A stretch of DNA of 64,000 nucleotides from Narcine bancroftii. Lineage: Eukaryota. Each line of letters opens with the position of its first letter. Positions within the stretch are counted from its first letter, which is position 1. Both the position numbers and the translations under genes were made by a program. Below the pieces are notes generated by a model. That model made no database searches. It was not told where the DNA came from and saw only the letters and a list, made by a program, of their open reading frames with translations. The stretch is taken from the NCBI RefSeq assembly GCF_036971445.1, contig NW_027211808.1:7812001-7876000 (forward strand). Direction: 5' to 3'. Below, piece after piece: positions 1 to 64,000 of the stretch.

Positions 1-357
1 CTTTAAATAATATACAGGAGATTACAGAGGAAAAAATACAATAAATTGGTAAAGAAGAGGATAACATCTAACAAAGACGTTTTATTTGTTTATCCATTTG
101 AAAGCGTATATCCATGCATTTTATAAACTCCATGACGAATTATTGCATTCACGTGTTTCCCTCTTGCCTAGAAAATGCAAATTGCGCTGTTATATTGACT
201 AAAGTTGCAGAAAATGTGCTTCTGTTTAACCTGTCCTAATAGTAAATTACGTAAATAGTAAAACGCTTTCATATGCTACTTCGTAGAAATCGCCTTCTAA
301 TATCTGGCGTCTGTCCAAATGATGTGCCTCAACTTTGGAAATGATCAACTAATATTG

Positions 358-512
358 NNNNNNNNNNNNNNNNNNNNNNNNNNNNNNNNNNNNNNNNNNN
401 NNNNNNNNNNNNNNNNNNNNNNNNNNNNNNNNNNNNNNNNNNNNNNNNNNNNNNNNNNNNNNNNNNNNNNNNNNNNNNNNNNNNNNNNNNNNNNNNNNNN
501 NNNNNNNNNNNN
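358..512. other. Assembly gap (N run)
   Basis: Run of N characters. Confidence 0.99.
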
Positions 513-1060
513 CCTTCCTTAATATCTTCCCATCTCCCATTTTATGCCCCTCAGTAAAGTACATTTTAAAATCCAGTCAGGTAAATTAAGTCAGACTGAA
601 AGCATATTTCAAAAGCAAATACACAAACAAAACATAGAAATGCAGGTCTGCTCTATACTGAATGCTGCTGAATCTTCAATAGAAGAAAAGCATATCCAAA
701 ACAATGGACCATTATTGTTTCTATTGAGGATTCTAGGAGCTAATTGTAATTGCAAAAAAGGAATCATTCTGTAACTTACACTTACCCGTTATTAATACTA
801 AAATAGAAGGATTTGATAATAAATGTTCATGATAGTTTTTATTATGCAAGATGAAAGCAATTGGTCACAAGCCTGCACTTTTCAGAGACGCACATGTGCG
901 AGAGAATATCTTATGTCAAGAGAATGTGAGTTAACCCTAGTGGTTTTTATTTATATCCCTTAGCATTGAAAATGTTCAGATAGAACAGTCATGTCTTAGA
1001 TGTCTAGGGTTTCACAGGTCAGACTTCCAGGATAAAATTTACTAATCGGATAAAAAAAGT

Positions 1061-1077
1061 TGTCCTTTCAGTGAACT
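1061..1077 (-). promoter_or_regulatory. DR5 retinoic acid response element 3' of HoxB4 (early neural enhancer-type RARE)
   Basis: Minus strand reads AGTTCA-ctgaa-AGGACA, a DR5. It lies about 2.7 kb downstream of the HoxB4 stop, matching the position and half-sites I recall for the 3' RAREs of group-4 Hox genes. Confidence 0.8.
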
Positions 1078-1488
1078 CTTTGGGTAGTCCTGCCGACCAA
1101 CCAGCGTGCTGACTTTATTCCATAAGATTCATATATGTTTAAAACATAACAGAGAGATAAACATCGTAATGCCAACTGATTATTTTGCAGACTATTTTGG
1201 TCGATGTATTTACTACATATCCAACACGCACACGGGCAACAGCTTTCACAATTAACTGTCAAAGGAAGAACAAAGCAATTTGAAGTGACGAAATTAATCG
1301 AGTTTGTTTGGAGTTACCTTTCGTTTCGCTGTTTTCCATTTTCCAGATCTGAATATTTTCTAGATTTTTAAGCATGGCTGAGAGCGAATATTCAACGTTC
1401 TGCTATATTTTTAAGTATCCTCCTGGAAGAGCACCTCTTTTCTCCAGGTCCAGCCATCCAGATTTGCTGTTAAGCAACAATGGGAGAA

Positions 1489-1533
1489 GTATTTAAAGAA
1501 AGCAGTGATTAATGATTTCAAGTTAATTCTCGC
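1489..1533. promoter_or_regulatory. Conserved Hox-binding block 3' of HoxB4 (CR3/late neural enhancer-like)
   Basis: gtatttaaagaaagcagtgattaatgatttcaagttaattctcgc has paired TAAT/ATTA cores and resembles my recollection of the mouse Hoxb4/Hoxb3 CR3 element; the position fits. Confidence 0.6.
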
Positions 1534-3799
1534 ATTTTTATAACCTTTCTGCGTAATGCCTGTGAACTTTGGTTGTATAGCTTGCATTCAAAGTCGTTGG
1601 CAGTAGTCAGGCGGAGGATGCAGTATTAGTTTGCCTGTTTGTTATTATTGTCTATGAATAGAGAAAGCAGAACAGCCCTTGCTGAGATTCAAGAATAATT
1701 CTTATATTATCAACCAAAATAATTAATTCCCATTGTAATCCAAAATTATGCACCTCCCGAAAATATAATATTTGGAAAGATTACATTTCAGAATGATTCA
1801 GTTTCTTGGGACACCCGGGGAAGAGGAAACACAAAACATATATTCATTGGATAGTGAAGATTTTCTCATATAAACGACAGATTGTAAAACCTGCCGTTGT
1901 GTCCCAATGAAAAATGTGTTCTTTTTAAAAATAGAACTTTTTCTCTCTTGTCTCTTTTGCTTCAGTTAAATATGCGAATTCTCTTTCATATGTGATTTGC
2001 ATGATGCAAAACAATGCCCATAAACATTAATTTGAAAAGGACACCTTGAAAAATGCTAAGGTCAATGATATTTTGTATATTACACTTGAAAAAAAATAGT
2101 TTGGAGTTTGGGGTAGGATGGGTTAAGGCAGCAGTGAATGCAAAATGCAATTTTGCAACAGAATTTTTTTAAATTCCAGAGCTGAAGCAAAACATGTATA
2201 GCAGAGTTTTGTATCATCCAAATAGTTTGTTCCAACACAGATAATTGCATTGTAGCTGAATATATATTCTAGTAAGTTTTTCATTTGGTTTGTGCTGTAT
2301 TTTTGATCCCCAGATTGCATATGCAATGTGTTATAAGAAAGAAAATTAAAATGAATACAGAGCTTCACTTGACAAAAGAGGTAATTTGTCTTCTTGATTA
2401 TCTATTTGGTTGTCAAAGCTTGAACTATTACACTGCCCAATCCTTTTCTAATGGAAAAATGCTAAGAGGCAATGTATCAATGTTAGAACAGAGCTTAACT
2501 TACAAACGTTTCTAAATAAAAATAAAAAATGGCAAGGAAGCAAAGCAATAAAAAAACAACAACTGATGGCCAAATATGAGATGGAAATCCTCCCCATCTC
2601 AGCAATTTTCAAAGATGTTTTGTTATATTGTGCAATGTCACCATATAAGCATGCAGGTGCATAGGCCTCCAACAGTGTCAAAATAAGCATGTATTCATTT
2701 TGATATATACCTTCTTGAATATTTGTCTCTGGGCTAAGTCAATGTCTTCGGTATTCACATAGGCCAACTCATACAGCTATATGAGGTTTTAGAAAACCAG
2801 AGTTATGATTCAAGAATTTGTCCAACAAACCAGTTAAAAGGGAACAAAATAAAATATAGGCCTTGAATAAATTTATTTTGGTTATTATTATTTGCTCTTA
2901 TTTTGGTATGGATGAGAGTTGGTACATCTAGAACAATGCAAGGACATAGACTTCTAACAAAATACAAATTCATGTGGTCCACAGTGATGCAGCTACTAAA
3001 ACGTTCATAGACTGGAATGTCATAAATATGATGATAGGTTAAAACAATTTATCTGTCTAGCTTTCCATTCCACCCCACCCACCCCCCCCCCCCACCCCCA
3101 CGAAAGCACACTGTGTTAATACAGAGGCCAGAGGAGAGTATTGTATCCTGGCTGTACAAGTCACATGCAACATTTTAATAATCACTTTAAATAACTTTGC
3201 TGACATAATTTATACCTACAGAGGAATTTTACATGTTTTCATTTAAGTCCAACTACATACATTTTATTGGCACCGAATGTAATATATTTGGGATCAAAAC
3301 ATCTGAGGATATGGAGTATATATCAGTGTAATAACCCAAAGAAAATACCCAAAGTATTTATTTTTGTGAACCCCGTTGGAAAATGACTCCAAGAGTAAAA
3401 ACACAAGGGTCATCTTGCCGAACTGTTTCAACATTCTTGCTGCAGAATTTGTTTTTGTGCAAATAAAAGACTGTTTGTCATCCCAGGTTGATGAAACGGA
3501 GCCTCATTTATTAAAGTGTTCATTTGCTGTCGAGGTAATCGTTGGCATAGAGTTCATCTTTTGTACCACCAAGTAAACATGACAAATGGGGAGACTTTGG
3601 CGTGATTAAGACGAATCTTTGCCATTCTCTTCTGAAAACTGCAATCTACAATATTACAGGCTGAGGTGGGGGAAGGATGAGAGAATTTGGTAAAATCAGA
3701 GTATTTACAGTTTAGACTTTGCCATTGTAAATAAACAGTCCTTCAGACAACATCCTATGCTTCTGCGCGCATCTATAAATTTCCATCCCAAAAAGGCAG

Positions 3800-4119
3800 C
3801 TATAATGTGGCTGATGGTTCATTTGGCTCCTGATTCTGAGAGCTTCCTTGCGATTGATGACTTTCAGAGGACGAGGAGCATGTAGAAGACCTGATTTTGG
3901 TATTTGGCAACTTTTGGTCCTTTTTCCATTTCATTCGCCTGTTCTGGAACCATATTTTTATCTGTCGTTCTGACAGGCAAAGAGAATGGGCTATTTCCTC
4001 CCTGCGTCTCCGGGTTAGGTACCGATTAAAATGGAACTCCTTTTCCAGCTCTAGAACTTGCTGTTTCGTGTAAGCAGTGCGGGAGCGTTTTGGTTCCCCT
4101 CCTTTGTAATTAGGGTTCA
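3800..4119 (-). CDS. HOXB4: HoxB4 exon 2 (homeodomain)
   Basis: Acceptor ttcag|TG at 4120/4119; translates [78 protein letters not shown]; LPNTK is the group-4 signature; stop at 3800. Confidence 0.95.
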
Positions 4120-4316
4120 CTGAACAAAAAGCAACAACACAGAAATAACTGACTGAACACCACAAATCTTACAAGGAAAAGAGCTAGAACACTTAAAATA
4201 AGCATTAGCAAAAAAATTGTAAAACTTCACGACTATCATTAACCGCCGTTCAAAGGGACCTGAGCGCCTAGGACACAACACATCAAAGGAGCATGGCCAG
4301 AAGTGCAATTGTACTG

Positions 4317-4352
4317 CAATAAAAATTTATGGAGGCAGTCATTACTGACCTC
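4317..4352. promoter_or_regulatory. HB-1-like conserved intronic homeodomain-binding element of group-4 Hox genes
   Basis: caataaaaatttatggaggcagtcattactgacc in the HoxB4 intron: clustered TTTAT/ATTA motifs similar to the recalled HB-1 element. Confidence 0.6.
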
Positions 4353-4447
4353 CAGATAGGCGATCGTAAATCTAAAGAATAGCTATTTACAATGGGTGAA
4401 ATAGATTCTAGGCTTTCAGTGGTAAAAAGCCCAAGCAAGCGACTCAC

Positions 4448-4844
4448 CAGAGTTTATATGTAATTTCTTCATCCACGGATAAACCAAGGGCTCCTTAGAA
4501 CAAGGAGTGTTTTGGTTGCTGAAGTTCTGGCTGCAAGACACACTTGTGACCGAGATACACTGCTGGCCATGCTTGGCTAAATGCGTTTGAAGGCCGATCT
4601 GCGATTGTATGTGGCCCCTTGGCGCCACGATTTGCTCGCCCGAGCGCTGCAGCTTGCTGCAAGAGGAATAGAGCTGCTCGCTGTACGCTGACCGAGAGTA
4701 CATCGCCTCATGCTGGAACCCGGGCTCCCGTGCCCGGGTATAGTAATCCGGAGAATTGCTTGGTAGGTAATTGTTCTGTGAATATTCTTCACACGGTGGA
4801 AATTTAGGGTTCACATAGTTAGAGTTAATCAAAAACGAATTCAT
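4448..4844 (-). CDS. HOXB4: HoxB4 exon 1
   Basis: MNSFLINSNYVNPKFPPCEEYSQ N-terminus, hexapeptide VYPWMKK, donor G|GTGAGT at 4448/4447; 397 nt, phase 1, in frame with exon 2. Confidence 0.95.
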
Positions 4845-6169
4845 GACCTTTAATATCCGAAATGCAAAGTAACTCAATTTTTTTTCTAACCCTACTGTTT
4901 TTCCTGTTCCCTAAACCCTCCTACGTTACTGTCAAGTGAACGAAGTTAGGCGCTCATGTGACACAGGTAGCCAATCGTAAGGTCCGTTCGATTCCCGGAT
5001 AAGGAAATAGAATTGAACGCCGAATGTTCTCCAGCTTGTCCTCGAAACAGTTTCTGATTGCATATTTTTTTTTTACTTTTTACTTTTTTTTAAATCATAA
5101 AACATAACAAGTTTACCAATAGGTCTGTCTTGTATCAAGCCCGTTAAAGACGCTTAAAATCGGCCAATTGTGCCTAAGCTACGTGTATTAAAAGTTTGTT
5201 GCTAGTTCACAACACTACAAAAAAAATCATTTTTATATAATACATAAAGTGAAAATTTGTGTGTTCAGAATCTATCCATACATCGGAAAACTTTTTGTAA
5301 TCGCCTTGCTAATGCCTTTACGGAGCTTGGGGTGGGGTGGGGGGGAGAGGTGTGGAAGGTGTCTTGGTTGCCAAAGATGAAGCGGACTGCTTTGGATCAA
5401 TAGAAAATTCATCAACTAATTAACAGAACCACAATCCACAAATTACATTTAGCAGCTCATTAGACGGGCGATTTTCACCGAGAACAACCCTAAAAAACGA
5501 TTCCACTCGATCCATATAACTAAGAAAAATATCACAGGTGGTAACCAATTGCTAACAACTTAACGAACTCATCCTCGTTCGATTAAAAGCAATCGCAAAA
5601 TGAAGAAGGGCTGTTAAAACACGTTTGTCTCTTTATTTCATTGAACGACTTTCGTTGGCTTAAATTAAAAATGTTCAACATTTTGCCATAAGCAGCAACA
5701 TGCTGTCATCTGTGATATCGCCATGCCTGTAAATTTCGGAGATTTGACACAGAAAACTTTGATGTTTCATTTAAAACGATAGCCATTAAACTAAGAAGAA
5801 AATGCAAATAACTGGAATAAAATAATTGAAGATGTTCATAGATTTATATTTACTGTAGTTCACACACCAATTTATATGAATGGCGGTTCTGAAATTATTA
5901 ATCTTCAAATCATAACAAATAATTTAATTCTGACAATTTCTAAACGCAGGAATGCGCGGGATTATCGAAAAAGGTAACACTTACATTCCATATTTAAATG
6001 GCTTAACCTAAATAACACGAGTGCTAAGAATTGTTGCAGCAAGAGGGGGTAAAGAAAAAAAGAACAACCCGCCATTACAGGCAGGAAGCTCAACTGCACA
6101 ACCAAGTAGATAAACATTATCATTCGACGGAAACATATTCTTCTGTCTTCAGGGTGAATGTTGTTGCGT

Positions 6170-6260
6170 TTGTGTCGACTACATACTCCCCTAGATACGA
6201 ATTTGTGACCATAACTTTGTCAACACAAATTCGGATCTACAGGGTATATATAGAGGACAA
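6170..6260 (-). ncRNA. MIR10A: miR-10 precursor (miR-10a type)
   Basis: Mature UACCCUGUAGAUCCGAAUUUGUG at 6246..6224; 3p arm CAAAUUCGUAUCUAGGGGAGUA at 6205..6184; canonical position upstream of Hox4. Confidence 0.97.
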
Positions 6261-7638
6261 ACATATTTTCGGCATTTTTGTAGCCCAGGAATGTTAAAGA
6301 GCTTCCATGACAATGAACATACACTACTGAACTAAGTGCTCGTACAGATGTGTTATGAATATGTATCTACACATCCTGAGAGTTCATTTGTTTCTAACCT
6401 TTCAGTGATTGTAATGCAGTTTTTGCATATTATTTTTAATATCAAAATGCGAGTTGCACGGTTTTGAAGATTAAAACCGGTTAATTCTGAACAAATATTT
6501 CTGTAAGTCCTAAAATATTCTTTTAAGGGACAACTTCGAACAATCATTTTGGCGAACCTCTTGCGTTTGTATCAAATAATTGAGAAAGAGACCGTCATGT
6601 GTATTACTTTTCAAAATATTTATATTAAAATTATACCAGAGCAATGGATTTTTTTTCACTCAGTGGCTCTATATCCCTTATAATTTATAGTTGTTTAACA
6701 TGTGGCCCAAGTAGTGGGAACTAAACGGGCAACTAAATTAACCTTATACTATTCAAGACAGCAAAGTGTGTGACAGCCCCCCACCTCCCCCCCCCCCCCC
6801 CACAATTGAATGAGATTGACTACAAGATTAGATATGAGAAACTATGTGAATCTATTTGCGACGGATACTTAATTCTTAGATACCAATCTTTTTTGTAGCT
6901 AGGAGGAATGTTGTTTACGACATGCAAAGTGTGGTAAATAGACATATTTCCGATGATAGCAATAAAATATAAAAACATAAGGAGACTTCACTCCTTCGCA
7001 TATGAAAAGAGTTCATGACTTTAAAATAAAAGAAAACTTCCCTCACACGGGTCTAACCGCGGTAATGTTAACGACAGATTAAAAACATCCTTAAACGCAA
7101 GAATAGAATTTTGTGCTATTTATTTTTGGCAGTCAATCATGGCCCGTGCAACTGTGAATTTATGCAGTTAGAAAGTACGCACATAAGCTGTTCAAAAGAA
7201 CATTTTCAGAAAAGATACTCTGATCTCTGTTTAACTCCCTGCAATAAAACCGAACACATTTCGGAAGTTTGGAAGAGGAATATATTTACTGTTCCCCATC
7301 TGCTCTGCATTTCAAAGGAATCTTACTATAGATTGCTATACTAACAGAGGATGCAAACAGCAGCGGAATGGGGGAGGACTTTTCCCTCCTATTTTTGGCC
7401 TGTCATTGGGGAAATGAATCGCATGCTTCGATCCTCGACCCTACTGTAGAGAAGGACTCACTACTGCCAATAATAGTGACTTCAATGAACATGCAAATAT
7501 TGTCAACACGCAAAACATTAAAAAAAACAGCATTAATATTGTTCATATCATTGGAGACAGTGACCATTAAATGATTGCAATTAATTTAGAATTACCAATG
7601 TTAAGAGCACGTATTTTTTGCATTCACACTTCATACTA

Positions 7639-7712
<74 letters not shown>
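7639..7712. repeat. (CA)n microsatellite
   Basis: Long perfect CA run. Confidence 0.98.
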
Positions 7713-7714
<2 letters not shown>

Positions 7715-8065
7715 AAACACTTAAATCCGTCTATAATCACGAATTATACATTACAGGACTCACTGGTTTGGGGCTCTAAAAATTCGAACGGAGAGATCGA
7801 AATACCAACTTCAACATAAGCATATTCGTTCTCCTTTGTCTGTTCTTGCACTGATAACATCTAGTTAGAGTAACGCTTTCCAACAGCACTCTATTTTTCC
7901 ACATTCGAAATGCTTAGCAGTTTTTTAAAAAGTGTCGAGCACCGGCCTGGCGAACATTTTCTCTCCCTCAGTTTTTGCATTAACCTCATACACTAACAGT
8001 CTTTGTTAAACACTAAGGCGTGCCGTCGGTCCGTCCGAGTACATTTTAATATGTGTTAGACGCTT

Positions 8066-8082
8066 TGACCTGATTTTCACCC
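8066..8082 (-). promoter_or_regulatory. DR5 RARE upstream of HoxB4 (B4U-type)
   Basis: Minus strand GGGTGA-aaatc-AGGTCA, about 3.2 kb 5' of HoxB4; matches the recalled (A/G)GGTGA-n5-AGGTCA 5' RARE of group-4 genes. Confidence 0.82.
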
Positions 8083-10120
8083 CACTCTTGGACTCTCCCC
8101 CTCCACGAGTTCTATAGTATGGAGAGGTCTCTCAGTCATATTCAATTTTGCTCAGGTCATTACGTTTGAGAAAAATAGCAAGGCAGAAGTTTACCCAAAC
8201 CAGTGTGAAGGCGCTGGAAATGAGCTCAAGCATATCATGGTCTGTGATTTCATTAGCATCAAATATTTATTATAAAAGTCACATTTATTGTCTTCCTCTA
8301 CATGCGCAGTTTATAATTTGAATAACAAAAACAATTAATAGCTCTGCTTTCTCGTGCAAGTTTAGTTTGCACGAATATATAATATACTCGTTTTTACAGT
8401 TACGTTTTCCATATATTTCATTAAATTATCCCGAGTAATATCCATAGATAAGTCATCAATCAAATTATAAGACCCAACTCATTTATGTATGCACTAAAAC
8501 GAATTAATTTAGTTTCTTGAAAATAATTGTTTTAACGTTGTAATAATCTTATTCGACACTACACCCTCCAGATAAATTTCGCCGAATATTTCGACGAAGT
8601 CAAATCCAAAGACATTCATTTGCTATTTTATTTTTTCATTGATGCGTGCTCTGTCTTCTGATCAATTCGCAAATTGGCGTTGGCAGACGTTGATCAGTAC
8701 AAAATAAAAATCAGATGAAACATTTTCGCCATTTTTGGATTATAATGTGAACATTTCTATTTTGTTTGAAGAAATATGGCGAGTGTGCTAATTAAGATAT
8801 GGAAAGTAGAGCCTTTATTGCATTCAAGTTTCGGGCAGCAAGCTCACCACAAATAGTAATGTGATTTAAAGGTTTTCTTGGAAGGAGGTTGTCCTAAAGG
8901 AGAGGCATACACGGTAATTAAAATATTTATATTGTTGTTGAATAGAGAATGAAGAGGTAGAGCTCATCTAATTTTCCTTAAACCAATGTGGCATGATTTC
9001 TAACCATTTAGGAGGAGACAAATTTCTAATATAATGTCCCCTCCGAAATTATGCACATTCGACCATGCAGTACGTCCTCCCTTGTGGTCTAGATCATGAA
9101 TTGGAGTGGAATTTAAATCCATAATCTTATGATTTGTTTATCAGAAAATATAAAATACTCGACGTGATTTATCATTTTCAGAAGAAAATAAATATAATTG
9201 ACGGTGAAAAATTGAACATTATGTAGATTGTGTTTTATCACTGGAATTAACAGATGAAAATCTTTTTAGTTTAAAAAGGAATATTGTTGCATCACTGAGA
9301 GGGGTTTTCAGAGGTCACAAGCAAGAAGTATAAATGCAAAATCTTTATTTCTATAATGCGGAACTGTTGCATAATACACGCCACACACATGATCAAATCA
9401 TTGCCAAATTCCATTGAAACCATTTTGTTTAATCCATGGTAATTGAAAAAAAATCAATTGCCTTTGTGGGCGCTGAAGAAAATGGAGAAATTGATTATTT
9501 AAAGGTTGCTTGCCTCAAGTTTTTCTTTAATCTTCCATCAACGGGATGGTTTGGTAATGGAACTCTAAGTTGCCCACCCAAAATGTAAACACTCGAATGT
9601 AAATCTTTTTTGTTATATTTACTTTGAACAAATTTATCGCAGAGCAAAAGTACTGCGAAAAGATTTTAAACTCTTCCAAGCGCAGAACCCAGGACAACAA
9701 GCTGCCTTGCAGACAGATTTAAATGCTTTATTTAAAGTGGTTGACCTATAGTTTGTAAATTCTGTGCAGTGCTTTATTAAAATAGGATATAGGATAAATA
9801 TCGCTTAATGCTAGTTATAATGCTAATTATATGGAGTTAATATCGAGTTTATTTTTAATCTGATGGAAAGCCTATGAAAACGTAATCATTTTTGCTTCGT
9901 AAAACTTGTGGAAAATACTTGATTTTTCAAGGTTGAACATTGATGGATAAATTTCATCCCGGAGATCTAAAGCAACCATTAGGATAGAGAAAGAATACCT
10001 AATGCTATATGTCGAAAAATTGAAGAACTAAAATTTGCCTTGTGTTATCGTGCAATATAATTGTTAGGAACGCTGTGGTCTTTGATTCGATGCTTGGTTT
10101 GTTTGTTTGTTTGTAATATT

Positions 10121-10337
10121 TTGTCGAATTCTACGACTCCTCTTTCAGCCATTGGCACTTAGTAATTTCATGACCGTCTGAGCTTGAATCTGGATTTTTA
10201 AAAAAAATATTTTCACATCCGTTTGTTTGCAAAATGTTGTCGAATTCTACGACTCTTCTTTCAGCCATTGGCACTTAGCAATTTCATGACCGTCTGCGCT
10301 TGAATCTGGATTTAAAAAAAAATTCACATCCGTTTGT
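10121..10337. repeat. Tandem duplication of a ~116-bp unit
   Basis: ttgtcgaattctacgactc...cacatccgtttgt starts at 10121 and again at 10237, with a few substitutions and a small indel. Confidence 0.92.
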
Positions 10338-13300
10338 AAATGTGCATTTGACGAAATTACATCCCATGACCCGTGACTTACATCCCATGACCCATCGACT
10401 ATTTGTTTTTTTTTTGTCTTGACACCAACTTCACTAAGACTTTCTATTCCTCGTGGAACTTGACTCTCACATTGTTTTAAAAGGAAGGTTAATTGCATCT
10501 ACCGAGAATTATTTACCTCCACCCTTTTGTTTTTTTTTTAAAAAAACCGTTTATGGCAATTCCTTCAACCGTGGATCTGGTGATTTCTAATTATTATGCA
10601 GTGTGTTTCATGAAAGAAAACAATTAATCCTCTCTCCTTTTGCACAGGTCGCAGTGAGGATAGTTAGCAGTGAACTATCATTCACCCCATTACCACCCAC
10701 CGTGGCATCACACACATGTCCACCCTTCACCACTTCTACCAACATTTCGAGCCCCTCGCTGTCCGTTGTCTCTCTATCCACGCATCTTATATCACATCGC
10801 CAGTATATATTTTGTTGATTTCTAAGCTTTACTTATATATTTTTTTAAAATCTGGGCGTCATGTTTTCATCTAAGCCGATAGAGAAGACCATTGATATCG
10901 AACTGAATCTATCTAGACAGACAACATCAAGTTACGCACGACGTAAACTTTTGACCTCCACTTTTTGACCCCTCAGCTATAATGCTGTACTAACAAGCCC
11001 CCATAAACAGTTTCAACATCACAATCCTTAGACAGTATTGCTATACAGTTTTGTTTCCCACACAAGGCAAGAATTTAAGCTTAGCGCTCTTTTATTCAAT
11101 GCACAATTTTGAGAAATCGAAAGATTTTTATTAGTCACTGGAATTTCTTGAAAGTTCGGTTTGGATTCTTTAAGTATGTATTTATTTTCTTTATCCGCAA
11201 GGTTTTAATGAATTTCTGCAATTATTGGGTAGGAAAGTATATAGCCTGAAAGGGTGTGAGTTTGGAAGAGATAAATGGCCACTGCACTTTGAAACTTCTG
11301 ATAATTGTGCATTTTGAGGAGATATCAAACAGACTCCTCCGTCTCTGTTTCGCTAGATTAAGTGGAATGCAAAAACTGGTAAGAAAGAGACGCATCTTGA
11401 CTATGAACTTGGTCTGAAGCGGGCTCTGGTGGTGAATGCGACATGTTACATGTCTCAACCAGCTCCCCGATTCCATTCATATTTATTTCGAAATCTGCTT
11501 TTATTCCGAGTTTTATGATAATAAAATACCAGAGTATGCTTTTCCATATTTTTGTCAACTTGCAAATATTATGCGTTCCATATGGTTAAAGCTGGCAACA
11601 AGCAGAATGTCTTTAACCGAGGTCATCAGAAAGCAAATTCCTCAAGAGACGAAATAATAACTAGGATTTCACGTAACGTTTGTCATTGGTTTGTGTGATA
11701 ATTTGTGAATTCTACATGTGATAGAAAACATAGACCAATTCGGTTAAGCTACGCATTGCAATGCGAATGACAGAGAGAGAAGTGTTGAGATTAGTTCTGA
11801 TTCTTTGCAGAATTTTTGCCAAAGTAACCGTGTTGTTTTTATTATAAAATATCTCGCTCAATTCTTTAAATATTAGACAACAGTCTACTTTATTTTAGCA
11901 CTAAAGGTTAACAAATCTCTTGGGTCTTGAGTACCATAAAAACTCAAACCGTGTCGATAATAGAGAGAAAGAAAGCCCCGAAAACATTGAATGGTTTGGA
12001 AATGTCATGGCTAGAAAATGTATATTATTATGGAGCTTGATACTAATTATATAATTTTTTGTTTAATTTTGTAATTTATTAAGCGCAAAAGATTCAGCGA
12101 AAGTAATAGTATTTTGTAATTTAAGATCTCACCTTATGCCGGTGTTGCGTTCAATTAGATTGTGATTTGTGTGTTGATCTAGCTTAGTTCGTAGGTTTCG
12201 GAAGAGGGTGCTGCTTGTGGCCCAAATTGATCTCAGTTGGTGACGGTTGAAACCATGGGGGAAAGTTAATGAAAACGTATGAGATCTGAATGCTTTTATC
12301 AGTGCGTCCGCAAGTAGATGTTTAATATGGCGATATAATCATTTGACACATTTATGACTCTATCTGCGATGGTGCGAATGCTTTTTGTTCCTGTCCCCCA
12401 CTAAATTACAACCTTAACCGAGTGCTTAACTCTATCCAGTGCATATAAATGAACAAGATGCACACCATTTAAAAACCGAAACAAAGAAAATGTATCATGT
12501 TTAAACTTTGCAGTTAAAATTATAAGGATGCTTATAGATCCTGTCGTTTCCATGGAACAGATAATTTGCTTGTGATTGTTCCAGGAGCAAATATATCTCA
12601 GTAAGCGAGGGGGAGCATTTTCGCTAAAAAAAAAACAAATTATCAATGTTACTCTTGAGCACGAATTTACGTTATCAATGTTTGTGTGTGAGTCGATTTG
12701 CAGTGAACAAAAATCTGAGAATTTAAAATACCTTGCCAAAAGATTGAATATATATATTTGATTATATTTTAAAGCTATTTCCTTTCTTTGGTACCCAAAT
12801 CAATGCTTTTCAACAGAAGGAAGATGTCTAACATACACATAATTCGTGCGGTATGATAGTCAATTTCATCCACTTCGCTATGGCGATCAAATTCAGCTCT
12901 TGCGAATTTTACTCATATAACCATATATGAACCATATTTTATTAAAAAGTCGAGAGATTCTTGTACGATTGTAATTATTTATGCTCTATCAGTTTCTTTC
13001 ACACACTAATCATAAACTATTACACTAATGTATTTCCTGAGCATCGTACCTTTAGATCAGTCTGGGAAAGATAAGTGAAGAACCAAATATGGGACACCAC
13101 CAAGCATGCAGGATATAGCTGATTGGTGGCAGACTCCCAGATTGACAGAATATTTTTACCTCAGAGGAAAATAATGAAAAATACAAATGTTTACCCCAAA
13201 CTAGAGGTCTTAAATCGTTTGCGCCTAAAAATAAACACAAAACACATTCATAGCAATTATCGAACTAATCTTTATCCTTTTCTATTTTATTGCAGAACAC

Positions 13301-16300
13301 TGATGGTCAATACTGAGAATAATATGTGAGAAGAAAGGCAAGACCACAATGTATTTCCTCCGTCAACATTTTTTTTCCTCTTTACCCTTTGGATTTCACT
13401 AAATATCAGCGCGGAAAAGCAATAAAAAAGAAAACGGGAACGTTTCCAAATTCTGAAAGAAAGAAAACGTTTGACTCCCAAACTAGATTCTAAACTACAC
13501 ACCGGAAACGGAGAGAATTTAAAAAAAACATTGACAGCCGGCTTCGAGGACTATGCACACCAATAATTATCAGGGTGAGAAACGACATTTTCTGATGAGA
13601 AATGTCAAAGTATAATTTTTCTCGCGTGTTTCTAGATTTCTCCTTTGACTAGGTTGTGAATGCACAAATAATCTGTAGTATGAACCTCAAAACATGCGGG
13701 CATTGGTCAGATTAGCGTGACAGGAAATGTGCAGTAAAGGTGAATACTCCAATGTTACTCTGGATAAAAACACACGGTGACAGCATTCATGCACTGTTAC
13801 ATAAAATAAGAGCTGTCTATAAATTAAAAAAAATCTAACAGCACGATAGAAAGTTAACTGTTGTACTTGTTTGAGGGAATTAATGACTGTGGGATCAAAG
13901 AACTTCCGTTTGTGCTAAAAGATTTTTAAGTCATACAAGTTGATGTAACGCCTATTCCCCTTTGTCTCACTTAAACGAAACCCCAATGGAAAATAATTCG
14001 TATAAAAATCTATGTAACTTTCAATTAGTCGTACTTGAGAGTTACGTTTCAAAATTATGACATTAATAGAGGCCAAATGTCTATAATTTAAAACTGATAA
14101 GAGTTAAAGGTTATACTATTAAAGAGTGATTGAATTTTGATGCTGAATTCTAAACCAAAACCAATATATGGCGCACGATTTATTTCAAACTATGTAACAC
14201 GTCTATTTATAAGTCGTCTCAGTAGTATTTAGAGACCAAGCCACGAATTTTCAGATCAGATCAATATTTCTGCTGTCCCATTGCTCCCGTTAAGTATATT
14301 CATAGTTCATTTTCACCATGACCAAAACTTGTCCAACTCAAAAGATTTGGTACTGAATGTAAGGAACAGGATAATGGGACAGAGGGCCATAGATTTACTG
14401 AATGAATAAATGCAGAAACATAGCTGAACTATGTTTCATAACACAAAAATTCCTGCAGTTAAAATTTCCCTTTAAATGATTTTAAAAACTAAATTAAGGC
14501 CAAAACGAAAACTCTACAATGGGTGTGGGTCACATTTGCTTCATGGATTATTAAGTTGTGGAAAAAATATACCAAACTGAAATAGCAACTATCACTGCAA
14601 ACATGTTTAAGTATTTCCAACAATTAGCATATCAACGTGTCTCCCCCCCCATCCCCCCAACCCCCCCCCCCCACAAATACATTCCCTCACACCTATGCCC
14701 AATTGCCAATTCCCGCAGATAAAGGCATCACATCCATATTTAAAGGACAAGGCATTTCAATTCCTTAATTGAATGACAGATTTTTAAAAAAAATCTAAGA
14801 TTTAAACAAGCAAAGTACACAGCTGTTTTATATATACAAAACAAACGAGTTTTTGACCATGCAATAAGTTTTCAAAAGAGGTTATAAGAAAGTGCACCAC
14901 CAAGATGCCTTTCAAACATCAGAGAATTTATTTATTCAACACAATACATCCCCATCCGCTCTGCGCACACACTGATACCCATTGCAATTCAACCTCTTAT
15001 CAGTAAAACATTAGGATTATTAAATCTCCTTGAGTAAAGTAAGCAGTCTCTAGGAAGGAGGCCCACTCATCGCGTCCGCCATATATTTACAGTTTCTTTA
15101 CGGTTTGGGACCCTTTCTCTGGTAAAAGTGAAAACAAAAATACCTTTGAAAGTTTACAAATCCGCATTACTATTAATTAATCGCTTTTTACTTTTGAATG
15201 CTGACCGAGGAATGCGAACAGTGTTCAACATAACTTACTTGAAGCTGCACTGCAGTCAGAAAAAGATTTTAATCCTTGTTGGCCTGGTAAAGCAGACCCG
15301 TTCGATTCCTCTGGAAGACTCGTCACGTTATACGCGTGTAGGCTGCAAACCCAGCCAGATAAAGTTCAGCGTCACTAACATTATACAGAATGTGAAATAT
15401 ATTGTACCTTGTCAACTTCCCAGAACCATAAAACTAACTTTAACGACCCCACGTGACTTTTGAGAGCCAGTAGGGGTATCTGCCTGCGGTACGGGCGATT
15501 TTTACGATCTAACTTTGAGATAAATACCCAATTCATTTGACATCCTAAAGTCATACCGACTTCTTGCATATGCAGTTTTGTATATTCAAAAGGGAAGCAT
15601 GTACATTGCAAGATAGACCTAAAATTTGCCGTTTGACTTATCTACTATCTATAAGATCTTGGACGTTCTTTTGGTAAGTTGAGTTTAACATAACTAAGGT
15701 TTACCTGTGCACCCAAATTATCAAAAGCGTGTAGTATTTTGCACTGACAAACTACAGTATATCTTGTAATTGTTTAAGTCTCTGGATGGATGGCCTAGAA
15801 ATCAAGTTTCGGAGCCTTTATTTTTACAAGAACGATTTTAAAAAAAAGTCCTTCTGCACTCTTTAAACAGGGTTGTCATACTAAGAAAGAAACAGGTAAA
15901 CTCCAAAAAAGTTTCATAAATGCCACATTTAAAATAGAGCATGCAAAGAAGAATTGCACGTGCAAAATAACAGCCGTTAGTAAAGTTCCTGATTTAAATG
16001 CATTCAGGTAGCGTTAAGTCCTGGTATCATTTCATGAAATTAACATAAAATATAAAAATGTGATGTCAACGATAGATATTAATTGACGAAAAATAATGAT
16101 GTACATAGGTAAGATAGTGCAAAAGACTTGGGGCAATATTGAAATGGAACACATCATAAGTCATTATATTCGGTCAAATATAGGTATAACCCATGTTTTA
16201 GAGATTAAGCAACAAGATGTTAGCTTGCATACTATGAAGACTTTACGCTATAGAGATCATGGATAGTTATGAGAATGTTTAACTTTATTTTGAATTAAGC

Positions 16301-16929
16301 TACAAACGAATACAAATAGCATATTGGCAACATACTGTTGGAACTAGAAATAGGTGCAATTGACCTCTACAGAAAATATGCAATTTATCACTCAGACTAG
16401 GTATAGGCAACTTTATAAACATTTTTTGCATCATTTACAATCATTATAACTCACTAATCTTGCACAATCATCACTGATTTCATAATCTATCAACGTGTAT
16501 TAACAATGATTAGTTTTCTACAAAGAATTTCCACACACCGACGTTGTTTAAAATCACGGACAGCATTAAGGGCAGGAACTTACAAGTAGATGTATATGTG
16601 TCTGAAGTTAATAGTGCAAAAGCAAAGATTTTGTTTTAAACGTGGGGTAGTAAAGAAGACGTATCAATTATAAATAAGTTATAATTTACAATCCATAAAA
16701 AAAGTTCTACTTTTCAACAGAGCACTGACACGGACATATATAAGAGAGTAACAAGCACTTAATAGTGAAAGAACAACACATCGGGGGGGGAAAAAACCTA
16801 TTTGTTAGCGGGATTTCAGAAAATTTTAAGCATTTTTAAAACATTTAAATCACGGGGGAGGGGGTGGGGTGGGAGGAGAGGTGCCTGGTTGTACAGTACT
16901 GGTGCATAGTGTCTCTCATGTTTTACACG

Positions 16930-17180
16930 TTAGGTTTGGAAAGCGCTTGCTCCGGCCGTCATGGTCATACTTTTCAATTTGTTGTCCTTTTTCCATTTCA
17001 TCCGCCGATTCTGGAACCAAATCTTTATCTGTCGTTCAGAGAGGCACAAAGCTTGAGCAATCTCTATCCTCCGGCGTCGGGTTAGATATCTGTTGAAGTG
17101 GAACTCTTTTTCCAATTCCAAGGTCTGAAAACGAGTATAAGCAGTCCTGGCTCTTTTCCCGTCGGGTCCACCCATACCAT
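16930..17180 (-). CDS. HOXB5: HoxB5 exon 2 (homeodomain)
   Basis: Acceptor aacag|AT; [72 protein letters not shown]...AFQT*. Confidence 0.95.
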
Positions 17181-17943
17181 CTGTTAATAAATACGCATTT
17201 TTAAAAATCCATGACAAATTATCTATCCACGAAAATATTCATTTAAAAGAAAAGAAAAACAGTAGATCTTGGATGTTGCAGTATTTCCATCCTCGGGAGC
17301 TCTGGACATGCTATGTCAAAATTAAAAATATATGGTCTCCCGTTATCATTTTCCTTTTCATTGTCTGAGTAACCTGTGTCCTGGCAGCTGTGGTTCTATT
17401 TACAACACACACACACACACACAGAGGACACAGACTGACAGTCTTCCCGCCTTTCTTTCGCTCTATCATCCTTTCCCTTATACGCACGAAAAAACATACG
17501 TACAAACACACGTGCGCACACATTTTTAAAAAGTCAGAAATTGCAAATAGATTCGTGAAAAATGGTTTCCAACAACGATGATTTTTCAAGGTAATACACA
17601 GTTCTCTTTGTTATTATTGCTGATCGTGCAGTACAAGCCATAGCTTTATGTGCACCAATTTCTATATATCATAATATTACAGTTTAACCACAGTAAATAG
17701 TGTTTTAATTATTACTGAATTTTAATGATTGGCTAATGCGTAATATTTCATGCACATATAAAATTGTGGATTGTAAATTTCAATTCAATTTACAGATGAA
17801 GTTTAGTTAAGTTTCTGAAGAGCAATAATAATAAAAAATCCAGTTGTTTAAATTTTGTGTGATCCAGGTTGTATAACAGGTCGCCTTGAATTACCTGACT
17901 GCCGAGCAATATTTCGAGTACTAGACAGAAAATGAAAGTATAC

Positions 17944-18478
17944 CATGGGCAATGTGTAGCTTTCTCATCCAAGGAAAGATTTGTGGCTGCTGTTCTGGTG
18001 TTGTTGCTTGTGCTGGTTCTTGCTGTGCCCTGGGATGGTTGTTGTTGTTGGCTTGATTGCCTTCTTCAACATCCGAGGATGCTCCGGCCTCGTCCATTTC
18101 TGTAAAATTACTTGCTGAATTGGAGGAAGCAGTCGGGTCGGATGGGGAACCCTTGGTTCTGTGACTGTCCTTGCCAGAACAAGAAAGGGGTTCTGGAGAT
18201 GAGAGGGTGCAGCTCGCTGCTTGTCGGAACCTGGCTTCTGTAGCTGGAGGATACCTTCTGGAGTTTTCTGTATTAACCACTCCAAAGTGGTTAGATGAAG
18301 CTGAACGTGTGATGCTAAGGTCCATACCATTGAAGTTGTAGCCGTAAGTGCCTGAATGCATAGTGCCTGAATCCCTGTATGGTCCTTTCTCGGAGCTGCT
18401 CGACCCATAGATAAGTAACTGATAATCCGGGCCATTTTGATAGCGACCGGAGAATGAATTTACAAAGTAAGAGCTCAT
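17944..18478 (-). CDS. HOXB5: HoxB5 exon 1
   Basis: [22 protein letters not shown]...PQIFPWMRKLHIAH; donor G|GTATAC; 535 nt, phase 1. Confidence 0.95.
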
Positions 18479-18589
18479 TTTTTTTTTGTTTTTGGGGGGG
18501 GGGGGGGTTGATTTGTGCTTGTTAGTCGTTAGAAAGCAGTCCTGCACGATTTTTGATATATTAATGAATTATAGAAATGACTGTACTTC

Positions 18590-18700
18590 GTCCTCTTCCA
18601 TGTATACGGCCAAATATGGTGGTGCGAGTCGGAATCACGTGCTTTTGTTGACCAGTCGTAAATTCTCACTGATGACCTCAAGGGGTAATTCATGCTCTAT
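18590..18700. promoter_or_regulatory. HoxB5 proximal promoter conserved block
   Basis: E-box atCACGTGc, gtcgtaaa Hox/Cdx-like site and tgatgacctc directly upstream of the start; resembles recalled group-5 promoter sequence. Confidence 0.6.
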
Positions 18701-20694
18701 GGTTACAAATAATGCAAGGCTCCAAATGGTGGCCATGTTTGCAGAGTGCTCCACCTACCGGGCTTCGTCAAAATGCACGATTTAAGGTCATTGCTTATCT
18801 ATTAACATTGGCAATGCATTGATAACCAAACGACAAAAAAATTAAATTTCCCCATGAAGAAAACCATAAATTCCAGCAATGCGTTACGTTTTGCTATCTG
18901 TTATGATCATTTTTTGACTATGTGTTTTCTCAAAAATGCTAAAAATAAATGAAAAATGCAAAGCGTGGAACGGCAATTTAATTATCTTCTGATTGAATTG
19001 GAAATCACGCTTTATGGTTGAACTTGGAGTGAGCAATTTATTTCGTTTTGACCAGATACATTTAAAAACAATTAACTTGCTAGCCTTGACTACTCAGTTA
19101 AATGTACGCAGTAATTGACTTGCGGTCCATGCTATCGACGTCAGCTTTATTATTTGCCACATATTACAGTTTCGATATGTTTGCGAGGATGAATTTCGTT
19201 TAGAATCTTAGTAATGTGTGCGCATAATGTATCCTACTTTAGAACTGTCCAGATGTTTTGAAGAAAAGGGAAGAGCAAAATATCGGGAAGTTATAGTTTG
19301 TGCCATGTGTGTAGTCATTTAAGTTCTATGAGTTCTATATTTCTAGTATTCTAATTTGAGGTAATTAACTGAAGAATATACACTTCTGAACTACTTTGCA
19401 TTCCTTTTCCATTCGGAGTTAATATGCTTCCTTGAAATTAGCATGGAATTATCTGATTTATACGCAAGATGGGTCGGATTCATTGTTATTCTTAAGGCAC
19501 TGATCCATGTTATTTTTTGTTAAACATATTAACTTGGTATCCTTATATGATTTTTAATCGGATCTGTCCAACGTAAGGACCCCCTAGGGCGTTCACTTCC
19601 TGGGGGTAACTAAAATCAGTAGTCGGCATTTTATGACAATATGGCATTTGCTTCATATGGAAGGATTTAAACGTTCACTACACTCGGTTTGTTTTAGTTT
19701 TGCGAGCATGCATAGCTATAACCTGAGGACATGCGTGCTCAAAACACTATAAAATGCGCCTTAAGACAAAGCACCTTAATTGGAACATATATTTACCAGA
19801 ACAGCTACCGAGTTTTCATATGATTAGGCAACAACTAATAAATAATAAAACAGGTGAAACAATTATATTAGTTGGTAAAACCAGCAATGTCCTTCGTTCT
19901 TTCTCTCTGATAAACTATCAACGGTGATTGTGAACCCTGAAGATTTGGTTAACTATCGCTGATCAATGTTTATTTGACCCGGTCTGGATTTTTTTTAAGG
20001 AGCAGTGAGATGATTATGGGAATAAAATATACCGAGATTCGGTCAATCCATAAGTAGCCATATTGAAAATTAACCTCCATCATATCATTTACGCGCAATA
20101 CGATCACTCACTGATTTTTTAAAGAAAAACTTTTATAATAATTACGGACAAGAAATCTTCATTTTCCAATTAAAAAAAATTACACATGCTTGGTTACGAA
20201 AATTACTGAATTCTTGAAACATTTGATTTTATTTCCCTTGCTTGGTTACGAAAACAATTCAAAATACAATATTACACTTCAATGAGTAATTTGTATACAC
20301 ACTCACACACAATTCCTCACACGCACGCATACAAATATAAAATAAATCAATAGTGTTCATAGTGCACAAATAAGATGTTGCACAAACCAACATACATCCA
20401 AATGAACTAGAGATCTGAGACCAACAACAAAAATCACAATATTGCAACACCTCAAATGAGATATAGAATTCGTGAGCTACACCTAGTGTTTCTTTTAAAA
20501 TATTGACATCAATGGCTGCCTGGACAGATCAAAGGAATGCATAACTTCATAATACATTTTACAACAAATACAGAAATGTACATTTCCACTGCGCAATGGC
20601 AAACAAAATGTAAACGTAATATTTATTATTCTTTCCTTTTGTAAAATAAAGAACTGCATAGCGTTCCCTTCCGAACTATTTTTTAATGTTGTTT

Positions 20695-21084
<390 letters not shown>

Positions 21085-21574
21085 TTATTGTTTATATGTT
21101 TTATGTTTTAAAGTAGCATGCTGGTTGACGACCATTGGTTCTGAATCACAAAATAATGATTTTTATTAATTGCTCAGCTTCATTCTGTTATAGTAAGATG
21201 CTCTAACCAATCGGCCTAGCAAATGGACATTATAATACTTAAGGAGAGAGGATGGAAAAGGAACTGATTGTGAGGCATCTTTACTGGAGGTTGATGTTCC
21301 ATATGTTTATATTCATATAGTAATATGTTTGTGCACATAAATATATTAATCTTATGAACCAGATGTTGAATTTTAATTAATTATTCAGAGAAGTGTCAAT
21401 TCATAATTTAAGGTGAAACCCGAGACAGTAAAATGTATATCGGTCTTGTACTCATTTCATGTTAAAAAAAATATATCTCTTGTAACAAAAAGGGTGATTG
21501 AACCAATTTCTTAATCATGTTCTTCCTGCCTTTATTCAATGTGTACGTTGAAAAGTATTAAAATGCAGACTTAC

Positions 21575-22007
21575 CACCACTAGAGTTCATTCTTTGCATC
21601 CAGGGATATACGGGGAGCGAATTCTTCTGATCATCCACTTCTTCGTATAAAATTCTGTTTTGCGTGCACTCCGATTTGCGTCGTTCGGGGTTGAAATGCG
21701 ATGGGTCTTCCAGTGAGTGGTATTTGGAGCTGGTGGCTGAGGCGCCGCAAGGAGGGTCTTTTTCACGATAAAAACTGGGCACACCATAATCGCAGGATGT
21801 CCGATTGCACCCATATGGCCCGTTGGTTTGTTGGTAGTAAGAGGGTGATGGGTAGCTTTTATCTTGCATGTCTGTAGCCCCATATGTGGCCGGATAGTGT
21901 CTTAAAGGGTCGTAACCGGAGGAATATAACGGAATCTGTCCGAGGAAAGACTCCTGACCACTAGCTAGAGTCACCGGGAAAGTGGAGTTAACAAAATACG
22001 AACTCAT
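21575..22007 (-). CDS. HOXB6: HoxB6 exon 1
   Basis: [32 protein letters not shown] (B6-type) ... PVYPWMQRMNS; donor G|GTAAGT; 433 nt, phase 1. Confidence 0.96.
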
Positions 22008-25000
22008 TTGTTGGCTGTGCTGTGTTATGATTTGTTGTGTATTAGTCCAAGTGCCTGTGCTATTAGCAGTTAGCAAGATGGGTTTGATTCGGGATGGCCA
22101 AGTGCCAGAAAGGACAGCAGGAAATATAACCATCTGATCATCTACTGACCAATGGCAATACTGTTTGATAGGAAAATAGCACCCATGAGGGACTTATCCA
22201 TGAATCAGAGACGCTAGCAGAGAACGGCACATGTGATGAGAAAAGTCCCAAACAGAGACGTGGAGGGGGTGGGGGAATCAACCGAAATACAGCGTCTTTC
22301 GATTTACTCCGTAAAGAAAAAAAATTAAAATGCAGAAGAATGCGCAAAGTTCGGCATCCAATTAACATTAATTTTCACGCATGTGTAAACAACGAAACAA
22401 TCTGTCCACCCAGACTAAACAAACAAGCAGAATAAAACCCTTCCAGTATTGGGAGAAACAGATAATAATTCACTAATCACATTAACTCGTTTTTATTGTT
22501 TTATTCTTTTACAATCAGATTTTTAAACTGCCCCGCGTTCATTTTGATTGTGTTATTAGAGATTAATTCGACGTGTTTTATTACCATTAATAGTTCCAAT
22601 TCACAGTAATTTAGCAAAGCGATGTTCGCATAGAGTACAGTATATCGGTGGATGTGTGTTCTGCAATCAAAAGTTCCTGATAGCGGTGTATTGTGCTTTT
22701 GTTGCAGTTTGTTCTCTGGGTAAGAATGTGATTCAGCGATGGGGTTAACTTTGAGCTACACGATAAAAAGAATGAAAACATCAACGTCCAATATTTAATT
22801 GAAACCACAAAACGAACGGAAGAATCTTCCAAAGAGAAAAGCCAACGAACCAAATACCCGAAATGGAATCAAGAGCAGAACATAACACAATCACTAGCTC
22901 TCAAGAAGATGAACATTTATGCTTTAAACTTCCCAGAATAACATCCAACCCGTTACCTCGCTTTCTTCATAAACGTTTGCTCCAAATCAAAGCTACTCAT
23001 CAAAACAAAAATAAGATTAAGATCTGTTGAGGCCCTAAAGGTTTGAGCATCGGTCGCCTTTCTAAAACAACGTTTCTGCGCCCAAAGGCGACATGTACTG
23101 TACAGTATTTACCGGTAAAATTATTCTTAAATATTAACTTTTTTTTCGCAGAAGTGTGCTCCTTTTGAGACTCGTTCCGTCCAGTTAACGATGAATGTAC
23201 GATAAATGTTTTCACTTAGGTTCAATACTTCAAAGCTACTGGGTGATTTTGGATCTGTGCTTTGCCCCCAAACGGATACAGTAATTGAAAGAGAAGTGCC
23301 AGATAGCTCTTCTAATTTCTACATTAGATATTCTGTTCTACCGCACTCTTCAAATGCCTCTTGTGCCAATAAAATATTTTTTGCATTTTAATTATGAATT
23401 TCGTCCTGTGTATTTTTGTAATTGCGGTTATTGCAGCTGTGCATGCGTACATTTGTATTGGACTAGTGTAATTCACCATACGGTTTTTATTTTGAAGGTG
23501 CACACACATGCATTCATCTATGGGATCGTGATCTCTAAAAAACGATAACATTTGGCCATTCCGTCTTTATATTGAAACATAAATATTTTTAAAGGTATAG
23601 TTGTTTATTTGTTTTAATTATTGGATATTACTAGAGAGTTTTTAATGGGGTTTAGGGATTTTTAGGAGCTCTTCTGTATCGTACCTCTGCCTGGTTTCAA
23701 ATATCTGTTTTGAAGAATCATAAACTGGCTGATGAGCACGTGGCACAAATTAAAGGAAGGCTTCTCTCTGGTCCTCATCCAATTTATTGTTCTAGAAACA
23801 AATCTGTTTTAGCAGAGCGAGAATACAAATTTCGAGACCACGCCATAAAAGTTCTCTGTCAAAAGGATTTCGAACAAGATGTCATCTCTTGAAATGACGA
23901 TGTCTGGATTTAAATCAAAGCCAGAATCTATATCAATCCCATTGTTTTAAAATAGAGTACCAGGGATGAGAAGTGTACACACGTTTTGCAGCTAATCAAA
24001 TTATATTAGTACATAAAGAATCCGATTGAAATAAAATGCTATCTGATGCTGTTGTCTTTATCTAATGCTACTATATTTGTTTCCCTTCTGAATAAATATA
24101 TCCAAAGCGGACAGTTTCATTGTAAAATTAGTTTAGACTGAATGTATTTATCGTTTCATTTTGTTAAGATTAGGCCACACTGCATGTTGAAAGCCATGCC
24201 GATTATTGCTAGTAGTAAACTTGCTCTCTGAATAATATCGATTTCATTTTATATATTTAAACAAACAAGCTTAACACAAGCAGAACTGAGAAGGAACAAA
24301 CGAGATAATTACTTCAATGCACATTTCCAAATACTGAATTTTCATTGAAATATATCTCTTCTAAAAAAAATCATTTAAATTGTAACTTTTGATGTAGGCC
24401 CATTTTTAATGCAAAGGTAACACATATTTTGTGCCCTTTTCAGTTGAGAACTTTTTTCAGCTACTGAAAATCATAATTAACTTTTTGTTATCAATTTCAA
24501 TATATCTACATGAGGAAATTAGTACCTTCTTTCAAGGTGCGAGGACCGAAAAGTGTTGTGAAAATAACAATTGATGGAACATTAAAGCCAGAAGTTCGTT
24601 TACAGTAGATCTGGTTACTTTTTTAAATAGCAGTCCTTGAACATAACACAATTCAATATCAGCCCAGAAAACAGCAAATTTGGCACAAGCTATCAAATTG
24701 CTGCTATTAGATTGTAATAAGGAATTTGCTTCATAGATATCTGTTTAAAAATTACTGATAGAAGTCAAAATTCGATATAAAAATTTTCGGTACCGTCCGA
24801 ATTTTCAATTATGTTTATTTAATATGATTTGGATGCCATCATATTGCCGAACGTTGGTTGAGAGACGCCAACACTCAGCATTTGTTTTTGGAGATACCAC
24901 TGCAAAAAGATTGCAAGATAAAGCTTTCCTTTATGAAGTTAGATTATCTGTTTGAATAAAATGGGTAACAGGACACATTGCAAATATAAGTCGTCGATTT

Positions 25001-26639
25001 CTGTCAGTGTAAATGTTGCGTTGATGGGAACATAAATATTATTTTTGCCGTTGAAAGCAAATACTGATAATAAAAATACATATTTACAGCTTGAAGCTGT
25101 CTTTTGTGTTGTTTTTAATTGCTTCTCCTTTATTTTTGTGAGGTGACGTGTGTGTATGTGTACACTGTCATATGCCATATGTGTGTATCTTTGTTTTTGT
25201 ATGTATACGCGCGCCTCTGTGTCTGTGTGTGTGTGGGTGTGTGTGTACCTTCGGGGTGCCTATGTGCAAATAATTTTTTTTTTCATATGGTACAGATAAA
25301 ATGCAGTCTCTTCACTTTACTTCTTATGGTTTGCTTTTTCCAGAACATTAGAACGCAAGGTGGCAGCAGAAAGCAACAAATCCATTCTCTCCGCCCCACT
25401 CCCATGGCACACACCCCGCCCCCCCCACAAACCTGCTTGATATATAATATCATTGCACAACTGCTTGAGCTCTTGCTTGCTAAACAATCTAAACCACAGT
25501 GATCTAAACGACATCTTATATTATATCATCTTACAACCCTCCGCTATTGATGTAAGCTGAAACCTTAATGCCTCTAACAAAAATAACCTGTCGCATATTG
25601 TGAAGGTCTGAATTTGTAATTCCAAAACCGACGCATTATTGACGACCATCGTGCACAAAAGAAGAAAATATCACTATACCAATGACGTCTGTGCGTCATT
25701 TTGGCGATTCTGCCCATTCTCAATGCTCCAAAGATAAAAATTGCTTACGCATCGAACGACCCATGAGAAAAAATCAACAATCTCGAAAGCTCATTTAACA
25801 TTACCAAGTAACAGAATTCGTCCCGAACACAATTAGAGATTTGACTACGCGCAGAATTTACATTGGATAATTGATGACGGGACATTTAAAACAGAAAAGC
25901 TTGCAGAAAACAAATCAGTCCCCGAGCCAAACGTCTTCAAGTTATATTAAAGAAACTTCTACAGCAGTGTCACACCACAATCTCCAAACATAGTCTTATT
26001 AGAAAAAAAGTGCAACAAATACGATCTGAAACCCACGTCAACAAATATCTAATTACTCCATGTTTTTAACCCCGCTGATGTTCTGCACACTGATTATTAA
26101 AGGAATCGATTGTAAAAATAGGTGCTAATATCTATCTTACCTTTGCAGCAGCATCTTAGATTTTGTTTCGATCTTTCCCTTCTCACGTTGGAACCTGCGC
26201 GATTTTTTTCTCTCTCACGCACAGCATTGTCCCAAACTGATAGTCTTCGGTTAATCTGTACCCGCAGATTGGTGGAGATTGATGGATTTGTTATGTACAC
26301 GGGAATTCGGAATTCGAACCCCTATGAAAAATGTTATCATCCATTTCAGTGAGATTTGCGCCACTTCATCCATTGCTGAAATTTCTAACCGGCAGGCAAG
26401 TGGCAGATTGCAACAAAAAAGTCGTATTTACTTTGTATGTGTATATACGTGTATGTATGCGTGTATGCATACATATATGTATGTTTTCAGCTCCAAAAGT
26501 ACCTACCAAAATTTGAAAAAAAAAAACCCGATAGAAGCCCTGAGGAGAACACAGAACCGACCCAAGGTACGGTGGCCAAAAGAATACTGCAATATACTCA
26601 CATGGGAAATCATAAAAAGTTCATGTTCATGGTTGCTAT

Positions 26640-26780
26640 CCACATGACCGGCAACGGCCAATCGAAGGACCGATGCACTCATAAAGTTCTATCACAAAGT
26701 TGTAAATTTTCATAAAACAACAAGGAATTTATTGCATTTCTTCATGACTACTAACAACCGGCCCCCTCGCCGCCATGTTT
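26640..26780. promoter_or_regulatory. Conserved non-coding element between Hox7 and Hox6 (four-cluster-sequence-like)
   Basis: CCAAT box followed by cataaagttctatcacaaagttgtaaattttcataaaacaacaaggaatttattgcatttcttcatg, as recalled for the element shared by Hox clusters at this position. Confidence 0.7.
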
Positions 26781-28302
26781 TGAACTGAAGCAGAATGACA
26801 AAAAACAAGATTGTTTCTTCTTAAATGTTTGATTTCAAAATGTTATGGTTTAAATGGATTGCCTCTTAATCCTGTCATCGTTTATGTATAACCTCAACCG
26901 CTGTGGCTCCGCGGAAAAAAAAAAGAACGCTACAGACATAAAATATTTTTTGAAAAGTCAAACTGTTTTCATCTTCTTCCTTCTGCGTTTCCGTTATTTG
27001 CGGAATTTGCGTAAAAGAAAAACACTGTGCAATTATTATTTGAGTTTTCGAACCAAGTTAGTTGAAGAACCTGGTTAGCGCATAGGATTTGCTTGGGTAT
27101 ATCTTAAACGCCAGTTTTCACATTAAATAAATTACTTTTTTTATTAAAGGCACTAATATTAAGGGCAAATCACAGTTCCTTTCGTATAATGAAATAGATT
27201 TACTTTGATCGATTTGGCGGAATTATGCATCCCAATTTACAAAAGACAAGAGCGAGGATGAATCGACCTGAACTGGCAAAAAGGGTGGATTTGCCCTTTC
27301 ATTTTACTATACGCAGTGTGCCCAGAAACCAGATGAACATATCTAAATAACAAATAGTCATTTATTGATAGCAAAGCGGAAAATTAATGTTCAGAAAATG
27401 TCATAGTTTCTGTGCCCCAAAAATAATGCCAACTTTTTCATTCAATTGTATTTTTAATACAATGTTTTTAGTAACAGCGCCTTTACCGAGGACACGATAA
27501 TGTTAGATGCGTAAATTAGATTTGTATATATTTTATGAAATGCATTATTTGAGAAATGTTAGAAATGTACTTTGATATATGATTCCAACCCTGACCCAAT
27601 TTTCAATGAGCCCTTTTTTGTACCTTTCTTTAAAATTGCATCCTCCACAAACACTTCCGCTATGTACCAGTATTTCTGTTGTGGTTAATTGCTTATTTCA
27701 GTTTAAAAAGGAGATTTGGCTTCAGAAATGTAGTGCCCAAAATTCAGGTTTAACTAAACTAATGTCGTCTTTCCACATTTTAACTGACAAATATTTCTGA
27801 TCATTTTCAGGTCTAAGTGCAAATGTTACGTAAAATGCAAACCTTGAAGCATTATAACGAAAATTTATCCTAATTTTATTTCACAGAACAGTTTACATCC
27901 TTCATGGGAAAGCGTGTAAACTCAACAAATATAAATGGTTCATTCTTAAATTAAAAAAGAATGTATAGAGGTAACCCTCAACACTTTCACTAGAACACGA
28001 TTTTATATATTTAACTACAACATGAGTTTATCGAAACAGACACTGATAAACTGTACACGGGTTATGACTACACACAACTTTCCGAAAACATACCAAAAAG
28101 AAATTACATCGATACAGTAAAGTCACTGACAATATATTTTCCTTTAAATACACATGTATATTAATGTTAATTACAGTAACGGTCAATTCACCACCTCAGA
28201 AAGACTAATGCACATACTATATATATATAACTTGTACAATATAGACTCGGGTTATTCCCTCTATCTGTACAATACAAACTACAAGTCAAACAGTTACAGG
28301 TT

Positions 28303-28310
28303 TAGGTAGT
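28303..28310 (-). promoter_or_regulatory. miR-196 8mer target site in HoxB7 3' UTR
   Basis: mRNA-sense ACUACCUA about 90 nt after the HoxB7 stop; complementary to the canonical miR-196 seed. Confidence 0.7.
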
Positions 28311-28396
28311 ATTCTGTTTCAGTATTAAAAAATGCGGACAAATTCCTCCATTTGTTGAAAAGTCATAGATTATGGCCTAAGATTTTATGTTTTTCT

Positions 28397-28837
<441 letters not shown>

Positions 28838-42742: not shown

Positions 42743-43636
42743 TGTTAAACATCATACACCTCGATTCATTATAATAAGACTAGACATTGTTCTCTTAACT
42801 TCTCAACTAAAAAAGTAGAGTTTGCTAATATCTTGTGGGCTATCTGCGAAACGATTGGTTAAAATTTTCAGGAGGCCAACAAATCGACAATAAAACGTAA
42901 ATCAATCCGCCTCTCAGATTATATACTTTGGGGGATGAAATTGAGCGTTAAAAAAGGAACACTGTTGCATTTAAACATATAAAGATTAAAATCTGTAACA
43001 GTGCAAATTAAGATTTAAATTAAAAACACATTTTTCAAAGGAACTATTTTGTTTGTTAATTAATCTTATCTCGTGTGACGAATTCCCACACCAGATCTCA
43101 TAATCGATCGTTGGATTTCTATGTTTATTATCTTAAACCGGTATCATTTGAAAATACAATTAAACCCAATAATTGTGCCAAACAATTTTTGTTGTTTGAT
43201 TGGTTCAAGAAATTAGCTACGTTAGTGGGTTGGAACGTTTGAGTATGAATTAACAACCTGGCGTTGGTAATGAAATTCTTATGCCCTCTCGTATTTATGT
43301 TTTCACACAAGAGAGATAGTGGAGAGGGTTTTCAGCACCGCCCGCCACAAGCCAATATTTTTTCTATTTATTCCCCCATCATATTTTAATTTGGTAAAAA
43401 TTCGCATTGAATATCAATGGATTAATTTGGAAATAGCCTATTGTTATTCCATTACTTAATTAGTTTGGAATTTAATATTTTATAGTTCATTACATTAACG
43501 ACGTTGCCACATATAATTCCCCAAAGGGACTAAAGCCCAGGAGTTCGGAAGTTTGTACTTAAATCACACAGAACACCCAGCGAACGATCGAATTATTGTA
43601 ACATAGTTTAAATATATGCAATAATTGTTAAGAGTG

Positions 43637-43705
43637 AAACACAAAAGTCTGCAGACGCTGTGGTTGCAGTAAAAACACACCTAAATGTTGGAGGGACGCA
43701 AGCCC
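43637..43705. repeat. Short interspersed repeat remnant (shark/ray-type)
   Basis: acacaaaagtctgcagacgctgtggttgcagtaaaaacacacctaaatgttggaggga resembles an abundant elasmobranch repeat end as I recall it; family not established. Confidence 0.4.
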
Positions 43706-46700
43706 GGCTAAGTTTCTCCATAATTTTGATGTGCTTTTGCATTAATTGTTAAAAGCTACCTTCTCCCTCGTGAATTTTTTCTATCAATGTTGAAGGCTGT
43801 GTTTTCCAGGAGAATGAATTCCAGAAATGAAGTTATTTGGATCCTGAGGATGGAGAAAATTTCTGAATGGAAATTGCCAGATCAGGTTCGTCCCTATTCA
43901 CAGCTGAATGCTCAAAAAGGAGTGATATTCAAAGTCAAGTAGGAACTGTTGGCGGGAAATTGTTCGGCCATTTAACATAACATTGCCACTTTCATAATGT
44001 TATTCATTCCTGTGAAATAAAAATGTTTAACTTTGTTACACATCCATGACGAAAGCGAAATGGAATAACTAATCGCGGTTGGATTCAACTGGTAAAATGT
44101 CAAACCGCATGACATGTTACTCCAAATGGAAAAGGTCATGTGACTAATTGTTTATATGCACTGCAAAACAATTTTATCAAACTTTATTTGTAAAAACTCT
44201 CATTTGCATCATTTAATCTTGGCATAAAAGCAATTTAAATATACTTAAAACGTTTATTAAACGAAAAGCTTGCCGACGTTATAACACGCCACGAGGAAAT
44301 AAAAACCCAAATAATTGACCAAATCAATACAAAATGTAATCTCACCATCCTGGAATTTATATTTGAAAATATGCATCAATTTGAGTGTAACCTGGCGTCA
44401 TTTTCCCAGAGCCTTTGTCTTCAGTTTAAAAAAATAGATTTGCTTCTATGATACATTCAGAAGTTTTATAGAAAACCATAGAAAATGATTTGAGAATGTT
44501 TTCCTCTTAGCGACCGCAAAGTCCAATGATTGTTTCATAGAATGTAATTAAAATCCTGGCATTTAAGTAACGTGAATGTTGTCTTGTTTAAACATGAAAA
44601 TAAAAGTTTTATTAAAAAAAAAATCTTGCGCAACCAGATCCTGCGTGCCTGTAAATTAGGATAAAACTAGCTTAAAATTTCACATTAACATTATTTCGAT
44701 GAATGTTACATATTTTTTGAAATGAGTGGCTCGTTTTATCTGCAACCAATTTGATCAAAGCTAGAGAACAAAGTTAAAATTGTATTATCGTCAACACTTT
44801 ATCAGTTAAGTATAATTACTCAAATTCAGTTCATGAATGTTTATTCCTTCTTGTAGCGAGAGTGGGTTTCAAAATAATTGGGAAAAAAGTTTGCCAACGC
44901 TGTGATCATAGAAAATACTGTACATTAATATGCTGGATGAATTAAATCGGTGTCGCAGCGTCCATGAGACGTAAAAATATATAGCAACGTTTCAAGCTGA
45001 GCCCTTCTCCAAGATAGGCGTTGGTTGTATGTTTATTTTTTTTACCTCCTATTGGCGCCGCGTGACCTGCTGAGCTTTTCCAGCATTTTGTATATTTTCC
45101 AAAATAATTGGACTTGATCAAGTGCATAGCATGTGAGAATATTAACTAATTTATCTGTGAAAAATTAGATATTTTTCTTGTCATTCAGAGCATGGGAAGG
45201 TACGTTTTCTATTTGTAGATGCCTTTTATTATGAAAACGGTCTATCAGCCAGGCTATTGCTGTGAACGTGTTTAAAATCACCTTAAAAGAAAAAAAAAAG
45301 CCCACTTTCTTAAAATACTGGCTCAGTCAGAACTATGAAATTCTGGAAATATTATAATTAAATATACAAAACTTTTAAAAAAATCTCCGAATCGAATAGT
45401 CTTTCACTGCTTACATAATACAAAAATGGCGACTCTAAACAAACTGGTGACAAAGCATTTTTCTATCTTATGTGTCAAGCAAATATGTATGCTAATACTA
45501 AAGTTAGTAGATGAACAGAAGAAAATTTTAACTTCGGCAAAATTCGCATAATATCATGATTTGACTGAAAAAGGACAAATAAAATCATGACTCTATTTAC
45601 AGAGTAAATGCCCGTAGAACTGAACCATAATATATATGCGTCAATCAGGATAAATTAGTCGGCATTTTTGTATTTTCCAGATTGACAAGGTTGTATTTCA
45701 AAGTCTTGTAAGCCACATTTCCAACCGAAGTCATGACTTTCGGGGTCGCTGCAGGCGGTGAGATTGCAACATTGAACATTAAATTATCTCCGACTTCAAT
45801 GTATAAGAAATCAAGTCATCTGCTCGTAGCTATTGACACACTGTGCAACCTTATAAGTTTATGTGAAGTTTAAAATACCCGGCATCTTTAACAATAACGA
45901 GCTCCTAATGTCCTTTCCTGAGCGGTATATTTAAGAGTGCATTTAAACCAGGCAGATGAACAGAAAAACAAATTAAGCTAGTTTCTGATAAATTACATTC
46001 AACACATGAGTAAAAGCGATATAGCCCATCACTCGTGACGCATTCGGATGTGTCCACGCGAGCGTTTTAAAACGTAGCCGATTCTATTTTTTACAGACAC
46101 CAGATTGCGAACTGACCATTAAAATCCACGAATTGTAGACTATTTTGACAAACTTTCAAAATTAATTTTAATTAATCAAACAGCGACGTGACGAGGGATA
46201 TGCTAAACCTTCATGATCAGAAGGAAATGGTCCAGCCTGAGGCAATATTATTTCCTTAAATAATTGTTGCTTTCATTTAAAAAAAAACTGTATATACCCA
46301 CCTGGGGTAATATCGATCTGTCTTTCTTTATTCAGTATGATTTGAACAATTTTTATTGGTGATTGAGTAATATCCATCTAAGTACATGCTTTGTTAAATT
46401 GTATCAATGAAAAGTAAGTTGTTTTGACTGCATGACTCAAGGCATCGTCGGCTTATTAATTGTCGCATGCATCTGCTTTGTTTCGGAAACATATATTTAA
46501 ATCTGCTTTTGTTTAAATTATGATCAATTTTCACACACAGTTATTTGTATATCTGTGTCTTTACCCTTCCAATCTCCCATGTCTTATTGATCAATTTCCC
46601 CATTTAATCATTCTGCGAGGTTTAATTTAACAATTTAATTTTGTCATTATAACGCAATTCTAAACCTATATATTTAGCTCTGATTAAAATGTACAGGAAT

Positions 46701-46812
46701 AGAAGAGTTCAAATGTTGCCACGGGCTTACACATAAATTATGTTACAATATACCCAGAGGTTTAGTATAATACTAAACCGCATAAGGCATTATTAGTTCC
46801 AGTTCTGCCCCA

Positions 46813-46845
<33 letters not shown>

Positions 46846-46920
46846 GGACATATAATTTCCGCGTAGCAAATGCTAGAGATACCACATTTTAATTACAACC
46901 GAAAAGTTTGCGATGACTAT

Positions 46921-47004
46921 AACTGGAGTGATCAGGCAGTTCCTTGTCACTGCGATCAAATAGAAGCCCAAAAACATGAAACTACCAAAGTCACTCGACA
47001 GTTC
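46921..47004 (-). ncRNA. MIR196: miR-196 precursor with mutated mature arm
   Basis: Hairpin upstream of HoxB9. 5p arm UUGGUAGUUUCAUGUUUUUGGG (46988..46967) versus canonical UAGGUAGUUUCAUGUUGUUGGG; the 3p arm ...ACAAGGAACUGCCUGA is miR-196-3p-like; flanks aactg/gagtga pair. Confidence 0.9.
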
Positions 47005-48534
47005 AATTTTGCTGTCGAGACCGAATAAATGGAACAGTAAATTAATGACTAATGTTTCGAAAAGTTTTTTAACTGCATGAGATCGATTAAAAATCAAATG
47101 ACAACAATAAATATGTATTAGAACTGTGACCAGAAGATTATTAAATATCTCACAGTCAATGACTGCACAGAAACTCTTTAAACTTATAATTATTCCGTAC
47201 TATTTTGATGTTGCTATGTCCCCTTCAATAGTTAAAAGAAGTAGCCACTAACTTCACCATACGGTTTCAATGCCGCGGGGATGGATCACAATGTTGCTTT
47301 ACGTCTCGTCGCTGAACTGTTGTATCAACAAATTTGGAAATGTTAACCATTTTTTAAAACAAGTCAACGTCTCTGTAACCAGCTGGCAGAGTACAGTTAA
47401 CGTGACACCAATAAATTTCCATTTCACTGTTTCCCAAAATCTTGAGAGCCAAGTTAGCGAGGTTTTAAAGAAAAGAGTGGCTATTTTCCTTATCTCAAAG
47501 CTATGTCTTGCGGGATCAAACTGCCCAAGCTGCCCAAGTCCATCAAGAACTACTGGACAGCAACTTGCTAAACACATCTAACAGTCATAAAACTTTACAA
47601 AAGCAGACGTGTTCGAACGTGGAGCATCGTCGGTACGCACAGTCAGATTACAACCTTCTCTATGGTATTTAAATCACCAACACTGGATACCAAATACATC
47701 TGAAAATGCAAGCGGCTCCTTTAGGGCGTGTAAAATCGGGATTTTCTGATTTTTCTTTCGATTAACTACCAAGTTGCCCATTTCAGGTCAATTTCACAGA
47801 TTCACAATCAGCCAAGAACCGTGCATGCTATACTCGAGCCAAACTTCAAGGGAGAGGAGTGATGGGTAAATAGCTTCAATAAAGTTAAATAGATTTAGAA
47901 ATGTTGAATAACAATATAAATAGAAACTACACAAAACCGGGAAGAACACAACGTTATCTTTTATTTGCGTTTTGATATTGACCTGCAACATGGTCTAGTG
48001 AATTATGCAAATGGTTGAAGCCGTGAAATAAACAGAAATGCTCTATGAAGTCGTCCACACTTGTTGACCAACACAAAACAAAAATACTTCAACAAGGTTA
48101 TATTTTCATTTTTTTAAAATATTACCAGTTCTTTTCGACTTTCTCGCCTACAAGGACATGCTGTAGTGGATTCCACGATAATAATCTTTGGCATAATTTT
48201 TTTCCTTACGTTATTTAAAAACAAATATTACATTTTAATCCAACGTCAAACATACCGTAACGGATAAAACTCCATCGCATGAAAACTAATTGAGACGACG
48301 GATCGTTATTAATGTCAGACATTTTGATGAGCATTTAAAATACATTTATTTCTTTGCATAAACGCAGTTTAAGCATAATGTTCACCATAGGAGTAAGAGG
48401 CAGAATCGACACCGATCGTATGTTCTATTCTGAACTATGATCTTTTGCTGTATGGTCACATTATATTCAAAGGAAATGCAGATCCTTCAAAGGCTATTGC
48501 TTTCTAATGCAATTGTGTGTACAATTTAATTTCC

Positions 48535-51500
48535 TTTTTTTAAAACTTTATTTATTTGAGGAATAATTAATAGCAATACAAAATACATTCCATAAAGAAA
48601 ATGTTATATATATGTATATAAAAAAAATCCACCCCCCGCCCCCCACCCATCAGCCAACTCTCTTAAGGAGAGCTAAAAATACATAAACAGAAACTAAAAG
48701 TAAATAATAAATCAAAATATATCTAAATATGGTAACCACTTATTTAAAAAAAAGAATAATTATCATGTAAATTTTTCCATAACAATACGAGCTTTCAATT
48801 AATTATGGCTTTGCAGTATATTAATCACTATATTATTTTTCACATATTTGCTACACATTTTTGAACTACAGACAATGCTAAATATATAAATGCAATTTGA
48901 AATTTATCCAACCCTAATCCCCTTAAAGGAATCATAAAACCCATTAAAAATAGATGGATGTAATGGTAACTTAAAATTATATAATTTTTCTAAAATTAAC
49001 TTAATTTCATCCCAGAATTATTGTACATGCACACAAGACCAAACAGCATGTAAAAAAGTTTCAGTACAAACACAACATCTAAAACAAGAATGCAAATTAC
49101 TAAAATCATATTTTTTCAATTCTTCTGGTGTTAAATACAACTGATGTAGAAAATTATAATTAACCTTTCCATACCACACATTCATCAATTTAGTAACACT
49201 ATCATGACACGTATCTGCCCAGTAATCTTCAGGCAAAACAGAAGCTAAATCATTTTCCCATTTAACCTTAGACTTCTCCCATTCTGGTTTATCCATATTG
49301 TCTTGTAATACTTGGTACATAAAATAAATATAAACCATTTTTGGTATAGAAGAAATCAAAGACTCGAATACCATTAATACAGGTAAAATAATTTCTCTAC
49401 TATACATATTTTTCACCAAAGATGGAAGTTGATAATTAATAATTAAAGAACTTTCAGCAATATCAAAATGCACATTCAATTGATTGAAAGAAATAAACTG
49501 TCCTTCTACAAAACAATCCTATAATGTTTTTATACCCTTAAAATCACAAATCTTTAAATGACTATTAAACATTGAAAATAAATAAGCTGATTATTATATA
49601 ATGGAGTTAAAATTGACTATTTATCTTTTGATTCTAAAATCTTATTATTTTAATCCATAATTTTAATAAATGTTTTAGTATCGACATATATTCCTTCAAC
49701 AAATTTACATCCATCGAAATATAAATCGATACACCTCAACTTCAGAAATACAGGCCATCACAACTTTAGCCCAATTCGTGGGTTGGTCCAAATCCATCAA
49801 TCTACTAATAAATTTCAACTGGGCTGCTTCATAATAATTTTGAAAATGAGGTAATTGAAGCCCACCTAGTTCATACTTCCAAGTAGGTTTATTTAATGCT
49901 ATCCATGGTAGTTTACCTTTCCATAAAAATTCTCCCATAACTTTATTTAAATCCTGAAAGAAACTCTTTGAAAGAGAACACTGTATTGATTGAAATAAAT
50001 ATTGAATACGAGGAAAATATTCATCTTAATACTATTAACTCAACCAATTAAAGTTAATGGAAGATCAACTTAATTAAATCTGCTTTAATCTTTTTTTAAA
50101 TAATGGAACATAATTTAACGTATAAAGATTGATACTCAGTATTTACAATTATTCCTAAATATTTAATTTTATCTGACCATTTCAATTTTATAATATTTTT
50201 ATACTCTGAATAACCTCCTTCTTTGACTGGTAAAATTTCACTCTTATCCCAGCCAACTTTATATCCAGATAATGTTCCATATTGTAATAAACATTCCCGT
50301 AAATGTGGCAATGATTTTTCTGGGTTTGTTAAATATATCAAAACATCATCTGCAAACAAATTAATCTTATACTCATCATCCATAATTCTCATCCCTCTTA
50401 TCTGTTCATTCTGCCTTATTGTTTGAGCTAATGGTTCAATAGTCAATGCAAACAGAGCTGGTGACAATGGGCAACCTTGTTGAGTTGAATGCATCAATTT
50501 AAACAATGATGAAACTTTACCAATTGTCATCACCCTAGCAGTTGGATTCGTATATAAAGCTTTTACCCAACCAATAAAAAAGGGACAAATTTAAACTTCT
50601 TCAATACTTTAAATAAAAATTCCCATTTGACCCTATCAAAGGCTTTTTCCACATCAAGCACAACCACTTGGTGGGGCTGCTGTCAATATGCATTGATCAA
50701 ACGAATCAATTGAAGAATATTATCTGAAGCATTTGTATTTTTAATAAAACCTGTTTGTTCAACATGCATCAATTTAGGTAAATACTTAGCAAGTCGATTT
50801 GCCAACACTTTTGCTATTATTTTATAATAAATATTCAATAATGTAATAGGTCTATACAAAGACACTTTCAATGGGTCTCTATCTTTTTTTGGGATTACTG
50901 TAATTAAAGCACTAGAGCAAGATTCTGGTAACTCATACTGTTCAGTCATTTGCTGTAATACCTCCCCAAACACCAAACATAAATCTTCATAAAAAGCTTT
51001 ATAAAATTCCACCGAAATCCCATCATTGCCTGGTGACTTCCCATTGGGCATTTCCAACATAGTCACCTTAATCTCTAATCTTGTAAATGGAGCTTCCAGA
51101 TCCATAACATCCTCCACTTTTAATGGTGATAACATTAACTTAGATAAATAAGAATCAATAGAACTACTATCCTGCTTCCCCCTCCCCCACCCAGAAGTAT
51201 TTTTTTAAATAAAATGAATAAAACTGATCATTAATTTCCTCTGGTTTATAGGTAACCATTGAATTATTTTTTACAGCATTAATAATCTGTGAAACCTGCT
51301 CCTTCTTTAACTGCCATGCAAATACTTTATGTGCCCTTTCACCCAACTCATAATAATGCTGCTTAGATCAATTAATTAAACATTCAAATTGATAAGTCTG
51401 CAACATATTATAATGCAATTTCAATTTAGGAAAAGCTACTTAAAAAAAATTGCTGTCACTTCCTTCTGAAATTCCTTCTCCAAGTCATCAATTTGCTTTT

Positions 51501-54201
51501 CAAATTCAAAACTTTCAGCTATATACTGTTTCTTAACTTTAGTGGTATAACTAATAATCTGCCCTCTTAAATAAGCTTTTAATGCATCCCATAACCCAAA
51601 ATGATTTTTTTCTGAATTAGCATTTTCAAACAAAAAAATGTAATCTGTGTTTTAACAAAAATAACAAACTCTGGTATTTCAAGAACACTGTGTTAAATTT
51701 CCATCTATAAGATGAAAGTACCACTGCTGAACTTACATAAAAAAATAATAGAGTGATCTGATATAACCCTGCTTTTATATTCTGCCGGTGATACCCTTCC
51801 TTGTAAATGTGCCAATACTAAAAAAAAATCTATTCTGGATCATGAATCAAGTTGAGATGAATAAAAAGATTTATCCTTTTCTGTAGGATTAACCCTTCTC
51901 CAAATATCCACCAAATTTAAATCCTTCATCAAGGCTCCAATTTGTATCACCATCTTTGATTTCTTTATACTTTTTGGGCATCTGTCCAACAAAGGATCTA
52001 AGACCCTATTAAAATCTCCCCCAACTAAAATATTTTCATTAGCGGTTTAATATTAAAAAAGCATCTGGAATAAAACACTCATCATCCACATTAGGTGCAT
52101 GAATATTAAGTAAAGTCCAAAATTCAGTAAAAATTTTACATTTCACCTTTAATACTCTTCCAGCATTCCCTTCCATAGTTTTCAACTCAAAAGACAAATT
52201 TTTATGAATTAGAATTGCTACACCCCTTGCCTTAGAATTAAATGAAGACAAAACACATGTCCAACCCAATCCCTCTTCAATTTCAAATGTTCTTTTTCAG
52301 TCAAATGTCTTTGTTGTAAAATGACAATATCTATTTTATTTTCTTGATATAAGCCAAAACTCACTTTCACTTAATCAGATTATTTAACCCCTGAACATTA
52401 AAATTTGCAAATTTAAAATTAGACATATTTACAAACTAACAATATAATCACTTACTACAAAATATTGCTCCCCTTCTAATAAATGAAAACCACTCTCCCT
52501 CATCTAAATATTTTTTTTAAAAGAAAATGTATATAGAAAAAAATTTAATTATCCCGCCCCCCCAAAAAAACACTACCCAAAGGTAGTAATGCCCTAAAAA
52601 TCTGGATGTTTTAAACCCCACTAGTGGCAGACGTCTATCAAAGGTTTCAGTGCCTTCCACCCTCCCCCCCCAGCCAGAATTACATCATTCACATCAATAC
52701 AATCCAGTACTGTAAATATATTCAACCCAGTGTCTCCATTCCCAATGATTGTTCTGGATCTTCATTGTCAATAAGACTTTGTGTTAAAACCTCTTTCTTC
52801 CCATTTTCCACTTTTCCCATTCTTCCCATACTGCCCATTTCCATTTCCATTTGTCCCTTTTTAGGTGATGGTGGTGAAACTCTTCCATGTCCTCATAAAT
52901 CCCGAAATAAATTAGCAAAAATTAATGCATCATGATCATTCTCAAAAAACTGAGATTGAAAGTTACCATAAAAGACCTTTAACACAGCAGGGTATCGAAA
53001 ATCAAATTTATAACACTTCCGCCTAATTAAATTTTCATAGTTGCCTAATAATTTCTTGACTCAAATCTGCGTTAAAAATTACTCTGTTATTTTGAGTCAT
53101 CATTGGAGATTGACTTTGTCGTCCCTTCTGTACCACCAACCGTAGTATCATTTCTCTGTCTTGATAGTTCAGGCACCGAACTAACACTGCTTGTGGTGGT
53201 GTCCAGGTAACAGTTTCTTTTATATTGCTCTATGTGCCTTCTCCAATAATAAACCTTCTGAAAAAAACGCTTTGCCCAACACATCGGGAATCCAACTCTT
53301 GAAAAATTTTATTGGATCAGACCCTTCAATGTCTTCTGGGACACCCACAATTTTCACATTGTTTCTCTGACTTTGATTTTCCAATGAATCAATTTTTTTC
53401 AATAAATCTTTCTACTGGATTCCTCAGTCCACAAACAAATCTTCCACTTTCTCTATTTTTCCTTATTATGTCCATCTTGAATTTTACATTCAGAAAAAGC
53501 TGTTTCAGTTTTTGTAACATTTTCTTGAATTGTATCCACTGATTTAATACATTTACTGACATCCCTCTTAATTGTAGATATATCTTCAGACATATTAGAT
53601 ATTTTGGTTGTCACATCTAAATATCCTTGAGTCATTTGTTTAGACATATTATCCATATGATCGGCAATCCCTTCCAAGACTGTACAGACTCCATTCCAGG
53701 TTCCAATTCCACATTTTGAGGCCTACCTTCTATAGACTCCACCTCCAATTGTTCCTGTGAACTGCTCCTTAAAGGAAAGTCTTCTTTTTCTTCCAACATT
53801 GTCGGACCTTTCCAGGTATGGCTGCTGGTCTGCACTGAAGATAGTGGCATTCCGACCTTGTCGGGATTTCACCGCTCGGGCCCCTCACAGCCCACATGTG
53901 GTCCAGTGATTCATAGTCTCTGGAGTCATCGCACATGCCCGGCAAGGCCGGGGTTAGTGCAGAGGCAGCTTCCAACACCATTCTGCACATCCCCGGTTCA
54001 CCCGACAGCAGCCCGGGCTCAAGGGCCCTTCTCTCAGCTGGGTTGCCTGCGTGTGTGACATTGTGAATCCGTGGATGGACTCCAGCCGTGCCTGTCAACA
54101 TGCTGGTGCCATCTTGTGGAGACAAGGTTACCGCCTGTGTAGTACAGCCTGGCAGGAGTTCTCTGTAAAAATTGCCCTCTATGCCATCTTGCCATGTCCC
54201 C
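48535..54201 (-). mobile_element. Full-length, degenerate L1-clade LINE (~5.7 kb)
   Basis: ORF1 fragments (LENQSQRNNVKIVGVPE, LEKAHR); ORF2 from ATG ~52426 with APE endonuclease (KARGVAILI, LLNIHAPN) and RT (KSPGNDG, YRPITLLN, QQGCPLSPALF, LFADD); AATAAA and A-tail at ~48557..48535; 15-bp TSD tacaatt(t/a)aatttcc at 48520..48534 and 54202..54216; many frameshifts and stops. Confidence 0.95.
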
Positions 54202-54694
54202 TACAATTAAATTTCCCAATGTAATTAATCTGCAAATGCAATTCTGATTTCATTTAAATTTATTAGTTTCTCCAGTAACATTATCTTTGGATGAGATGCT
54301 TTATTCCAGATTCATGGGGTGGAGCAGACTGAAAGTAGGGGGGAACGGGAGGGACAGTGTAGGTCAACAGCAGTTTGCAATAAACATTAAATTAATAGCT
54401 ACGTAAGTCTTTACTAATTTTTCTCTGTTTAGGGGTTGCGAGTCCATAAAATTATTCCTGAATAATTTTGGCTTCTTTAACTCAATGAAAGAAACATGGC
54501 CAGACAAAAATAAAAGGGATTGTGACTATTTAGTCCAATTTGGCTGCTTGCTCCTTTCGTTCTACTAATACAGTTTAAATTAATGTTTGCCTACTCCGCA
54601 AAATCCGATGTAATAGAAATGTCCAGATGTAATTTTTGAATTGCAATAATTTGTGGAATAACCTCTACATCATCCCAAAGTAATTTTATTTTTT

Positions 54695-54901
54695 GTTTAC
54701 AGTTCTCTTCCTAAGAGAGCTGAGGAATCCAGCTCAGTCATTATATTCTCGGCAGAAATCAATAGTGATTTGAATATAAAAGGAATCAAGGGATTAAGGG
54801 AATGCAGTTAGTGCAGTGAAATGTACTGGGTTGAAAGATCACCTTGTTGAATGGCGGAGCAAGCATAAGGGACTAATGGCCAAGTCCTATTTCTTATGTC
54901 C
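54695..54901 (+). mobile_element. Old CR1-like LINE/SINE 3'-end fragment
   Basis: ggaatcaaggga...gaatggcggagcaagcataagggactaatggcc...cctatttcttatg resembles the recalled 3' tail of cartilaginous-fish CR1-type LINEs and their SINEs. Confidence 0.6.
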
Positions 54902-55710
54902 TGAAGGCCACTTAATATAGCTTGCAAACTTGTGGTATAATTAAAAGGGCATGCAATATTTGATAGTTCCATTATCATAGGCACATCTATTTAACTTTGT
55001 GGGCAATATTGCATTATATCTGGATCCATCTAGGCAAATTTATTGATGTGCAAATGTATTCTTAGCATTTAAAAAAATATATCAATCGAAAGAACATTAA
55101 AAACAACTTCAACTTCAATAATTACACAATTTGTATCACTTTAAATTAATGCCTACTCAATGATCAATATTGCTCGCTTCTCATACAAACTGATTGATGA
55201 CATATTTTATTTTTCCGTTCAAGATTTCAAGTGAAAAATGCAACACATTTATTCTGATGAACCGAATCTCTTGCATAATCACCACTCAATATCTCGTCAT
55301 ATTTTGTGCCATGTTGATATAGACTTTAAAAGACCGTATTCTTGCTGATAAAATATGATGTACTCCAATAACCCCCGATTCAATTGTTGGAAGTTTCCTT
55401 AAAATAATGCTTTTTAAAAAGCATAATAAAGGCAGAGCAGAATTAAGATAAAAATACTTAATATTAACCAACATGAATCCTAATCGGACGTGCTTGTTCA
55501 TTTTATTTTCAGAGAGCACGCCCATTGCGGTGAAATTCCCAGCTCCTAGCCCATCATCTCCTTAAGATATGATTCTAGCGACTAGACCTGAACTTGCAAC
55601 TGTCCCCCATAACTATCAAATGTCCTCTTCAGCCTTCCCCTCCCATTCCCCGCCTTCAATGTTGTTGTAGCATTCGGATTTCCTCAATGGGATCGTCCAT
55701 CGTCTTTCCT

Positions 55711-55989
55711 TTAATGAAAAGGCACTGCACCTTTATCAGATGGGGAAAGTATTTCTCGAATCCTATGCTCTCGGCTCATCTTTTTCAGCTTCATTCTTCT
55801 GTTTTGAAACCAGATTTTGACCAGCCTGTCGGTTAGATTCACACTCCGACTGATCTACAGGCGGCGCTCTCGAGTCAAATACATGTTAAAGAGGAACTTC
55901 TTTTCCAGCTCCAGTGTCTGGTGCTTCGTGTACGGACAAAGTTTCTTCCTTCCTCCCTTTGCCGCTATCCAGTTTATTGTAATCGCTTT
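55711..55989 (-). pseudogene. HOXB10: HoxB10 homeobox exon, pseudogenised
   Basis: Acceptor (T)10ccgattgacag|; translation [73 protein letters not shown]...; group-10 signature with TAG at 55857..55855 plus R5L, E19K and Q44L. Confidence 0.92.
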
Positions 55990-58569
55990 CTGTCAATCGG
56001 AAAAAAAAAACAAATTGTCAAACGACCTACTGAATAAAACGTTATTTTCCGTTTTCCCTATATTAGCAGAAAAATATAATGCCCAGGAGTTTCAATGAGT
56101 TGTCCGAGAGGGGACCAGGGAGCGAGTCGGATTGTCAGCCTATTGTTGTCTGAAGATGAAGCATTCAGATTTTATCTTTATCCGTAACAGCAATCCAAAG
56201 GCATTACTGTGTTATAACTTGGTGATCCTAAAAATATATTTCAACATTAATTAAAGCCGAATTTGTAAATGGACAAATAAACACAATCAGTACCTGTTTA
56301 CATTTAATTTAAAATGTTATATTGAATCACATTAAACCGAGTATTCAGTTTCTGGCAAGACTAAGAAGCATTGAAAGGCATGGAATGAAAATTAATGGAT
56401 TGGAATATAAAAACCGATGCTTAGTAAATAGTCATGCTTTACTTTAAATGTCATTGTGTTTAATATCAGAGAATAGAATTTGTTATAAGCAGAACCTATT
56501 TTTACTTAATGGCATAAATACCCTGTTCTATAAGTTTAAGATAAAGTAGTATATATCCAATTAATATCTTACTTAAAATCACTTAAACATGTATTAACTT
56601 TCAAGAATTAATATCAACGTGTTTTGGGTAATGTTTCAAAAGTGATTCGACATATTGCAAAATAACACTCAATTCTAACAATGTGTTTACATGATATTTT
56701 CATGTGCAGTAAATGTTCCTGCCGGGAAAGCCAGAAGGCTTGAATATGAACATAAATGTTTTAACGGAGACTTTGTCCTACTTGGAGCTTATTAAGTTTC
56801 TATCTTTCGTTTAAACTTCGTTTTATGCAAAAGGGGAGTCTAATGATTTGCCATCTCTCGTTTTTGTTTACTCTTGCATTTTATTTTTTTCTTTCAACGC
56901 TAAACAGAAGAACAAGGTTCTTTCAATGCGGCATTTTTGTTTCCTATGGATCGAATTAAATCCCATTGCAAATGCACATGTCGCCGCTGAATAATATAGA
57001 AATGCGACGAATTAAATTTTGCTACTGGCAACTTATAGATGAGTGGACACATCCATATTTTTAAACATTAGAACAGGTTATGCATAAAATTATAAAATAA
57101 TTAATAAAATTCTAAAAACTGTATGTTAAGATAACTTGAGTTGGTATAAGAATAATAAAATATGCATGGCAATTTCACCCGTCTGAGCTATACTCAAACA
57201 TAAAGAATATTTTTGATTTTGAATATCAGGAATAAAAGTCATGTAACATACAAAACACGCCAGGTTTGCCACGTGCAGCTGCAGAGAGCAGTTTCTAAAC
57301 AGAACTGATAGCATTTATCTGAAATCGCTTGTTCAGGAAATAGTGTGTAGAATGCATTGGGCCCGAACTTCATCCGAAAATTTTCAATCAACTACTGAAA
57401 GAATCTATCTGAATTTCACTGCGTAATTTATATGCAAATGACTATTGATCGAACGTGACCTTGTCAATAATTCAAAGTCTTAATAAAAAACCTTTACATC
57501 CCAATATTCCCAGTAAATTAAATTATTCAAGTTATTTCACTCCACGCGCGTTTTTAGAGACAGAAACCTATGGTTAAATACTCGCCGAAATGCTCGTTCT
57601 GATTACGGTCTATTTGATGCTGCTTCGATATTCAAATAATATTTTTATTTGACAGTGCTCAGAACAACATGGGAATTGCATGCTGTGTTATCTTTCCTTG
57701 AATGTTTCAAAAACATAAACAATTACGCATTAGACCGAGTATTCAGCAAGATAAGGACTTGAAATGAAATACGGCCAAGCAGAAATCGAATTGAAAATAA
57801 ATGTACACTTTTCTTACGGATGATTAGAGACTCATGATTACTTTCGAAATAAACTAGGTTAATGTCGGGTTGGAAGATCTCGTATGATACGTTATGTGTC
57901 TGAGATCTACTCGCGTTTTGCAAAACGCGTTGCAAATGGAGAATCCACATAATGTTTCATTGTGCTTTATTCTTTGGTATCAGCATTTCGTTTTGTAAAA
58001 CTGACGGAATCCCAACAATTAAAAATTGCTATCTACTATCCAAAATCATTCACCCTTTGAGATGAAACTGACTTTTTTTCCTGTGCAGCAAAAATTGGGG
58101 GTGGGGATGTTGTCATTAAGTTTCACACCCGTTTTTTTGTTATATTGTATTAAAAATTCAAGTTAAATAATTTCCTAATTCCTGGTATATCAAATGTTCT
58201 ATGCAGCTAATGCTTTGTGTTTTATTTTAAAACCAAGTACTGTATTTCTAAACAATATTTTTCTCTGTGGAATTAAATTCAACCAGCGACGAGAAATCTG
58301 TTGGAGACCAACCTAACAATTAATTGGTTCGAAATCAATCAAGAGAGACCGCATTTCAAAAGAAAATGCTTAAATGGTAAATGTTAAAATATTTGTTGTA
58401 GTTTATTAATTTATATTCGTTATAATTTACTAACTGGCCCGTAGATTGATTGGTCTCCTAATTTAAACACTATAAAATATTTTTACTAAATTATACAGTA
58501 ACGTATCAAATTAATTAAGTCCTAATGCAAAATAGTTACATCTCTTCCTAAATGATAGTTAATCTAATT

Positions 58570-59619
58570 TGTGAGGTGTTTCTCCTTTATCTCGACGGAT
58601 AAGGGCCATGTCCGACATTTCCATAACAATACGAAAATTGGTGTGCTCCTTTGTAGCCTAATGTCTAGTATGTTCTCTTGGATTGTGTCACTAGATTATG
58701 TGGGTAAACACCCAATCAAGTCATGACTTCGACATACATTTAGATCTCAACATCACACGCAAAAACTCACACAGAACCATTTAAACTTGAGGTTACCGAG
58801 CCTTTTTTTTTCACTCACTTTGTCCACTAATGTCGAAGTGGATTTGTTTTTTTTATATAGATGTCACTAAGTTTTGTGCGTGGATTAGGTGTGGTGAATC
58901 AGTGGTGGGTCCGAGTTTATTGTAACGTTCTTCGAGTTATTGTATCCTGGTGCACACCAACTAGCTCGTTCCTTCCTGTTTTGTAGAGCCTTTATTACTA
59001 CAACAATGCAAAGTTGGGTGCTTCCCCTTACCCTGGGAATACACACACATACTGGGGCTCACCCAACTTTTATACAGTCAATTTCAGTATCAGAATGCCC
59101 TCCCCCTTACATTCTTCTGCCCCCCTGGATGGGTTTGGCATAGGTAATCCTTCCTGCCTACGTGCAGTTTCAGTACACTTGGAGGACCAGGGGGTATCCT
59201 GTGGGTGCCCCATCATGTCATTGTCCTTATTCACACCTTCCTGATTCTCTGGGCTACAGTCTCTTGATATGCAGAGTTGACTCATTCTATCTAGGGTTGG
59301 CTAATTTCATATGTATAAATCTGTGTATGGTTAGCTAATTAGAAATGTATGACTTGGTACTTCTGTCCAGGGCTAGGAGACCCTTATCTGATCCAGACTA
59401 CCTCAACTTCCTACATTCTATTGTACCTTACCATTCCTTATCTTAGTCCTATGGTCTTGTCACAAAGACTAGAAGATTCTTATGTTAATCGTGCTGACTC
59501 TGCTTTCCTGCATCCTAAGCCCCAAGCTTATCCTGTTTGAACTGGTTACAGCCATTTTACTGATGAACTTTAGTTTCTTCCATGTTCATAATTTTAGGTC
59601 AATTTTCCCATCTCTCACA
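58570..59619 (-). repeat. 3' LTR of endogenous retrovirus (~1050 bp)
   Basis: Terminal inverted repeats TGTGAG...CTCACA at 58570 and 59619; polypurine tract AAAAGAAAAGTGAGGA immediately 5' on the minus strand; TATAAAA at 59074..59068 followed by AATAAA at 58996..58991. Confidence 0.8.
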
Positions 59620-59984
59620 ATCCTCACTTTTCTTTTAGATCAGTAATACTGATCTTTCACCATGATCAGTGTTACTGATCTTTGGTTACTAGTGTCAGTG
59701 TGACTGATCCCCCCCCCTCCTCACTTTTCTTTTAGATCAGTAATACTGATCTTTCAAGTGTAAGGTGTAGTTTTACCCAGCTGGTCAATAACCGAATTGT
59801 AATGTCTGTGTAAAGTCTTTAGGTAGGGGAGCACCATGAAGGTCAGAGTAGCGAGTCCAGCTGCTTATTAGGGTTGCGAGTATCAGGCTCCAGCTCTCAG
59901 TAAAGAGTCTAGTCCATCCCACACGTTGAAACATTGAAGCAGTGTCTTTGAACCACCCGACTTTTGTAAGCGTTGTCCTGACGA

Positions 59985-60067
59985 AGTCTGTGAGAGACGC
60001 TGCCTTCAGCAGCGAACGAGTAGCAGTCTGTGAGAAGCGCTGCCTTCAGCAGCGAACGAGTAGCAGT
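59985..60067. repeat. 40-bp tandem duplication inside ERV
   Basis: agtctgtgaga(ga/ag)cgctgccttcagcagcgaacgagtagc occurs twice. Confidence 0.93.
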
Positions 60068-60694
60068 AGTCAGGCAGTTCCGTTGAATTGTGGCTAGTAT
60101 CTGATGTCCTCTTCAGCCCCGAACTCTAGGGCCACCGATCTCCGAAGGCTGTTTGGAGCCTGATATTAAAGTGTCAAGCAGCTCACGTTGTTGGAAACTG
60201 GTGCTCCCCTTCACGGGATGATGAAAAGTGACCAAGCTGGGGGGGGATTGTTTCTTGTGATTTAACTGTGTGTTGCAGCTTGTCTGCTAACATTAGCATA
60301 TGTATCATTGAACTTGTGAGTTGCAGCCTGTCTGTGTACATTAGCATATGTGTCAACTCTCTCTCTCTCTGCTACATGTACAATCCTGACTACCATTCTG
60401 TCTGTCTTTGTCCCACCATGTCCTTTGTGCTATCGCCTCAAAACTCTTGTCTCTAATACCTGTGTAGGCTAAGATACAAATTAGATGTACTCCACTAAAG
60501 CTGTTCAGTTCCCCTGGTCCGTATTGGAATCCCTTGTATCCCACTATGACTATACATTAAATCTATGCCCTGTCTACATTCTAAAGGAGCCCAATTGTAA
60601 CCTCTGCTGCCCCTATTCCAGGGGGGGACTTAAAACATTAACGAACAATATTCCAAAAAATGAGTAAACAACAATGAAAGTAAGACCCATTGTA

Positions 60695-60966
60695 AGCAGC
60701 AAAAAATACAACAATAACTGAATAAACCACCATAACTGTAAAGCTCATTGAAAACAGCAATAAAAAACAACAAAAACTGAATAAACCACAATAAATGTAA
60801 AGCTCATTGAAAACAGCAATAAAATACAACAATAACTGAATAAACCACCATAACTGTAAAGCTCATTGAAAACAGCAATAAAATACAGCAAAAACTGAAT
60901 AAACCACAATAAATGTAAAGCTCATTGAAAACAGCAATAAAATACAAAAATAACTGAATAAACCAA
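60695..60966. repeat. ~59-bp minisatellite, ~4.5 copies, inside ERV
   Basis: Unit aaaacagcaataaaa..aactgaataaaccac(c/a)ataa(c/a)tgtaaagctcattg, with two variants alternating. Confidence 0.93.
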
Positions 60967-61079
60967 AAAAAACGAGTAACATTACGGCACTTTGTCACGG
61001 CGCAGTGTAAGTTTCAGGTCTGATGGATGAGGAACTGCACGACAGGTTGAGGTTTGAATCTGTGTGTCATGATGTTGTG

Positions 61080-61232
61080 GTCAGAAGCTGGTTTAATTCT
61101 TTGAATGTGGGTCCAGCCTTTCTCTCTTGTTCTTACTGCGGTGTCTGTAATTAAAAGTACACAGAAGGGACCATCCCAGGCAGGTTTTAGTTGATCCTCT
61201 TGCCATGCTTTTACATATAACCAATCACTAGA
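61080..61232 (-). pseudogene. Retroviral integrase C-terminal fragment
   Basis: DWLYVKAWQEDQLKPAWDGPFCVLLITDTAVRTREKGWTHIQRIK matches the WxGP(Y/F) module of class I retroviral integrases. Confidence 0.88.
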
Positions 61233-62689
61233 TTTTAATAAAATGAATAACAATCTGACTTTCCTTTGTGTTAGTGTAAAAATTGTAAAATGAAACACAA
61301 ACCATATTTGCATGGGTTTTGAATATGTTAGACCTTATTAAAATGCAGTTGGAGCTGCTTGTCTGTATGGGGCACAACCCTCCAATTTGTTAGAGTGAGT
61401 ACATAACAGACATTGCAGCACAAGAGCCCCTGCAAGAGAACTTGAAACATATTCAACCTTTAGTTCTGCCTTAAGTAAAATGCCTTGTGCCACAGCTCAC
61501 AGGAGCTGGCCTTATTTAAAACAGTCTGTAAAACAGGCACCAAAAAAAGTTAAAAGATGTTCTTATGAAGATTGCACACACAATAATTTAAGTACAGGCT
61601 AGTTTCTATTATATTCCACTTAAAAGTTCTGCTGCATGAATCCTGGAGCTTGTGGAGTCATTATTGAATCAAGAAATATTGGTGCCATGCCAATCTCATT
61701 CTAACATACCAATTTCTCCAGTCCTTAAGTCAAGATGTACTGAATAGCATCTGGTACAAGATCTGTGAGTTCTTAATGATATTATTATTCTTATGCACCC
61801 AATTGTTCTGAACGATGCCACCAATTTAAATCATATTCCACCTATTGCAGTACTCACACAGCACCATAGACCAGTTCGCAGGTTTATTTCTCCATTAAGC
61901 TGAATCCACTTGCGCAGGGTTTACCTCCGTGATCATTTACAATGTAACTTCCGCACTACCGGATTTAAATATAAACCTGATGAATGGGGAAAGTTATCAT
62001 GAATTAAATAACAGCGGCAATACAGAGAAATTGTGCTGAGGCATTAATTTCACTCCAGAGGAAAATGCACCAGAGAAATGATTAAACTTATAGGAATCCC
62101 CATAGGAATCCCCAGAGGTATCTTTATTCTCCAGAGGTGGGTGATCTTTAAACTCACGGACCTTGACTGCTGAATGTGTAGAAGAAATGTATTAAATGTG
62201 TTGATAGGGCTCCATACCTCTAACTGCAAGACAAGAGCCTGAAGCCTCAATTTCAAGTGCCACAGTGCACTTAAAGGGACATGCACACTCCTGCTTCAAC
62301 TGGCTGAACCAGCCACTTTACACATCAGATCCTTTCTTTATCTTACATACACTTAAAATAAGACGTGTAGAACTCACCCTATTTGCGCAAACATTTCTCC
62401 CTGCAAATGTTATAACATCACAACTCTCAGGTACTCCCTGTGCAAAATCACATTTGAATACAATTTATTTCATAAATTGGAATTAACTGGTAGTTAAATT
62501 CGCTCATTCTATAGTATTGATAAACGATCCTTTATGACATTTAATTTTTAGCATGAATTTTAATCAATAATGGTCAGTGACTGAAGTGGGAAGTCGTGAT
62601 TTATGAAATTATCTCTGGTCTCTACTCTCCCACTCCCGACGCTTCTCCCAACATTCAGGAGCTGGCACACAGTCCCTGCCTTTTTCATG

Positions 62690-63792
62690 TTACTCATCTA
62701 CTATTACTTTAACTGCTTGCATCAAAATGTTAGCCTTTGCTTTCTGCTTATCCTCAGATGTCTGGACAAATGCTTTTTGTGTGATCTGTAGAAGCTGGGT
62801 TATTCCCTGCTCATGCCAATTTTCTGTCTTTTGTAATTTTCTCCTAATGTCTGGGGCTGAGTTGGTAACAAAACCTGTTAGTACCAATTGTTCCCCTGCT
62901 GGGGATTCTATGTCGAGACCCCCATATTGTATATATATTTGGTCCCAAAAATTGGTCTAACTGTTCGGCACATCCCTGGGGATCTTCTATCAGGGAGGTC
63001 AGTTCTTTCTTAAAGTTACACACTTCAGTACTGGTCAGGGGCACATTTACGAAACCGACACCCTCTCCCATGGGAACTTCCCGCAGTGGTCTCATCCAAT
63101 TGGTTTCTTAGCTTATTAGGTCTGGGTTCCTGCTCCCTGGGAAATGAATCAAAGGGTTCTGCCCTTTCTTCCTGAAGAGTCTCACGCAGTTCTGAATTAA
63201 AGTTACCTCTCTCTCCTGTCAACAGAGGTGGTAATCGAGTGCTTTGTGAGCAAGTTATCATACCACTCCTGCTCTCTCCTCTCTTCTCTAGTGGTGGGGG
63301 AGGTGGGGAAGGTGCAGAAGGGTAGGTCATAGGAGGGGAAGGAAAGATAGGAGCCGGCATAGGAGGAACATAAGGTGGAGGGAGGGAATGTAACACATCC
63401 CAACCCTGTGATTCAGGGACAAAAGGTTCCTCCTCTCTCTTATCCCTGAATTCTTTCTCATTCAAAACCAGCTGTTCAATGGATCCCTTGAGACAGCAGG
63501 CTGCATATTCCCTGCTCTCAACATTGTCCTTCTGGTTTTGATAGAGCCATAGGTTCAAAGCTTTACACATCCATTCATCCTCGGATCCGAATTTTGGCCA
63601 GTACACGGAGCTCCCTTTAACCGGGTATTTAACCCATTCAATACAACAATACCTGACCATTGTCAGTTTGTCTTTACCACGGGTCTTTCCTGTGCCCCAC
63701 TCAGATAACATCAACCCAAGCGGGCTGTACGTAGCTATCTGGTGGTCACGTCCTGTGTCAGGACTCTCATCTCTACTGCCCGCTATTCCCAT
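62690..63792 (-). pseudogene. gag: Retroviral gag (matrix, late domain, partial capsid), frameshifted and internally deleted
   Basis: MGIAGS myristoylation start; SPLGLML..W...WPKFGS matrix; PPPY late domain; PLREVP..VPLTSTEVCNFKKE..DP and FVTNSAPDIRRKLQK capsid motifs spread across several ORF pieces. Confidence 0.9.
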
Positions 63793-64000
63793 GCTTAGGA
63801 ACAAGTAAAATACTCTTACCGAGTTCTGGCAGTACTGCTCTAGCGCGCGTCCTTCCGCCGTTTGTTCTCAATGCCTCTTCTCGGATATCACTCGCTTCTT
63901 CCACTGACCAGCCACCCGTCGCCCGTGAGTCCAGCTGAATCAGCCGGGGTGCACCTACTCTCGTCGTCGGGGTACTCTGTCAGTGGAGGGAGTGTGATCC

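Follow-up and report, generated by a model that had tools for sequence, protein, structure and literature searches.

Few parts of jawed-vertebrate genomes are as constrained as the Hox clusters, and losses from them are mostly known from whole-genome duplications. The zebrafish HoxDb remnant left by such a duplication reportedly keeps only miR-10. Decay of this kind resembles the locus described here in its piecemeal loss of genes and in a miR-10 that outlasts its neighbours, and differs in that no genome duplication is involved. Transcription factors can also persist on a decaying chromosome, as described for dosage-sensitive developmental genes surviving on Y and W chromosomes (PMC7849413, PMC5880238); unlike in those cases, survivors and losses lie here within one ordered Hox cluster that includes microRNAs.

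Hox clusters on sex chromosomes are known from elasmobranchs. HoxC was located on elasmobranch X chromosomes, and electric-ray chromosome 12, a candidate X, was reported to be fused with the same autosome as stingray X1 (Lee et al., 10.1101/2025.02.26.637739). According to the same source, the stingray neo-Y retains a few dozen genes, of which 18 derive from the X-fused autosome that is also part of electric-ray chromosome 12; its main text mentions neither HoxB nor microRNAs, and its Y gene table may list stingray HoxB. HoxB is present on X1 of the red stingray, and HoxB genes of the Atlantic stingray are found on two X1-unlocalised scaffolds (10.1101/2025.06.08.657570). That preprint, which mentions neither a Y chromosome nor Narcine, describes the co-location of HoxB and HoxC as unique to myliobatiforms. 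The locus studied here shares with the myliobatiform X1 a HoxB cluster that would be sex-linked by fusion and the presence of HoxB and HoxC on one chromosome; it differs in belonging to an electric ray and in being accompanied by a second, decaying HoxB cluster. In sharks, a Hox cluster likewise resides on sex chromosomes, HoxC having been placed on the X, the Y, and the pseudoautosomal region (10.1101/2025.02.26.637739, 10.1101/2025.03.13.642935). The shark cluster lies in a recombining region (10.1101/2025.03.13.642935), whereas the two HoxB copies reported here are ~10% apart and one of them is losing genes.

A related regulatory system is that of miR-196, which cleaves Hoxb8 mRNA (PMC3394115). 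In agreement with it, both electric-ray HoxB copies have miR-196 at the group 9-10 position and a near-perfect HoxB8 site; unlike in that system, one copy combines an arm mismatched at nt 2 and 17 with a hoxb8 pseudogene, the canonical pair being found on the partner. Degenerating Y chromosomes, the loss of Hox genes from redundant clusters, and Hox clusters on the elasmobranch X are already known kinds of events. Our literature searches yielded neither a Y-linked nor a duplicated HoxB cluster in rays, a point on which the stingray Y gene table may bear, nor an intact and a decaying HoxB pair outside genome duplication.

Two HoxB clusters in the electric ray genome

The DNA analysed here, referred to as the window, comprises 64,000 nucleotides of the 10.0-Mb contig C26 of Narcine bancroftii; the partner HoxB cluster is located on the 103.2-Mb contig C24. 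Searches for homeodomains (49 matches, 150 of 165 candidates scored) and for Hox13 (4 of 8 candidates matched) revealed one cluster on contig C1, one on contig C9, and two on C24, of which that at 60.0-60.3 Mb is dispersed and that at 79.61-79.76 Mb complete; the latter has its copy on C26. From gene order and similarity we interpret the clusters, in the order given, as HoxA, HoxD, HoxC, and a pair of HoxB clusters, the HoxB assignment being backed by database names as well. A database protein named Narcine bancroftii has the same sequence as HoxB9 of the window, and the proteins of C26 and C24 are annotated publicly without comment. HoxB and HoxC hence share one contig, C24, in the electric ray. 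A teleost-type or polyploid duplicate was rejected as the source of the second HoxB cluster because HoxA, HoxC, and HoxD are each single among the candidates scored.

Table 1. Annotated elements of the C26 window (positions counted from its first letter)
Element	Position	Strand	Properties	Basis
hoxb4	3800..4844	-	open frame, homeodomain changes, dN/dS 0.68	
miR-10 precursor	6178..6253	-	one loop substitution (6212) vs C24, both arms unchanged	
hoxb5	16930..18478	-	open frame	
hoxb6	20695..22007	-	open frame, dN/dS 0.17	
Canonical miR-196 8mer site	28303..28310	-	hoxb7 3' region, identical to C24 copy	
hoxb7	28397..30465	-	open frame, dN/dS 0.29	
Near-perfect miR-196 site	31639..31660	-	hoxb8 3' region, identical to C24 copy	
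hoxb8 pseudogene	31985..33194	-	stops 33023, 32871, 32808; 1-nt deletion 32929; splice acceptor AG>GG	
hoxb9	41336..42742	-	open frame, fast evolving, dN/dS 0.68	
miR-196 precursor hairpin	46925..46997	-	HoxB-linked, decayed copy	Rfam RF00256 match and C24 alignment
miR-196 3p arm	46932..46950	-	A>G at 46942, 1-nt deletion at 46932	C24 comparison, fold
Predicted mature miR-196 5p arm	46967..46988	-	nt 1 = 46988	ends inferred by homology
LINE-like insertion	48524..54203	-	5680 nt, absent from C24, same sense as Hox genes	
hoxb10 pseudogene exon 2	55711..55989	-	in-frame TAG in homeobox, 11-nt deletion	

All 11 Hox frames, including hoxb8, are open on C24, where miR-196 is canonical, whereas C26 retains 7 of 11 (b1, b3, b4, b5, b6, b7, and b9). 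The sequence-only reading had described hoxb8 of this cluster as apparently decayed, and the three stops, the deletion, and the lost splice acceptor listed in Table 1 agree with this. Elsewhere on C26, hoxb2 is broken by frameshifts and a homeobox deletion and hoxb13 by frameshifts; exon 1 of hoxb10 was not found in C26:7.712-7.976 Mb. For the open genes, pooled dS was 0.074 and dN/dS 0.36, compared to 0.086 and 0.51 for the broken ones. Among the open genes, b3, b5, b6, and b7 had dN/dS values of 0.17-0.29, and b4 and b9 of 0.68. At 23 of the 25 HoxB9 differences between the contigs the derived state is that of C26, and at 2 it is that of C24 (p 2e-5), as judged from an alignment of 12 of 24 retrieved proteins in which a few derived calls rest on one outgroup match. 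HoxB5 of C24 equals sawfish HoxB5 over 261 residues; that of C26 differs at 15. The dN/dS values below 1 and the single change in miR-10 suggest that selection still partly maintains miR-10 and the seven open Hox frames.

On C26 the cluster is 278 kb long, compared to 157 kb on C24. The intervals between b9 and b1 are similar in length on both, and the growth on C26 is located in the gap between b13 and b9 and in the flank. Homology extends past hoxb1, with ~340 kb of C24 corresponding to ~600 kb of C26, and C24 79.84-79.93 Mb is inverted relative to the cluster; no syntenic match was seen between 11 stretches at C26 8.07-8.38 Mb and C24 79.55-80.03 Mb. In an alignment of 79,924 columns, GC content was 38.7% on C24 and 36.7% on C26, gap runs numbered 526 on C26 vs 247 on C24, and sites with GC on C24 and AT on C26 (3625) outnumbered those of the opposite direction (2040). 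Divergence amounted to ~10% at non-coding and ~8% at synonymous sites. The LINE-like element of the window, which lies 1.5 kb upstream of the miR-196 hairpin, contains reverse-transcriptase fragments and is bounded by an A-rich end and a target-site-like duplication. Two more insertions specific to C26, of 1259 and 210 nt, are located between hoxb2 and hoxb1 (C26 7.782-7.784 Mb), and at least 60 kb of repeated sequence with 48% GC (7.916-7.976 Mb) occupies the gap between hoxb10 and hoxb13.

Sequence and predicted fold of the miR-196 hairpin

The miR-196 hairpin of C26 is positioned between the Hox group 9 and 10 genes, on the same strand as these, and retains its mature arm on the 5p side. 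At the Rfam gathering threshold only mir-10 (6178-6253) was listed for the window and mir-196 was not, the score of 46925-46997 (minus strand) against RF00256 being 48.8 bits (E 5.9e-10) with a gathering score of 55.4. A genome search with the hairpin gave two matches, the window itself and a 93% identical C24 copy with a canonical arm, and a miR-196 family search gave four loci, one on C1, two on C24, and the one on C26. Three miR-196 genes with the canonical seed thus remain in the genome. The HoxC-linked copy (C24 60.25 Mb) has the canonical seed; at the slicing positions, mature nt 10-12, it departs from the other copies, and with 54 bits it falls just below the cut-off.

In the mature 5p arm of C26, U replaces A at nt 2 (46987) and G at nt 17 (46972) when compared with the Rfam consensus, the partner on C24, and the copies linked to HoxA and HoxC, as the sequence-only reading had stated. 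Since A2 and G17 are present in all three other miR-196 copies of the same genome, both changes are derived. Each of the two positions lies opposite a U of the 3p arm and is unpaired in the predicted fold, so that the earlier description of the changes as uncompensated also holds. Read contigs from three runs of one sample span 46856-47154 or further with no differing letter; they carry U and not the canonical A at 46987. The sample may be the source of the assembly DNA, and the runs are therefore not independent. No RNA sequencing data were listed for 44300-48300. Nucleotides 2-8 of the arm do not form the canonical seed and, by sequence comparison, the C26 miR-196 is a homolog by descent that lies outside the canonical seed family.

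Inside the Rfam span the hairpin differs from its C24 partner by 5 substitutions and a 1-nt deletion. Beyond nt 2 and 17, the differences, which the sequence-only reading had not noted, are at 46961, 46957, and 46942 and in the deletion at 46932; another one lies just beyond the hairpin, at 46918. The deletion adjoins the predicted Drosha cut, where in the predicted fold a 1x1 mismatch of the lower stem becomes a bulge, and together with the nt 2 mismatch it leaves two isolated pairs at this site. The hairpin nevertheless still folds, with a predicted energy of -32.5 kcal/mol (z -5.67) compared to -36.0 kcal/mol (z -6.25) for the C24 hairpin. C26 also retains a CAUC motif, located 16-19 nt beyond the 3p arm on its downstream side; this motif has a role in miRNA processing. 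Approximately 70 nt downstream of the hairpin, a TA microsatellite (46810-46855) is ~20 nt longer than on C24.

Rate of change in miR-196 and its target sites

Non-coding 74-column windows of the C26/C24 alignment showed a median of 7 events, with at least 6 events in 594 of 924, and at least 2 events were found in 59% of 3264 22-column windows; as the background windows contain constrained elements and sum both lineages, these background rates are approximate. The homology to miR-196 is beyond chance, and the amount of change is not. Taken alone, the seed change is ordinary decay. By the same measure miR-10, with 1 change, falls into the lowest 4% of windows (at most 1 event in 33 of 924); the direct contrast of 1 change in miR-10 with 6 in miR-196 is weak (p 0.06).

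As the sequence-only reading had stated, the altered seed has lost its full match to the HoxB7 and HoxB8 sites, and the predicted duplex with the HoxB8 site is weakened from -36.8 kcal/mol with the canonical to -28.3 kcal/mol with the variant arm. The earlier reading had gone further and suggested that regulator and target decayed together; in such a pairwise decay, the loss of HoxB8 would have freed miR-196 or the reverse. Both are indeed damaged on C26. However, hoxb2, hoxb10, and hoxb13 are broken alike, the intact hoxb7 retains its site, and both target sites are identical to those of C24. The unchanged HoxB8 site is weak evidence alone, the chance of 0 changes in 22 nt being 11-17%. In addition, microRNAs act in trans, and three canonical-seed copies and an intact HoxB8 are present elsewhere in the genome. 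The HoxB8 gene of C24 and the sites of HoxA, HoxC, and HoxD genes of groups 7, 8, and 9 still call for canonical miR-196: with genes named by their position, canonical sites were found behind those of groups 7 and 9 on C1 and behind those of group 8 on C24 and C9. Pairwise decay within the cluster is therefore scarcely probable. No canonical site was present in the 2 kb downstream of hoxb2 and hoxb10. The site behind the C9 group 8 gene (stretch L063:5881-5904) is near-perfect and has the same seed wobble as the HoxB8 site; the HoxC cluster has a related site behind its own group 8 gene.

A single seed change is enough to alter the targets of a microRNA, and the same substitution could have created a functional, re-targeted and possibly male-limited microRNA with a new seed. 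The well-folding hairpin and the retained CAUC motif would be expected in that case. The six changes occurred at the background rate and none is compensated, which argues against it, as do the disturbance of the stem at the predicted Drosha cut by both the nt 2 mismatch and the deletion, and the LINE-like element upstream of the hairpin. Nor did an enrichment of ACUACCA sites, which the sequence-only reading had named as a check, appear in the Hox regions searched: C24 and C26 each had 4 7mer-m8 sites in the cluster, 8mers numbered 3 on C24 and 1 on C26, and no new-seed site was present in four 10-kb stretches with target-rich HoxA, HoxC, and HoxD 3' regions. We regard re-targeting as very unlikely. 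The unchanged target sites, the lack of a gain in new-seed sites, and the background-level change together point to passive decay, and both pairwise decay with HoxB8 and re-targeting are disfavoured as unnecessary. On balance, the miR-196 changes probably represent background decay in a second, degenerating HoxB cluster on a contig that is likely Y-linked, the variant being a weakened or silent relic rather than a re-targeted microRNA.

Relationship of C26 to the candidate X chromosome

C24 matches the published candidate X of Narcine bancroftii, electric-ray chromosome 12. C26 shows several features expected of a Y gametolog, namely a homologous partner on the candidate X, one-sided gene loss and excess of derived changes, an inversion, repeat gain, and AT drift. 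In the contig numbering it follows C24 and precedes the next large contig, a placement resembling that of an unplaced piece filed with C24. We therefore consider it likely that C26 contains the Y-linked (neo-Y) copy of HoxB.

The small size of C26 and its duplication of part of C24 might also be explained by an error-rich haplotig, the changes being an assembly artefact and not biological, and the reads that agree with C26 may come from the assembly source. The read contigs, however, agree with C26 at every letter and show clean bubbles where C24-type contigs join them, and dN/dS varies by gene and is below 1. The LINE-like element with its target-site-like duplication, the inversion, and the biased substitutions are likewise not of the kind that sequencing errors produce, and an artefact is extremely improbable. 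A read run from a second organism had C24 letters at 4 listed sites; it covers only 82 nt away from the hairpin and therefore provides no outgroup for the microRNA.

More weight has to be given to the alternative that C26 arose by segmental duplication of the HoxB region and is located on the X, elsewhere, or on a B chromosome, present in both sexes and decaying by redundancy. All C26/C24 homology shown consists of one block, which on C24 is confined to ~340 kb, and the searches, in which a small part of C26 was read, gave no gametolog from elsewhere on C24. No second copy of the zbtb39-like gene was found, the first look being the stricter one. Among 105 BTB matches (150 of 203 candidates scored) and 71 zf-C4 matches (150 of 154 scored) none was on C26, though C24 has four nuclear-receptor loci. 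C26 is also mostly satellite and transposon sequence in the stretches sampled: 9 of 17 stretches along the contig were covered to at least 90% by other sampled stretches, of the DNA searches with three other C26 stretches, those scored yielded dispersed repeats only, and the Pfam matches among 133 scanned reading frames of the 335 on C26 were limited to 2 transposases. Finally, in one sample and at one place (window 46400-47600) the read depth was 7.3-7.9 and 3.8-4.0 for C26-type and 2.0 for C24-type sequence, a contrast based on few molecules in which 2 is probably a floor and 11 vs 4 gives p 0.06. This thin read depth leans against a simple 1:1 ratio of X and Y, and the 2-4 times higher depth of the C26 type could be due to noise, amplification, or a duplicate in the diploid genome.

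Against a segmental duplicate stands the location of the partner on a chromosome with a published XY signal. Published elasmobranch Y chromosomes are, like C26, gene-poor and repeat-rich scaffolds with few genes, and the inversion, the expansion, and the AT drift fit arrested recombination. Moreover, the low dN/dS of b3, b5, b6, and b7 suggests that the copy is still needed, as would be the case with a single X in males. We consequently judge a segmental duplicate rather unlikely, and the interpretation of the microRNA as a product of passive decay would remain unchanged under it.

Concerning the repeats of C26, a 46-bp AT-rich satellite fills one stretch, and three other stretches have the same GC content. 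A match between C26 8.40 Mb and C24 75.3 Mb was considered as a second gametolog and rejected, as it reflects a shared minisatellite; this repeat is amplified at C26 8.40-8.50 Mb and has a short relative at C24 75.32 Mb.

Proposed origin, age, and implications

If C26 is the Y-linked copy, the following course of events can be envisaged. A HoxB-bearing autosome would first have fused with the ancestral elasmobranch X, consistent with the joint presence of HoxB and HoxC on one contig and with the published fusion. Within the electric-ray lineage the two copies would then have ceased to exchange sequence, as suggested by the ~10% divergence, the inversion, and the residues shared by both, presumably owing to an arrest of recombination. 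One copy would subsequently have acquired the stops, frameshifts, deletions, transposons, and AT drift observed on C26. Its miR-196 may have lost constraint because the microRNA acts in trans and three canonical-seed copies remain, while miR-10 and the seven open Hox frames would have been partly retained by selection, in line with dN/dS values below 1 and the 1 miR-10 change. If still cut at the same place, the miR-196 product is predicted to pair with the old sites through an offset match (nt 3-8) that it retains, and would repress these weakly.

Fourteen HoxB9 residues are common to C24 and C26 and occur in none of 10 other elasmobranchs. The split of the two copies is therefore internal to the electric-ray lineage, younger than the myliobatiform neo-Y and separate from it. 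Among the HoxB9 changes on the C24 lineage, 2 of 16 followed the split (95% range 2-38%), and electric rays are separated from skates and sawfish by 209-212 million years (10.1101/2025.02.26.637739). From these values we estimate that C26 and C24 split ~25 million years ago, with a range of 3-80 million years, based on one gene and assuming a constant rate. For other rays, no small contig with a further HoxB9 or HoxB5 appeared among the cluster members listed (24 of 24 for HoxB9, 15 of 25 for HoxB5), in which several rays are unrepresented; one skate has two accessions for an identical HoxB5.

More tentatively, male electric rays could carry a Y-linked HoxB cluster in mid-decay that keeps b1, b3-b7, b9, and miR-10 and has lost b2, b8, b10, b13, and canonical miR-196, so that the sexes would have different Hox codes. 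Chromosome-wide dosage compensation was reported to be lacking in three elasmobranchs (Niwa et al., 10.1101/2025.03.13.642935), and the loss of Y copies would for this reason change the dose in males. If so, the lost genes would be present in one working dose in males and two in females, and males would possess divergent HoxB proteins, and perhaps a microRNA seed, of their own. The cluster would then constitute a natural deletion series ranking Hox genes and Hox microRNAs by dosage sensitivity. Comparing the decaying copy with the intact one reveals the sequence in which genes, microRNAs, and the compactness of the cluster fail: the b10-b13 gap and the flank have expanded, the b1-b9 core hardly at all, and miR-10 holds while miR-196 does not. 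Should C26 be the Y, it would supply the Y sequence still lacking for a species in which sex chromosomes are a recent proposal, as well as simple markers for sexing, and would date a young stratum apart from the stingray neo-Y. Sex-specific Hox dosage in axial, fin, and clasper patterning would also become testable.

Two minor observations concern homeodomain residues. Both electric-ray HoxB9 copies have exchanges of N to S and M to L in the homeodomain (window 41336-41577) that are absent in the 10 other elasmobranchs. HoxB2 of C24 (79.754 Mb) has E at a homeodomain position where HoxB1, HoxB3, and HoxB4 of C24 have V, and the same V-to-E exchange is found in HoxB4 of C26 (3800-4119).
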